The position numbers and the translations under genes are program-made. Shown piece after piece: positions 1-64,000 of a stretch of DNA of 64,000 nt. The stretch covers positions 96,001-160,000 of the IMG/VR virus record IMGVR_UViG_3300047462_000154. One strand, given 5' to 3'. The stretch comes from a virus. Positions within the stretch are counted from its first letter, which is position 1; each line of letters begins with the position of its first letter. The notes beneath the pieces are model-generated. The model was given only the letters and a program-made list of their open reading frames with translations. It ran no database searches and was not told the origin of the DNA.

Positions 1-730
1 CACTGCCATTAATAAACAATCCACCAGATGCAACTATATTAAGACCGCTATTTGTTATAGGCTGAAGGAATAAATTACCCTGACTAAAATATATCGATTG
101 ATTGCCGCCAAATAAACCAAGAACACCACCATTAGATAATGCCATATTTAAATTTCCAGATTCATAAAAACTGAAATTTCCTGGTGCTCCACCCCATTGC
201 ATACCAGTTGTTTTATCTGATTTAAAGAAGAAATGGTCAGAATATGCATAATTATCAAATTGTATGTTAGAAGTAACTTCCAATTCAGAACCATTTAATT
301 GAATAGTTGATAAAACTGGACCCGATGGCGAATTTTGAAATTCAATTTTTGGCATTACTGAATTTGTTAAAATTAATATTCCATTATTTGTTAACTCTGA
401 TTCATCACCTACACCATCAGATACAATAATGTTTCCAGTAAATTTTGGATTTGATGCAGCAACTAATGGAATCCAAACAAGACTCGAATCAAAATAATTC
501 AATGTAGAATTATTTAAATCATACCATAATTGCCCAATCAATGGATTAGATGGCGCAATTATATTAGAAAAATTTTCCAAAAGATAAACAAAATTTTCAT
601 CCAATGAACTACCATAATCAACAAAACCTTCACCAAATAAAGTCAATGAAGTTGCCGTGTTGTTCGTCGTGTTATCCAACAACATCGTTAAAAACGTGCC
701 ATCACTCTTTGTTATTTGATAAGTCGCCAT
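1..730 (-). CDS. tail fibre / virion structural protein, N-terminal part (runs off window start)
   Basis: Not in the ORF track. ATG at 730-728 reads MATYQITKSDGTFL...SLTLFGEGFVDYGSSLDENFVYLLENFSNYIAPSNPLIGQLWYD, a motif typical of jumbo-phage fibre N-termini; frame open to position 1; AATAAATA late-type motif upstream (748-755, minus). Confidence 0.75.
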   Translation of the reverse strand, partial: MATYQITKSDGTFLTMLLDNTTNNTATSLTLFGEGFVDYGSSLDENFVYLLENFSNIIAPSNPLIGQLWYDLNNSTLNYFDSSLVWIPLVAASNPKFTGNIIVSDGVGDESELTNNGILILTNSVMPKIEFQNSPSGPVLSTIQLNGSELEVTSNIQFDNYAYSDHFFFKSDKTTGMQWGGAPGNFSFYESGNLNMALSNGGVLGLFGGNQSIYFSQGNLFLQPITNSGLNIVASGGLFINGS

Positions 731-953
731 TGTTATACCTTTTATGATATTTATTATTTCATAATATTTAAGAAAATATCAATTTTGTTTGACAAAAATA
801 GTTCTTATTTTTATTTCGTCAAAAGTTTTTTGTCCAGATTTTAATAACTTGTAATATATATCTATGGAATTTCATTTGAGACAAAAGTGACATTACCTAT
901 AATCAGGTATTAGGCAATTATGTGGATAAATATTATAAAAAAGGGAGATAAAA

Positions 954-1496
954 TTGTTAAGAAACACAGAAAAAATGTTAGAATACCATTATAAAAATAA
1001 TTTAGAATTAAGAACTATGATTGATAATTTAGAATCATTTTCATTAGAAGATATAGATAATTCAACATTACCTAAATGGATGAGACTTGCTTTAAAACAG
1101 AAAAAAGAAATTCAAATAGCAAATCAACAAATGATTTTTAATATTCAGGAAGGAAATATTAAAGAGAATTACGTTCAAGATGTTTCTGGCAAAATACTTA
1201 AATGGAATGGCACGGAAACTTATATTTATTTTGGTAGAAGTCAGATATTGGTAAATTTAAATGATTTGATTTTTGTATCCTCAAAAGGAATTTGGTTGGA
1301 TACTGTTTTTTCTAAAACAATTGACCCAAAATTAAATCAATGTGTTTTTGTTAAAAATGCTACATTTTCAGAATATAAAACATTTCGTCAAAACGAATTA
1401 CAAAAGAAATATCCAAACTTTGATAAATTACTTCCTGTAATCGGACAATCAGATAACATATCCAACACACAGCCATTCTCAATTTATCGTCCATAA
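954..1496 (+). CDS. hypothetical protein
   Basis: 180 aa ORF with GGGAG upstream; no recognisable motif. Confidence 0.55.
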   Translation: MLRNTEKMLEYHYKNNLELRTMIDNLESFSLEDIDNSTLPKWMRLALKQKKEIQIANQQMIFNIQEGNIKENYVQDVSGKILKWNGTETYIYFGRSQILVNLNDLIFVSSKGIWLDTVFSKTIDPKLNQCVFVKNATFSEYKTFRQNELQKKYPNFDKLLPVIGQSDNISNTQPFSIYRP

Positions 1497-1612
1497 TTTA
1501 AAGTTGACAAACTTGTTTTTTATGATTATGTAGAGTTTGCTCTGGAGTGTTTTATATTTTGGATTTCGGACCAACATGTGATATTACTCTGGTTTTTCGA
1601 GAGGGATATCTA

Positions 1613-1915
1613 ATGATTGAAGAAACCAAATTTAAGGAATTACACAAAAAAGGCATGACAATGCAAGAAATGGCTAATGAACTTTCTTGTTCCTATGCCA
1701 GCGTTTATCAAACACATAAAAGTTTAAATTTAGAACCAAACAAAAAATCAAATGAAAGACATGCTAAAATTTTAGAACTTGTTAAAGAACATCCTGAATT
1801 AAGTTATGAAGAAATTGGTAAATTAGTCAACTGCACTCGTCAAAACGTTTCTGTTGTATGTTTGGAAAAACATAAAATAAGACGTAGGAATACCGATGGT
1901 TCTTTAACCAAATGA
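1613..1915 (+). CDS. small DNA-binding protein with two helix-turn-helix motifs
   Basis: GMTMQEMANELSCSYASV and ELSYEEIGKLVNCTRQNV are HTH-like; ATG 1613 follows GAGGGA, preferred over track start 1547. Confidence 0.65.
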   Translation: MIEETKFKELHKKGMTMQEMANELSCSYASVYQTHKSLNLEPNKKSNERHAKILELVKEHPELSYEEIGKLVNCTRQNVSVVCLEKHKIRRRNTDGSLTK

Positions 1916-1934
1916 TTTCGCATAAAAATAAAAA

Positions 1935-2162
1935 ATGAAAAAAACTATTGATATTTTATCAATTATTGGTTTAGCCGCTTTAGTTATAGGTTTTATCAAT
2001 ACTGTATTTTTTAATCTTACTGGAATTATTTTCCTCTTAGGTTTAATGTTTTTATCAATTGTGGATTCTTTAAATAAAATAGAAAAAATAATTGCGATAA
2101 AATTTCATATATTTTATATTATTTTTATGATGCTTTGTACATATTTGGAAGTATTATCTTAA
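1935..2162 (+). CDS. small membrane protein
   Basis: Two to three hydrophobic segments in 75 aa. Confidence 0.55.
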   Translation: MKKTIDILSIIGLAALVIGFINTVFFNLTGIIFLLGLMFLSIVDSLNKIEKIIAIKFHIFYIIFMMLCTYLEVLS

Positions 2163-2581
2163 ATGCAAGAATATGTTTTAGGATTTTTGTTTTCTGAAGA
2201 CAAACAACAAGTCGCATTAATTTATAAAAATCGTCCAGTTTCTTTAAAAAATCAATGGAACGGAATTGGTGGTCATATTGAAGAAAATGAAACTGCTGAC
2301 AAAGCTATCATTAGAGAATTTTATGAAGAAACAGGTGTTCAAATAGAATCTTGGAATGACCCATTTTGTGTTGTACAAAATAAAATTTTTATTTGTACGT
2401 TTTTTGTGCATTTTCTGATTTAATCCAAAATATCAAATCAATGACTGATGAAAAAGTCGATGTTTTTGATGTTTATGAATTGAATGGCGTTATATCATTT
2501 GCACCATTAGTAAAAACCTTGATTAATCTAGCATTGGATGATAGCATAGAATATCCTGTTATGTTGCATGCAAAGGATTGA
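2163..2581 (+). pseudogene. NUDIX hydrolase (MutT-like), frameshifted near 2385-2395
   Basis: Nudix box GGHIEENETADKAIIREFYEETG in 2163-2423; C-terminal part (YVFCAFSD...SMTDEKV) is in another frame (2393-2581), shift at a T run. Confidence 0.75.
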
Positions 2582-2584
2582 ATA

Positions 2585-2950
2585 ATGATTTGGTTTGTAA
2601 TTTTCTTTGTTATATTTTTTACAATTAATTGTAAAAATATATGGAGAAGAAATCGATAATTTCTTTGCAGTTATTTTTGCATTAATTTTGTCCGTTTTTT
2701 TTGGAGTGATTGTATCCACTACTATTGGATGTTATTTGTCAGTCAAACAATATAGTTTTGATGTTCCATTAATTCAAATAAAAACCGTTAATGGAGCATC
2801 AGGAAATTTTTTCCTGGGAACAGGAAATATAACCAACATTATTTTTGGATTGCATTACCAGCACCAGATATTGCAGATGGTACAAATTATTATTGTCCAA
2901 CATTCACCGTTCCACAAAATTCAATAGAACCAAATTTTTCTTTCTAAAAC
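2585..2950 (+). pseudogene. degraded phage membrane protein
   Basis: Three frames piece together: MIWFVIFFVIFF (2585), ...GASGNFFLGTGNI (track ORF 2607-2927), and WIALPAPDIADGTNYYCPTFTVPQNSIEPNF. Confidence 0.45.
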
Positions 2951-2971
2951 ACTTGTCAACATAATTTTTTT

Positions 2972-3334
2972 ATGCCATTATCTGATGAGAACATCAGAAA
3001 TGGATTAGTTATGGAACAGTTTGAAAAATTTATTGGAAAATCAATTACAACAATATTGACTTATTGTTTAGTTTTTATTGTGCTTTTACCATTTATAATC
3101 TATCAAGCTTGGGTTATTGTTCTATATTGGAAATGGTTTATTATGCCCATTTTCAATTTCAAACAAATAACGATTTTGTATGCAATCGTATTGCAAATGT
3201 TTGTTCAAATGTTCCGTTCATCACCGCGCCCAAACCCAGATGATAAAATTTGGAATGATACAATAAAAAAACCATTAATAAAAATAACAACGATTTTGAT
3301 TGTTGGATATGTGATTCATTTTTATATCAACTAA
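2972..3334 (+). CDS. membrane protein
   Basis: Several hydrophobic helices; LYWKWFIMPIFNFKQIT motif. Confidence 0.6.
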   Translation: MPLSDENIRNGLVMEQFEKFIGKSITTILTYCLVFIVLLPFIIYQAWVIVLYWKWFIMPIFNFKQITILYAIVLQMFVQMFRSSPRPNPDDKIWNDTIKKPLIKITTILIVGYVIHFYIN

Positions 3335-3343
3335 TTTGGGAAT

Positions 3344-4228
3344 ATGACTATGCCTAAACAATTTACTTCAGATATTTCGATTCATGAAAAAGATAAATTT
3401 TTTCTTGAACATGCAAAAGAAAGAAATTATTCTTTTGATTTAATAAATGGTCTTATTTTGGATTCCAAAGGTAAAAGTTTAGGAACCAAAACTAAAAGAA
3501 ATATAATTTTTTACTATTGTACAAATGGAAAAACTTTTGGTATTGCGAGATGTAGAGCAATTTGGCTTTCCGTTCATGGTTATGTGGAAGAAGGTCTTCA
3601 GCCATCTCATATTTCAGAAGATTTAACAGATGATAATATTAAAAATATTCATCTAACTAATCTTTCTATGCGAAGCATAGAATCAAGTGCTCGCCGTTTA
3701 AAAAATAATAAACAGGCTGATAAAATTCGTCAAATGTTTGGTAAAATGACTTTAAATCAAGTCAATGAAGCACGCATTATCGCTAGAGAAAATAGTCTAA
3801 TTTCTTATCAGACACTTGCAAATAAATATGGTGTTTCTAAAACATCGATGGTTTTTGCCCTGCAAGGTAAAACATGGAAAGATGCGCAAGAACCGCCTGT
3901 GTTTCGCAAAAAAGAAATTTTGACGGAAAAGAAGCCACGTGTGCGCGGACCACGAGTTAGCAAACCTTCAGTTAAAACTACAGAAAAAGTAACTACAGAA
4001 AAAGCACCAATCATTAACCATCTAGTTAAAAAACAGGTTCATGTTGTTGATATAAAAGTTAAACAAAACACGGAAGAATTGCGTCGAATTGTCAAAAGCA
4101 TTTTGCTTAACAACAATAATATTTCTGATTTTGGTATAATGAAATTTCTTCAAATGCGAAGGATTTCATTTACTGATGCATCTATCATCAATATTTCCAA
4201 ATCAATCAGAAAAGAAATCCGATGCTAA
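3344..4228 (+). CDS. degenerate HNH-like domain + HTH protein (paralog A)
   Basis: RCRAIWLSVHGYVEEGLQPSHISEDLTDDNIKNIHL aligns with the HNH_3 pattern; SYQTLANKYGVSKTSM HTH; colinear with next gene. Confidence 0.6.
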   Translation: MTMPKQFTSDISIHEKDKFFLEHAKERNYSFDLINGLILDSKGKSLGTKTKRNIIFYYCTNGKTFGIARCRAIWLSVHGYVEEGLQPSHISEDLTDDNIKNIHLTNLSMRSIESSARRLKNNKQADKIRQMFGKMTLNQVNEARIIARENSLISYQTLANKYGVSKTSMVFALQGKTWKDAQEPPVFRKKEILTEKKPRVRGPRVSKPSVKTTEKVTTEKAPIINHLVKKQVHVVDIKVKQNTEELRRIVKSILLNNNNISDFGIMKFLQMRRISFTDASIINISKSIRKEIRC

Positions 4229-5007
4229 CTGAAATTGATAAATCTTTCCTTATCCATGCTGAAAAAAACGGATTTGTTTTTGATAAGGATAATGGAAAGA
4301 TTTATAATGGAAAAGGTAAAGAAATAGGAAGTAAATCTAAAAAAATTTGGATTATATCTTTTACTTTAAATTCCAAAGCAAAAGGAATTACAAGAGCACG
4401 AGCTATATGGCTGCATGCTAATGGTGAAATACCAGAAGGATATGGTGTTGGACACAAATCAGAAGATTTGTCAGATGATAATTTAAGTAATCTTGAATTA
4501 ACAACCAATTCAACACGCAACTCAAAAAGAAATAAATCTTATCGATATTCATCCGGTAGAAATAATAAAATAACTATCGATATTGTAAATGAAGATAGAA
4601 AATATTTTCGTGAAAACCCAAATGCATCTTATGATGAAAGAGCCGAAAAAAGAGGCATAACCAAAACATCATTAATTCATGCAATTTCTGGCAAATCTTG
4701 GAAAAATGCAACAGAAGAACCAGTTGCTATTAGAAAAGGCAAAGGAAAGCCGTCTACGGGTTTAAATAAAAAATCTATGCCAAGACTGCCTAAAATTAAT
4801 AAGCCTTTAAAATCCGTTTATATTAAGAATGAACTGACTCTTAAAAGAGAAGAAACATATAAAGTTGTGAAAAGTTTAATTTCTAATAATAGAAATTTAA
4901 CCAATAAAGGTATTATGAAATTTTTATGTATGAGAAATTTGCCATTTAATCCAAAAACGTTTTACCAAATAACTTCCAAAGCAAAAAAGGAATTATCTAA
5001 TATATGA
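4222..5007 (+). CDS. degenerate HNH-like domain + HTH protein (paralog B)
   Basis: RARAIWLHANGEIPEGYGVGHKSEDLSDDNLSNLEL; HTH ending GKSWK; shares C-terminal GIMKFL.MR motif with paralog A. Confidence 0.6.
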   Translation: MLTEIDKSFLIHAEKNGFVFDKDNGKIYNGKGKEIGSKSKKIWIISFTLNSKAKGITRARAIWLHANGEIPEGYGVGHKSEDLSDDNLSNLELTTNSTRNSKRNKSYRYSSGRNNKITIDIVNEDRKYFRENPNASYDERAEKRGITKTSLIHAISGKSWKNATEEPVAIRKGKGKPSTGLNKKSMPRLPKINKPLKSVYIKNELTLKREETYKVVKSLISNNRNLTNKGIMKFLCMRNLPFNPKTFYQITSKAKKELSNI

Positions 5008-5013
5008 TAAAAT

Positions 5014-5049
5014 GATTAAAAACCCCGCAATATTGCGGGGTTTTTAATC
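5014..5049. terminator. bidirectional rho-independent terminator
   Basis: Perfect inverted repeat gattaaaaaccccgca...tgcggggtttttaatc between convergent genes. Confidence 0.85.
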
Positions 5050-5067
5050 TATGTTTATTTTTTTATT

Positions 5068-7986
5068 TTATTGTGAAACGTTAATATTATTTGGTAATGA
5101 TGTTGTTGTTGATGTTGTAGCAGCAGTATTATATGAAGAATTTGATTCAATACGAACTGGTATGTAAATAAACTCAACAGCAGTCAACGGTAAAATCAAA
5201 ACATCAATCCATAATTGATTAGCATCAAGTGTTGCCGCTGTGTTATTTGAAGAATCACAAATAACGGCAAAATCAGAGATTGCACGCATGCCAACAAGGT
5301 TAGATAAAAACTGTGAAACCGTATTGCCCGCTGCTGTTCTTGTTATATTGTCATTTTGTTCGAACAAATATGGTTTAGTTATTTGGTCAAGTTGGTAAGC
5401 GACATAATTAGCTAAACGTGCAACGTTTATTCTTGTTAATAAACTTGAATCTGTTGCAAGAGTTTTCTGTCCATAGAGAACCAATCCACGTCCAGGAATG
5501 TATGCAATAGGATTAATACTATTTGAATATAATGTATCGCGTTGTCCCTGATTAAGAATAACAGGTTGGAATGTTCCACCAGATGTTAAATATCCAACTG
5601 ATGTTGCATTTGTAATTAATCCTCTGGTGAAGCCAGCAGGCGCAAACCATGGATAAGAAATTTGGTCTGAATATGCAATGGTTCTTAATACCATAGTTGA
5701 TGGTGGAACCATAACAGAATTACCAGAAGTATCTTGTCCTAATCCCCAAGGATAACTGATACAAGCATAATCTGAGTGAGTAACTAAACCATCTTCACTA
5801 TCGATTGGAACATTTGCTGTATTATTAGCAAAGTTTGCAATTGAATTACTGCTTGGGTCTAATCTTGCGGGAGTATCAGCAACAATAAATGATACTTCGT
5901 TTTGATTTGTATTCAATGTTACCATGTCAGATAACAATTCAATATAACCAGGAACAGCAATTAAATTGTAACGTACTAATTCAGATAAAATATCTTGGTT
6001 AGTGCTAATACAAGAAGCCAATGATTGAACAACCATAATACGTTGCGCTTTACGTAAGAAATAAGGCGCACCATTTTCTTGATTGCCAGAAGCAGTAACC
6101 CAACGCGATGCTGATTCTAAAACTGGAAATACTGTATCACCAATATTATATGTAGAAACTGTATAATCAGTATTAGGGTCATAGCCACCAGCATTAAAAT
6201 ATGTTGGATTCCATTCTTTAACGTTACCATAAGCATAACGTGAATTGAATAAAAGCATGCCAGCAGGATATAAACGAGGGTCGGGACAATCAGGGTCTAC
6301 AAAACTTGAAATTGCCATATCAGCAGATAATTGAGAACCAAACGTATACGTTCCTGTGGCTCCGGCATATGATGGTCCAGAATCTTGTCTTGCATCAGCA
6401 AATACAATTCCAAAAGGAGATGTATTATCTGCATTATTAATTAATGTCCAAGAAGATGTTGATGCTGTGTAACGATAAATTAAAGGATAGCTTTCTGTAT
6501 TAGAAGAATTAAGCCACAAATCATTATCAACCAATGCGCCACCAGTGCTTTGTGATGTTGGCGCACTGCCAGAAATTTGAACACCGTTGGGGTCAGTTAA
6601 TGGGAATTGTGAACGATAACCTACCCAATTTTCTCCAGACCCGTACATAATATCTGCGCGAACATCAGCATTATACCAATAAGTTCCAGCCGCCGGGGCG
6701 GTAGTTGGTGCAACAACATCTGCTTCATAACTCAACGCTGCCCAATAAGTTCCATTCCAACGTCTAATTTGTTGTGAACCAGTTGATGGGTCATATCCAA
6801 TATAAAGATTGCCAACCGAAATACCTGAACCTAAACCAGCTAATGCAGCAGTATCTTTACCAGTTGTGCCATCAGATAATGTGGAAGCATATTGATAAAA
6901 TGGTGTTGATAATGTAATAAATGAATTTGTTGCAGAACTATAATATTTTACAATCCAATTTGCGCCATTATTGGAAACACTTCCCTTAATCCAAATCGAA
7001 CCAGCAGTTGAATTTGTTGGATAAGATGCATTGTTAGTATAATAAACTGATAAACCATTAGTTGTGCCAGCAGTTAAACCAAGAACGTTTAAAGAGTTTC
7101 CAGAAACATTGGCTATCGTGATTGGACCACCAGCAGTATTTGTAATAACCAACGCGCTGTTAACTACTGATGCAGTAATATTTGGTATTGTTGCGTTATT
7201 AATATTTGAAATAACGCTTGTTAAATTACCAGGAGATGTTATAGTTACTGTTGTGCCATTAATTGAAAAAGTCTCGCCAACATTTGCATCACTTGGAGAT
7301 GTGCCACCAACAACAGTTGTTGGATTTTGTGCTAACCATTGAGTTGTTCCAACTTGATACCAAGTACCACCAATTTTTTGATAAAGAAGATTGTTAGAAG
7401 TCCAAGGAACAATAGCAAGATTTCCATTAACACCGAAACTTGTTAATGGAACAAATGTTGAGCTATTGATTTGATTAATTGTTGGAACCAACACTTTCTG
7501 AGATACCCAAGCAGAACCAGGAAGCGCATTACCGTTTGACATAAAAACACCAAAAGTGGTGTCAGTTAAATCAAACCAATATGTACCATATGCTGGTGGT
7601 GATGTTGGGGCAGATGTTGATGGTTGTAACGAATTTAAATCAATATCTGCACGAAGAACATAACATTGATTTGATAAACCCAAATATGAATAAGCAGCAT
7701 GTAATCCGTACTCTGCTAATTCTGAAGCATTAACGGGTGTGCCTTGCACAGATGGAAAAACTGGATTACCAAAATTTGTTAGCAAATCTTGTTGCGATGT
7801 AGCAAGATATAATTGATTTGCAAGCGACGGCACAGTGTATGGGGCTATACCTGAACCAGAAGGTGATGTTTTGTTGGCGGCTGTTGCCATGATTATCAGC
7901 GGTACAGTGCCAGTTGTTGCTGGTCCGGTGCTCGGACTTTGAGTTATTGTAACTTGCACACCAGGAGAAATTAAATTTTCAGACAT
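5068..7986 (-). CDS. contractile tail sheath protein (T4 gp18-like, with large insertions)
   Basis: N-terminal LISPGVQVT; C-terminal YPWFAPAGFTRG, QRDTLYSNSINPI, LYGQKT, RINVARL, FEQND, AVEFIYIP sheath motifs; GGAGG RBS. Confidence 0.95.
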   Translation of the reverse strand: MSENLISPGVQVTITQSPSTGPATTGTVPLIIMATAANKTSPSGSGIAPYTVPSLANQLYLATSQQDLLTNFGNPVFPSVQGTPVNASELAEYGLHAAYSYLGLSNQCYVLRADIDLNSLQPSTSAPTSPPAYGTYWFDLTDTTFGVFMSNGNALPGSAWVSQKVLVPTINQINSSTFVPLTSFGVNGNLAIVPWTSNNLLYQKIGGTWYQVGTTQWLAQNPTTVVGGTSPSDANVGETFSINGTTVTITSPGNLTSVISNINNATIPNITASVVNSALVITNTAGGPITIANVSGNSLNVLGLTAGTTNGLSVYYTNNASYPTNSTAGSIWIKGSVSNNGANWIVKYYSSATNSFITLSTPFYQYASTLSDGTTGKDTAALAGLGSGISVGNLYIGYDPSTGSQQIRRWNGTYWAALSYEADVVAPTTAPAAGTYWYNADVRADIMYGSGENWVGYRSQFPLTDPNGVQISGSAPTSQSTGGALVDNDLWLNSSNTESYPLIYRYTASTSSWTLINNADNTSPFGIVFADARQDSGPSYAGATGTYTFGSQLSADMAISSFVDPDCPDPRLYPAGMLLFNSRYAYGNVKEWNPTYFNAGGYDPNTDYTVSTYNIGDTVFPVLESASRWVTASGNQENGAPYFLRKAQRIMVVQSLASCISTNQDILSELVRYNLIAVPGYIELLSDMVTLNTNQNEVSFIVADTPARLDPSSNSIANFANNTANVPIDSEDGLVTHSDYACISYPWGLGQDTSGNSVMVPPSTMVLRTIAYSDQISYPWFAPAGFTRGLITNATSVGYLTSGGTFQPVILNQGQRDTLYSNSINPIAYIPGRGLVLYGQKTLATDSSLLTRINVARLANYVAYQLDQITKPYLFEQNDNITRTAAGNTVSQFLSNLVGMRAISDFAVICDSSNNTAATLDANQLWIDVLILPLTAVEFIYIPVRIESNSSYNTAATTSTTTSLPNNINVSQ

Positions 7987-8193
7987 TATTATTTGACCTC
8001 CAAAAAGTCTTTTTATTTGTTATTTCTATTTATTCGGAGGACGTGTTTTTAATGTATTAAGTAAACAAGTATGCACAAAATATTACTTGAAAAAAATATT
8101 TAGAACGGTATTTTTGTTTTGATTTTCAAAGTTTTTGAGATGGAACGTTGTAAATTTATTAAATTTTTTTTGCAGAAAATTTTTTTAGCAATT

Positions 8194-8802
8194 TCAAGAT
8201 TTACCATAAACATCATTGGTTTGCATTGTAACTCTGTAAAAAACAGCATTATATGAAAAATATTGCAATTTATTACAATTTATGTAACTTCCACATGAAC
8301 GCAAACCACCAAGTATTTCTAAAATAGTATTTTCTACTGGTCCTCTATCATTTAATAATACAAGTTTACCTTCTGCTGCTCTGTGTTTCGCAACACCGCC
8401 AGAATATTGTTTCATGGCTTCTTCGGAAGACATACCAAAGAATTTATATTTCCCATCAACTAATTCTAATTCAGATTCAGAATGAGCAGCTAACATTCCA
8501 CCAAGCATTGTAAAATGAGAACCACCACAAAAAGCTTTAGCAACGTCTCCTGGTGTGGTACAACCACCATCTGAACAAATCATACCACCAACATCATAGG
8601 CAGCCTCAGAACAATCTATAATGGTCGATAATTGACTACGACCAACACCAGATAATTTACGAGTAGTGCAAGCGGAATTATGAACAACTAAATCGTTAGC
8701 AATATAACTATGGTCATCTTCTACTTCAAAATCAAAAGTATTTTCATTAATTTCTTCTTCTTCTATTAAAGTAATTTCAACAAGTTTAAATTTAGTTAAC
8801 AT
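8194..8802 (-). CDS. guaC: GMP reductase C-terminal half fused to split C-intein (42 aa)
   Basis: ...FDFEVEDDHSYIANDLVVHN|SACTTR; then SDGGCTTPGDVAKAF, MLGGMLA, FFGMSS, RAAEGK, ILGGLRS GuaC motifs; own AGGAG RBS at 8809-8813. Confidence 0.92.
   Translation of the reverse strand: MLTKFKLVEITLIEEEEINENTFDFEVEDDHSYIANDLVVHNSACTTRKLSGVGRSQLSTIIDCSEAAYDVGGMICSDGGCTTPGDVAKAFCGGSHFTMLGGMLAAHSESELELVDGKYKFFGMSSEEAMKQYSGGVAKHRAAEGKLVLLNDRGPVENTILEILGGLRSCGSYINCNKLQYFSYNAVFYRVTMQTNDVYGKS
8677..8802 (-). mobile_element. split intein C-fragment (IntC)
   Basis: Blocks F and G ending His-Asn followed by Ser(+1); begins at its own ATG. Confidence 0.92.
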
Positions 8803-9368
8803 TTTTTTCTCCTAATAAAAATTTTTTACATATTTCAAAAATACCAAATGGATCTTTTCTAAAATCAGTTTCTAAAATAGTTAATAATTGATATCCGCAT
8901 GATTTTGCAAAATCTTTTTTTTGTATATCACGTAATTTAACTTTTTCTATATCCTTATCGCTTCTTAATTTTTTATTTTCGATTAACCCATGGTAATAAT
9001 CTCCATCAAATTCTATTATTTTGTCTCTATATGAAAAATCATAATAATAAATTGTATTTCTGTTTTCGTCTCTTAATATTCTTTGATTTTTGCCCCATTT
9101 TCCTCTATTTTTTTATTATTTTTTTGTTTTTCTATATAAGCATCCCATTTTTTTGTTCCTTCTATTTCACCATGTCTATCAATAAAACTTTCTTTTGTGT
9201 TTATTTTTTTTTTTTTGAATTATCTGTGCATGATTTTGATACATCGCTTTGATAATTGCTTACCATTAATTTTGCTGATTCTGGATTCATGTCAAATCTA
9301 TCTATCCAATATTCTATACATCTTGGAGATATTTTTTTACCTCTTGCTGTTTTTTCTTCTTCTGGCAT
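8792..9368 (-). pseudogene. Vsr-like/DUF559-type free-standing homing endonuclease, broken by two frameshifts
   Basis: Not in the ORF track. ATG overlaps the upstream TGA (TGATG). Fragments: MPEEEKTARG...SKKKK* (A13 run 9204-9216); INTKESFIDRHGEIEGTKKWDAY; YYYDFSYRDKIIEFDGDYYHG...RDIQKKDFAKSCGYQLLTILE...NVN* (stop 8792-8794). Confidence 0.85.
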
Positions 9369-9685
9369 CAAACTACTTCTGTGTTCAATTCTAACATTAA
9401 AAATTCATTAGATAGTTCTTCTGCTGACACCCATTTTGCATAGGAATCTATATTATCGTCATTTAAAATACCAAGATATTTTTTATGAACCACATAAAAT
9501 TCATGATTTGGTGTAGTTTTTATTCTTTCATTTATTTTTAATATTTTTTTATGGTGTTCATGAATAAATGTTTTTGATACTTTTTTCCATGATGCGGTAT
9601 GGGTTAAAACAATATCGTTAATTTTAATGTCTTCGATATTTTTATATCCAGTAGATGTTGTTATTTGTGTTCCAGACACAAAACA
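9368..9685 (-). mobile_element. split intein N-fragment (IntN)
   Basis: Block A CFVSGTQI, block B TPNHEF, ending WVSAEEL...stop; no blocks F/G. Confidence 0.92.
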
Positions 9686-10282
9686 ACCGCCAGAAATACC
9701 ACATTTAACAACGTCTACACCATTCAAAAGTAATTCTCTTGTCATTTCTCCAGAAACTACATTACCAGCCATGATAATTAAATTTGGATGTTTATCACGC
9801 ATCATTTTACAAAAATCTATGAAAACTTGCATGCCGCCATTTGCAACATCGATATTAATCATTTTAATACCATTTGCTTTTTCTTCATTCCAATAACCTG
9901 TTTTTGATAATACATATTCAAATTTTTCAATATCTTTTTGGGTTATTCCCATAGAATAAAATGTATTTCCTGGTGGATTTTCAAATCTTTCTTGAGCATT
10001 TTTGTTACCACCATTTAAGAAAAATTGAATTAACTCTCTAGCTGGATAATGTTTATGTAAAGCAGTCATACATTTATGTTTAGATAATGCTTTTGCTAAA
10101 GAAATTGTTCCAATTCCTGTCATATTTGCTGCTACAATTGGAATCGATGTTAAAGTATATGGTGAATGTTTAAATTTAAAAGTTCTTGTTAAATCAACTT
10201 CTGCTCTTGATGAAATATTACTTTTCTGTGGTTTAATTAATACATCTTTGAAATCTAATTGAATTTCGTCAAGAATTATCAT
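9368..10282 (-). CDS. guaC: GMP reductase N-terminal half fused to split N-intein (105 aa)
   Basis: LDFKDVLIKP..S.ISSRAEVDL, IPIVAANM, TALHKHY, IDVANG, IMAGNVV, DVVKCGISGG|CFVSGT; type-1 GuaC without CBS domains. Confidence 0.92.
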   Translation of the reverse strand: MIILDEIQLDFKDVLIKPQKSNISSRAEVDLTRTFKFKHSPYTLTSIPIVAANMTGIGTISLAKALSKHKCMTALHKHYPARELIQFFLNGGNKNAQERFENPPGNTFYSMGITQKDIEKFEYVLSKTGYWNEEKANGIKMINIDVANGGMQVFIDFCKMMRDKHPNLIIMAGNVVSGEMTRELLLNGVDVVKCGISGGCFVSGTQITTSTGYKNIEDIKINDIVLTHTASWKKVSKTFIHEHHKKILKINERIKTTPNHEFYVVHKKYLGILNDDNIDSYAKWVSAEELSNEFLMLELNTEVV

Positions 10283-10302
10283 TTATTATTCTCCATATAA
10301 TT

Positions 10303-10616
10303 TGAAATTAGAATTTATATGGTTTGAAAGTCAATTTAAATTGAATACTAATCTGGAAAAAAATTCCAAGGTTTTGTTTTTTCTATTCTATTTTTTGCTA
10401 TATTAAAATAATTTTCTTCTTTTTCTATTCCAATAAAATTTCGTTTCTCTAACCTACAAGCAACGCCAGTTGTGCCACTTCCCATGCAATTATCAAGAAC
10501 ATTATCGTTTTCATTTGAATTTCGCCATGATATAATTTATCAATAATTAACATTTTATTTTCTCTTGTTTAAATGAAATTAGAATTTATATGGTTTGACA
10601 GTAAATTTAAATTGAA
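10303..10616 (+). repeat. 43-bp direct repeat pair (10303-10345, 10574-10616)
   Basis: tgaaattagaatttatatggtttga(a/c)agt(c/a)aatttaaattgaa, 2 mismatches. Confidence 0.85.
10348..10518 (-). pseudogene. C-terminal remnant of beta-class N6A/N4C DNA methyltransferase
   Basis: Reads [45 protein letters not shown] (SAM-binding motif I); upstream in-frame stop at 10537-10539; no catalytic DPPY half. Confidence 0.8.
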
Positions 10617-10926
10617 AATATTTTTTACTTCTGATATTTGTGTAGTCATGATAGAAGAACATATTAATAAGTTAGTTTATGACTTGCATTACCACAAAAA
10701 TTCATCAAATGATGAAAATACATTTAAGGTAAATCTTAATCCTAATCAGATACCACCATTGGGTAAATATTATGATTTTTTAAAAAAATGTAAAATTTAT
10801 GTATTTTGGTGTGAAAATAATTGCAAATCAAATTGGAATTTTAATTTTGGACACAGATGTTTTTATTTTGAAAATAAAACGGATGCTGCTTTATTTGTAT
10901 TGAATAATGATTCCCGATTTTCTTAA
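10573..10926 (+). CDS. hypothetical, WC..NC/F.F..K.D..LF.L family
   Basis: C-terminal WCENNCKSNW...FYFENKTDAALFVL. Confidence 0.65.
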   Translation: MKLEFIWFDSKFKLKIFFTSDICVVMIEEHINKLVYDLHYHKNSSNDENTFKVNLNPNQIPPLGKYYDFLKKCKIYVFWCENNCKSNWNFNFGHRCFYFENKTDAALFVLNNDSRFS

Positions 10927-11506
10927 CCCAATTAAACATCCTGGAAATAAAAAAGAATTAGAATATTTTTGCTCTTTTGTAAAAGATTGGACAAAAATGG
11001 AAAAAAATATTTGGATGGCTTTCCTTGAAAAATTGTCAAATACTCCCATTGAAAAAACCAATAGAAACACAACAATAACTTTATTATCTGGAAAAAACAG
11101 ATTATATTTTAAGAATTATATTTTAAATAATATAGATTTTAAATTTGATTCTTTGATTTTTAAAGAAAATTATTATAATATATTTGTTGATATTTACAAA
11201 AAAGATTTGTCAGGATTTTTGCAAAAATATTTGGCAATTGGATTTGATGACCATTCTAATTCTGGCTATCATATAATTTTGAGAGAATTGATTAATTATC
11301 ATGATATGTTTTATTCTCCTTGGTTTTATAATTTACAAAAATCAACTACCGTATATGATGCAGTAATAGCTTGTAATCAAATAATTCAAAACCCATGGTG
11401 TGTCAGATATAATCTTAGAATGAGATTAGGAACTATGTATTATAACAATCCAGTTTTCTATTTTAAATCAAAAGAAGATTTGGCATTGTTCACATTATTA
11501 TTGTAA
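10907..11506 (+). CDS. hypothetical, same C-terminal motif family
   Basis: Ends FYFKSKEDLALFTLLL. Confidence 0.65.
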   Translation: MIPDFLNPIKHPGNKKELEYFCSFVKDWTKMEKNIWMAFLEKLSNTPIEKTNRNTTITLLSGKNRLYFKNYILNNIDFKFDSLIFKENYYNIFVDIYKKDLSGFLQKYLAIGFDDHSNSGYHIILRELINYHDMFYSPWFYNLQKSTTVYDAVIACNQIIQNPWCVRYNLRMRLGTMYYNNPVFYFKSKEDLALFTLLL

Positions 11507-11624
11507 GATATGAACATGATGAACTGGTTTAAAAAACTTTGGAAACCATGTCGATGCCAAGGATGTGGATTTAAAAAATTATCATCTATTGAATTAGCAG
11601 AATCACGCTTATTTCCAGTAGAAA

Positions 11625-11873
11625 ATGAAAATAGAGGTTAATATGAAAACTGTAGAAGAAGTAAAACAATATCTTAAAGAAAATCCTTCGACTTTAAAAC
11701 CACAAGTATCTAATTTTTTTGGATTACCTATAAGATTTGAAGAATACGATATTTGGGCTACTACAACCCCAGAAGGTATTGATTTACAAATCGAGAAGTT
11801 TACTGAAAAATCAGGTTGTTTTTATTGGTTTGAAGGTAATCAGATTCAAAAAAGTGTTCACACAAAGGACTAA
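11625..11873 (+). CDS. hypothetical protein
   Basis: 82 aa ORF; GAGG precedes an internal ATG at 11643, the possible true start. Confidence 0.55.
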   Translation: MKIEVNMKTVEEVKQYLKENPSTLKPQVSNFFGLPIRFEEYDIWATTTPEGIDLQIEKFTEKSGCFYWFEGNQIQKSVHTKD

Positions 11874-11876
11874 ATA

Positions 11877-12065
11877 ATGTTTGCATATTCAATAATATTA
11901 AATTCAGTCGATGGATACATTCAGGTGGATATATCAAACTTTATTATTGATGAATTGCTTGAATGGTGTGAAGAAAATTGCAAAAACAACTGGGAACATG
12001 GATTTGGTAGTTTTTATTTTAAAGATAAAACAGAAGCAACGATGTTTGCATTGATAGCAAACTAA
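11877..12065 (+). CDS. hypothetical, same motif family
   Basis: WCEENCKNNW...FYFKDKTEATMFAL; AAGGA RBS. Confidence 0.65.
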   Translation: MFAYSIILNSVDGYIQVDISNFIIDELLEWCEENCKNNWEHGFGSFYFKDKTEATMFALIAN

Positions 12066-12084
12066 TAATATATCGTAATTATAT

Positions 12085-12195
12085 TTGAATTGGTGTGAAG
12101 AAAATTGCAAAAGTGATTGGGAATTTTCATATTACTGCTTCTGTTTCAAAGATAAAACAGAAGCAGTTTTGTTTGCATTACTAATTAACTTTTAG
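12085..12195 (+). pseudogene. partial tandem copy of the preceding gene's 3' half
   Basis: Reads LNWCEENCKSDWEFSYYCFCFKDKTEAVLFALLINF*; shares long identical stretches with 11964-12062; no ATG or clear RBS. Confidence 0.65.
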
Positions 12196-14008
12196 CTTTT
12201 CTTCCGCGTTTTTTAACTGTTGTTATTTCTTCAATTGGTTTTTCATTAGCAGCATGTTGTTCCATTTCATTTTCAACTTGTCTTGTGAAACTCGGTGTAG
12301 CACCAGCAACAGTCAATAAATCATCGCGAATATCTTGACTTCGTTTTTCTAAATTTAACACTCTACGAAATGAATTTTTAATAATTTGTGTATAAAAAGC
12401 AAAAGGATTATCAGATTTTGATTCATCAAATTGTAAAGCAACTTGAGATAATTGTAATAAAGCATTTCCACGCATTTCATCGTTATACGTATTGAAAGTA
12501 AGGAATACTGTCCCATTTCTTCTTACCATTAAAGTGTTATTTTCTGTTTCTGGACACCAAACAATATCAGAATAATCAACCGTTGGTTCATTTGGATGAT
12601 TATGCTTTCCGCGCCCTTTTATTTTGCCATTATTTTTTCCACCATGAAAATCAATATTTTCAACACGTGAATGATTTGCACGTTTTGAAAAGAAATTAAC
12701 ATTGTAAATATGGCTTTCTAATTTATTTGTTTCTGTAATAATATCTCTCTTTTTATAAGCAACACGATGACCACATAAAGTGCAAAGAAATACAAATGCA
12801 TCAACATGTGCTTTGTCTTTTTGACAATATCCAATATTTAAACCATTTCCAATTTTTGTTCTCCAACCATCACCATCAATCATGGCATTCATTAACAATT
12901 CTCTTTGTTCATTTGTTAATGATAAAATAAAATCATATTTTAAAACTTTGTTTTTTTCTTTTGAGTTTTCAATTACTTCTAATAATTTATTTCTCATATT
13001 TTTTGAAAGTCTAAAACAAACATTTATATTTTTTCTATTTTTTCTATAACTTTCTGTAAATTTTTCATTTAAATTATTCAAACAATTTCTAATTCTATCT
13101 GCATATATTCCTTCATTTTGATAGAGTGATGTGGAAGGATTTTGTCTTGAATTATCAAAACAACCTTTAGTAACCATCCATCCCAATAATTCAACAAATG
13201 CATCATCATATGTTTTTTCTTTTGGTCCATCAACCGCAGAACCCACCATAATAACTTTATCTGTTTCTAAAAGATAATCTACTTCTTTTGGTCCATCCTG
13301 AGTAATAAATCTATGACCAGGAGTTACTAATGCATCCATACCACGAACAGTTAAGTGAAACATTTTTCCTTCATAATGGTTGCGATATATTGATTTTATT
13401 TTTGACCATTTTAGTTTTTTTGTTTCTAACTCATATGATAAAATAATATCATCAGTGGTTATCTCATCATATTTTAACCAACCACGTTGGGTCAATGCTT
13501 CAGAAAATTTGTCAAAGCAATAATTTCTCCAGTTACCACGTTTAGCATATCGTTCTACTAACAACATAATCATCAATGCTAATCTTTTAGAAATCATGCC
13601 TTGGTCACCACAAAACTCACCATTAGAAATACTACCAATCCAATGTGAACGACCAACTTCTCGATATACACCATTTTCAAAAATATAATGTTGAAATGGT
13701 GGAAAAACTGTTCTTATTGCATCAGTTGTTCCTAAACCACGTTTTCTTGTTTTCCCATCAGGGTCATTTGGAATATGCGAATCTGTCATTAAACGATATA
13801 CCAAATCTTCTTTTTTTAATTTAACTTCAGCTTTAGCATTTATTTTTGTTAATACAGCATCTTTCATTTCTTCTGTTATATTTTTTAAATCTGTTACAAT
13901 AATATGAAATTTACTATATTCGTCTTTTTCAAAAAAACTATATGAAACTTTACTTTTGTGAATTTCAGATAATAATTCTTTGTTAGTTATATACTTAATT
14001 TTTTCCAA
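12185..14008 (-). CDS. late transcription sigma factor (T4 gp55-like) with intein
   Basis: YITNKELLSEIHKSK; ERYAKRGNWRNY|intein|TYNDEMRGNALLQL; FDESKSDNPFAFYTQII.NSF.R.LN.EKR; extein about 264 aa. Confidence 0.9.
   Translation of the reverse strand: MEKIKYITNKELLSEIHKSKVSYSFFEKDEYSKFHIIVTDLKNITEEMKDAVLTKINAKAEVKLKKEDLVYRLMTDSHIPNDPDGKTRKRGLGTTDAIRTVFPPFQHYIFENGVYREVGRSHWIGSISNGEFCGDQGMISKRLALMIMLLVERYAKRGNWRNYCFDKFSEALTQRGWLKYDEITTDDIILSYELETKKLKWSKIKSIYRNHYEGKMFHLTVRGMDALVTPGHRFITQDGPKEVDYLLETDKVIMVGSAVDGPKEKTYDDAFVELLGWMVTKGCFDNSRQNPSTSLYQNEGIYADRIRNCLNNLNEKFTESYRKNRKNINVCFRLSKNMRNKLLEVIENSKEKNKVLKYDFILSLTNEQRELLMNAMIDGDGWRTKIGNGLNIGYCQKDKAHVDAFVFLCTLCGHRVAYKKRDIITETNKLESHIYNVNFFSKRANHSRVENIDFHGGKNNGKIKGRGKHNHPNEPTVDYSDIVWCPETENNTLMVRRNGTVFLTFNTYNDEMRGNALLQLSQVALQFDESKSDNPFAFYTQIIKNSFRRVLNLEKRSQDIRDDLLTVAGATPSFTRQVENEMEQHAANEKPIEEITTVKKRGRKAKS
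12491..13519 (-). mobile_element. intein (343 aa) with LAGLIDADG-type endonuclease
   Basis: Starts CFDKFSEALT, block B VTPGHRF, LLGWMVTKG and LMNAMIDGDG motifs, ends VWCPET...TFN|T. Confidence 0.9.
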
Positions 14009-14086
14009 ATTAATTCAATTCCTTTAATTTTGCATACACTATTTCGTTGCAATAACATTATAATTAAAACTATATTTAATTTGCAA

Positions 14087-14094
14087 TATAAATA
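14087..14094 (+). promoter_or_regulatory. T4-type late promoter TATAAATA
   Basis: Exact gp55 consensus 30 nt upstream of the baseplate operon ATG (14125). Confidence 0.7.
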
Positions 14095-14124
14095 TCATTA
14101 TAATTCAAAGAGTTTTTAAATAAA

Positions 14125-15144
14125 ATGAGTATATTTGGACCAAGCACATTTCCTGTTACAATAAATGGTGTTACTGGAACTGGTGGTAATGTTAATGGAG
14201 CATTGGGTTTTGTTGGACCTAATGCAGAATATGAAGCATTACAAGCTGCTGGTAATGCACCAAATAGCAGTGGCGTTTCAACATCTTCAACAAATATTAA
14301 TTCAACATTTCCTTCAGCACAAAATTTATTATCAAGTGTTAGTGGTGGTTCATTAATTGCGAGCACATCTAAAGCATCAAGAGATATGCGAGTTGTTATT
14401 GCTCCTGCTGGTGGTGCAACCGCTTCTGCAATATCTAATGCAGCAGCAGCAGCCGCAACACCAGCAAATACAAGCATTTTTTCAGCCTCGCAATTATCAC
14501 AATATCAAGGCAATGCCACAGCAACTAACACATCATCTGCTTCAAATAATTCTGGTGTGCCAAGTGGTACTGGATATTATAGTGGAATATTAGCACCATT
14601 GATTGTTACGAATGGTGTATTGTTTCCATATTCACCAAATATTTCTTTTAGTCAGGATGTTGATTATAGTTTAGTTGGTGGTGGATTGGTTCATACAAAC
14701 CAAGATTATAATGCATATCAAAGAACACCGAGTGTTAAATTAACAATTGAAGGTAATTTTACAATCCAAAATCAATATGAAGGATTGTATATGTTAGCAG
14801 TCATACATTTTTTCAGAACAGTATCTAAAATGTATTTTGGACAAGCAGCCGCAAATTCAGGAACAGCAGGATTGCCGCCACCTATTTTAATTTTGAATGG
14901 ATACGGAACATATATGTTTAATAATCTGCCATGTATATTAACTGGTCATTCTTGGAATTATTCACCAGAAGTTGATACAATTGATATTGCTGATTCATCT
15001 GGTGGAATAACAAAATTACCATCATTGTTGGATTTATCAATAAGTTTAACAGTGCAACAAACACCTTATAATATGTCAACTGCATTTGATTTAAATCAAT
15101 TTAGAAGTGGCGCATTAATGAAAACAGGAGGCGGTTGGATTTAA
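14125..15144 (+). CDS. baseplate / tail-tube initiator protein (gp48/gp54-like)
   Basis: GVLFPYSPNI, IHFFRTVSKMYFG, GLPPPILILNGYG motifs; first gene of baseplate cluster. Confidence 0.65.
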   Translation: MSIFGPSTFPVTINGVTGTGGNVNGALGFVGPNAEYEALQAAGNAPNSSGVSTSSTNINSTFPSAQNLLSSVSGGSLIASTSKASRDMRVVIAPAGGATASAISNAAAAAATPANTSIFSASQLSQYQGNATATNTSSASNNSGVPSGTGYYSGILAPLIVTNGVLFPYSPNISFSQDVDYSLVGGGLVHTNQDYNAYQRTPSVKLTIEGNFTIQNQYEGLYMLAVIHFFRTVSKMYFGQAAANSGTAGLPPPILILNGYGTYMFNNLPCILTGHSWNYSPEVDTIDIADSSGGITKLPSLLDLSISLTVQQTPYNMSTAFDLNQFRSGALMKTGGGWI

Positions 15145-15447
15145 ATGTCAAGAATTTCTTATCCTGCATCATCACCATATTCAAATACTTTACAGACAAG
15201 TTCGTATTTACAAAATTGGGTTTACAAACCAATTCCACCAGATAGTGGTGATAGTTTTTATACTTTGTTACCAAGACATAATTATAGACCAGATACTTTG
15301 AGTTTTGATTTGTATGGAACACCTGTTTATTATTGGATTTTTTGTATTCGTAATCCGTTTTTAAGAAAAGACCCTATTTGGAATTTCGTTACAGGTTTAA
15401 CAATAATTGTGCCCTCGGCAAGTTATGTTAAAAGAGTGGTTGGATGA
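15145..15447 (+). CDS. baseplate wedge protein (gp53-like, LysM-type)
   Basis: YRPDTLSFDLYGTPVYYWIF motif. Confidence 0.8.
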   Translation: MSRISYPASSPYSNTLQTSSYLQNWVYKPIPPDSGDSFYTLLPRHNYRPDTLSFDLYGTPVYYWIFCIRNPFLRKDPIWNFVTGLTIIVPSASYVKRVVG

Positions 15448-18398
15448 GCACAGGTGTACCAAAAGGATATGTTGGAAAATTAGTTCCGAATGACAATACA
15501 AATAACGGCAATATAGTATCTACTGGTGGTTCGACTGGACAATCTCAACAACAAGCAGCAAATCAAGCTGTTCAAACAACATTAGCCAATGGCGGAACAC
15601 AAACACAAGCAACCGCTGATGCAGTTTTAAATAATCCACCAAGTTCTGCTCCTGGTGGAACAACATCTCCATTACCATCACCAAATACAACGCCACCAGA
15701 AGCAGCTTCAAGCGATTCTGGCGGGTCACCTACTGGTTCTAATGGTTCTTATCAATTTGTTTCACAAGCGGCTGCTACAGCCATTACAGAAGCTATTTTG
15801 AATGGTTCTGGAACACCTAACATTTTAAATTTATATCAAAATGTTACTTATCATTTTCGATTTTTTACATTGAATGATATAAATTTATATGAAACTGTTA
15901 AAACACCACCAACATCTGCTGAATTTTTTAATGCGATTATTCCAGACCCAAATCAACCAATTGGTGTTGCATCATCTAATAATGGAAAAATATCTACAGT
16001 TATTGTGGCTGAATCTGGTGCAACAATTTACAATATTAAAAATGTAGAATTTATATCAATGATTGGTCCAAATATTGATACCAGAAATGTCAACATTGGA
16101 ACATTTACAATGACAATCGTTGAACCATTAGGGGGTAGTTTTTTAACTGCATTGAAAGCTGCATCTGATGCTGTTGCGAATAGTAATTTTAAAAATTGTT
16201 TTTATTATCTTGAATTGACATTTAAAGCCTATGATACATCTGGTAATCAAGTAACCAATATATTTCCATCATCATTTCCAAATTCAACAACAGCATTCCC
16301 TTTAACTTTACAACAAGGTGATAGATGGATTTGGGAAGTGCAAATTACTGATATTGATATTTCAATTGATGCTGGTGGTGGAACATATGTGTTAACGTTG
16401 ATTTTGAGTGATAGTATGGCATTGGATGATGAAATTCATGCTGTTCCAGAAACAATTAGTGCAACAGGAAATACGTTAGGAGAATATTTTACTTATCTTG
16501 GTGCGGCATTAACAGCCAGTTGGGCAACACGATATGGTAATCAAGATGTATCATATGGCGACACAAAAAATGATATTCCTGCATTTAAATTTTTTCCAAT
16601 TCAATTAAATGGAACATCTTCATATGATAATATTGCAAATGGTGCAGACCCGGCAACATTTCAAATCATTGACCCAAGTTATCCAAATGTTCAACCACAA
16701 CAAACAAAAGATACTGAATTAGAAAATGGTTATATTAGAGGATATATTCAGCCAGGAGTAACAATTGAAAAAATAATTGAATCTGCTATTGGTGCAACAA
16801 AACAAGGGCAAACTCTTGGTATTGGGGGCAAAAATCCATATACAGGAGAATCAAATTCTGGTTCTACACAACCATCAGAAAGTATCATATTTAGAACAAT
16901 TCCTACCGTTATTATTACAGGATATAATATAATCTCAGGTAGATATATTATTACTGTAACGTTTAATATTATTCCATATTATACACAATATCCAATATTG
17001 TCTCCTATACAAACCCAAAACCAAACGTCCCAACAAGCATTAACAAATTTAATCAAAAGAGGATTGTTACAGAAAAAATACGAATACATTTATACTGGAT
17101 TAAATACTGAAATTTTGAATTTGAATATACAATTAAATGCTAAATGGAATGCTGTATTACCAACCAACTATGGTTTATTAAGCAACGCTGCTTCTGTTGC
17201 CCCTGGTAAAAGTATTGGCGCAAATAGTCCAAAAAACGCAACAAATCAACAAACTGCTGCAACAGCAAAATTAAGCCAATCGGCTATTTTGTATTCACAA
17301 GCAACACAAATTCAAACAGTTCTTTTACCACAATTAAATTCTTTAATGCAAGAAGCTACATCAGCTTTAGGACAAAATTCATTATCTAATTCAAGTGATG
17401 CAACTACTTCAAATAATTCAAATAATGCTCAAACTGTTAATAATTTGTTACCACAAATAACAAATTATAATCAAACAGCGGCATCATATAATTTAAAAAA
17501 TCCAACTAATCAAGTTCAACTTCTCGCTACACCAAAACTAAATTCTTCATTGGAAAGTGTATCCGCCAATATTAGTTCCGTAGCAAATTCTACAGGAAAT
17601 GTTGGGGTAGCAACAACAAATGCGTTTAATAAATCAAATAATACATCAATACCAGAAGTTTCAGTTCCAGCAAATTCGGTTTCATTTGCAGAAAATTTAG
17701 TAATATCACAAGGAGGAACATATGGCACATTCATGTTTCCAGTTACATTTAGCCAAAGTTATCGAGACGTAACCGAACAAACAGGAATAAATTTTGTAAA
17801 TGATCTTGATAATGATAGAACATTATTAGGCGCAGTATTAAATCAAATGTATGATTATTCAGCAAATCCTTTAATGTCAATAGATTTAACTATCAAATTG
17901 GACCCTTATTTTTTGGGCGAAACAAATTTATCCAAATGTGTTTATTTAAGGGGTAAAGGAACACCACCACCAGCAGAATCATATCAACCATCACAATTAT
18001 TTGGAGAAATGAATTTTGTATTGGCATTCAATATTCCATATCAAGTATCATCAAATCAAAGCAATATATACCAACCACAATTAGAAAAAGATGAAGCATA
18101 TACTGGTGTTTATATTATTACTCAAATAAAAAATACATTTGAAGACGGACAAATGACCCAAACATTAACAGGTAAAAGACAACCATTAATCAGCCTATTA
18201 AACGCACAAGGATTATCTACATCTTCAACTCTACCAGATGGTTCGCAAGGCGATACTGGTGCAAGTTCATCACCACAACAACAATCTACGCCATTACCAC
18301 CACCAGAAGCGCCACCACCACCACCAACAGTGGCACCACCAGTTGATAATACTTCTGCAACAATTAATCCAGATATTGGTGATGACCCTGCCGGATAA
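15444..18398 (+). CDS. putative baseplate hub protein
   Basis: Between gp53-like and gp5-like genes; FTMTIVEPLG, YEYIYTGLNTEIL, IKLDPYFLG, YTGVYIITQIKNTFEDGQMTQTL motifs. Confidence 0.65.
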   Translation: MSTGVPKGYVGKLVPNDNTNNGNIVSTGGSTGQSQQQAANQAVQTTLANGGTQTQATADAVLNNPPSSAPGGTTSPLPSPNTTPPEAASSDSGGSPTGSNGSYQFVSQAAATAITEAILNGSGTPNILNLYQNVTYHFRFFTLNDINLYETVKTPPTSAEFFNAIIPDPNQPIGVASSNNGKISTVIVAESGATIYNIKNVEFISMIGPNIDTRNVNIGTFTMTIVEPLGGSFLTALKAASDAVANSNFKNCFYYLELTFKAYDTSGNQVTNIFPSSFPNSTTAFPLTLQQGDRWIWEVQITDIDISIDAGGGTYVLTLILSDSMALDDEIHAVPETISATGNTLGEYFTYLGAALTASWATRYGNQDVSYGDTKNDIPAFKFFPIQLNGTSSYDNIANGADPATFQIIDPSYPNVQPQQTKDTELENGYIRGYIQPGVTIEKIIESAIGATKQGQTLGIGGKNPYTGESNSGSTQPSESIIFRTIPTVIITGYNIISGRYIITVTFNIIPYYTQYPILSPIQTQNQTSQQALTNLIKRGLLQKKYEYIYTGLNTEILNLNIQLNAKWNAVLPTNYGLLSNAASVAPGKSIGANSPKNATNQQTAATAKLSQSAILYSQATQIQTVLLPQLNSLMQEATSALGQNSLSNSSDATTSNNSNNAQTVNNLLPQITNYNQTAASYNLKNPTNQVQLLATPKLNSSLESVSANISSVANSTGNVGVATTNAFNKSNNTSIPEVSVPANSVSFAENLVISQGGTYGTFMFPVTFSQSYRDVTEQTGINFVNDLDNDRTLLGAVLNQMYDYSANPLMSIDLTIKLDPYFLGETNLSKCVYLRGKGTPPPAESYQPSQLFGEMNFVLAFNIPYQVSSNQSNIYQPQLEKDEAYTGVYIITQIKNTFEDGQMTQTLTGKRQPLISLLNAQGLSTSSTLPDGSQGDTGASSSPQQQSTPLPPPEAPPPPPTVAPPVDNTSATINPDIGDDPAG

Positions 18399-18461
18399 TA
18401 TTTATATTGTGTTTTAATATAAATTTTTGATAAAATAATAAAAATAAAAAGATTAAAAATT

Positions 18462-19466
18462 ATGAAATTAAATAAGGAACGAGAAAAAAATATATCTTAT
18501 GAAATTTTAATTACTTTTTTGGATTATAGTCCAGAAACGGGGGAGTTTGTTTGGAAAAAAAGATTACAAGATAAATCTGGTTTCAATAAAAAATATGCTG
18601 GAAAAAAAGCTGGTAGTATTTCAGATTATGGATATTTAACAATACGTTTATTTAAATCAACGTGGTTTGCTCATAGACTTGCTTGGGTTTTTGCGTATAA
18701 AAAATTTCCTGAAAATACAATTGACCATATCAACAATATCAGATTGGACAATAGAATTTCTAATTTAAGAGATGTTTCAGTGTTAGAAAATAATAACAAT
18801 GCAAAATTACCATCATCTGGACACAAATGGATTTACGAAGATACATATGGTTATGAAATTAGATATAAAACAAAAAATGTTGGATGGTCTAAAACTTTAG
18901 AAGAAGCTAAAAATATTCTTGAAAATTATTTAAAAAATATTCCAAAACAAGATATAGAAGAACTTGAAAAAGTTAGAAAAATAAAAAATGAAAAAAGACA
19001 AGAAAAAATCTCACGAGAAAATTTATTAGAAAGATATTTTTATGAAAAAGAAACGGGGAAATGGTATTTTAAAAAAAATGGCAAATTGCTCAAAGGCAAC
19101 ATAACAACTGCTGGTTATAATGTTATTCACATAGATGAAAAACCATATTTTTCTCACATTTTAGCTTGGTATTATATGACTGGAGAATGGTCAAATCCAC
19201 CAGGATTTGTAATTGACCATATAAATTGTAACAGAGCAGATAATAGATTTGAAAATTTAAGAAAAATTTCTCATTCTGAAAATTCTTTTAATACAAAATC
19301 TAAAAATGAATTTACTGGAGTTTTCTATAAAAACAATAATTGGGCTTTTCAAATTAGTATAAACAAAAAAAGAATTAGAAAACAAGGTTTCAAAACAAAA
19401 GAAGAAGCAAGAGATACAAGAAATGCTTTAATTTTAGAAAATGGATGGATTAACAATGGTTGCTAA
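18462..19466 (+). CDS. free-standing HNH homing endonuclease with two HNH domains and AP2-like tail
   Basis: AHRLAW...IDHINNIRLDNRISNLR and SHILAW...IDHINCNRADNRFENLR; C-terminal TGVFY...GFKTKEEA. Confidence 0.88.
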   Translation: MKLNKEREKNISYEILITFLDYSPETGEFVWKKRLQDKSGFNKKYAGKKAGSISDYGYLTIRLFKSTWFAHRLAWVFAYKKFPENTIDHINNIRLDNRISNLRDVSVLENNNNAKLPSSGHKWIYEDTYGYEIRYKTKNVGWSKTLEEAKNILENYLKNIPKQDIEELEKVRKIKNEKRQEKISRENLLERYFYEKETGKWYFKKNGKLLKGNITTAGYNVIHIDEKPYFSHILAWYYMTGEWSNPPGFVIDHINCNRADNRFENLRKISHSENSFNTKSKNEFTGVFYKNNNWAFQISINKKRIRKQGFKTKEEARDTRNALILENGWINNGC

Positions 19467-21591
19467 TAGTAGAGTGCCAAGAGGATATAATACCACTTCT
19501 GATTCAATGAAAATTAGAAATAATTCGATTTATTTGGGTTTCATTAAAGAAAATTCTGATGCACAACGCATGGGGCGCTTAAAAGTTTGGATTCCAGAAT
19601 TAGGTTCTTCATCTGCTGATGACCCAAATGGGTGGATTATTGTTTCATATGCAAGCATGTTTGCTGGTGCAACAAATCCAGCAGATGTTAATGGTTCATC
19701 ACAAACAATGTCTGGTTCACAACAATCTTATGGTTGGTGGGGAATTCCGCCAGATATTAATAACCAAGTATTGGTTTGTTTTGTTAATGGTGAAATATCA
19801 AGAGGATATTGGTTTGCATGTGTTTATCAACAAAACATGAACCATATGATTCCTGGAATTGCTTGTAATATTCCTACAACACAAACTGCTGGCAATACAT
19901 ATCTTCCACCTGTTGTTGAATATAATAAAATAAATCAAACAGACCCAGATAATCCGAGAAGACCGCCATTCACGCCATTGGCAAATGGACTGGTTACAGA
20001 GGGGCTACAGGCTGACCCTGAACGCGGACCATCATCTACGTCAGCAAGAAGGGAAGCCCCTTCAGCGGTCTTTGGATACCTTACACCACGTGGCAATACA
20101 ATTCATGTTGATGATAATCCAGAAAATGAATTTATTAGATTAAGAACAAGAAGTGGGACACAAATTTTAATCGATGAAACCACTGGTATGGTTTATATAA
20201 ATTCTAAATTAGGTAATGCTTGGTTAGAAGTTTCTGATGCTGGTGTAGATGTATATTCAGCAAATTCTGTATCTATTCGTGCACAACAAGATTTTAATGT
20301 AAGAGCCGATAGAAATATTATTTTTGATGCTGGTGGAAGTATTTTATTAAAAGCTGCACAAGATGTTAATATCCAATCAGCGAATGATATTGTTCTTGGT
20401 TCTGGAAATCAATTGGTATTATCATCTGTGAACAATACAAGTTTAACGGTTGGTTCTGATTTTAATTTAAGTGTAAGTGGGGATTTTGCAACACAAACAG
20501 GTGGTAATTTAACAGAAAGTGTTGGTGCTGATATTGTAAGAAATGCAATTAATATTTTAGATAATTCTGGTAATGCACCAAATGTAAATCCAAATGTTGC
20601 GGTTGTGCCTCAACCAAAGAATTTACCAGATATTCAATCAGGAGCATTATCAACTTTAGAAAGCATTGTTAGTAGAATGCCTACACACGAACCAGCGTCT
20701 TCAGTGCATCCAGCATTTGGTGTGCCATTAACATCTGGTGAAGCAGATTTTCCACCAAATCAAGGACAAGGTTCGGCTGGTGGTGCAACAGGAACAGTAA
20801 CTAAAACTGTTGCAACCGGAACTGGCAATCAAAATATCAAAACAAATTTGGCAGCGGGATGCCAAAGCGGAGTATCAACTGTACCTGTTCCAACAGAATC
20901 TTGGAATGCTATTAAAGCAGGCAGTGCAGCATCGGGTGCAGATTTTGGAACCATGGCTGCTATTGCACAAGTAGAATCTGGTTTTCAACCTAATGCATAT
21001 AATCCTTCAAGTGCCACTGGAATGTTTCAATTTGAAGGAAGAACATGGACCGAAATGGTAACTAAGTATGGAAGTCAATATAATTTATCAGAAGGTAATA
21101 TTACAGACCCAGTAGCAAACGCCACTGCTGGTGGTTTATATGCAAATCAAAATGCACAAACTTTGTCTAATAATGGTGTTGCAAATTCTTCATCTGCTGG
21201 GAATCTGTACCTTAGTCATTTACTCGGTCCTGGCGGCGCAACAACAGTTATTGATGCTGTTGCGACAAATCCAAATGCACCTATTTCAAGTTTACCATCT
21301 GGAACATACAATAATATTCAAAACAACCCGTCTTGGCTCAACGGTAACCAATCGGGAGTTAATTTAGGCAGTGACCCAACCGTTGGTGATTATTATAATA
21401 ACTTAACAGGGCATATGAATGCATTAGCATCTGCTTATGATTCCCAAGCTGGATTGCCAGCACCATGCGATAGACAAAACTCAACATCAACAAGTGGAAC
21501 AACTGGCGCATCTACAAATTCAACCACTTCTGCTACTGGTGCATCATCTACTGGTGCAGCAATTGGAGTTTTAGGAAGCGGAGACCAATGA
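19441..21591 (+). CDS. baseplate central spike (gp5-like) with C-terminal lytic transglycosylase domain
   Basis: OB-fold DAQRMGRLKVWIPEL, PPDINNQVLVCF; TPRGNTIHVDD, IRLRTRSG; SLT motifs IAQVESGF, ATGMFQF, LYLSHLLGPGGA. True start may be ATG 19456. Confidence 0.88.
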   Translation: MDGLTMVANSRVPRGYNTTSDSMKIRNNSIYLGFIKENSDAQRMGRLKVWIPELGSSSADDPNGWIIVSYASMFAGATNPADVNGSSQTMSGSQQSYGWWGIPPDINNQVLVCFVNGEISRGYWFACVYQQNMNHMIPGIACNIPTTQTAGNTYLPPVVEYNKINQTDPDNPRRPPFTPLANGLVTEGLQADPERGPSSTSARREAPSAVFGYLTPRGNTIHVDDNPENEFIRLRTRSGTQILIDETTGMVYINSKLGNAWLEVSDAGVDVYSANSVSIRAQQDFNVRADRNIIFDAGGSILLKAAQDVNIQSANDIVLGSGNQLVLSSVNNTSLTVGSDFNLSVSGDFATQTGGNLTESVGADIVRNAINILDNSGNAPNVNPNVAVVPQPKNLPDIQSGALSTLESIVSRMPTHEPASSVHPAFGVPLTSGEADFPPNQGQGSAGGATGTVTKTVATGTGNQNIKTNLAAGCQSGVSTVPVPTESWNAIKAGSAASGADFGTMAAIAQVESGFQPNAYNPSSATGMFQFEGRTWTEMVTKYGSQYNLSEGNITDPVANATAGGLYANQNAQTLSNNGVANSSSAGNLYLSHLLGPGGATTVIDAVATNPNAPISSLPSGTYNNIQNNPSWLNGNQSGVNLGSDPTVGDYYNNLTGHMNALASAYDSQAGLPAPCDRQNSTSTSGTTGASTNSTTSATGASSTGAAIGVLGSGDQ

Positions 21592-21602
21592 ATATGAATT
21601 TA

Positions 21603-22892
21603 TTAATCATCGCTTGACGCTAATTCTTCGGCTTTTGGAATTACGTTTTTGACCATATTTTGAATTTTTTTAGTATATTTATTTCCAGTAGAATCATATG
21701 CAACCAATGTTCTTGCTAACAATATTGGATTTAATTCATCACCATGTTTTCTCATATAATATCTTGCTTGTCTAAATTTTTTATAAGCAGGATTTGTATT
21801 TAAATTATGCATATAAGCTTGAACAGATTGATTTATATTTGCATAAGATGCAAAATCATTTGAATCTCTTGAAGCTTTTTGACCAAATAAAGAATGATTA
21901 TTTACAGCAAATTTAGAACTGCCCCATCCGCTTTCTAATGCGGCTTGTGATAATGTTAAAACTGTTGGAATTACATCAACTCTTGATAATAATTCCTTGA
22001 TATCATTTGACCCATATTTTTTGGATATTAATTGAAATTTTGCTGTTTGATGATTATCTAGATTTGACTTATTTTCAATATGGATAAGAAAATTTCTATC
22101 TGATAAAATACTATCATTTTCTTTATCGATTAGGGGTTTTATTTTAAGAATGAATGCTTTTTTGATTTGTTCTGGAGTTTGTTGCACTGTATTCGATTGA
22201 TTTGGTTTTTCGCTTTGCATCATGGTATCTAATGTATTGATTGATGGTGCATCGCCTTCATCGGAAGTATGGGCAACAGCGTGATGTAAAACTGGTGCTG
22301 GTGGATTGGCGAATTTGTATAATGAATTACCACCCATACCTAAACCTAATGCGAGTGCTGCTGAACCTAATGTTTTACCAAATGATGCTTCTTCCAAAGT
22401 TATTTGTAAATCATTATAATTTTTCCATAATACTAAAACATCACCACCATTTGGATAATTTGTAAGCATACCATCAAAATTTAACACATGTTGAAAATAT
22501 GTAGAAATTCTTGAAATTAATTTTTTTCTATCTACATTAATAATTGAATAGCCATCTGTAGCCCACCATAAAAAATTATATTTTCCTTCAACGTTTGGAA
22601 TCACAATTGAAGGAAATATGGAAAATATATTTTTTAAATCTGTGTCATTTAATTTATAATTTTTTGGTGCTATTTTTAACCAATTTGGAATAACAACTTT
22701 ATATAAATTTGGTCCATATTTTTTTGCATATTCTTTATTTTTATAAAAATATATTCCTTTTCCTAATAGAGAAAATGAATCTTCATCAACGTTAAAATAT
22801 TGAAATACAGCGTTGCTTCCATGATAAAATATTGAAGATTTTTTTATTTCTTCTAAAAATAATTCATCATCAAAAAACTCTTCAATTAACAT
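21603..22892 (-). CDS. ADP-ribosyltransferase-like domain + hydrophobic segment + Bax/GH73 glucosaminidase fusion
   Basis: Track says + but CAT at 22890-22892 shows minus strand. FYHGS...LGKGIYF...AKKYG; AALALGLGMGG; RVDVIP..LTLSQAALESGWGSSKFA..NHSLFGQ...YMHNLNT.PAY. Confidence 0.75.
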   Translation of the reverse strand: MLIEEFFDDELFLEEIKKSSIFYHGSNAVFQYFNVDEDSFSLLGKGIYFYKNKEYAKKYGPNLYKVVIPNWLKIAPKNYKLNDTDLKNIFSIFPSIVIPNVEGKYNFLWWATDGYSIINVDRKKLISRISTYFQHVLNFDGMLTNYPNGGDVLVLWKNYNDLQITLEEASFGKTLGSAALALGLGMGGNSLYKFANPPAPVLHHAVAHTSDEGDAPSINTLDTMMQSEKPNQSNTVQQTPEQIKKAFILKIKPLIDKENDSILSDRNFLIHIENKSNLDNHQTAKFQLISKKYGSNDIKELLSRVDVIPTVLTLSQAALESGWGSSKFAVNNHSLFGQKASRDSNDFASYANINQSVQAYMHNLNTNPAYKKFRQARYYMRKHGDELNPILLARTLVAYDSTGNKYTKKIQNMVKNVIPKAEELASSDD

Positions 22893-22914
22893 ATTAAACC
22901 CTTTATTTTATTTA

Positions 22915-23514
22915 TTAATAAAACGGGTCTGTGAAAACGTAAGTATTTCCGCGTTTCATTATATTTGATGGCGCTAGATCATCTTTCAAATCATTATTTA
23001 TCATAAAAATTGCCATTTTTTCTAACGTAGACGCCAAAGAATCAGGAACACGACTTTTATATTTTTCCAATTCTTGTAATAGAAGTTTCCTTCTATATTT
23101 TTCTGCTAAATGATTTTCTTCCATTGGTTCTAATTTATATTCTTCTATTGCAACCAAAATAGAAAATAAATTATTAATTATATAAACTTCGTCATCGTCA
23201 TTTGTTATTTCTTCTAATTTTTCCATTCTTATAGCAAGAAAATCAGAATTTATTTTTACTATTTTTCCTTTGAATACTGGAAGATTTTCATTACCAGGAT
23301 TTTGTTTACAAAAATTTAAAAATTCTAAATACGCCGAGTCATTGATATTAAATAATTTTAAAACAAATTGGTCATTTGGTTTATGATAAACGATTGAATG
23401 TCCTTTTCCGCCTGCTTTTCCACCACCGATTCTTTGATAACCAGCGTTTGCTAATTTTTCATCAGCATCTTGAAAACTGATATCGCTTTCTGTAAGAATT
23501 TCAGAAAACCGCAT
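22915..23514 (-). CDS. protein kinase-like protein
   Basis: Minus strand (CAT 23512-23514; track mislabelled). Gly loop GGKGHSIVY, VLK, IRMEKL, DDLAPSNIM, VFTDP. Confidence 0.75.
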   Translation of the reverse strand: MRFSEILTESDISFQDADEKLANAGYQRIGGGKAGGKGHSIVYHKPNDQFVLKLFNINDSAYLEFLNFCKQNPGNENLPVFKGKIVKINSDFLAIRMEKLEEITNDDDEVYIINNLFSILVAIEEYKLEPMEENHLAEKYRRKLLLQELEKYKSRVPDSLASTLEKMAIFMINNDLKDDLAPSNIMKRGNTYVFTDPFY

Positions 23515-23727
23515 TTAGAATTTACCTTTTTCTTTACGACCCATAGAAATATTTTTTTGAAAACGTATATCTTTATTATTAAGGGTCCAGCATTCACCAG
23601 TTTCATTTAAAGCAACAACAAATAGTAAATCGTATTCTATACCATAATCAATTAAAAAATGTGCATAACCATCTCCCATTTGAGTTGAAACAGGAATTGG
23701 AGGATTAAGTTGTAGATGTGTTGTCAT
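23515..23727 (-). CDS. small hypothetical phage protein
   Basis: Minus strand (CAT 23725-23727; track mislabelled). LQLNPPIPV.T..G.G.AHFLIDYG.E.DL motif. Confidence 0.65.
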   Translation of the reverse strand: MTTHLQLNPPIPVSTQMGDGYAHFLIDYGIEYDLLFVVALNETGECWTLNNKDIRFQKNISMGRKEKGKF

Positions 23728-23776
23728 AAGGATATTTATTTCTCACATATTTATTTGGGAAATAAATAAATATAAG

Positions 23777-24349
23777 ATGAAATTAACAGATTTATTTGAA
23801 TCAGATATTTGTGAATCAGTTGTGAGAATTGACCACAACGATATTAATCGTTCACCTAGAGATTTTTCAAAATCTCTAAATGTATATCATCATAATAAAG
23901 ATTGGACACATTCTGGCGCTATAGATAAAAAAATACCAAGTTTGTATAAAACAACTAAACTTACTAAGGGATTATTTGGTGGTAGTGCAAGAGACACAGC
24001 ACCTTATGTAATTCCCAGACATATCACATGGATACAATATTTTGATTCAAATAAAAATAAATCGATCGTTGTAGTCAATAAAAAAGATGAAAACGAAATT
24101 AAGAATTCTAGACCAATATTATCAACATGGGCAAAAAATAATAAATTTATTGATTTGCCTAGTGGAGAAAAACTTTCTTATGACCCTGGCAGACCAACAT
24201 CAAGAAAAATAATAAAAAATCCATTAAAATATTTAAATGATAATGGACACGAAATTATTTTTACTGATAATCTAAAAAACTATATTAAAGATTTAAAAGC
24301 ACAAGGAATCAATTTTAATATGGAAGGTGACCCTAAAGATTTTGAATAA
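23777..24349 (+). CDS. hypothetical, candidate head-internal protein
   Basis: N-terminus MKLTDLFES; ATAAATA motifs immediately upstream. Confidence 0.55.
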   Translation: MKLTDLFESDICESVVRIDHNDINRSPRDFSKSLNVYHHNKDWTHSGAIDKKIPSLYKTTKLTKGLFGGSARDTAPYVIPRHITWIQYFDSNKNKSIVVVNKKDENEIKNSRPILSTWAKNNKFIDLPSGEKLSYDPGRPTSRKIIKNPLKYLNDNGHEIIFTDNLKNYIKDLKAQGINFNMEGDPKDFE

Positions 24350-24412
24350 ATTATTATTTTGTATGGTTTTTATTCGATAAATAAATACAAATATAATAAA
24401 GGGTTTTATAAA

Positions 24413-24850
24413 TTGAGTGGCACTGGAATTAATAGTTATTTGAGTTTAAATAATTCATTACAAACCCAATTTGTTTTTGTTGGATTTGGTTCTGCCAATT
24501 ATTATTCAACTGGCACTTCTACATTGTATGATATTGATTTGATTAATCAGGATTTAACATATGCATTTGGGACTCGTGTTGGTGAACGAGTTATGAGACC
24601 AGATTTTGGCTGTAGAATTTGGGAATATTTTATGAATCCAATGGATGATTTTACAACTGGGCAGATTATTTCTGAAGCACAAAGAATTATTGCATTAGAC
24701 ACAAGGTTAGTTCAACAAAGTATTGACATATACGAAATACAGAACGGGATTACTGTTCAATTAACGTTGTTATATCAACCATTTAACGTAATAGGCACGT
24801 TCCAAGCAACTTTCAACGCGAACGAGAACGCATATTTTAATAGTAATTAA
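24413..24850 (+). CDS. baseplate wedge subunit (gp25-like)
   Basis: LYDIDLINQDL..AF.TRVGERVMRPDFGCRIWEY..DTR; TTG 24413 preferred over track start 24359 because ATAAATA motifs lie between them. Confidence 0.9.
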   Translation: MSGTGINSYLSLNNSLQTQFVFVGFGSANYYSTGTSTLYDIDLINQDLTYAFGTRVGERVMRPDFGCRIWEYFMNPMDDFTTGQIISEAQRIIALDTRLVQQSIDIYEIQNGITVQLTLLYQPFNVIGTFQATFNANENAYFNSN

Positions 24851-24861
24851 GGAATAAAATT

Positions 24862-27800
24862 TTGAGTATATCGTCCCGCACGTCAGAATTATTTACTGGT
24901 GAAAATTGGCAAGTAATATATCAAGCGTTTAGTCAAATAAATTTTAATGCATCTGATGCGCCAAGTATTAATCAAGCGTTGCAGAATTATATAATTACAA
25001 ATTATCCTGAATCTTATAATGATTTTATTGCTGATTCAGAATTTATTGCGATTATTGATTTACTTTCTTGGTTAGCTGGTAATTTAGCATTTAAAACTGA
25101 TTTATCTGTTAGAGAGAATTTTTTAGAAGTTGCTCAAGCTAAAGAATCTGTATTACGTCTTGCGAGATTTTTATCTTATAATCCAAGTCGTAATATTCCA
25201 TCACAAGGTGTTTTAAAACTTGTTGCTATATCAACTAATGATGATGTTTATGATAGTTCTGGTGTTGATTTAGCGAACACGACAATATTGTGGAATAATC
25301 CTGATGACAATAATTGGTATGAACGTTTTACTGCTATTTTGAATAATGCATTTGTTAATACTAATCCTTTTGGTATTCCCATTCAAAATGGTTCAATTGG
25401 TGGTATTACGACACAAACATATCGTTTTAATTCTATTGCTTCAAAAAACAATTATGGATTTTCTGCAAGTGTAAGTGGCACAAATATGAATTTTGAAATT
25501 TGTAATGGTGATTTTACAAATGGTCAAACATTATTTGAAAGAACACCGAATCCTGCAAATGCGTTTCAGTTTTATTATTTAAATGATGGAAATGGAAATG
25601 GTTCGTCACAAACTGGATTTTTTGTTTTATTCAAACAAGGTTCTACAAATTCTACATTATTTAATATTACAAATCCTGTTCAAAACCAATTATTGAATGT
25701 TACGACTTCGAATATTAATCAGAATGATGTTTGGGTTCAGACGGTTGATGATAGCAATAACGTTTTGATTACTTGGACGCCTGTTCCGATAATGTTGAAT
25801 GAAAATATTACTTATAATACTTTATCGACTGACCAAAGAAATATTTATTCTGTGATTACACAAGATAATGACCAAATTAATATTAGATTTTCTGATGGTA
25901 ATTTTGGTAATGCTCCTGTTGGAAATTTATTGGTAACATATCGAGTAAGTAATGGGTTGGTATATACAATTAATCCCAATGATATAAGCAACATTAATTT
26001 AAATTTGACTTATATTAATTCTGCTGGTTCTTCAAAAACATTAACTATGACATTCAGTTTGCAATCTTCTATTGCAAATTCAAGTGCTTCTGAATCTATT
26101 GCATCAATTCAACAAAATGCCCCATTGGTTTATGCAACACAGAACAGAATGGTTTCTGGTCAAGATTATAACACGTTTCCATTACAAACTAATTTGGCTG
26201 TTAAATTAAAATCATTGAATAGAGTATATTCTGGACAATCTCGTTATATTGATTTGAATGACCCTACTGGGTTTTATCAAGATTTAAGTATTTTTGCTGA
26301 TGATGGTATTATATTTTCACAAAATGCTAATGGTTATGCGGAAATACCATCATCGTTAAATTTATCTGTTACTAATTTGATTGATGATTATATTCAACCT
26401 TTGTTATCTTCACAAACTACAATTAATGCAATTCAAAATTCTTTTATTGCAAATGTTTTGAATGGAAATATTGTTCCGCCTCCTGGAATGATTTGGAATC
26501 AATCAACGGCTTCTTTATATTCGACAACTGGATGGTTTAATTTAGCATCTTATTTGATTACTGTTGGTTCTATGATTAAATTTAGTTTTAATGGTGTAAC
26601 AAAATGGGTTGGTGTTGTTTCTGTTCAAGGAGCGATTACAAATGTTCCTTTGGCTAATACTGCTGGTCCAGTTACGTTGACTACAAATGTTCCATCTACT
26701 GCTACAGTTCTTGCGATTATGCCTGCTTATGTTTCAACCTTATCTGTTGCAAATATAACGGCTATTTCAAATAATATTTCAGCAAATATTTCATTTTCTT
26801 TGATATATGATTATATTAATGGTTGGGTTGTTAGCACACCTATTCCAACAACATCTTTGACTGGTAATTTAATTTTAAATAATTCAAATCCAACATCACA
26901 ATTATATGTCATGGAAGTAGATTATGCTTCTGTTCTTTGGAGAATCAATTCAATTGGTTTAAGTTACGTTTTTGAAAGTATAACAACAGTTGAATGGTTT
27001 AATGATGGTGTAAGTGCGATTGACCAAGCAACTGGTCAATCTGCTATTGATGATACGATTAGTATTTTAAGTATTAATCCTGATGTGAATAATACGATGG
27101 GATATGCTTTAAAACAAGATTATATTTTTGATGTTGGTGATATTTGGACATATCAAACTGGATTACCAGAACCAAGAAGAACGTATATTAATTTGGCGGA
27201 TACTACTGATTCTGGTTTTATTGATAATCCAGAATCTTACATTGATTTGATTTCAAATAATATAATCGATACATATTTGTTCTGGGAAACAAATTCACAA
27301 AATTTATTAGAACCATCTTATTCTGTTTTGGTTTTCGAATATGGTTCTTTGTTAAGTTCTGCTGTGTCGTCAACAAATACAAATTATGCTCCTGCTGATG
27401 GCACTGAAGCTTTTGTTGTATATGGTGGCAGTCAATCAAATCCGATACCAACACAGAACAATACATTTTGGACATATTCTGCAAATACAAATGCTTGGAG
27501 TCAAGATTTTTCACAAACTTATGCTTATCAAATAGGACGTGGACCTAATATTGCTAGTTTATGGTTATATACCACAAATGATTTACCTTACATTAATAGT
27601 GGCAATGATTTTATGTCTGATGAACCACAAGGAAATCAGATTAAATTTCAATGGAAACATTATGCATCTTATGATGACAGGATTGACCCTGCAAGTCAGG
27701 CGATTGAGGATATGTTTGTTTTAACAACAGCATATGATAGCGCGATAAGATTATGGATATCAAATGGCGCAGACCCGACGAGCACTAAACCTGTGCCGCC

Positions 27801-28257
27801 TACTGAATTAGAATTAAGATTAGCATTTGCATCAATGGAAAATTATAAAATGTTTTCTGATGCTTTGGTATGGCATCCAGTATCTTATAAATTGTTATTT
27901 GGTAGTGCTGCTGATTTAGATTTACAAATGCAATTTAAAGTAATTCCATCTCCTGGCACGACAATGAGCAATGGAGAAATTCAAAGTTCGGTAATCAACG
28001 CAATAAACACATATTTTTCAATTCAATATTGGGATTTTGGTGATACGTTTTATTGGTCTGAATTAAGTGCATATATTCATTTACAATTAGCTGGCGTAAT
28101 TTCTAGTATTGTTGTTGTTCCATTATCCGCAAATAGCGCATTTGGTGATGGATTTGAAATTCCCTGTAATCCTAATGAGATTTTTATTAGCTGTGCCCAA
28201 GTTTCCAACGTTATTATTATAGCATCAAATACTCCTACTGCACTTCGTATTAGATAA
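24862..28257 (+). CDS. baseplate wedge protein (gp6-like)
   Basis: SEFIAIIDLL, ENFLEVAQ..ESVLRLA..LSYNP, IRFSDGNFG, ESIASIQQNAP..YATQNRMVS.QDY, WDFGDTFY. Confidence 0.9.
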   Translation: MSISSRTSELFTGENWQVIYQAFSQINFNASDAPSINQALQNYIITNYPESYNDFIADSEFIAIIDLLSWLAGNLAFKTDLSVRENFLEVAQAKESVLRLARFLSYNPSRNIPSQGVLKLVAISTNDDVYDSSGVDLANTTILWNNPDDNNWYERFTAILNNAFVNTNPFGIPIQNGSIGGITTQTYRFNSIASKNNYGFSASVSGTNMNFEICNGDFTNGQTLFERTPNPANAFQFYYLNDGNGNGSSQTGFFVLFKQGSTNSTLFNITNPVQNQLLNVTTSNINQNDVWVQTVDDSNNVLITWTPVPIMLNENITYNTLSTDQRNIYSVITQDNDQINIRFSDGNFGNAPVGNLLVTYRVSNGLVYTINPNDISNINLNLTYINSAGSSKTLTMTFSLQSSIANSSASESIASIQQNAPLVYATQNRMVSGQDYNTFPLQTNLAVKLKSLNRVYSGQSRYIDLNDPTGFYQDLSIFADDGIIFSQNANGYAEIPSSLNLSVTNLIDDYIQPLLSSQTTINAIQNSFIANVLNGNIVPPPGMIWNQSTASLYSTTGWFNLASYLITVGSMIKFSFNGVTKWVGVVSVQGAITNVPLANTAGPVTLTTNVPSTATVLAIMPAYVSTLSVANITAISNNISANISFSLIYDYINGWVVSTPIPTTSLTGNLILNNSNPTSQLYVMEVDYASVLWRINSIGLSYVFESITTVEWFNDGVSAIDQATGQSAIDDTISILSINPDVNNTMGYALKQDYIFDVGDIWTYQTGLPEPRRTYINLADTTDSGFIDNPESYIDLISNNIIDTYLFWETNSQNLLEPSYSVLVFEYGSLLSSAVSSTNTNYAPADGTEAFVVYGGSQSNPIPTQNNTFWTYSANTNAWSQDFSQTYAYQIGRGPNIASLWLYTTNDLPYINSGNDFMSDEPQGNQIKFQWKHYASYDDRIDPASQAIEDMFVLTTAYDSAIRLWISNGADPTSTKPVPPTELELRLAFASMENYKMFSDALVWHPVSYKLLFGSAADLDLQMQFKVIPSPGTTMSNGEIQSSVINAINTYFSIQYWDFGDTFYWSELSAYIHLQLAGVISSIVVVPLSANSAFGDGFEIPCNPNEIFISCAQVSNVIIIASNTPTALRIR

Positions 28258-28268
28258 AGAAAATTTAA

Positions 28269-31200
28269 ATGACAGATAAACGTAGACAAATACAACAACT
28301 TCCAGCAATCAATCAAACTCAGGCATTAAAAGATTTTTTTGGTGTAACTGTTGATGAAGTTTTTCAACCAGGAACACCTGTTGCAACAAATGGATATATT
28401 GGACAAATTCCTCCATTATATGATAATCAATGGCAACCAAACACATATTATAATGTTAACGTTTATATTGTTTACAACAATATTCTTTATCAATGTGTAA
28501 CTTCACATACCAGTGTTTCAACATTTAATCCTGTATTATGGGCAGCGGTTGATTTTTATATTCAGGAACAAAATTCTGAAAGACAAAATTATCAACTTGA
28601 GCCTGGAATGACGAGCACTAATTCTTCAAATGTAATTACAAATGCTTTGACATATCCAGATTTGGTTGATTATATAGAAAATAATAACGGTATTATAACA
28701 AATCAACAAAGATTATTTGAAACAGATTATTATTCTTGGGCACCACCAATTGATATTGATAAATTTATCAATTTTCAACAATATTATTGGTTTGGTGATT
28801 TAAACGGAAGTAATGATTTGCCTACTTTGGTTTTGTCTTCTCCTATTTTTTCTTATACTGGTGATGGCACAACAACATCATTTGCTTTACCTAATAGCAT
28901 TTCTGGAATTTCTTCAAATCAAGAAACTCCTGCAATTTATGTCAATGGTGTTTCTGAACAATACACAATAAGTGGAAATAATATTATTTTAAGTGCTGCT
29001 CCTTCTGTTGGAGCTAAAATTATTACAACACGTTTCGATAATTTATATGATGCCATCAATAATCAAGAAACTTTTCCAATTTCTGAATTTATTAGTAACA
29101 TAACTGCATATAATGCAGATGGCTTCACTACGTCATTTGCTGATGTATATTCTACATCTTCGAATGAAAATCAATTTTTGGTTTTTTATACACCAAATGG
29201 AAGTATAACATCTACCTTATTAAATTCAAACAATTACAATTTAGAAAATGGTTTTGTTAATATTATTTCTTTACCAAATTCATTAACTGTTCCAAATTAT
29301 GGTGATACAATATCGATTGTTTTATTAAATGGTTTATTAAGTTTAACTGACATAAGTTCTATTCCTTCAGGTATATCTTATACTGATTTGCAATATCTTT
29401 CTTCTGGTATGCGAATTCAATTACTAGATACGCAAACATATTTTTTAACTTGGGATGAATCTCCTTGGGATTCTGGTTTATGGGATGGTGGTCAACCATT
29501 ATATTTTGTTGATGGTGTTGGTTCTTCAATACGTTTAACTTCTAGTAATTCTTTAATTACTGGTTTAAATGCACAATATGTTACAATTGACCGTTCATCG
29601 TTAGATAATAATCCGTGGTCATTAAGAAATTCTTGGGTTCATGTTGATACTTTTGCTTGGTCTGGTTTAAATTTTTCATCAAGACAAGCATCGCGCCAAA
29701 TCATAGAATTTGTGAAAGATATTGTATTATATAATTATGGATATCAAAGAATTTTACCTATATCAGCAACATTGACAAACAATGCTATGGTAAATGGTGT
29801 TGCTATAACATATTCCCAAATTGCTTTTGAAACGATTGGTTCTGTTTATGTTGATAATAATGTTTTATTAACCAATGGAATGAGATTACTTGTTTTGGGA
29901 ACAACACAAACATTATTTGAAGTTTCTGAACAAGACAATTTATATTTACTTACTCCTATTTCTGTTACTGTTGGTGATATTGCAAAAATTGGAACAAGTA
30001 CATCTGAATATTGGTATAATGGCACAGTTTGGAATTTGGCTCAAATTTGGAGTGAAAGCGCAAATCCTAGATTTGTTCTTTATGATATAGAAACAACACC
30101 AACTGCATTTGATGATAGCACAGTATATCCTAATAGTAATTTTGGTGCATCTAATGGTAATGAAATTTTTAGTTATCAAGTTGGCACAACATATGATTCA
30201 ATTTTAGCAAAATATATTAATTATGATTCCAATGGTTATATTATTTTTGAAAACGATACAGTTATTAATATATATACTTATCTATTAAATGGGGTTGTAA
30301 CTGATATAACCAGTCTTGCTTGTTATGGGGTTTCTACAAATTATTCAATAACTAATTCATTATCTACACAAGCATTGTGGTATAAATCTACAAATCCTTC
30401 AACTACACAACAAACAACAAATTCTAATGGATTTTATAATATACCTTTGAATTTAGAAGCAAATCCTTTATGGAATGATGTGACTACACTTTCAAAAAGT
30501 GAATATTTTTCTCATTTTACTTCAATAATTTCAAATCAAATTGGTATTGAAGGTGCCCCATATTATAACAATAATTGGAGAGACACTACCAAAAATTTAG
30601 GTTCTGGAACAGAAATATTACAACATCAAGCGCCATTATTGAAAGCGATGTTATTTGCTTCAGATAATAGGTTTGATATACCAACAGCGATAAAATATGC
30701 GGACCAAGAATACACAAGGTTCAAGAACAAATTTGCAAAAAAATTAAATGATTTATTAATTAAAGGTGTATTATCTGAAGATACTTCTCCACAAACTTGT
30801 GTTACAACTGCTTTAAATTCATTAAAAATTGACAAGAATAATACATTTCCGTTTTGGTTAAGCCAAATGGCTGGAGATTTTTATTTTATACCACCAACAC
30901 CAGCCTATTTGGGTATTTTGACGCCAACATTACCATCAACTTCATTGGTTATGGATTATACTTTTGGTGAACCGATTGAAATGATACAAGGTCATGATGG
31001 TTCGTTATCTCCTGCTTTTCAGGATTGGAGAGATAATGTTTTTATTGCTTTAGAAACACAAATTTATAATAGCATTCCAGAACAATTTATTACTCAATTG
31101 AGACCAATTTTTGATATAGAAAATTATATATCAAATAGATTTTATTCAGCAAATAATGGATATAATTTAGGAGAATTAAATTCAATTTTAGCACCTATTT

Positions 31201-34200
31201 TTGAAAGATGGGCACAAATTGGAAAATTTGATTTTAGAACTAACGGAACATATGACCCAACAAATCCATTTAGTTGGAATTATCGCGGATGTGTAGATAG
31301 ATATGGTAATTTAATGCCTGGGTCTTGGCGAGCAATTTATAATTTTTATTTTGATACAGATAAACCAGATACATGTCCTTGGGAAATGCTTGGTTTCACT
31401 TCAATGCCTTCTTGGTGGATTGCTAATTATGGAACAAATTATAGCCGTGGCAATACAGCCCTTTGGAGCGATTTAGAGACGGGTACAATACGTTCTGGTG
31501 TTCGTGCAGGGGTTGATGCAAGATATGCCCGTCCAGGGCTTTCTAACGTCATTCCTGTTGATGCTTCTGGTAATTTGCTAGACCCGATATCAGCAAGAAT
31601 TATTTTACAAGGTCCAGATTCGATAACTGCTGCCAGAAATTGGTTGTTTGGTGATGAAGGACCAGTTGAGCATTTATGGAAAACGAGTAGTTCATATAGA
31701 TTTGCTTTATCACAAGCGGCATTTTTGATGAAGCCTGCTAGATTTTCAGAAATATTTTGGGACACCATAAATTTTCAATTTGTTAATGACCAATGGGTTG
31801 ATGATCGTACAAGACAGCGCCCAATCATTACTTCTGATACTTTAATTCATGGTGAATTAAAAAATGATGAAACAACTTACGAAATTGTTTTTGGTATTCA
31901 GCAATGGTTGGTTGATAATCTTGTGTTTACTGGTCAAAAGGCGTCTGTTTTAGGTGATACAATACGTGGAATTGATGTAAATTTAATTTATAGAGTTGGT
32001 GGTTTTGTTTCATCTAATGGAATTACTGCACAAACGGATAATTTTGGAATAATTCCAAGCGAAAATGTTTCTGTAACATTATATCAAGCGCCTGCTTATA
32101 TTATTCAAACCTATAGCGGTGTAATTGTTGAATGGACTGGTGCTGGATATAGAATCATTGGGTATGATGCAAAAAATCCATTTTTTACTATTGTACCACC
32201 AGACAAAAATAATGTGAGCGGGTCAATTTCTTTATCAACAACTCCACAAGTTACAATTTATACTTGGGCACCTGGAACATATTATCGTTTAAATGTTTAT
32301 GTAAATTATAAAAATTCGGTTTATCAATGTATAACCGCACATACAAGTGGTTCAACATTTAATGAAAGTTATTGGAATCCTACTCCTGGTGTTACGAATA
32401 CTATTGCTCCTTCAATAACAACATATACAAATGGATTAAATTATACCGTAAATATTTCTTATGGAACAGTATTAAGCACTATACAAGATGTTGGTGATTT
32501 TTTACTTTCTTATGAAAGATATTTGGTAAATCAAGGATGGGTGTTTGACCAACTAGATTCTTCCACAGCAACAACATTTAATTTTTCACATGCAGCAAAA
32601 GATTTTTTAACTTGGTCTCAAATTACATGGCAACCAGGAAATTTTATTGCTTTGTCGCCTGGAGCAACTGGATTAAAATTTGTAACTACAGAAGGCACTA
32701 TTTTAAATGTAGAAGATTCTGTAACTGGATTTTATGGTTTATTAGATAGAGGCGGTTCGCCAATTGATAGTAGAACGGTTGTTGCAAATCGTTTGGAAGG
32801 TGAAATATTATTAAGTTCTAACACATCTGATATTTTTGCATGTACAATTGAAGTTGCCAATATAGAACATGTTATTGTGTTTTCAAATACAACAATTTTC
32901 AATGATATAATTTATTTGCCTTTATATAATCAAAGACAATCAAGAATATTATTGACTGGTTTTAAATCAAGTGATTGGGCTGGAAGATTAGATGCTCCTG
33001 GATATATGGTTTTGAATAATCAAATGTTTTCAAATTTTGAAAAAACACCAGAAGATATTCGATTGATGTTTGATATTGAAGAAATTTCAAGACCAGATTT
33101 AAAAAAATATGCGCAATCTAATATTGCTTATCAAGTAAGAACATATTTAGAAGATTTGTTGATTAATTCAACAGAACAATTTGAATTTTATCAAGGAATG
33201 ATTGCACAAAAAGGTGCACCAGGAGTTTTTGAAAAACTTTTAAGAAGTCAAAGAGTTACTTCAAATTCAGATATTGTTTTTCTTGAAGAATGGGCAATTA
33301 GATATCCAACAACATTTGGTTCTCCAGTAAATCCCTTGGCATCATTTCAATTATCACAATCGTCTTTACATAGAGACCCGCAATTTATTAGTTTTTATAT
33401 TCCTAATATTAATTCTCCTGATTGGATTAATTTAATTGGTCCAACAGAAAAAGTTTTTACTTGGAAAGAAAACACACAATATTATACAGGAGTTTATGTT
33501 TATTATCAAAACAATGTTTATGTTTGTGTTACCAAACATTTAAGTACAAATGTATTTCAGACAATTTATTGGAATGAATTAAACAATTGGATAGATGAGC
33601 CAAATAATAATTTCTTTCCAAATGCAGTAAATCCTGTTTCAAAAGTTTCAACTGCTGGATTTGTTAGATTATCAGAAGTTCAATATACTTCAGTAGGTCT
33701 TTCAAATATTTCTTCATATTATATTTCTCAAAATCAAAATGGCATTACTTCATTTAATACTGGAGAAAGAGTTTGGGTTTATACCAATGCACAAAATACT
33801 TGGGATGTTTTGCGTGTTTTTGATGTAGGTTTAACTCCCTGCACAATCAATAATATTACTACACCAATACAAGATTCAACGGTATCAACATCAAGATTAT
33901 ATATTACTGGAACATTGAATTTGACCCAAGCTGATATTGGGGCAATGATTTTAATTCAAGGACCAACTTACAGCACGCCAGATTTGAATGGTGTTAATTA
34001 CATCAAATCATTTTCTATAGAAAATGGAACAATTGATTTAAATACTGTTGTTACTACTGGTTTTAATTTTACAACAAACTCTACAATACAGCCAGCAATA
34101 AAAATATTCCGTTCTGTTCGTTTTCAAACAGATGCAATTTTAAATTCTTCAACAAATGTATGGTCTAATACTGATTTGGTTTGGGTTGATAATTATCAAT

Positions 34201-35228
34201 CAACTGGCGAACCTGTTGTTTTAAATTATGTAAATAATGTTTGGAATATTATCAGAAATAAACCAACAAAAATTGACCCAACTTCAATTAAAACATCTTC
34301 GATTTACAATAATGCAACAAGCATTTCAACAAATCAACAATTGTTGGTTACAACTCCATTGGTTGATGATTTAACGATAATAGACCCGTTAGCTGGATTT
34401 TTTCCAGGTGCGGCAACAAAAGAAATAAATTATATAACTGATTTTGACCCTGCAATTTATTCATACAATAATGGTTGGAATAATATTCAAGTTGGACAAG
34501 TTTGGTGGAACACATCAACTGTTAAATATCTTGACCCCTATACTGATGCTCTTGGTATCACAGATGAAAGAGATTTTCAAGAATTACAATATAGAATTTC
34601 AAATTGGGCAACAATAGCCCCAAACACTTCTGTTGATGTTTATGAATGGACACAAAGCACTTTATCACCAACAGCTTATGTTGCAGCGGCAACAAATGAT
34701 ACAACTGGTACATATGGAACTATATATAATTCATTATTATATACTACTAACCAATTATATGATTCATCATTAGAAACAATGGTTACTTATTATTATTATT
34801 GGGTAAAAAATTTAACCGTTGTTCCAAGTTTGCCATTTAGAAAAACAAGTGTTTCTGATGTAGCTTCTTTGTTAACAACACCAGTAAATCAAGATTTACA
34901 ATGGATGGCAGCAATTTCAGAAAATTCAATTTTAGTAAGTGGAATAAACACGTATTTAAATAATACGTCAAGTGTTTTGAAAATAGAATTAGATACTGCA
35001 TCAAAAGATAAAGTTCATTCACAATGGACATTATTGCGTCCAAACGACCAACAATCTTTACCACCAGAATGGTTATGGAGAAAAATTAGAGATAGTTTGG
35101 CTGGTTTTGATGATAATGGAAATACTGTTCCAAATATAAATAATTCATCAACATCACAAAACAATTCAATTGAGTATTTTACTGTTGGTATTTCGACAGT
35201 TGGAAGTCCATTACAGCAAAAAATATAA
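28269..35228 (+). CDS. large baseplate wedge / structural protein (gp7-like) with three CBM5/12-like repeats
   Basis: Follows gp6; RQNYQLEP, YSWAPPID.DKFINF.QYYW, YF.TD.P...PWEMLGF, W.G.LDAPGY, FYQGMI.QKG motifs of jumbo-phage giant baseplate proteins. Confidence 0.75.
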   Translation: MTDKRRQIQQLPAINQTQALKDFFGVTVDEVFQPGTPVATNGYIGQIPPLYDNQWQPNTYYNVNVYIVYNNILYQCVTSHTSVSTFNPVLWAAVDFYIQEQNSERQNYQLEPGMTSTNSSNVITNALTYPDLVDYIENNNGIITNQQRLFETDYYSWAPPIDIDKFINFQQYYWFGDLNGSNDLPTLVLSSPIFSYTGDGTTTSFALPNSISGISSNQETPAIYVNGVSEQYTISGNNIILSAAPSVGAKIITTRFDNLYDAINNQETFPISEFISNITAYNADGFTTSFADVYSTSSNENQFLVFYTPNGSITSTLLNSNNYNLENGFVNIISLPNSLTVPNYGDTISIVLLNGLLSLTDISSIPSGISYTDLQYLSSGMRIQLLDTQTYFLTWDESPWDSGLWDGGQPLYFVDGVGSSIRLTSSNSLITGLNAQYVTIDRSSLDNNPWSLRNSWVHVDTFAWSGLNFSSRQASRQIIEFVKDIVLYNYGYQRILPISATLTNNAMVNGVAITYSQIAFETIGSVYVDNNVLLTNGMRLLVLGTTQTLFEVSEQDNLYLLTPISVTVGDIAKIGTSTSEYWYNGTVWNLAQIWSESANPRFVLYDIETTPTAFDDSTVYPNSNFGASNGNEIFSYQVGTTYDSILAKYINYDSNGYIIFENDTVINIYTYLLNGVVTDITSLACYGVSTNYSITNSLSTQALWYKSTNPSTTQQTTNSNGFYNIPLNLEANPLWNDVTTLSKSEYFSHFTSIISNQIGIEGAPYYNNNWRDTTKNLGSGTEILQHQAPLLKAMLFASDNRFDIPTAIKYADQEYTRFKNKFAKKLNDLLIKGVLSEDTSPQTCVTTALNSLKIDKNNTFPFWLSQMAGDFYFIPPTPAYLGILTPTLPSTSLVMDYTFGEPIEMIQGHDGSLSPAFQDWRDNVFIALETQIYNSIPEQFITQLRPIFDIENYISNRFYSANNGYNLGELNSILAPIFERWAQIGKFDFRTNGTYDPTNPFSWNYRGCVDRYGNLMPGSWRAIYNFYFDTDKPDTCPWEMLGFTSMPSWWIANYGTNYSRGNTALWSDLETGTIRSGVRAGVDARYARPGLSNVIPVDASGNLLDPISARIILQGPDSITAARNWLFGDEGPVEHLWKTSSSYRFALSQAAFLMKPARFSEIFWDTINFQFVNDQWVDDRTRQRPIITSDTLIHGELKNDETTYEIVFGIQQWLVDNLVFTGQKASVLGDTIRGIDVNLIYRVGGFVSSNGITAQTDNFGIIPSENVSVTLYQAPAYIIQTYSGVIVEWTGAGYRIIGYDAKNPFFTIVPPDKNNVSGSISLSTTPQVTIYTWAPGTYYRLNVYVNYKNSVYQCITAHTSGSTFNESYWNPTPGVTNTIAPSITTYTNGLNYTVNISYGTVLSTIQDVGDFLLSYERYLVNQGWVFDQLDSSTATTFNFSHAAKDFLTWSQITWQPGNFIALSPGATGLKFVTTEGTILNVEDSVTGFYGLLDRGGSPIDSRTVVANRLEGEILLSSNTSDIFACTIEVANIEHVIVFSNTTIFNDIIYLPLYNQRQSRILLTGFKSSDWAGRLDAPGYMVLNNQMFSNFEKTPEDIRLMFDIEEISRPDLKKYAQSNIAYQVRTYLEDLLINSTEQFEFYQGMIAQKGAPGVFEKLLRSQRVTSNSDIVFLEEWAIRYPTTFGSPVNPLASFQLSQSSLHRDPQFISFYIPNINSPDWINLIGPTEKVFTWKENTQYYTGVYVYYQNNVYVCVTKHLSTNVFQTIYWNELNNWIDEPNNNFFPNAVNPVSKVSTAGFVRLSEVQYTSVGLSNISSYYISQNQNGITSFNTGERVWVYTNAQNTWDVLRVFDVGLTPCTINNITTPIQDSTVSTSRLYITGTLNLTQADIGAMILIQGPTYSTPDLNGVNYIKSFSIENGTIDLNTVVTTGFNFTTNSTIQPAIKIFRSVRFQTDAILNSSTNVWSNTDLVWVDNYQSTGEPVVLNYVNNVWNIIRNKPTKIDPTSIKTSSIYNNATSISTNQQLLVTTPLVDDLTIIDPLAGFFPGAATKEINYITDFDPAIYSYNNGWNNIQVGQVWWNTSTVKYLDPYTDALGITDERDFQELQYRISNWATIAPNTSVDVYEWTQSTLSPTAYVAAATNDTTGTYGTIYNSLLYTTNQLYDSSLETMVTYYYYWVKNLTVVPSLPFRKTSVSDVASLLTTPVNQDLQWMAAISENSILVSGINTYLNNTSSVLKIELDTASKDKVHSQWTLLRPNDQQSLPPEWLWRKIRDSLAGFDDNGNTVPNINNSSTSQNNSIEYFTVGISTVGSPLQQKI

Positions 35229-35231
35229 ATA
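35224..35231 (+). promoter_or_regulatory. T4-type late promoter TATAAATA
   Basis: Exact consensus 19 nt upstream of tail-fibre ATG. Confidence 0.65.
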
Positions 35232-35250
35232 TTTAAAAAGAGACATTTAA

Positions 35251-36300
35251 ATGAAAAGAATTACTGGAACATATGCTGTTGTAACCGAACCATCAGATTC
35301 AAATACTGGCACAACTGGTTTTTTTACTGATTCAACAGGAAATCCAAATACTTCAACTGTGGTGACTGCTGCTTGGTGTAATGACGTTCAAGAAGAAATT
35401 GTTTCTGTTGCAACTGCGCTTGGTACAACATTAAATGGTAGTTCTAACAATCAAATGCTTACTGCAATTAATGGATTAATTACAACAGCAATTAATTCTT
35501 TAGAAGCATCATTAAATAATAACATTTCTGCATTGAATAATGGAACAGACAGTAACACATTTTTTGCAAATTTAAATTCAAATACAACAGAAACACAAAT
35601 TGGTGCTAATTTTTCTGGAGTAGACCCTGCATATTTGTTCAACAATTCAAATGCTTGGGGTTTAAAATCAAATACTGGTGGAATAATTTTAGAATATATT
35701 CGTTCTACTTCACAAATTACAATAAACGGAACTGTAAATATTTCTGCTGGAACATATGCAACAAATGCTGTTGCATATTCTCAATTAACTGGAGAAACAA
35801 TTCGCGCTACCGCTGCTGAAAGTCTATTAACAACTAATTTGGCAGCAGAAACAACAGCGAGACAAAATGCAGATTCAACATTACAAACAAATATCACATC
35901 AGAAATAAATCGCGCAACTGCTGCTGAAAACACGCTTACTCAAAATCTTTCTACAGAAACAACTAATAGAACAAATGCAATATCTGGAATAACAAATAGT
36001 TTTGGTAATTTATTAACAACCAATGGATATCAAAAAATTATTGGAGGATTAATAATTCAATGGGGGAAAACAGCAAACTATACAAACGAAAGTTCTCAAA
36101 CAATAACTTTTCCTATTGCCTTTCCAACAGCATGTTTAAACGCTCAAGCAACTTTAATTATTCCAAACAATTCTACTGCACAAGACCAATTTGCTCAAAT
36201 TGTTGGTGTACCAACATTAACATCTGTTTCTCTTTATTGTCAGCAAGTTTCTAATAATACATATCCCGTTTCTATATATTGGATGGCTATTGGATATTAA
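35251..36300 (+). CDS. tail fibre protein with Mu/P2-prophage-type N-terminus
   Basis: MKRI...GFFTD...TVVTAAWCNDVQEEI; coiled-coil E..RATAAE repeats; C-terminal GYQK..GGLIIQWG...FPIAFP..C...YWMAIGY. Confidence 0.85.
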   Translation: MKRITGTYAVVTEPSDSNTGTTGFFTDSTGNPNTSTVVTAAWCNDVQEEIVSVATALGTTLNGSSNNQMLTAINGLITTAINSLEASLNNNISALNNGTDSNTFFANLNSNTTETQIGANFSGVDPAYLFNNSNAWGLKSNTGGIILEYIRSTSQITINGTVNISAGTYATNAVAYSQLTGETIRATAAESLLTTNLAAETTARQNADSTLQTNITSEINRATAAENTLTQNLSTETTNRTNAISGITNSFGNLLTTNGYQKIIGGLIIQWGKTANYTNESSQTITFPIAFPTACLNAQATLIIPNNSTAQDQFAQIVGVPTLTSVSLYCQQVSNNTYPVSIYWMAIGY

Positions 36301-36334
36301 TAATCTAATAAAATATTTCATTTGAAAGCATAAA

Positions 36335-36342
36335 TATAAATA
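36335..36342 (+). promoter_or_regulatory. T4-type late promoter TATAAATA
   Basis: Exact consensus upstream of ATG 36362. Confidence 0.65.
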
Positions 36343-36361
36343 AACAAAAAGGTTTAAATAA

Positions 36362-37126
36362 ATGCATCCAGTTAATAACAAATTTTTTGGCACAGATGGC
36401 GTAGCTGTCAAGTTTTATAATGGAACAACAACTAAAACAGGCTATATTATCAAACAGCTTGGAACAGATAGATTTGTTGTTACCGATGGCACAACAACAT
36501 CTGGTGTTTTAAACACATATACCGCTTACTTAGTAAATACTTACGCACAAGCAACAAGTTTAGCTCGTAGCACAATTACTGCGCCGCCCGATGGCAATTC
36601 TGTCACAGGACCAGCATACCAAATGACAATTCCTGTTCCATTTACTACAGGTTCTCTTGGTTATGTAACTCACATTTATTCTACCCAAGTTGATGTTATT
36701 AGTAGCGCAAGTGTCTTGTCTCGTGTTAATTGGTCATTAGGAACCGCTGTAGATGGCTCTACAGCCCTTGAATCATTTGCAACCGCATATGATGCCACAA
36801 ATACACCAACCTACGCTGCTGGCACGTTTGGTGGACCAACAACATTGGCTTTCGTTGCTGCTCCCCCAACTGGCGTTACTCATGGTGCAACAACCTATAC
36901 GGTTACCGTTTCAACAACACCTAATACAGAAGCAAGCAATGTTGGAAATCTTTTTGTTTCAACAAGTGCTACAGTATTACCAACAACTGGTGGTGTTGAA
37001 AATTCAAGTTATCTTGATGGTGTTCTTGGTTTCACAATGTCGTATCCATCAGCAGGCACATATTTTGTTTGGGTAACTTTGGCGGATACTTCGTATCTTA
37101 TTTCTACAGCCCGCGTCATCGCTTAA
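36362..37126 (+). CDS. virion structural protein
   Basis: MHPVNNKFFG...GYIIKQLGTDRFVVTDG; T/S/G-rich; own late promoter and terminator. Confidence 0.65.
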   Translation: MHPVNNKFFGTDGVAVKFYNGTTTKTGYIIKQLGTDRFVVTDGTTTSGVLNTYTAYLVNTYAQATSLARSTITAPPDGNSVTGPAYQMTIPVPFTTGSLGYVTHIYSTQVDVISSASVLSRVNWSLGTAVDGSTALESFATAYDATNTPTYAAGTFGGPTTLAFVAAPPTGVTHGATTYTVTVSTTPNTEASNVGNLFVSTSATVLPTTGGVENSSYLDGVLGFTMSYPSAGTYFVWVTLADTSYLISTARVIA

Positions 37127-37146
37127 ATATTCCAAAACATTCTATT

Positions 37147-37174
37147 AAAAGAGGCACATTGTGCCTCTTTTTTT
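37147..37174 (+). terminator. rho-independent terminator
   Basis: aaaagaggcac-att-gtgcctcttttttt. Confidence 0.85.
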
Positions 37175-37225
37175 ATGTTTGCTTTCTTATGAATAAAATG
37201 ATAATCTGATTAAATGGAGAGCAAA

Positions 37226-37548
37226 ATGTCATTACCTGTTGATGTATTTAATTGCCCTTAGATACAAATACAAATCTACTTTTACATTCAAATTTTTTAA
37301 AATAAAAATATCATTTTATACTCATTCCATTAATATGCCATCTGTTTATATAAACGGCAAAACACTAAATGAACGTTGAAGACCGATTTGTTTATAATGA
37401 AAAAGAACATATTCTTTATGAAAATGGAATTCCTGTTGCAAAATCATATGACAAATATGTGATTATTGTTGATAAAAATGGTTTATTGGTAAAACAAGGA
37501 TTTGTTGAAAAAACTAAATTCTTTTTGTTATTTTTAATGGTTTTTTGA
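37226..37548 (+). pseudogene. fragmented hypothetical gene
   Basis: GGAG RBS + ATG 37226 stops after 11 codons; downstream protein-like fragments (MPSVYINGKTLNE; DRFVYNEKEHILYENGIPVAKSYDKY) in other frames. Confidence 0.4.
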
Positions 37549-37556
37549 AATCATAA

Positions 37557-37600
37557 ATGATAATGGCTATCTTTATGATAATGGCTATCTTTATGATAAT
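37557..37600 (+). repeat. 18-bp tandem repeat, about 2.4 copies
   Basis: atgataatggctatcttt x2 + atgataat. Confidence 0.9.
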
Positions 37601-37616
37601 ATACGCGACAATAAAT

Positions 37617-38660
37617 TTATTTATTATCAGAAATCAATTTATTCCAAATTACGCGACTATTTTCAGAAAATATTTTTAAACCGTCCACATTGAAAATTCT
37701 TATTTCATCATGTTTCAAAACTCTTTCTATTGCAGATACAATGCTATCTGAATCATTTGGGTCCGCATAAGAAAGATAATTAATCCATTTAATATCTGGA
37801 CTTGTTACAACAGCAACATCGTTTACAACAGCATCCGCCGTAACAATATTAAAAGTTTCTGTATAAGATACTTGTAAAGACACATTCATATCTCTTAATA
37901 AATTTAAAAAGTCAGCATGTGGTAACCAATTATGCTCAACTAATTCATGTTTAGGAAGCAATTTAAACATTTTTTGTAAATTATGAACAATCGGTTCTCC
38001 CTTCATTTCAATTCTTGTACCATTAACATGAAAACGTAATTTCAAATTATATTTTTCAGCATATTTTATTGCAGCAATGGCTTGTATCAGATGATTTTTT
38101 AAAGGTCTCATTGCACCAAAACAACCAATATCAATCGTATCTGTAATTACTGGTTTAATTCTCGGTGTAAAATTATATGGATAAAAATTTGGCAAATATG
38201 AAGTGTTTAATTTATTTCCAGATGATTTAATAACAGCAGTGATTTCTTCATGTGCTCTTATATCATTGCTGCAAAGAAAAACATTTGGATAATTAGAATA
38301 TCGAATTGACCAATCCATTGCTATTCCTTCATTAGCAACAAAAGGAATTGCGGAATGATTTCTGATTATCCATTTTATTTTTGGATGTAATTTATAAAGA
38401 ATTTCAAATTTTTCTGGAACCACCCAATATGCTTCGATGACGCATATATCTGGTTTAAACTGAGTTACCAATCTATCAATAAAATTATTGTCTATTGCAT
38501 GAACAATTGATGTTTCGTATCCTTCTGAATTTAGCATTCTTTCAACAAATTGTGCTGAATTAAATAATCCAGAACTTAATATTTTTTTTTCCTCGATTCC
38601 AGTTTCTTCATTCAAATATTTGTTTTCTCTTGCTTTTAAAATAAATTGAATTCGAGTCAT
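37617..38660 (-). CDS. glycosyltransferase (GT-B / GT4-like)
   Basis: IGCFGAMRPLKNHLIQAIAA and QVSYTETFNIVTADA..VVTS nucleotide-sugar-binding motifs. Confidence 0.75.
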   Translation of the reverse strand: MTRIQFILKARENKYLNEETGIEEKKILSSGLFNSAQFVERMLNSEGYETSIVHAIDNNFIDRLVTQFKPDICVIEAYWVVPEKFEILYKLHPKIKWIIRNHSAIPFVANEGIAMDWSIRYSNYPNVFLCSNDIRAHEEITAVIKSSGNKLNTSYLPNFYPYNFTPRIKPVITDTIDIGCFGAMRPLKNHLIQAIAAIKYAEKYNLKLRFHVNGTRIEMKGEPIVHNLQKMFKLLPKHELVEHNWLPHADFLNLLRDMNVSLQVSYTETFNIVTADAVVNDVAVVTSPDIKWINYLSYADPNDSDSIVSAIERVLKHDEIRIFNVDGLKIFSENSRVIWNKLISDNK

Positions 38661-38739
38661 AAGAACATCCTTTTAATATTCTTATTTATACAGAACCACT
38701 TACCAAATTATTCAAATAATTGTTAAACTTTTAAGTAAG

Positions 38740-38767
38740 TTGCAAATTATATTTAATTATGTATAAT
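38740..38767 (+). promoter_or_regulatory. sigma70-type promoter
   Basis: TTGCAA-16 nt-TATAAT upstream of AAGGA RBS and ATG 38790. Confidence 0.55.
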
Positions 38768-38789
38768 AGAGAAGAGAAAGGACAAAATT

Positions 38790-39218
38790 ATGACTTTACA
38801 TGAACAAATCAGGGCTGACTGGATTAATGCCAGGAAACAACGGAATGAAGTACATGCTAATGTGCTTGGTCTTTTGATTGGTACAATTCAAACAAAAGAA
38901 AAGAATTTTTCATCAGAACGTTCTTTAACCGATGGTGAAATTGTGCAGGAAGTTAAAAAACTTCTTGATGGTGTAATCGAAAGCAAAAAGCTTTTGAAAG
39001 AAGGTTCTAATTTGGATAAGTTGTCTCAAGAAGAAACTATTTTGTCTTCTTATATGCCTACCCAAATGTCTGAATCTGAATTGGCTACATTCATCAAAGC
39101 CAAAGCAGATGAAGGAAATGATTTTAAAAACATTATGTCTGCTTTACGTGCAGAACATTTAGGTAAATACGATGGGAAAACTGCTTCTGAATTGGTCAAA
39201 AAAGCTTTAGCAAAATAA
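38790..39218 (+). CDS. GatB/YqeY domain protein
   Basis: QIRADWINARK, E..ILSSYMPTQMSE.EL, IMSAL...HLGKYDGK.AS..VK. Confidence 0.85.
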   Translation: MTLHEQIRADWINARKQRNEVHANVLGLLIGTIQTKEKNFSSERSLTDGEIVQEVKKLLDGVIESKKLLKEGSNLDKLSQEETILSSYMPTQMSESELATFIKAKADEGNDFKNIMSALRAEHLGKYDGKTASELVKKALAK

Positions 39219-39250
39219 AAAAAGGGGGCTTTAAAGCCCCCTTAATTTTT
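39218..39250. terminator. bidirectional terminator
   Basis: aagggggc-ttaaa-gccccctt between convergent genes, flanked by A/T runs. Confidence 0.8.
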
Positions 39251-39749
39251 AAGCAGCAATCGCCGCTTTTCGGTCTGTTTGGGTTTTCTTGACATTGGTT
39301 TTCACCACACGATTCATAAGCGATTCAACACCAGGAAAATAGTTTTTGTTGATTGCAAGACGAAGAGCCTTGACGCTTCTTCCACATTTCCTGGAAACCA
39401 TTTGTAGTTTTTTCACAGTAATGGGAGTGTTGTTTTCCATTAAAAAATCTTTAATGGTTTCGCGTTCTTCATCAGTATATGAACGCCCGCCGTTTTTGTA
39501 TCGATTAATTTTTGCTCGTTCCGCCGGAGCATTCCGCGCTTTTGCTCTGGCACGTTGTTCTGCCTTGGCTATCGCTTCTTTGGACCTTGGTTTCTTTGTC
39601 TCTTTGGCGGCTGACAAAACAACTTTTTCACTGCCTTTGTTGATGAAATTCATCCACATTTGTACAGTTGGCAAAACAGTCGAAATATCTTCTGCTTTCT
39701 TCAACGCTTCCGTAAGAAGCGCCATACGCATTTGTTTTTCACTATCCAA
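39249..39749 (-). CDS. basic hypothetical protein, possible Myb/HTH-like DNA binder
   Basis: AGGAG RBS, TTG start; YTDEERETI...SRKCGRSVKAL; TTGACA upstream on minus strand near 39823-39828. Confidence 0.6.
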   Translation of the reverse strand: MDSEKQMRMALLTEALKKAEDISTVLPTVQMWMNFINKGSEKVVLSAAKETKKPRSKEAIAKAEQRARAKARNAPAERAKINRYKNGGRSYTDEERETIKDFLMENNTPITVKKLQMVSRKCGRSVKALRLAINKNYFPGVESLMNRVVKTNVKKTQTDRKAAIAA

Positions 39750-39880
39750 AATAATCTCCTTTTAAACAAAATTGCGATATCAAAATACCGCTATTTCAAG
39801 GTATTACAGTATAATTTATTAGTTGTCAAGTAAATTTTTATGAGTATGGTTGAATTTATTTATTGAATTAAAGGAAAAAT

Positions 39881-40288
39881 ATGATAGTGGATATGGGAAC
39901 AGAAAATGATTTATATGAGTTTGCTTTAAAAAAATGTTTGGAAAATTCTAATTATGTTGTCGCAATCATTCCTGAATCATTTATTACAACAGACAAATTT
40001 AAGAGCAGATTAGATTGCGTTATTTCATTAGCCTATGATGATATGTTTTCTGATACAGACCATCCAGTTTGTCTTGCATTGTTTTGGGATACAGCACAAA
40101 TGCGTAATTATGGAATGTCTCCAAAAAATTATTTAAGAAATAAATTTCCTAATCTTGTAATTGGGTCACCAGAAGAAGTTGTTGAAATATTTTGGAACTT
40201 AAAAGAAATCCTAAATATGTTCACAAAAACGCAATTACTCCAAGACAATTATCAAAAACAGCAATTGTTAAAAAAGAACAAAAAATAA
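39881..40288 (+). pseudogene. probable fragment of DNA-methyltransferase-like gene joined to unrelated sequence
   Basis: DLYEFALKKCL...VAIIPESFI...MFSDTDHPVCLALF resembles an internal MTase segment; no SAM or catalytic motif; fragmented downstream. Confidence 0.35.
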
Positions 40289-40424
40289 TTACCGAAATGC
40301 TAAAAAATGGTTATGATTGGGATGAAATTTATTGAAACTGTTAGAAAAAAACACAAAACAGATTTCAAAGTAATGACATTCAAAAATACCTATAAGAAAA
40401 TTCAAAATCAAATCTGAAAATAAA

Positions 40425-40452
40425 AATACCCCACTTAAAAAAGTGGGGTATT
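40425..40452. terminator. terminator hairpin
   Basis: aataccccactt-aaaa-aagtggggtatt, next to stop of the minus-strand structural operon. Confidence 0.8.
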
Positions 40453-40455
40453 ATC

Positions 40456-41799
40456 TCATGTATAGGTTACATTTATTGTGGCAATTCCTTGGGTTGCTGT
40501 TCCAGATAATTGTGCCAAAACTGCTGTATATGCTGAAGTTGATAAAACGACATTAGACCTTGTTGAATATGTTCCTAATTTAGTTAAATCAATTAAAGAT
40601 GCATCCATTATGGCATTTGCTGTTGTATTCGTTCCAATATTTAAAGTAACCCCAGAATTAAATACTTGGGTCACTGTCACAGATGTTATGGTAACGCATT
40701 TATTTGCGCTTATTTCACCAAGAACAACTAATGAGTTTGTGTTATTTACAACACCTTGAAGAGTTTCCGCATCAACGATAGAAGCTGCTTGGTCAATTAT
40801 TGTGGACCATGTTGAACCAGTATATATTTTTTGTGCCCATTCACTTCCAGTATCAGCAGAAATTACATATGCTTGGTCTCCTGGTTCTGGTGTTAATGCA
40901 GTTAAACTTGTATTATTTGCAACAACATTTGATTGATTTACATATCCTTTTGTTCCTGAAACATCAATACCAGTTTGTAATAACAAACCATTATTACTAC
41001 CTAAATTTATATAAACAGGACGCGCCCAAATACTTGGCGCAACATTCGTAAATCCGCTGCTTGATAAATAAATTAAATCACCTGGATTTCCAGGCAACGT
41101 TGGTGAAATATTTTTTATAATTTTGCCAATTGGTCTATAGGTAAAATATCCAGGACCAGGAACATTAATATCAGAAACAATTCCAACAATATTTTTCACA
41201 GTTGAAGAATTTGATGGCACTATTGAATATGTTCCAGATGATTGTAAATAAATTGGTTGTCCAACACTAAATGAATTTCCTGATTGATAAACACTATAAT
41301 GTGCTGACAACATATTTCTATATCTAAAACGACTTACTTGGTCTAATTGCCATGCCAAATTTGCATTTAATGAAGTTGCTAATGTGCTCATTGGTGTTAA
41401 TACAGGTAAAGCATCATCGCCCAATTGAAAAATATATCCAGAACCAGTGCTTCCAATACCCAAACCTTGACCAGTTGGGTCAGTAAAAGTATTGTATCTT
41501 TCTACATCTTGAACAACTAACGTAGCAGCATTTGCGGTTTGAGATGTTATAGAAATAACTTGAACAGATTTCCCACTTGCTAAATCAGAATACCAATCCC
41601 CAACAGAAATATTTAAACCATTATAATAATAAGGAGTTTGAGATAATGGATAAGAATGTTCTTGTGGTGTAACGGAAACAACTATAGTCCATTCATAAGG
41701 ATAATTAACCCATGGGTCATTTGCATCATTCGTTGTCCATAAAGCATAATTTGATATAGAAGTTACGTTTATTGGTAATAATCTTGGTGGTATAATCAC
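40456..41799 (-). CDS. virion structural protein (fibre-associated)
   Basis: Downstream of the long fibre gene; T/S/N-rich; YNGLNISVGDW, VQDVERYNTFTDP, SRFRYRN. Confidence 0.65.
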   Translation of the reverse strand: MIIPPRLLPINVTSISNYALWTTNDANDPWVNYPYEWTIVVSVTPQEHSYPLSQTPYYYNGLNISVGDWYSDLASGKSVQVISITSQTANAATLVVQDVERYNTFTDPTGQGLGIGSTGSGYIFQLGDDALPVLTPMSTLATSLNANLAWQLDQVSRFRYRNMLSAHYSVYQSGNSFSVGQPIYLQSSGTYSIVPSNSSTVKNIVGIVSDINVPGPGYFTYRPIGKIIKNISPTLPGNPGDLIYLSSSGFTNVAPSIWARPVYINLGSNNGLLLQTGIDVSGTKGYVNQSNVVANNTSLTALTPEPGDQAYVISADTGSEWAQKIYTGSTWSTIIDQAASIVDAETLQGVVNNTNSLVVLGEISANKCVTITSVTVTQVFNSGVTLNIGTNTTANAIMDASLIDLTKLGTYSTRSNVVLSTSAYTAVLAQLSGTATQGIATINVTYT

Positions 41800-41811
41800 T
41801 TTTTATATTCC

Positions 41812-44800
41812 TTAAATCAAAACTTGTACTAACATAAAACTCGATACTGCTGCATTAACAGCAGTAGAATTTACACCATACAAAGTAAATGTGTTAGGCA
41901 CATCATTACTTGAAGTAATTCCAACAGAAAATTGACCAGTTGGGTTTCCATTTGGAGTTTTCATTGTAAATACACCATTATTATTTCCAAAACATACAAT
42001 CGATTGAGGGAATAAACCTAAATTATGAGTGATGGTTATTTGATTTGAATTTACAATAGATGCCGTCCATCCTGTTGGTAATGACGCAACCGATGAAACA
42101 TTTCCATTACTATCAAAATTTACTTGAAAACTAAAACTATTTTGTAAAGTCCCAGTTCCATTAGAAGATGCAGAACCAGAAATAACTCTACCTTTTGCAT
42201 CAACAACAACAGAAGAATATGTTCCAGGAGTTACGCCAGTAGTTGCCAATGTTAATGGAATTGATGTAGTGCCTGTTCCAGAAGCATCACCAGACAACGT
42301 AATACTTTGATTATTTGTTAAATAATTTTGTTGTTTCACAAAATAAGTTGTAGCAACACTTGTTGAACTATCAGATAATAAAGGCGTTGGAGCAGTTGGT
42401 GTTCCAGTAAATGCAGGAGATGCTAACGGAGCAGCACCAGAAACATCAGAAATTGTTAAAATAACCGCACCAGTTCTGCCAGCAACAGAAACTACTTCAG
42501 AAGCTAATCCATCAACTTTATCCCAAACTGCACCATCAAATATTGCAGTATCACCAACATTCCATTGAAATAACCCATCCAAGTTTGTTGAACCAGCAAC
42601 AGATACTTTATAATAATATCCTTTAATACCCGTTGAACTTGTCAATGTTGGTGTATTTGTCGCCGCATTCCATGTTCCTTGATAAACCAATGCACCAAGC
42701 AATGAAGATGGCACTTGTGAATTCGTTAATCTACCATTTGAATCTAATGTTGCTAAACCATTTGCTACACCTTCATTTGCAGCAGATAATGGTGTATATC
42801 CAAGTGCAGAAATAATTGATGCAGAATTTATTTGACTTGCTGATACAACTAAACCTTTTGTATTAACAGTAACGGATGTATATGTGCCAGCAGAAACACC
42901 AGTAGCAGCCAAGGTGGTCGCTACACTGCCTACGCCTGTCCCTGTCACGTCTCCAGTTAAAGTAACGTCAGTAGTGCTCGTAACATTAGATGCGCTCTGT
43001 ATGCGCCCCTTAGCGTCTACAACAACCGCATTATACGTTCCTGGGGTAACACCAGTCGAAGTCAAAGTTAAATTAATTGTTCCATTACCAGAACCAGTCA
43101 CATCACCCGTAATTGTTGTTATTTGTTGTTTAACAAAAGAAGTAGTGGCAATTAAAGAAGACGAATCAGTTAAAGTCGGGGTAGGTGCAGTAGGTGAACC
43201 AGTAAACGCTGGTGATGCTAATGGAGCACCGCCAGATATATCATTTACTGATAAAGTTATCACACCAGTTCTACCAGCAACAGAAATTACTTCTAATGAC
43301 AATCCGTCAATTTTGTCCCATGTTGTTCCATCAAATATTGCAGTATCACCAACATTCCATTGCGAAATAGTATCCAATGTCGTTGAACCAGCAACAGATA
43401 CTTTATAATAATATCCTTTTGTTCCTGTGCTACTTGTTAATATTGGTGTATTTGTGGATGCATTCCAAGTGCCTTGATAAACAACAGCACCAACAATAGA
43501 TGCTGGTAGTTGAGTTAATGTCAATTTCCCAGTAACATCTAAAGTAGCAATTCCGTTTGTTGCACCTAGCAAAGAATTCGATACTGGCGTAAACCCAAGA
43601 GCATTTGTAATGCTAGAACTTGATAATGAACCACCAGATGTAACTAATCCTTTTGTGTTAACAACAACTGATTGATATGTGCCAGGAGTAACCCCAGAAG
43701 CAGCCAATGTTGTTGTAATTGTTCCTGTTCCAGAACCATTTACATCGCCTGTTAAAGTTGCGGCATTTTGAGTTGAATTTGTTCCACCAGTTACACGTCC
43801 AGTTGCATCAACAACCACATTATTATATGTGCCTGAACTAACTCCATTTGCAGAAAGAAACGTAGTAATCGTAATACTTGACGCACCATTAAAAGATGTT
43901 GCCCCAACAATATCACCTGTTAAATTAATGTTTACTGAATTTTGTAAAGAAGACGCAGTTGATGCATTTCCAATTAAATTTCCAATAAATGAAGCTGCTG
44001 TAGCATTACCATTTGTATCTCTTAAAATTAAAGTATTTGGTGTTGATGAAATTGCAGCCGTTGCATTTAATGGACTATATCCCAAAGCATTTATAATATC
44101 AGATGATGAAATTGTTCTTGCTGAAGTTATTAATCCATTATTATTAATTACAATATTTGTGTATGTGCCAGCAGTAACACCAGAAGCATTTAATGAAAAT
44201 AAAATTGTGCTATTATCTGATGATAATATGGTTGATATTGGAGATAAACCAGCAACAGAAACAAAACTTGCAATTTGAGTGGCAATGCCTGCAAAAACTG
44301 GTATAGATGAATAAGTGCTTGTTAAAGTATGAATGCCATTTAAAGGTGCTTCTAATTCCGATTGAATATTTGTTATTCTACCATATTGGTCAATAGTGAC
44401 AGTTGGTGCAAAATATGTTCCAGGCATTGCACCAGACAAATTTAAACCAATTGTTACAACACCTGTTGTTGTAACTGGCGAACCAAAAACAGTAACACCA
44501 TTTTGACCAACGATTGTTATTTCTTGAACTGTTCCAGAACCAGATAATGCCCAAACAATATTTGTGCCATTCCATTGCAATGAAGTATTTGCTGTTGTTG
44601 GTGCAGAAATAAATTCTAAATTTCCAGAATTACCATAAAGCAAACCATCTTGAATAATTGTATTTGGAACATCAGTTAAATTAGTAAATGATGGATAAGG
44701 AGAAGAAACAGTTATCGTATCATTATCAGAAGAAAGTAAAATATTATTGCCTTCAACCAATGATTTAAAAAATAAAGTAATATTTTGATTGCCCGCATAA

Positions 44801-44979
44801 GATGAATAAACACCCGTACCAACACCAGCATTGGCACCAATAACACCAAGCAAATAATTTGGGGTTAATGTTGAAGAACTTTGTGATGCAGGAACATTAG
44901 AAGAAGTAGGCACATTTGTAGCACCATAGGTGATTTGACCAGTTCCAGGAGTGATTATTCCAGAATCAACAGTGGGCAT
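41812..44979 (-). CDS. long tail fibre protein with internal repeats
   Basis: Repeated GV..GTY..V.VD..GR, LTGDVTG, ALGYTP, APLASPAFTG.PTAPTP and a duplicated YQGTWNA.TNTP module. Confidence 0.85.
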   Translation of the reverse strand: MPTVDSGIITPGTGQITYGATNVPTSSNVPASQSSSTLTPNYLLGVIGANAGVGTGVYSSYAGNQNITLFFKSLVEGNNILLSSDNDTITVSSPYPSFTNLTDVPNTIIQDGLLYGNSGNLEFISAPTTANTSLQWNGTNIVWALSGSGTVQEITIVGQNGVTVFGSPVTTTGVVTIGLNLSGAMPGTYFAPTVTIDQYGRITNIQSELEAPLNGIHTLTSTYSSIPVFAGIATQIASFVSVAGLSPISTILSSDNSTILFSLNASGVTAGTYTNIVINNNGLITSARTISSSDIINALGYSPLNATAAISSTPNTLILRDTNGNATAASFIGNLIGNASTASSLQNSVNINLTGDIVGATSFNGASSITITTFLSANGVSSGTYNNVVVDATGRVTGGTNSTQNAATLTGDVNGSGTGTITTTLAASGVTPGTYQSVVVNTKGLVTSGGSLSSSSITNALGFTPVSNSLLGATNGIATLDVTGKLTLTQLPASIVGAVVYQGTWNASTNTPILTSSTGTKGYYYKVSVAGSTTLDTISQWNVGDTAIFDGTTWDKIDGLSLEVISVAGRTGVITLSVNDISGGAPLASPAFTGSPTAPTPTLTDSSSLIATTSFVKQQITTITGDVTGSGNGTINLTLTSTGVTPGTYNAVVVDAKGRIQSASNVTSTTDVTLTGDVTGTGVGSVATTLAATGVSAGTYTSVTVNTKGLVVSASQINSASIISALGYTPLSAANEGVANGLATLDSNGRLTNSQVPSSLLGALVYQGTWNAATNTPTLTSSTGIKGYYYKVSVAGSTNLDGLFQWNVGDTAIFDGAVWDKVDGLASEVVSVAGRTGAVILTISDVSGAAPLASPAFTGTPTAPTPLLSDSSTSVATTYFVKQQNYLTNNQSITLSGDASGTGTTSIPLTLATTGVTPGTYSSVVVDAKGRVISGSASSNGTGTLQNSFSFQVNFDSNGNVSSVASLPTGWTASIVNSNQITITHNLGLFPQSIVCFGNNNGVFTMKTPNGNPTGQFSVGITSSNDVPNTFTLYGVNSTAVNAAVSSFMLVQVLI

Positions 44980-45101
44980 ATTAAATGTAATCCTTGCTTT
45001 ATTAGTTATTTATTCTGGATTGCATCTCTGAAACAATTATGTTATTTATTGCGCTGCACCTAATACAAAGGAGTTTCCATGGGTATTTATAAACACCATA
45101 A

Positions 45102-45371
45102 ATGGTGGAGCAAAAAAGACAGATGACCGAAGAAGAAATGTTTGAAAAAAGTTTTGAAAGACCAAAAAATTATTTTCATCTGACTTCACAACATCAATGG
45201 GAAATAGATTCACGCCTTGGTATTCTTGATTGGGAAGGTAAAAATCTCACAGAAGAACAAAAGAAACGTTTTAAAAAGGAAAGTGCCTGGGTTGGCTACC
45301 TAATAGCATTGCTAATGCTTGGTGACGTGAAAACGTTAATGGTTCGATGCCCCGATTTAAAAACTCAATAA
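45102..45371 (+). CDS. small hypothetical protein
   Basis: FEKSFERPKNYFHL...QWEID..LGILDWEG; likely start ATG 45123 after GGAG; 3' end uncertain. Confidence 0.5.
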   Translation: MVEQKRQMTEEEMFEKSFERPKNYFHLTSQHQWEIDSRLGILDWEGKNLTEEQKKRFKKESAWVGYLIALLMLGDVKTLMVRCPDLKTQ

Positions 45372-45818
45372 AATAGAATCAATAATACCAAATGGTTCTA
45401 TTTGAACGGGAGTTAAATATGCTGGTAAAAAATTAGACCTTTGAATTCTTGCGCGCATCCACAAACAATTCAAATAAAAATTAAATCCAAGTGTAGATGA
45501 TTCACCATTTACACCAACTTTTGAATACCAATCAGTAGATAATCCATAAGTTTGAGATTGTTGTCCAGGTAATATATTTCTCGGATATTGAATACAATCT
45601 TTTCCTTCAATTAATTGAATCGGAAACCAATCAGTTGATTGTGGAACAGCAACATTTGAACCTTCAATATATAAACTGCCTTGAAAATTAAGTGTCTGAA
45701 TTTGAATGGTATTAAAGCCAATCGTAGGACCATAATAACCAGCAGCCTTAACTATAGGTGCAATATAATCGATTTCTGGAGGCATGAAAGTAAGGAGTTG
45801 TATGGGTTTTCTGGACAT
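45357..45818 (-). CDS. late hypothetical / virion protein
   Basis: KAAGYYG, FQGSLYIEGS...P..TDWF.I, FNF..N..WMRA; TATAAATA at 45824-45831 (minus) supports start at ATG 45818. Confidence 0.7.
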   Translation of the reverse strand: MSRKPIQLLTFMPPEIDYIAPIVKAAGYYGPTIGFNTIQIQTLNFQGSLYIEGSNVAVPQSTDWFPIQLIEGKDCIQYPRNILPGQQSQTYGLSTDWYSKVGVNGESSTLGFNFYLNCLWMRARIQRSNFLPAYLTPVQIEPFGIIDSILLSF

Positions 45819-45838
45819 ACATCTATTTATAATCAGGA

Positions 45839-45867
45839 TTGACAAATATTTTTTTATGAGATAGCGT
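45839..45867 (+). promoter_or_regulatory. sigma70-type promoter
   Basis: TTGACA-17 nt-TAGCGT upstream of GAGG RBS and ATG 45899. Confidence 0.5.
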
Positions 45868-45898
45868 ATCTATCTATCAATCAGAGGATTTATGACCA

Positions 45899-46690
45899 AT
45901 GGGCACCAAAGTTGTTAAACAAACTGTTTTTGATAAGCCATTTTTGGCTTGGCATTTTACATCAAGCGAAAGCCCATTGCTTTTAAAACCAAATAAAAAA
46001 TTGGTTCATACTGATGAATTGGAAGTATGTAAATCTGGTTTACACGCTTCTTATTCTCTTAAAGATGCTGCTGAAAACAATGGTTATGTTTATAAAAACA
46101 TTGATTTATTGTGCAGAGTTAAATGTGAAGGCGAATATCAATTAAAAGATAAATCTTGTTCAATAGAAAAAAACACAAAATTTGTATGTCGTGAAAGAAC
46201 AATTTTATGGCAAATTACTAAAAAAGATTTAGAAAAAATAATTGATGATATTCGAATTGATTTGCAAAAATATCTTCGTTGGACTGATTGTTCAGAAATC
46301 GTAAAAGATTACATAAAAAACGGCGATGATGTTATTTTAAAATACGCATACAATGCAAATGAAGAAAATACAAAATCTAATCGACATAATCATCGATTTA
46401 GTGGTTTTCATGAATTTGCTTTTGGTTTTCATCAACAAAAAACCAATAAGTATATTGAAAAATTGGTCAATAAATCAAACGATTTAATTGATTCGTTTTT
46501 TGGATTTTATGGAACACATAGTGGTTTTACTAAAGAAGTATCCATAAATTCGATTATATGTAATATAATGGATATTTGGGCAAAAATTATGGAATTTGAA
46601 AATTTATTAAACGATGAAGAATATCAAAAAGAAGATTTCAAAACAGCAAAAAAATTAGAAGATTTGCTTATCAAACAATTTTCTGTTTAA
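45899..46690 (+). CDS. hypothetical phage protein
   Basis: AWHF...LEVCKSGLHAS..L.DA...LCRV...KFVCRERTILW. Confidence 0.65.
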   Translation: MGTKVVKQTVFDKPFLAWHFTSSESPLLLKPNKKLVHTDELEVCKSGLHASYSLKDAAENNGYVYKNIDLLCRVKCEGEYQLKDKSCSIEKNTKFVCRERTILWQITKKDLEKIIDDIRIDLQKYLRWTDCSEIVKDYIKNGDDVILKYAYNANEENTKSNRHNHRFSGFHEFAFGFHQQKTNKYIEKLVNKSNDLIDSFFGFYGTHSGFTKEVSINSIICNIMDIWAKIMEFENLLNDEEYQKEDFKTAKKLEDLLIKQFSV

Positions 46691-46716
46691 TAAATCAAAT
46701 TCTGAAATGCAAAAAA

Positions 46717-47088
46717 ATGTCACGTTTAATTTGGAATGAAACGACTACGCCTCCACAAAGTTTTGAATCTAATATGTTCATGCTCAATCTTGGGCGCGGA
46801 CCAAATAAAACAGTTCCTCTACGGATAGAAACAGGAGGAACAAAAACGCTAATTGGTAAAAGTGGCGATTTTTTAGTTTGTAAAATTTTTATAGAATATA
46901 CAAAAGACGGAAAAGTTAATTGGATGGAATTAAGTATTAGTAACAAATTATTCAGAGGCAAAAAAACACAAATCCGAGATTTAAAGGATGAAAACGTAGA
47001 GATTTCAAAGCTTAAAAAAGACGCACAGAAAAAATGGGATAAATGGTTGATAACTGCACAATTAAAAAATAAAAATTCTTTGCTCTGA
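46717..47088 (+). CDS. hypothetical protein
   Basis: 123 aa ORF co-oriented with neighbours. Confidence 0.55.
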   Translation: MSRLIWNETTTPPQSFESNMFMLNLGRGPNKTVPLRIETGGTKTLIGKSGDFLVCKIFIEYTKDGKVNWMELSISNKLFRGKKTQIRDLKDENVEISKLKKDAQKKWDKWLITAQLKNKNSLL

Positions 47089-47185
47089 TATCTTGACAAA
47101 TAATTTTTATATGATATAAGTATATTATTAAGAATTCTATATAACACTGGTTATAATAGAAACTTATAAGACTATAAAAGAGCCG

Positions 47186-47276
47186 CCTATAAATTATACA
47201 ATTATAGGGATTATCGAGGTTTTTATAGCAACATCTTCTAACTTTTGTTGCCGTAAACCCGAAAGGAATCCCTATG
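47186..47276 (+). promoter_or_regulatory. structured 5' leader hairpin covering the start region
   Basis: atagggatt (47204-12) pairs with aatccctat (47267-75); inner stems tcg/cga, ggttt/aaacc, gcaaca/tgttgc. Confidence 0.55.
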
Positions 47277-47894
47277 TCCAGAACGATTCGAAAACTTCCT
47301 ATCACTCGTTGGAAAAACTATGGCAAATGGTATGCATCTTGTTTGCCTTATACAAAACCAGATTATTCAAATATTAGAATTTTTCATTATCATCCTAACC
47401 AGCGTTGGGAGGGAGACAGTATTCTTCAAATTATTTTCAAAAACAATATTGATGAAACTTTTTATGAAATTATTGAACATGAAAATGGCTATCGTCAAGT
47501 TATTATTAAAAAACATTTTTCAATAAAAGATACTTATGAAGATGAAGATAAAATTTTTGAAGAAAGAATTATGGATTATGCACGTAAAAACGGCACTTGT
47601 AAAAGACAGCGCAAAAATGGAGTGCGTCTAACGAAAAAACTTGACCGCCGCCAGCGTAGAGCACAAGCGAAAATGGATTTGATAAAAGAATTTAATACTA
47701 TTGAACAAGATGAACCAGATGAGGCTCAAAGACTATTATTGTCAGAAAAACGCGAAAGAAAATCTCTTTTGCGTTCAAGACGATATAATGCAAGAAAAAA
47801 TTATGAAAAATCGCTTAAAGAAAGCACTGCACTTGGATTTGATGAATTATATGGTGAAAAATATTATGAAAATCATCCTTGGTATTTTTATTGA
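47274..47894 (+). CDS. basic hypothetical protein (MSRTIR... type)
   Basis: AAGGA RBS; Arg-rich helix DRRQRRAQAKMDL. Confidence 0.65.
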   Translation: MSRTIRKLPITRWKNYGKWYASCLPYTKPDYSNIRIFHYHPNQRWEGDSILQIIFKNNIDETFYEIIEHENGYRQVIIKKHFSIKDTYEDEDKIFEERIMDYARKNGTCKRQRKNGVRLTKKLDRRQRRAQAKMDLIKEFNTIEQDEPDEAQRLLLSEKRERKSLLRSRRYNARKNYEKSLKESTALGFDELYGEKYYENHPWYFY

Positions 47895-47909
47895 ATCTAA
47901 TTCAATAAT

Positions 47910-48218
47910 TTATACAAAGAAAAATTTCCCATATCTTTTTCTTGGATTTTTATCACTAGAAAGAAATACATATTGATTCCATATATTTTCATATTGCAAT
48001 TCTAAATCCATAACATAAAAGAAACCAACGTTTTTCCAAAGATATTCTATTTCTTTTACTATCTCCGAAATATCTTCTTTAATCGAAATATTCATATCAG
48101 ATTCATATTTCAAACGTATTGTCAAAATTTTATTGAAACTGTCATCCAATACAAGTTCAACATTTTTATACAATGTATAAAGTAAAAGATGGTTCAATTT
48201 ATACTTCCAAGTGTTCAC
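47910..48218 (-). CDS. hypothetical protein
   Basis: 102 aa ORF, GTG start, fills the gap. Confidence 0.4.
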   Translation of the reverse strand: MNTWKYKLNHLLLYTLYKNVELVLDDSFNKILTIRLKYESDMNISIKEDISEIVKEIEYLWKNVGFFYVMDLELQYENIWNQYVFLSSDKNPRKRYGKFFFV

Positions 48219-48290
48219 TATAATATTTAGTTCTAATTTTTAAGTATTCGCAAATAAAAAACATGTTTACAACCAAATTGATTTCTGTTT

Positions 48291-49541
48291 ATGTTTTGCC
48301 AACATCAATATGAATTGGACAAATCAAACATGCGTTTTCTTGTAAGCGAAACATCCTATTTCCCAACAAGCGATTTTTCTCATAAAATTTCAGAAATTTT
48401 ACCTCCAAACAATTTTGTAATCAAAGTTGATAGAGAAAGAGGCATGTTTTTTGAAATGATTGATTCATTTAAATTTGATGGAAAAATCTACGGCAATCCA
48501 ATAAATCGTGCCAAAAAGATTTTAAACACATATGAAAAACGCAGTAATAGCACAGGCGTTTTATTGTCTGGTAGAAAAGGTAGTGGTAAAACACTTCTTG
48601 CCAAAATGCTTTCTACTCTTGGTGCAGAAATCGGATATCCAACTATTGTGATAAATGCTGCATATTATGGCGATGCATTTAATATGCTAATTCAATCAAT
48701 CACACAACCATGTATAATTCTATTTGATGAATTTGAAAAAGTTTATAATTCAGATGTACAACAAGCTATTCTTACATTGCTCGATGGCGTGTTCCCAACC
48801 AAAAAACTTTTCATTTTTACGTGTAATGATTACACCAGAATTGACCAACATCTTCAAAATCGTCCTGGTAGGATTTTCTACACAATTCAATATAAAGGAT
48901 TAGAAGCCGCATTTGTTAAAGAATATTGCGAAGATAATCTAAAAAACAAAAAACATATAAAAGAAGTTATCAAATTATTTCACCTTTTTGATGATTTTAA
49001 TTTCGATATCCTTAAAGCACTTGTAGAAGAAATGAACCGTTATGACGAAACAGTTCAAGAAGCAATGATTATGCTTAATGCAAAAACATATTCTTTAGAT
49101 TATTCACAGTATACTATCGAAGTATATGATGGGGAAACAAAACTCCATGCAAATTCTTATTCTCCAAATAGAACCGATAAAAATCCAACAATGTATGAAA
49201 ATCTTTCTATTGTGATAAACAATCCAAAATCTACAAATCCAAATACAAATCCAAAATCGACTCATGTGCAAAATCTGCCAATATCACATGATATTAATGA
49301 TAGTGTTAGTGCTACAGCAACAGATATGGTGAATACTCTGAGAGAAATGCTTGCTGGCGATTCAGATGAATCTGAATCAAAATCCAAGAAAAAAATCAGA
49401 CCAATTACTTTGAGTATTTCTCAAACAACTAAACGGTCTATCGAAGTAGATGGAACAATTGTTTACAAAATAAACAGATATATTATCAAATGTGTAAAAG
49501 TGCAATACCAAAGAGACTATACCGCTTATATGGATGATTAA
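48291..49541 (+). CDS. AAA+ ATPase
   Basis: Walker A GRKGSGKT, Walker B ILFDEFEK, LTLLDG, FTCN, NRPGRI; true start may be ATG 48330. Confidence 0.9.
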   Translation: MFCQHQYELDKSNMRFLVSETSYFPTSDFSHKISEILPPNNFVIKVDRERGMFFEMIDSFKFDGKIYGNPINRAKKILNTYEKRSNSTGVLLSGRKGSGKTLLAKMLSTLGAEIGYPTIVINAAYYGDAFNMLIQSITQPCIILFDEFEKVYNSDVQQAILTLLDGVFPTKKLFIFTCNDYTRIDQHLQNRPGRIFYTIQYKGLEAAFVKEYCEDNLKNKKHIKEVIKLFHLFDDFNFDILKALVEEMNRYDETVQEAMIMLNAKTYSLDYSQYTIEVYDGETKLHANSYSPNRTDKNPTMYENLSIVINNPKSTNPNTNPKSTHVQNLPISHDINDSVSATATDMVNTLREMLAGDSDESESKSKKKIRPITLSISQTTKRSIEVDGTIVYKINRYIIKCVKVQYQRDYTAYMDD

Positions 49542-49870
49542 TGCCCTGGATATTGTTTCTTGATGATGTAAGAATGCCAAATCTAACGTATCCTAATCAA
49601 GATACGTTAGATTGGATTATCTGTAGAAGTTTTGCAGATGCAGTATCAAAAACAAAATCTCTCGGTTGTCCAAACAAAATTCTTTTTGACCATGATTTAG
49701 GTGAAAATGAAACAGGGTTCGATTTTGCCAAATGGTTGATAAATGAAATTTTAAATGGTATGCAAATACCAAATGATTTTTCATTCGAAATCCATTCAAT
49801 GAACCCAATAGGTTCTGAAAATATTAAACAATTAATGAATGGTTTTCTTCAACATATCAAGGAAATGTAA
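49541..49870 (+). CDS. cyclic-phosphate-processing receiver-domain protein
   Basis: LFLDDVR.P, CRSF, FDHDLG..TGFDFAKWL, IHSMNPIG..NI. Confidence 0.8.
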   Translation: MPWILFLDDVRMPNLTYPNQDTLDWIICRSFADAVSKTKSLGCPNKILFDHDLGENETGFDFAKWLINEILNGMQIPNDFSFEIHSMNPIGSENIKQLMNGFLQHIKEM

Positions 49871-50169
49871 TGTCTTCTATTACACCGTCAATAAATGATA
49901 AATTTTGCTCAGATTGTTTATTTTATTTTGAAAATCCAAAAAATTCAGAATTTTCAAAATGTAAACATTCAGCAAAAATAGAATATCTTATAGATAAAAA
50001 AACTTCACAAACTAACGAAAATAATTTTTATTATTGTACAACAGAAAGAAATTATGGAAATTGTGGTCCATTGGGGAAAAATTTCCAATGGAAAACATTA
50101 ACAATAGAACATGATGATAATAAACCAAATATATTCTTTAAATTGAAAACACTTTTATTAAAAGGGTGA
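49870..50169 (+). CDS. Cys-rich hypothetical protein
   Basis: C..C..F, SKC.H, YC..ER..G.CGP.G..F. Confidence 0.6.
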   Translation: MSSITPSINDKFCSDCLFYFENPKNSEFSKCKHSAKIEYLIDKKTSQTNENNFYYCTTERNYGNCGPLGKNFQWKTLTIEHDDNKPNIFFKLKTLLLKG

Positions 50170-50400
50170 ACCACCACCGCCAGATTCTTCTTTAGGTAAG
50201 CCATACATTATTTTCAATAAATCTTGTCTTTTTAAATTTTCAAGTTTTTGCACAGCACGCATTTTTTTCAAGCGATTTAAGTGTTTGAGAGTAAGTAAAG
50301 GTTTTCTCGTATCCGTAGGTAAACGAATATTAACCTTATCTTCAGTAGGGTCATAATATCCAGTCTCAAAATCTTGTTGGTCTAATTCAAATAATTTCAT
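50158..50400 (-). CDS. small head-assembly-region protein
   Basis: MKLFEL...DTRKPLLTLKHLNRLKKMR...MYG; GATAAATA upstream supports start 50400; near portal. Confidence 0.65.
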   Translation of the reverse strand: MKLFELDQQDFETGYYDPTEDKVNIRLPTDTRKPLLTLKHLNRLKKMRAVQKLENLKRQDLLKIMYGLPKEESGGGGSPF

Positions 50401-50411
50401 ATTTTTATTTA

Positions 50412-50885
50412 TCAATTCTTAGTCAACAAATATAATGCTCTATCAACATCATTAGAAAAATAAATCCATCCTGGCTTTATATACCAACAGCCTTTGCAAT
50501 TTTTCTTACACCATTTATTCAAATCATAAATGTAATCAAAATTAATCCGTAAACCAGTAATTTCACCCTTCTTATGCTTAACACTAAAACTCCATAAAGT
50601 TTCTTCATTCACATAAGGAATATGCCCTACAAATATACCTTCTCTTGGTATAGCAACCCGCAATATCTTATGACGCATACTGGAATGTGAATTAAACGCT
50701 TGTAGAAAATCCTTAACACATCTATCTGCACAAAATGATATATCCTCTGGAAATAATTTTGTTTCATTAGTATCATTAAATTCATATTCATAACTATAAC
50801 GCATAGCAATGGATTTAAAAATCGTTCTATTCTTCACCATAAATGATACATCAATAACAGCAGTATTGGGCGGTATTAAACTCAT
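50412..50885 (-). CDS. hypothetical, WC..NC/YF...D..LY.L family
   Basis: Ends WCKKNCKGCW...IYFSNDVDRALYLL. Confidence 0.65.
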   Translation of the reverse strand: MSLIPPNTAVIDVSFMVKNRTIFKSIAMRYSYEYEFNDTNETKLFPEDISFCADRCVKDFLQAFNSHSSMRHKILRVAIPREGIFVGHIPYVNEETLWSFSVKHKKGEITGLRINFDYIYDLNKWCKKNCKGCWYIKPGWIYFSNDVDRALYLLTKN

Positions 50886-50905
50886 TCTTCAAATATACCC
50901 TGGAA

Positions 50906-53900
50906 TTATGTTCCAGGCGTGCCAGGAGCGGGTGGTGGTGGAGCCTCAGTAGATGACGTGCTTCCACCAGGACCAGCTTCAGGAGGCTGTTCACCGCCTA
51001 CAACATTACCATCAGTATTATCTTCAGGTTCATTACCTAAAGCGTCTAATCCAAAATCATTCGATGTGCCTCTAACGCCAACATCTGATAAATCTTGATT
51101 CGTATTGGAATCAGCAGGATTTTCACCTGTTGAATTTTCTACCAATTCTGGATTTTCTTCTTGCCATAATGTTTCATTTTCAATCAATTCATTTTCTGAT
51201 AAATTCAAGAAACGTTTTAATTTAAATCTTTCAGATAAACGCTTATTGTCTTGAACCTGAGTATATACTTGCATTTGTTGGGTATCGATTTCAATTTGTC
51301 TATACTTCGTAAAATTCTGTGGAGGATTAAAACGAAGTTCAAAAATACTTGAATCAATCTCAATACCATTTTTTTCCAAATAGTATTTAAATTCTTTATC
51401 AAATACTGGAGATAATAAATTCTGCAATCTCATGCAATATTTGTTGAAACGAAATTCTTGAATTAATGCAGCACCTAATTTACCATCATTAAAAGAAATA
51501 GCACCAGCAGCATCATCTCCAATAGACAAATATGATGGTGGAATACGCAAACCACGTGCAAGCTTCTTACTAAACCAAGATAAATCTGTTATTTCCCCAG
51601 TGGAATTATAAGTAAATACACCAGCACATAATGCAAAAGTATGAAAATCATGAAAAATTTCTAAACCATCAATAGTTATAGTTCCAGTATCTATTCTTTC
51701 ATCAAGATATTCAATTGAAACAACTTGGTGATTAAAGTTACTGGAATTTTTCTTAAAATGTTTCCAATTTGTAAAACCATATTCATTTATAATTGTAATA
51801 ATTTGATTAGAATGAATTTTATCATTGTTTGTCAAATGATGTGTTTTTGGATTTTCCTTCTTTAATAAATCAATAAATTCTTTATTTTTATTTAAAGAAG
51901 AAATCATGGAATTCATTGTATTTGCGCCATTTTTTAATTCTTTAATTAAAATTCTCATCATATCAATATTAAAATTGAAAGTTTTTGAATTTTGTAAATC
52001 TTTGTAACGAACTTCACCCCAAGACAAATTTCGTTCTTCTAACATTTGACGAAAATGTCTTTGATATAAAACAAAATTATTAATATCTAAATTTTTGGCA
52101 GTAGTATTTTTATTTTGTTCAATAATTAAATCCATTATTTCTTTATTTTTGTTTGCTTTTTCAATCAATTGTTCCATTGTTAAAGTTTTTTTATCACACA
52201 ACGAAATAATTTTTGTGAAAATTTCATCATCAAACATAAGTTTTTGATTTTTTGCTTGGTTAACAAAAGCTTCAGTTTTTATTCTTTCCTTAAATAAATC
52301 AGAATAACGTTCTCTACGCTCTGGTGTATACGATTTTTTAACACCTTCTGTTCTACGCGCAACTAACTCATCATGATATTCTTTATCAGACATAAAACGT
52401 TCAATATGTTTATCAATTCTACCATTTAAGAAACTTTCGCGGCGAGATTCCCAAAACTCTAATTTTTCTTGTTCCGATTTTTTATTCCAAGCCTCTTTGC
52501 TTCTTAAACTTGTTTTTTCTGCAATATCAATTCTTTCTTCATCTGATAAATTTTTCCAATAATTCATCACCCCTTCTCTGATATTATCTTTAAAATTTTC
52601 ATTAATGGTTTTAGAATGATATTCATAATGGTCTTTATAATTCATCCAATACAAATTAGATGGATTGTTATCAAAACGATTAAAGTTTTTATGATGAACA
52701 CATGTTCTTGGTTCATCTCTATACTTTTCATCGTTTATCATAATATTTTCCATATCACTATTTTTAAAATATTTTGCAACTAAACGATGAACATATAACC
52801 ATTTTTTTGATTGGTTATCAAAAACCATCATATAATCTTTTGTTCTTCCTTTTTTTATTTCTTGTTTTTTTGTTTCAAAAGGAAATAAAGAATCGCCAAT
52901 TTGAATATTTCTTGCTTCTGTTTTGCCTTTTCCTTGAACTGGAAAATTATGGTCAGGTGTCACTGTGATAGTTTCACCATTATCCAAAGTAATTTTCAAA
53001 ACTTCTGCATTTTTTCTTGTTATGCCAGCCCAATTAATCATACCAGGAACTATTTTTCCAGTAATTGGGTCACATGAATACGCCCATAATTGTTTACCGT
53101 TTTCATGTTCTTTAATAATTTCAGAAAGTGATAAATTTCTTCCATCTAATAATGGTATCATTGTATCTAAAGATAAACACTCTCCACCAGGAAGAACGTC
53201 AACTTTTGAACCTCTTCCCTCATTACCGCAATTATGAACATATACACCACTTGATAATGCAAAAACGTGGCTATTTGATTCACTTTCAATTGTTAAATCA
53301 CCAGTGTCTTCAATGTATGGAAGTAATTCTACAGAAACCACTTTATGATTTTTCTTATAAGATTTTTTAAACTCATCCCAAGAATTATAACCAGCAATTT
53401 CAACAGTTTTATTTAAAGTTTTGTCTCCAATATATGAACCTATTTTTGTATTATGTTTATATGTTTTTGTATTTTCATTGGCTTTTTTAAATTCAAATTG
53501 AAAAATTTCATCATTTTTTAAAACGGGAATTAATTTAGAAATACTATCATAACCATTATCATATAATTCAACCAAGCGTTTGAACATATTTTCTGAATAT
53601 TGTAATGTTCTTTCTTTATTTGACTGTTCTCTAATTTTATTAATGTGATTTACAGATTTTTTTCTTTTTTCATCATCAAAATTTTGCCATGCTCTTATAT
53701 TACTTTGTCTGTTTCTTTCTGCTAATTTTACTTTATCTTCATCAGACATATTATCGTATAAATTTCTCATTCCGTTAAGAAGATTTTGTCTTTTAACAGG
53801 GTCTTTCCAACTCACACCCAAAGAATAACTTCCGAGTTTTTTATGCAATTCAATATGTTCTTGTGCATCCATAATTTCTAAATTAGATGGTGTATTATCC

Positions 53901-55408
53901 ATAGAATTTAAATTCTTATGATGACATACAATATTTTTATCAATTGGTTTTTTTGATATTTCATGAACAAATTTTTTCTTATTTGTTTTATTGCATAAAT
54001 ATCTTACATATTGTTTCTTTTTTTGATTTTTTCCAGAATTAAATTGAAACAAATATAAAGGCATTAATGATTGCCCAGTAACCAATTTTTCTGCTTCTAA
54101 TTCAGAACCATCTCTCAATATAAATTTATGGTCTGGAGTGCAATCAATATATTCACCATTATCTAATGTAACTCTTAAAATTTCTGCATTTTTTCTTGTA
54201 ATTCCAGCCCAAGAAATTTTTCCTGGTTCCATTTCATGAGTTTTTGTGTTTAAAGAATATATCCAATTTTCTTTGCCATTTTTATATTCCTCAATTAAAT
54301 CATTTAAAGATAATTTTCTACCATCTAATAAATCAATTTTGGTATTTAGAGAAAGACAAGCGAAAAAATAATCCTCCACCATACTCATTGCGTTGTAACT
54401 GGCATCAAGGCGTGAATTTCCACCACCCGACCTATTTGGTATGTACCTGGAATGAATTTCATTTTTTACAGTTTCTAAATGTGCTTTAGCTTTTACGGGT
54501 GGCATTGCTCCAACGTCAATATAAAAAACTCTTCTTTCTGGCGCACGTTGCACGCGATAAATTAAAATAGCATCTTCCAATAATTCTTTTTGTTTAAATG
54601 TTTTGAATATTGGTTCTAATACGCTTTGACCAAACGGAAAATTAATGTCCATACCAACGGACAAAGATAAATGCACCATATGTTTTGCATCAACAACAAA
54701 CATTTGGTTTTGCATTGTTTGTGCTGCTTGTCTTCCTCTTGGGTCTGCATTGGAACCAGCCAATGAAAATGCAACTGGACCGCTTGAAGCAGGAACAACG
54801 GCAGGGCGTCCACCATAAGCGTTTGCTGCACCAAATGGTGTACGATATTGTTGAGGGTCAGCAGTGATTGTTGCGAATTTTGCTTGTCGATTTAAATCTA
54901 ATCCTCTGATGACATATTCTTCTGGTTTTTTACTACCAGAATCATCAACTTTTACCATTTCCACCATGAATGAATCGACCCATAACCATTCTAATGTTTC
55001 TGGGTCTCTTAGGAATAATTGGTCACCATTTTTGATGGTATTTCTGAACATTTGCCATAATTTTTGGCGAAAGGTATTTAATTTAATCCATTTTTCAATA
55101 TATTCATTGATAAGTTTTACTTCGGTTTCTGTTACTTTACCATTATATTTTATTTCAAATGGTTGGTCAGATTGTTCTTCTGATTGCGTGCAAAAATCAG
55201 CAATAGTATCCAAAGCAGCATTAATATCAGAATCTCTATCCATATCGTCATATTGATAATATCTTTGAATTCTATTTGGATGCCCTGCATATACTTCTGG
55301 TAAATAACTTGAATATTTTGCAGATGTTCCCGCCATACCACCTTGAGACACAGGATTTGTTGTAGATGTGGGCAAATTGGCACTTCTAAAAAATTTTTTC
55401 CAACTCAT
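50906..55408 (-). CDS. portal protein (T4 gp20-like) with two inteins
   Basis: RYYQYDDMD.DSDINAALD, LLEDAILIYRVQRAPERRVFYIDVG.MP, EDYFF, LPGG, LARGLRIP.SYL, IQEFRF; spliced length 599 aa. Confidence 0.95.
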   Translation of the reverse strand: MSWKKFFRSANLPTSTTNPVSQGGMAGTSAKYSSYLPEVYAGHPNRIQRYYQYDDMDRDSDINAALDTIADFCTQSEEQSDQPFEIKYNGKVTETEVKLINEYIEKWIKLNTFRQKLWQMFRNTIKNGDQLFLRDPETLEWLWVDSFMVEMVKVDDSGSKKPEEYVIRGLDLNRQAKFATITADPQQYRTPFGAANAYGGRPAVVPASSGPVAFSLAGSNADPRGRQAAQTMQNQMFVVDAKHMVHLSLSVGMDINFPFGQSVLEPIFKTFKQKELLEDAILIYRVQRAPERRVFYIDVGAMPPVKAKAHLETVKNEIHSRYIPNRSGGGNSRLDASYNAMSMVEDYFFACLSLNTKIDLLDGRKLSLNDLIEEYKNGKENWIYSLNTKTHEMEPGKISWAGITRKNAEILRVTLDNGEYIDCTPDHKFILRDGSELEAEKLVTGQSLMPLYLFQFNSGKNQKKKQYVRYLCNKTNKKKFVHEISKKPIDKNIVCHHKNLNSMDNTPSNLEIMDAQEHIELHKKLGSYSLGVSWKDPVKRQNLLNGMRNLYDNMSDEDKVKLAERNRQSNIRAWQNFDDEKRKKSVNHINKIREQSNKERTLQYSENMFKRLVELYDNGYDSISKLIPVLKNDEIFQFEFKKANENTKTYKHNTKIGSYIGDKTLNKTVEIAGYNSWDEFKKSYKKNHKVVSVELLPYIEDTGDLTIESESNSHVFALSSGVYVHNCGNEGRGSKVDVLPGGECLSLDTMIPLLDGRNLSLSEIIKEHENGKQLWAYSCDPITGKIVPGMINWAGITRKNAEVLKITLDNGETITVTPDHNFPVQGKGKTEARNIQIGDSLFPFETKKQEIKKGRTKDYMMVFDNQSKKWLYVHRLVAKYFKNSDMENIMINDEKYRDEPRTCVHHKNFNRFDNNPSNLYWMNYKDHYEYHSKTINENFKDNIREGVMNYWKNLSDEERIDIAEKTSLRSKEAWNKKSEQEKLEFWESRRESFLNGRIDKHIERFMSDKEYHDELVARRTEGVKKSYTPERRERYSDLFKERIKTEAFVNQAKNQKLMFDDEIFTKIISLCDKKTLTMEQLIEKANKNKEIMDLIIEQNKNTTAKNLDINNFVLYQRHFRQMLEERNLSWGEVRYKDLQNSKTFNFNIDMMRILIKELKNGANTMNSMISSLNKNKEFIDLLKKENPKTHHLTNNDKIHSNQIITIINEYGFTNWKHFKKNSSNFNHQVVSIEYLDERIDTGTITIDGLEIFHDFHTFALCAGVFTYNSTGEITDLSWFSKKLARGLRIPPSYLSIGDDAAGAISFNDGKLGAALIQEFRFNKYCMRLQNLLSPVFDKEFKYYLEKNGIEIDSSIFELRFNPPQNFTKYRQIEIDTQQMQVYTQVQDNKRLSERFKLKRFLNLSENELIENETLWQEENPELVENSTGENPADSNTNQDLSDVGVRGTSNDFGLDALGNEPEDNTDGNVVGGEQPPEAGPGGSTSSTEAPPPPAPGTPGT
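51605..53179 (-). mobile_element. portal intein 2 (525 aa, HNH endonuclease)
   Basis: PGGE|CLSLDT...TPDHNF...YVHRLVA...VHHKNFNRFDNNPSNL...HTFALCAGVFTYN|S. Confidence 0.92.
53231..54358 (-). mobile_element. portal intein 1 (376 aa, HNH endonuclease)
   Basis: YFFA|CLSLNT...TPDHKF...CHHKNLNSMDNTPSNL...HVFALSSGVYVHN|C. Confidence 0.92.
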
Positions 55409-55498
55409 TTATATAAAACCTTTGTTTATTCTTATTTTTATTTATTAATAATAAACTAATTTAATTATTATTGCATTATTTATTTACATAAATTTTGG

Positions 55499-55526
55499 TT
55501 GACAAAATAAAAAACTATGTTATTTT
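55499..55526 (+). promoter_or_regulatory. sigma70-type promoter (extended -10)
   Basis: TTGACA-16 nt-TATTTT with TGn, heading a small-gene cluster divergent from portal. Confidence 0.5.
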
Positions 55527-55556
55527 GAATATGACACACATACATGGAATATTATT

Positions 55557-55775
55557 ATGAGGACAATTTTTGAAACTAAACAGGGCGATACAAATTGTGT
55601 CTATACTTTGGTGGATTTGGAATCTTTGGTTGCAAAAATCAAAGCGGAGGTTCCTGCTGAAAAATTGTCTTCTGTTGAAGTTGTTTTGGATTGTGAAGAA
55701 GAAACATTTGATTTGATTTGCAATTTGTTACTGTTGTTGAATATCAAGCCTCATTTATTGAATCTGTGGTTTTGA
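55557..55775 (+). CDS. hypothetical protein (3' end possibly frameshifted)
   Basis: 72 aa ORF after promoter. Confidence 0.45.
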   Translation: MRTIFETKQGDTNCVYTLVDLESLVAKIKAEVPAEKLSSVEVVLDCEEETFDLICNLLLLLNIKPHLLNLWF

Positions 55776-55850
55776 AGATTGATGATTCTAATTCCAAAAG
55801 AATTAAGAATAACGTTGAACATTATTTGCCAGAAAATATGAAGGTTTAAA

Positions 55851-56030
55851 ATGATGACTTTATCAGATAAAATCAAACAAAAGCGAATCAAAAAAGCACA
55901 AATCAAAATTGAGCAATGTGTTAAACGTGTTATCATGGCAAAAGAAGCATTCGATAGGGCACAAAATGCTTTGATGATTGCAGAAGATGATTTGAAAATT
56001 GCGCGGTATAATTTAACTTTGGAATGGTAA
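55851..56030 (+). CDS. small coiled-coil protein (59 aa, below track cutoff)
   Basis: AAGG RBS; MMTLSDKIKQKRIKKAQIKIEQ...LTLEW*; abuts next ATG. Confidence 0.55.
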   Translation: MMTLSDKIKQKRIKKAQIKIEQCVKRVIMAKEAFDRAQNALMIAEDDLKIARYNLTLEW

Positions 56031-56031
56031 A

Positions 56032-56310
56032 ATGTCAGTTCGTGGAAAATCGAAAGAAGTTACGTGCAAATGCTGTGGCACACCATTTCGTGCTCGGATT
56101 GCTGATATCAAGCGTGGTTGGGGCAAGTATTGTTCGAAATCATGCAAGGCAATCAAGCAAACGCAACGGACTGGTTATTATGGTCCAAATCGTGATGAAA
56201 ATCGCGGTATGAATAAAGATGGGTCATTTCAAATGTCGCAAGCTGATTTGGCGGCGGGCGGTTATGGTGATGCGGATTGGAACACTTCTTTTGGTGATGG
56301 GAAAATGTGA
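56032..56310 (+). CDS. zinc-finger protein
   Basis: CKCCG.PF.AR.AD.KRGWGKYCSKSC. Confidence 0.7.
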   Translation: MSVRGKSKEVTCKCCGTPFRARIADIKRGWGKYCSKSCKAIKQTQRTGYYGPNRDENRGMNKDGSFQMSQADLAAGGYGDADWNTSFGDGKM

Positions 56311-56563
56311 TGTTTTATCTTGAATTTGAAAATTATATAAATGGTAGCGAGATTGATTTGAGTCTTGAACCAATTCTTTACAAAAATCGAGAAATGGCGA
56401 GTAAAATGGCGTCTTGCATGGAATATGAAGAAGGTATTATATGTAATGTGAAACCATTATTTGTTCCGTTTGAAAAAATTTCATTAAATGAAAAAGATAT
56501 GGAAAGCAGTGTGAAAATTAATGATTTGCATATTCTTGCAAGAGACATTTATGAACGCGCATT

Positions 56564-56720
56564 GTTCATGCCAATTTTGTTGGGTGAACTACCCACGCCC
56601 TAAAGAGGCGTGGGCTTCCAAATCATTGACTTGGATTTTTTCACGATTCATCGACTCGTAACTACAATCAGACATGCCCAACTGCCCATTAGAGGAATCT
56701 CCCCGTGCGTATATTCGGAC
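56564..56720 (-). ncRNA. predicted TnpB omega/reRNA (scaffold plus flank-derived guide)
   Basis: Inferred from known IS605 biology: overlaps tnpB 3' end and right-end hairpin, guide from flank 56583-56564; 5' boundary approximate. Confidence 0.55.
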
Positions 56721-57839
56721 GGTTCCCGCCCTATTGATCTCATTCACTGCCCATTTTTTCAAGTTCATGGCTGCATTTGCATCCCTGTCCATAACCATTC
56801 CACACGATCCACATTCATACACCCGCTTATCCAACGGCATATCTTGTTTGTGTCCACAGTTTGAACACGTCTTTGAACTCGGATAGAACCGATCAACCAA
56901 CAACAACTTGCCGCCCTTCGATGCAAGTTTGTATTCAATCATCGAACGGAACTGGCTCCATCCTTGCTTTGCAATCGCATCCGCAAGACAATGGTTTTTC
57001 ATCATTCCTTTGATGTTCAAATCTTCCATTCCAACAAACGAATAAGCATTGGCTATCTGCCGACTCGTTTTGTGATGGAAGTCATATCGTTGATTTTTTA
57101 CATGAGCATGTAATTTTCTTAGTTTTTGTTTTTGCTTCTTCCTTCTATTCGACTTCTTAATCTGATTTTTCTTGTTCAACAGATCAATTCGAGACAATTT
57201 ACGCTGTGCTGATTTCAATCGCTTCAATGATAACTTAAACGCATCAAACATTTCACCATCACTGGTTACAGCAAAAGTCTTTAATCCTACATCAATACCG
57301 CATATGTCTTCCTCGGTGGTGTCGGTGATGGGTTCAATATCAGGTAATTCACACAGACATACTACATACCAGTGAACGCCCTCTTGTTTGACGGTAATGG
57401 ACATCAATCTACCTTCTGTTGGGCGATGTTGTTTCCATTTAATCCAGCCGAGTTTTGGAAGTTTGATGGCGTTTTTGCTTAGCTGAATGTGTCCGTTGGT
57501 TTGAGGGATGCGGAAGGTGTCGTTTTCGTCTTCCTTTCTTTTGAAACGAGGAAATCCAAAACCAGATTTGAAACATCTTTTCATTGCTGTATCCAAATCC
57601 CAACATCTTTGTTGTAGGGATTGGCTTGGTAGATCAGCAAGCCATGGATGATCTTTCTTCAATTGTGGAAGTGAAACAATCATCTCATGTTTAAATATGA
57701 ACTTTTTTTCGTCGGCATATTTTGCTTGATTTGCAGCAAGCATTGTATTCCACAACCAGCGACAACCACCACCGATCTGTTTAAGATCGGCAACTTGTTT
57801 TTCAGTTGGTTTGAGACGATATTTGAATGCCTTGTGCAT
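56589..57839 (-). CDS. tnpB: RNA-guided endonuclease TnpB
   Basis: HKAFKYRLKPT HTH, RuvC GIDVG / MEDL / DRDANAA, zinc finger CSNCG...CGSCG; start 57839 or 57845 rather than 57932. Confidence 0.95.
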   Translation of the reverse strand: MHKAFKYRLKPTEKQVADLKQIGGGCRWLWNTMLAANQAKYADEKKFIFKHEMIVSLPQLKKDHPWLADLPSQSLQQRCWDLDTAMKRCFKSGFGFPRFKRKEDENDTFRIPQTNGHIQLSKNAIKLPKLGWIKWKQHRPTEGRLMSITVKQEGVHWYVVCLCELPDIEPITDTTEEDICGIDVGLKTFAVTSDGEMFDAFKLSLKRLKSAQRKLSRIDLLNKKNQIKKSNRRKKQKQKLRKLHAHVKNQRYDFHHKTSRQIANAYSFVGMEDLNIKGMMKNHCLADAIAKQGWSQFRSMIEYKLASKGGKLLLVDRFYPSSKTCSNCGHKQDMPLDKRVYECGSCGMVMDRDANAAMNLKKWAVNEINRAGTVRIYARGDSSNGQLGMSDCSYESMNREKIQVNDLEAHASLGRG

Positions 57840-57881
57840 ATTCATATTTATGCAACATGTCGATACGGAGTGTAAATAACT

Positions 57882-58283
57882 ATGCGTGAATATATGTCGA
57901 ATGGGCGAGCAAAATATTTGCTTATGGCTCATTTCATTTTTGTGGTGAAATACAGAAAGCCTTTGCTTGTTAGATATGGAAACGAAGTGAAGCAGAAAAT
58001 GATGGATATCGCCTCAGTGAGTGATTTTGATATAGATACCATAGAGGTTGACAAGGATCACATTCATCTGTTGATTTCGTATGCGCCTCATATATCTATC
58101 AGTTCTATAGTTGCTCGTTTGAAGGGACAGACAACGCACGACTTATGGAAAAACCATCCAGCTTTGTTGAAAAAGCAATTTTGGAAAGAGCATATATTTT
58201 GGTCGCCAAGTTATTTTGCTTGTTCAGTAGTCGGAAATGCGAGCCAAGATATAATTCGCCATTACATAGAAAATCAGGGCTGA
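57882..58283 (+). CDS. tnpA: IS200-type Y1 HUH transposase TnpA
   Basis: HFIFVVKYRK, DHIHLLI (HUH), FWSPSYF, YIENQ (catalytic Tyr). Confidence 0.95.
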   Translation: MREYMSNGRAKYLLMAHFIFVVKYRKPLLVRYGNEVKQKMMDIASVSDFDIDTIEVDKDHIHLLISYAPHISISSIVARLKGQTTHDLWKNHPALLKKQFWKEHIFWSPSYFACSVVGNASQDIIRHYIENQG

Positions 58284-58449
58284 TGGGCGGCTTTCATCCC
58301 ACACGCCCTAAAGAGGCGTGGGATTTCCCGCCGCACAGATAAAAACCATGATGTTCCGCTTGGATTTGTTCCTTGTTATGGAACTCATTCTGAACCAGAT
58401 GAATGTTATCAAGGTCCAACTAAATTTCCAAAAAATTATGGAGTTAATC

Positions 58450-58917
58450 ATGTCTGAAGAAAATTTTGTTGCAAAAGATTTTGTTTATGGTGGTTTACGT
58501 GTTTCCAACAAGGAACGTTTTGTTGCCATTATTCAAATAAAAGAAGATGGCACGATTTCAACCAATGAACAGCTTTATCCATATAAACGTAATCGCGACC
58601 GCGTGGTTGGTGGTGTTTATCGTGGGGCAACATTTTCTGATAGCAAGGTTCGAGGATTAGACGATGTGAGTTTTGTTTCTGTTTGGAAAAACGGTGAAGA
58701 TAAAATGCGTCTTGAAGCTTTGGATTATGAAGCAAATCATATTTACAAGCGTTTATCTCTTGAAAAAAATGCTGATAAAATGACTGAAATTGAAAAAATC
58801 ATGTTGCCAATTCGTCAGCAATATACAGCAATGATTAAACGCGGAGATTTTCATGGCGCATCAGCATTTAAATTTGCTGTAACGGAAGCTATCACCAAAC
58901 CTGTAAAAACATCTTGA
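58450..58917 (+). CDS. hypothetical protein
   Basis: GGAG at 58440-58443 then ATG 58450 (MSEENF); track start 58318 lies inside the IS. Confidence 0.7.
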   Translation: MSEENFVAKDFVYGGLRVSNKERFVAIIQIKEDGTISTNEQLYPYKRNRDRVVGGVYRGATFSDSKVRGLDDVSFVSVWKNGEDKMRLEALDYEANHIYKRLSLEKNADKMTEIEKIMLPIRQQYTAMIKRGDFHGASAFKFAVTEAITKPVKTS

Positions 58918-58947
58918 CAAATAGAGGAATTATGTTAATATAATTTT

Positions 58948-59424
58948 ATGGAAACTCGAACCAAAAATTTCTTGATATTTTGTGCACCGATTGCAGTTGT
59001 AATGGCGGTTATGTTTTTGCCATTACTTTTGCTATTGATTTTTGCACAAGTAATTTATGAAATATCTTTGGTTGTTTTGAATGCGATATTACCTTCAACG
59101 TTGAACACCATTGCGTTTGGTTATGGTGCTGGAATGTTGAAGAGTGGTATTGGTTTGACATTCACCTGGATATTCATTCTTGCAAGACACATTGTTGATT
59201 TGATTTTGCGTTTCAAAATCTTTTTCAATGTTGTTATGCTTGGGTTGGTATCTTGTTATTATTATGTTGATGGTTTTGTTTTTAGCAATCCATTTCATAC
59301 TCTTGTAGCATTTTATGACTGGTTTGATTTTGGCACTGGTAATGGTAATTTGACATTTCTCCAATATATTGGCGTTGTTATAATTTGTACAATTATTGTC
59401 AAAATTTTTGGAGCTATTTTTTAA
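58948..59424 (+). CDS. multi-pass membrane protein
   Basis: Four or more hydrophobic helices; TTGACA at 58914 upstream. Confidence 0.65.
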   Translation: METRTKNFLIFCAPIAVVMAVMFLPLLLLLIFAQVIYEISLVVLNAILPSTLNTIAFGYGAGMLKSGIGLTFTWIFILARHIVDLILRFKIFFNVVMLGLVSCYYYVDGFVFSNPFHTLVAFYDWFDFGTGNGNLTFLQYIGVVIICTIIVKIFGAIF

Positions 59425-61697
59425 GTCCCAGCACGAACAACAGCTTTTTGCACTTGTTGTGTTGATTTAGTAGTTTTTTGTTGTTGGGTAATTGTTTGAA
59501 TACCAAGGGCTTTTTGTAATTTCAACTGTTCTTCAGTCAACATCGCAATTTGTTTCAACAATTCAAGATGTTTTTGACCTGTGGCGGTTTTATCTTCCTG
59601 TTTATCTTTTGATATTTCAGTAATTGTATCATTATACATTTTTTGATAATAATTCATATCAGGATTAACGCCACGTCCTTGGGTAAATCTAGAACCAGTA
59701 TTTCCCAAATCTTTAACTGATGGCGCGGCGCTGATTAAACCAGCTAATCCTAAGCCAGCAGCAGCCACCAAACCGCCTCCTAGCGGGTCTATTAATTCTC
59801 CTGCACCAAATGCTTCACCTTCTGGTCCTAACTCTGGAGCAAGCCTTCCAAGGGCTTTTGCGCCTGCTTTCGTGCCGTTCCAGATACCACTTGCGCCTTT
59901 TTCAATACCAGTTTTTGTGCCGCTCCATAATTTGGATGGAATATTTTTAATTGTTTCTTTGGCTATTGTTAAACCACTTGTTACGGCATTTTTCATAGAA
60001 GATGGAATTAATTTACCAAGCAATCCAACTAATCCTGCAATTCCTTTACCACCAATATTCACAACGCCTGCAAACACATTCATTAATGCTACGGCTCCAA
60101 GTTTAGCTAATAGTGCCGTTCCAACACCAACTGCAATAGATTCTTTTGGATGGTTTAATACCCATCCTACCAATTTTAATACTTCTGCAAACAAATATTG
60201 GAATCCATCTGAGAATTTCTTAATATTATCTTGAGTAAAAGTATTTTTAATTAATGTTCCCATACCTTTAAAAAAATCAGAATATATTTTAATTGATTCA
60301 GGACTTAATAATGTTGTGATAATATTTCCTGCCAAATCACCAAGAGATTGGAATGCAGGCGCTAATGTATTTGTAATTGTATCACCAGCATTTCCAAATG
60401 CTGAATTTATTTTTGTAAGAGTTCCAAAAAACCCTTTGTCAAATGCTGTTGTTAATGAATTAATTGTATTTTCAAGAGTATTAAAGAATTTAGTTAGATT
60501 ATCTTCATTGACATTATCTTGTGAAAATTTATCTGGATTAATTCCTCGTAAATTAAATAACAATGTTCCTAATTGTGCAACATCAGCATTACCAGCTTTT
60601 GCTTGAAGATTGATAAAATCTTCTTTTGAAATACCTTCATCTTGAAGTGTTTTTACAAGAGTTGCTAAATCATTTTTAGTTGCTGTTCCAGATTGCACTT
60701 TATCTGCATAATTTTGCAAAATTCCCGCAACATCTCCCATACCACCACTATATAATTCTTTACCCAAATCAGAAAATTGAACACCACCATAACCAATTGT
60801 TTGAACCAAAGCTTTACTTAATTGTGTGCCAGTATCTCCAGGCAATGATGCTAACCCAGCAGTTGCTTGAGTGATTTGTTGCATTTGCTGTGGTGATAGA
60901 TTTAAAGATTGAATGGAAACATCACCAAGTGCACCATTTGTAGCACTTTGAATTTCTTCTTTCGATTTACCAGTTACAGCAGAAAAATCAGCCAAATCTT
61001 TTGCAAATTGAACAATAGATTGTTGATTAACTTTTGTATTTGCTGTAGTTAATAAATTTTGTTTTCTTAATGTTTCTGCATAATCTGCTGTTAAATCATT
61101 TAATTGTTCTATGTTCATACCATAGAACCCAAATTGTTTTAGATTATCTCTAATACCTTTTGCAAATATTCCAATATTATCAGCACCATCTTGGCTATTT
61201 GCAGACATAACTGCTGATACTGTTGCTTGTCTTTGTAATAACTCAGAAAACATCTGTAATGGCACACCAGCTTGTGCTGCTTGCAATGCCATATTAATCA
61301 TTGAACCACCAAAAGTTTGTCCAATGCTTGATAATTTATTATAAGTTTTTCCTAAATTAATACCACCATCAATTAACGTAGTAAATGTTTTACCCAATAC
61401 TGCAAATTCAGCAATGTGTTTAAACGTTTCATATAATCTATCACTACCACTACCTAATTTTGTGAAATGGTCAGTAAGAACATCTGTGGTGCGTTTTAAT
61501 TTATCATGTGAACCAGATAATTTATTTCTTTTATCGTTTTCTAAAGATGAATTATCTTTTCCAGAATAAACATTTCCCTTACGTATTTGGGCTGTTCTGT
61601 TTTTATAACTTGTTGGGTCTGTATTTTTTACATAGGTGGTCAATAACTTTAATAAGTCATCAAATTTCTGTTCAAATTGTGCATCATCAATAGCCAT
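59421..61697 (-). CDS. tape-measure-like / tail length determinator protein
   Basis: Helical A/G/Q-rich protein; GQTFGGSM..M...AAQAG, FGFYGM.IEQLN, L.DFSAVTGKSKEEI; divergent from gp26-like chaperone; TATAAATA upstream. Confidence 0.65.
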   Translation of the reverse strand: MAIDDAQFEQKFDDLLKLLTTYVKNTDPTSYKNRTAQIRKGNVYSGKDNSSLENDKRNKLSGSHDKLKRTTDVLTDHFTKLGSGSDRLYETFKHIAEFAVLGKTFTTLIDGGINLGKTYNKLSSIGQTFGGSMINMALQAAQAGVPLQMFSELLQRQATVSAVMSANSQDGADNIGIFAKGIRDNLKQFGFYGMNIEQLNDLTADYAETLRKQNLLTTANTKVNQQSIVQFAKDLADFSAVTGKSKEEIQSATNGALGDVSIQSLNLSPQQMQQITQATAGLASLPGDTGTQLSKALVQTIGYGGVQFSDLGKELYSGGMGDVAGILQNYADKVQSGTATKNDLATLVKTLQDEGISKEDFINLQAKAGNADVAQLGTLLFNLRGINPDKFSQDNVNEDNLTKFFNTLENTINSLTTAFDKGFFGTLTKINSAFGNAGDTITNTLAPAFQSLGDLAGNIITTLLSPESIKIYSDFFKGMGTLIKNTFTQDNIKKFSDGFQYLFAEVLKLVGWVLNHPKESIAVGVGTALLAKLGAVALMNVFAGVVNIGGKGIAGLVGLLGKLIPSSMKNAVTSGLTIAKETIKNIPSKLWSGTKTGIEKGASGIWNGTKAGAKALGRLAPELGPEGEAFGAGELIDPLGGGLVAAAGLGLAGLISAAPSVKDLGNTGSRFTQGRGVNPDMNYYQKMYNDTITEISKDKQEDKTATGQKHLELLKQIAMLTEEQLKLQKALGIQTITQQQKTTKSTQQVQKAVVRAGT

Positions 61698-61717
61698 AGA
61701 TATTCCTTTATATCAAA

Positions 61718-61759
61718 TATTTATATGATTAATAATAAATGGTTTTAATTGGATAAATA
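61718..61759. promoter_or_regulatory. back-to-back late promoters
   Basis: TATAAATA on minus (61718-61725) and GATAAATA on plus (61752-61759). Confidence 0.6.
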
Positions 61760-61786
61760 AATACAATTATATAGGGATATTATTAC

Positions 61787-62674
61787 ATGAATGATTTTGA
61801 TGAATCTGAATTTTTTTCGGCAAGTGCAATAGGAAAATCCAAATTAAGTGGATATTATCGTATTCCTGGTTTGCATGTTATTGTTCCGACTAAGGGTAAA
61901 TTTCTAACTGATTTTAAACCAACTATGAACAATGAGATTCCGATATATCCAATGAAAGCATCTGATGAGATGTTATTGAAAAACCCAGATGCATTGATGA
62001 GTGGATTGGCGTTGGAAAAATTATTTGAATCTTGTATTCCTTGTATTGGGAATCCTAGAGAAATTAGTATGCCTGATGTTGATACTTTATTGATTGGTAT
62101 TCGTGCTGCTACATATGGTGAAAAAATGCCATTGGATGTTGAATGTCCTTCTTGTAAATCTCAATATGATTATATTTGTGATTTGCCAAGTATTTTGGGA
62201 ACGATGACATATGTTAATGAAGACAATTGTGTTAAATTATCGGAACAAATTTTAGTTTATGTAAAACCTTATACTTTAAAAGATGCTTCTGAAATTGCAT
62301 TTTTATCATTTGACGAAATGAGAGAATTACAAAATATGCAAGCAAGTATTGCGGATGATGAAGAAGGTAGAAAAATAAAAACTGAAAAAATGAATGATAC
62401 AATGAAGAAAATATCAGATTTGACTTTGGATATTTTAGTCAATTGTATTTTACATATTGTTGTTCCAGAAGGTGTTGTATCTGATAAAAAAGAAATCAAA
62501 GATTTTTTAAAGAACATATCAAAAGCTTGGTATGAGATGATTGATAATCGTGTTAAAGATATGAACAATCATGGCATTGATAAAAAATTACATATTGTTT
62601 GTGATAATTGCAAACATGAATGGGATAGCAACATGGAGATTGACCCCACAAGTTTTTTCGACGCAGGCTCTTGA
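61787..62674 (+). CDS. baseplate hub assembly chaperone (gp26-like)
   Basis: IPIYPMKASDE.LLKNPDALMSG, DVDTLLIGIRAATYG, CPSC and CDNC zinc motifs, ends DPTSFF. Confidence 0.85.
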   Translation: MNDFDESEFFSASAIGKSKLSGYYRIPGLHVIVPTKGKFLTDFKPTMNNEIPIYPMKASDEMLLKNPDALMSGLALEKLFESCIPCIGNPREISMPDVDTLLIGIRAATYGEKMPLDVECPSCKSQYDYICDLPSILGTMTYVNEDNCVKLSEQILVYVKPYTLKDASEIAFLSFDEMRELQNMQASIADDEEGRKIKTEKMNDTMKKISDLTLDILVNCILHIVVPEGVVSDKKEIKDFLKNISKAWYEMIDNRVKDMNNHGIDKKLHIVCDNCKHEWDSNMEIDPTSFFDAGS

Positions 62675-62696
62675 AAATAACCTCTCGTCAAGAGCT
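62653..62696 (+). other. candidate -1 programmed ribosomal frameshift signal
   Basis: T_TTT_TTC (62653-59), 6-nt spacer, stem ggctcttga/tcaagagct (62666-74 with 62688-96). Confidence 0.7.
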
Positions 62697-62892
62697 AACT
62701 GAATTTTTGAGGGAATTTAAAGAGGAACAAACTGAATTAAGGAAGCAGATTCTTAACATCTGCTGGCACCTTCGCGGGGGTATATCTAGGGAAGAAGCAT
62801 GGACTTTATCTGTTTTAGAACGAAATGACATTATGAAATTTATCAATGAAAGAATTAAAATTGTTCAGGAAACTAAATTACCATTGTTATAA
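62671..62892 (+). CDS. gp51-like tail assembly chaperone extension (in -1 frame of upstream gene)
   Basis: ICWHLRGGISREEAWTLS..ER..I..FI.ER; no ATG start; frame open from the slippery site. Confidence 0.75.
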   Translation: MKITSRQELTEFLREFKEEQTELRKQILNICWHLRGGISREEAWTLSVLERNDIMKFINERIKIVQETKLPLL

Positions 62893-62904
62893 AATTCTTA
62901 AATA

Positions 62905-63213
62905 TCATTTAATTCTAGGGGTTTTTACACCTGTCAAAGCGGTGTAAATACTTACAGCGATAAACTCTATTTCACTTCGCATTTCAATAGCTTCACTATA
63001 TTCTTCATCTGATGATTGTATTCCCATAGTCCCATCAATACCATACCCCTGTTGTAAAGCACTTAATTTGGAAAAAGCTTCGTCTAATCTTTGATGCAAT
63101 TCATAGCATTGAGCCATACTTTGAATACCTAGTCCCATATGCAACGGTTCACCGTTTCTAGGAAAGTAAGGATTAAAACTTTCTACCTTCATTTTAAAGT
63201 TCCCTTTATCCAA
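62905..63213 (-). CDS. hypothetical protein
   Basis: 102 aa ORF; likely start ATG 63192 after AAGGGA. Confidence 0.5.
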   Translation of the reverse strand: MDKGNFKMKVESFNPYFPRNGEPLHMGLGIQSMAQCYELHQRLDEAFSKLSALQQGYGIDGTMGIQSSDEEYSEAIEMRSEIEFIAVSIYTALTGVKTPRIK

Positions 63214-63261
63214 CGTTTTTCATCTTTCAAAAGCGTTTTCACTTGAATAATTTCATCTTTT

Positions 63262-63903
63262 ATGGTCATAATGAATATTATGACGCCAAAAAATAATAGT
63301 CAATATTTCATTGATATTCCAAAACACATATTGGAATTGGAACGTGCTGGATTTACACACGAATATCTTGACGCTTATTTAAAACAATTCTTTTCTGATA
63401 ATGAATTAGTTTATTGTATTGAAAAAGAAAAAATATATTTTAAAAATAAAACTGATATGGTTTTATTTAAATTATTACATTTTTTAGATTTGAAAAATAC
63501 AAAAAGCAAAATCATAATGATAACTGAATATTTTATTGAAGTTGTTCCAAATTTTAATAATGTATTTCTTCACAATTATCAAAATGATGAAATTTATCAA
63601 AATTATTATTTAATACATTTTTTAAAAGATAATGAATTGATTAAATCTATTACAGATATGAAAATATATTTTGAAAAAAAAGAAGATTTGGTTTTGTTTA
63701 AATTAATATATTTTTCAGATATACAAAATTTAGATTTTAACTATCATGGATTACAGAATCAAAATCCAACAGAAGAACTAAAACGTCAAGCGCTTAATGC
63801 AATCGAAAGATCAATAAAAAACATTATTAAGTTTTATGCACCACATAATCTTGAACTTCGCCGCCTTCTGCATTACCACCATGAAGTTTATAATGCCATG
63901 TGA
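63262..63903 (+). CDS. hypothetical with two copies of the KIYF..K.D.VLFKL motif
   Basis: KIYFKNKTDMVLFKL and KIYFEKKEDLVLFKL; 3' end overlaps an opposite-strand gene. Confidence 0.55.
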   Translation: MVIMNIMTPKNNSQYFIDIPKHILELERAGFTHEYLDAYLKQFFSDNELVYCIEKEKIYFKNKTDMVLFKLLHFLDLKNTKSKIIMITEYFIEVVPNFNNVFLHNYQNDEIYQNYYLIHFLKDNELIKSITDMKIYFEKKEDLVLFKLIYFSDIQNLDFNYHGLQNQNPTEELKRQALNAIERSIKNIIKFYAPHNLELRRLLHYHHEVYNAM

Positions 63904-64000
63904 AATAAGGCTCACCTTCTGTTGATACGACAGACCATGGATAATGATTTGCAATCCACTCATCAGCTAATTGTTTTTCTTCTTCATCTAAACCAGAAGC
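63827..64000 (-). CDS. C-terminal end of hypothetical protein entering from window end
   Basis: Reads ASGLDEEEKQLADEWIANHYPWSVVSTEGEPYFTWHYKLHGGNAEGGEVQDYVVHKT*. Confidence 0.6.
   Translation of the reverse strand, partial: ASGLDEEEKQLADEWIANHYPWSVVSTEGEPYFTWHYKLHGGNAEGGEVQDYVVHKT

Follow-up and report, generated by a model that had tools for sequence, protein, structure and literature searches.

The gene for GMP reductase (guaC) in this stretch of viral DNA is divided over two separate open reading frames, and the question it raises is how an enzyme that is broken within its catalytic-Cys loop could still be produced, and what caused the break. We consider it very likely that a mobile cassette interrupted a phage type-1 guaC in this loop, and that the cassette's split class-1 intein would still join the two halves into GuaC by trans-splicing, while the endonuclease that belonged to the cassette is dead.

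Organisation of the locus

The window (i.e. the whole stretch of DNA that was analysed, 64,000 nucleotides) contains the following parts of the gene; all coordinates are those of the window, unless indicated otherwise.

9368-10282 (-): guaC N-half ORF, 304 aa plus stop, N-extein fused to IntN; GGAG ribosome-binding site at 10291-10294
9686-10282 (-): GuaC N-extein, 199 aa (GuaC 1-199), C-terminal end GISGG, placed by alignment to NF003470 and 2a7r
9371-9685 (-): IntN, 105 aa, begins CFVSG; Cys1 and block B T-P-N-H (T257 and H260 of the ORF)
8194-8802 (-): guaC C-half ORF, 202 aa plus stop, IntC fused to C-extein
8677-8802 (-): IntC, 42 aa, ends VVHN; DHSY and terminal HN, net charge -10
8197-8676 (-): GuaC C-extein, 160 aa (GuaC 200-359), begins SACTTR, i.e. 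Ser+1, Ala and the catalytic Cys

The host gene is thereby carried by two ORFs on the same strand, the one ending and the other beginning with an intein half, which is the arrangement described as a fractured gene by Dassa et al. 2009. The two halves are separated by a 565-bp spacer and each ORF has its own ribosome-binding site, that of the C-half being AGGAG at 8809-8813, 6 nt 5' of the ATG at 8800-8802, where the surrounding RNA is unstructured (below shuffled controls in structure). An earlier note, made from the letters alone, had given the same limits for both ORFs, the same 105-aa and 42-aa intein halves with the boundaries GISGG/CFVSG and VVHN/SACTTR, and the AGGAG of the second ORF, all of which were borne out. 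An independent assembly (Logan) of the moss metagenome run that is probably the source reproduced positions 8100-10400 with 0 differences and 0 gaps.

The host enzyme

Pfam and NCBIfam models place the IMPDH/GMPR domain in residues 9-217 of the N-ORF, with Hint-type matches from residue 200 onwards, while the C-ORF shows an intein C-terminal match first and then the remainder of the IMPDH/GMPR domain. The ORFs were cut at GISGG/CFVSG and VVHN/SACTTR and the four resulting pieces were scanned separately. The N-extein matched the GMP reductase model NF003470 over positions 1-183 of 347 (187 bits) and the C-extein over positions 184-346 (212 bits), compared to only 53 and 83 bits for the two exteins on the IMPDH model TIGR01302; the simple sum of the two half-scores on this type-1 GuaC family (NF003470 / TIGR01305) is 399 bits, with a curated cut-off of 397 for the full-length protein. 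On human GMPR2 (PDB 2a7r) the N-extein corresponds to residues 24-201 and the C-extein to residues 202-363, and in an extein search of the PDB GMPR2 reached 172 bits versus 74 bits for IMPDH. Because the exteins abut on both NF003470 (183/184) and GMPR2 (201/202), the join between them is seamless. C45, T47 and E144 of the C-ORF, which include the catalytic Cys of S-x-C-T-T-R and the Glu of R-A-x-E-G-K, do not vary among the aligned split C-halves and also align to GMPR2, and intein-free relatives read GIGPGSACTT across the insertion site.

Judged by these alignments, the enzyme is a type-1 GuaC and not an IMPDH. This agrees with the earlier note, which had recognised GuaC motifs in the exteins, had proposed a search of the joined exteins with GuaC/IMPDH models (here both halves, scanned separately, favour the GMP reductase model), and had placed the junction two residues before the catalytic Cys, as the extein alignments confirm. 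Two positions stand out in this copy: the flank on the N-side reads SGG, with G at position 197 in nearly all relatives, and extein Y150 is replaced by G. Either change might alter the splicing rate or the enzyme activity.

The intein and its known relatives

The residues of a class-1 intein are all in place. Cys200 of the N-ORF, directly after GISGG, provides the N-terminal nucleophile (Cys1), block B has its TxxH as T257-P-N-H260, and the C-terminal His-Asn is followed by Ser+1 (VVHN/S). C200, T257 and H260 are invariant in 24 aligned split N-halves, as are D24, S32, Y33, H41 and N42 of IntC, together with S43 (Ser+1), in 18 aligned split C-halves. At the level of profiles, IntC scored 26.5 bits on TIGR01443 (intein C-terminus; cut-off 15.6), while the Hint_2 and TIGR01445 matches of IntN were both under their cut-offs. 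The Pfam intein/Hint models likewise remained under cut-off on the separate halves, which is to be expected since these pieces are half-domains. IntN and IntC match solved inteins and Hint domains at modest E-values, including 2lwy (E 3.6e-5 with IntN), 7cfv and gp41-1 (6qaz). A net charge of -5 to -10 is found for IntC in most members of the GuaC-hosted clade, and its acidity is therefore a trait of the clade rather than a peculiarity of the phage studied here.

The earlier note had likened the locus to the fractured genes of phages, and both layout and insertion site indeed match those of IMPDH-1, a fractured gene from the GOS metagenomes (Dassa et al. 2009, PMC2677866; PMC7090010). In the supplement of PMC7090010, IMPDH-1 is entered as a naturally split intein found in GOS data; its junction is GGG/SIC, its IntN is 101 aa and its IntC 40 aa long. 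It occupies the same point of the catalytic-Cys loop (GGG/SIC, compared with SGG/SAC here), Cys1 and Ser+1 are found in both, and in both cases two ORFs on the same strand have a Vsr-like endonuclease gene, here only a remnant, between them. IMPDH-1 trans-splices in vivo as well as in vitro (PMC11168065; PMC7090010), for which Ser+1 is essential (PMC11168065). Between the IntCs, 20 of the 40 residues are identical (50%), and the IntNs share ~44% identity in a hand alignment to the printed sequence; IntN compared with IMPDH-type loci by tblastn gave 38-48%. The intein thus has the properties of an IMPDH-1 intein allele, i.e. the same GxGxG/S-x-C insertion point and a homologous sequence, but its host protein is not an IMP dehydrogenase: the IMPDH-1-type loci (L005, L012) have IMPDH-like exteins, whereas the host here is a type-1 GMP reductase. 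Further differences are the net charge of IntC (-10 here versus +3 for the published IMPDH-1) and the endonuclease, which at the locus studied here is a pseudogene.

The split inteins gp41-1, gp41-8 and NrdJ-1, from fractured genes of phages, are elements of this class as well and share the Cys1/Ser+1 chemistry, but reside in other host genes and at other insertion sites and form orthogonal intein families; the sequence similarity of gp41-1 (6qaz) to the intein in the window is weak. The cyanobacterial DnaE inteins (Npu, Ssp) are also Hint domains that occur split in nature, and their trans-splicing restores an essential enzyme, but the genes for their halves lie at distant places without an intervening endonuclease, and the +1 residue is Cys instead. 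DnaE split inteins also show the opposite charge pattern, with a basic IntC. As a GuaC-hosted relative of the widely used IMPDH-1, with a strongly acidic IntC, the intein described here is a candidate orthogonal ligation tool, of which many similar ones are already public.

The spacer

The earlier note made no mention of an endonuclease gene between the two halves. The spacer holds the remains of one, distributed over three reading frames.

8795-9368 (-): endonuclease remnant in three reading frames, matching the intact P0394 (340 aa) colinearly over residues 122-340
9204-9368 (-): segment A, its ATG (9366-9368) overlapping the N-ORF stop as TGATG; aligned to P0394 122-182
9204-9216 (-): A13 run with the first -1 frameshift, also present in the Logan contig
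9076-9219 (-): segment B; aligned to P0394 175-208
9076-9112 (-): overlap of frames B and C, with the second -1 shift (A-rich) and a deletion of ~22 codons (P0394 209-230)
8795-9112 (-): segment C, holding E-F-D-G-D-Y-Y-H, its end overlapping the IntC ATG; aligned to P0394 231-335

Segments B and C match the same PHROG colinearly. An exhaustive HMMER search with frame C yielded 300 relatives, the best of which was P0244 (identical to P0394 residues 126-340), while a word-based protein search with the same frame gave no matches. Pfam models found nothing significant on the remnant, in which NUMOD3 motifs were not detected either, though they are present in the endonucleases of the relatives. 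The core motif of Vsr-like (DUF559-related) endonucleases, E-F-D-G-D-Y-Y-H, has been kept, but the ORF is no longer intact. Through 5' truncation the first ~125 residues of P0394 have been lost, and the ~22 residues deleted internally span a motif, N-I-S-x-I-E-x-T-F-C-x-M-I-E-L, that is conserved in P0244/P0394, P0245 and P0246. With two frameshifts and two deletions, the free-standing endonuclease gene between the halves reads here as a pseudogene only. The 506 flanking extein and intein codons, on the other hand, show no lesion; the endonuclease has decayed selectively while the neighbouring codons stay intact.

Proposed mechanism and alternatives

Following these results, the halves of a naturally split class-1 intein would once have flanked a free-standing Vsr-like homing endonuclease gene, which would have spread the cassette before becoming a pseudogene. 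The two half-proteins would be translated separately, after which the 105-aa IntN and the 42-aa IntC, which is very acidic, would associate to form the Hint fold. Cys1 would then form the thioester, Ser+1 would attack it and the terminal Asn would cyclise, giving as the product a 359-aa GuaC that reads GISGG-SACTTR. From the experimentally active homologue IMPDH-1 we infer association, splicing and enzyme activity; the timing of expression we likewise infer. Active enzyme would exist only after trans-splicing, as the earlier note had suggested, and it is our proposal that the intein may have been kept because the host enzyme needs it.

Whether the halves are still used at all deserves consideration, since the cassette could also have destroyed guaC, leaving two unjoined relics. 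A dead gene would suit the clear decay of the endonuclease at this locus, the presence of a methyltransferase remnant just upstream, and the change of two near-invariant extein positions in this copy. However, in a genome with 31% GC a stop is expected approximately every 13 codons, and both ORFs are intact over 506 codons, with all catalytic and splicing residues and both ribosome-binding sites retained; moreover, the split halves have dozens of homologues, conserved at 40-74% identity. Loss of the gene is therefore very improbable in our view. More improbable still is that the intein halves serve as a non-covalent docking module without splicing, comparable to the split NrdA of phage Aeh1 (PMC3045599). 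Tight electrostatic pairing is suggested by the strongly acidic IntC (net -10), and the break does lie in a surface loop of the TIM barrel, but a Hint domain of ~150 aa would then sit directly on the catalytic-Cys loop. In addition, Cys1, TxxH, the terminal HN and Ser+1, none of which would be needed for docking alone, are intact and invariant in the family, and the homologue IMPDH-1 splices efficiently.

The endonuclease, rather than being decayed, could conceivably still be produced in small amounts if the polymerase or the ribosome slipped by -1 on the A13 run and at the second, A-rich site, in which case the shifts would act as a throttle. Both shifts are indeed -1 and located in A runs, and the three frame segments run without a stop over 55, 48 and 106 codons, much longer than chance would allow in this composition. 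Slippage would nevertheless not restore the ~22 deleted codons of the conserved motif or the absent N-terminal part of ~125 aa, and the intact relatives have no such shifts, which makes this an unlikely explanation. Trans-splicing of an otherwise intact GuaC around a decayed endonuclease gene thus remains the reading that we prefer.

Relatives and evolutionary stages

With the N-ORF as a protein query we obtained at least 27 split N-halves with an IntN of 100-120 aa, all at the G-x-G-x-G/CF site, besides five contiguous intein-containing forms (494-503 aa) and many intein-free GuaC proteins, while the C-ORF search gave at least 23 split C-halves reading HN/S-[AV]-CTTR. The homologous split halves in metagenomes thus number in the dozens, at 40-74% identity. 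With so many of these halves already public, the novelty of the locus had been estimated too highly in the earlier note. Its layout, intein family and endonuclease family were all published in 2009, and the locus is a further example of them. In a blastn comparison with cultured-phage records no relative of the locus was found, the methylase remnant being the only part that matched.

Among fifteen IMG/VR loci that were compared, every stage is represented:

Split, with an intact endonuclease of 308-337 aa (NUMOD3 motifs and a DUF559/Vsr-like core): L003, L004, L007, L010, L012
Split, with a spacer of only 90-155 nt and no endonuclease: L005/L013, L008/L009, L015
Contiguous mini-intein: L006, L014

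With its half-length, broken endonuclease, the locus studied here sits between the split stages with an intact endonuclease and those without one; gp41-7 has been listed before as a locus without endonuclease (PMC2677866). The intact endonucleases of the relatives are free of such frameshifts. Homologous inteins occur at this one site in two paralogous hosts, namely IMPDH-like proteins (L005, L012) and type-1 GuaC (L004 and the window). The other metagenomic split-GuaC loci (L004 on a 375-kb viral contig, P0002/P0125 and P0003/P0394/P0130) share the extein family, the site, the intein family and the architecture; where the spacer measures ~1 kb, the endonuclease is intact at 308-340 aa, whereas the 565-bp spacer here holds only its broken C-terminal two-thirds.

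Two sister viral contigs, one of 375 kb and the other of 227 kb, 85-88% identical around guaC, differ by a cassette of ~1 kb (L004:4273-5311 versus L006:4273-4313), L004 being split with a 325-aa endonuclease and L006 having a contiguous mini-intein.

Mobility of the cassette

P0002/P0125 come closest in the exteins, with 73-74% identity, but their intein halves reach only 51% and 43%. For P0003 and P0127 the order is reversed, with 69% and 67% in the intein halves and only 50-52% in the exteins; the IntC of P0130 is the same as that of P0127. P0003, P0130 and P0394 (the closest intact endonuclease) presumably lie on one locus, each reporting a longest contig of 10,568 nt. Cassette and host gene thus differ in their closest relatives, which indicates transfer of the cassette, and the two appear to have had different histories, as homing predicts.

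In a run from another moss sample and study (X3), one low-depth contig of 151 nt matches positions 8541-8677 without a difference and then continues for 14 nt that have a single occurrence in the window, at 9687-9700. This one low-depth contig reads as the exact intein-free junction, in which 8676 would be joined to 9686; the 28-mer spanning the junction was not found in viral_contigs or metagenome_contigs. It is a tentative reading, which we place somewhat below the balance of probability, that the phage lineage occurs with and without the cassette in neighbouring moss samples. The locus would then represent a late phase of the homing cycle, with a dead endonuclease, empty and occupied alleles co-existing, and a cassette derived from a guaC lineage other than that of the host gene's closest relative.

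In general, the locus displays a late stage in which the endonuclease has decayed and the split intein has been preserved, with signs of cassette transfer and a possible intein-free allele nearby; as such, it illustrates the published evolutionary model without changing it.

Genome context and expression signals

The record from which the window was taken is a linear IMG/VR fragment of 172,315 bp, estimated by CheckV to be 39% complete. It encodes a T4-like portal, a tail sheath, a baseplate and a gp55-like late sigma factor. The earlier note had spoken of the full context of a jumbo phage; a jumbo size is an estimate and was not seen in the 172,315 bp at hand.

Inteins abound in the record: the portal has two, the sigma factor has one, and a further intein C-terminus lies close to the end of the record. 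The portal (T4 gp20-like, 1500 aa, 50906-55408 (-)) has intein matches at approximately 360-726 and 750-1100, the second with an HNH nuclease region. In the gp55-like late sigma factor (607 aa, 12185-14008 (-)) an intein-like insert at 180-352 scored 30 bits, just below the Pfam cut-off. Past the end of the window, at 172107-172205 (-) of the record (G000:C1), an intein C-terminal match starts a 180-aa open frame.

Directly upstream of guaC, 10351-10536 (-) encodes only the C-terminal ~50 residues of a DNA methyltransferase (the region of the G-S-G-T-T-G motif), which is probably a gene remnant since none of the frames continues further upstream. This remnant accounts for all blastn matches to cultured phages.

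As for expression signals, neither sigma-70-like promoters nor intrinsic terminators were found above chance, and the T4-late-like motif TATAAATW was not enriched (38 found versus 33 expected). Because of this lack of enrichment, the copy that precedes the N-ORF, at 10312-10319, provides no evidence for a late promoter. No tRNAs were found in the window.

The sole hint of transcription is an identical contig of 152 nt (9517-9667) in a permafrost metatranscriptome from another study, which is possibly carried-over DNA. The same or a near-identical phage may thus occur outside the moss samples, with DNA carry-over as another possible source of this contig. The small-share runs X5 and X10 contained only short identical pieces (10146-10378 and 9517-9667), which are uninformative on habitat or expression.

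Finally, a transposase-like ORF of 447 aa (phrog_506, E 5e-117) lies among the structural genes at 56589-57932 (-).
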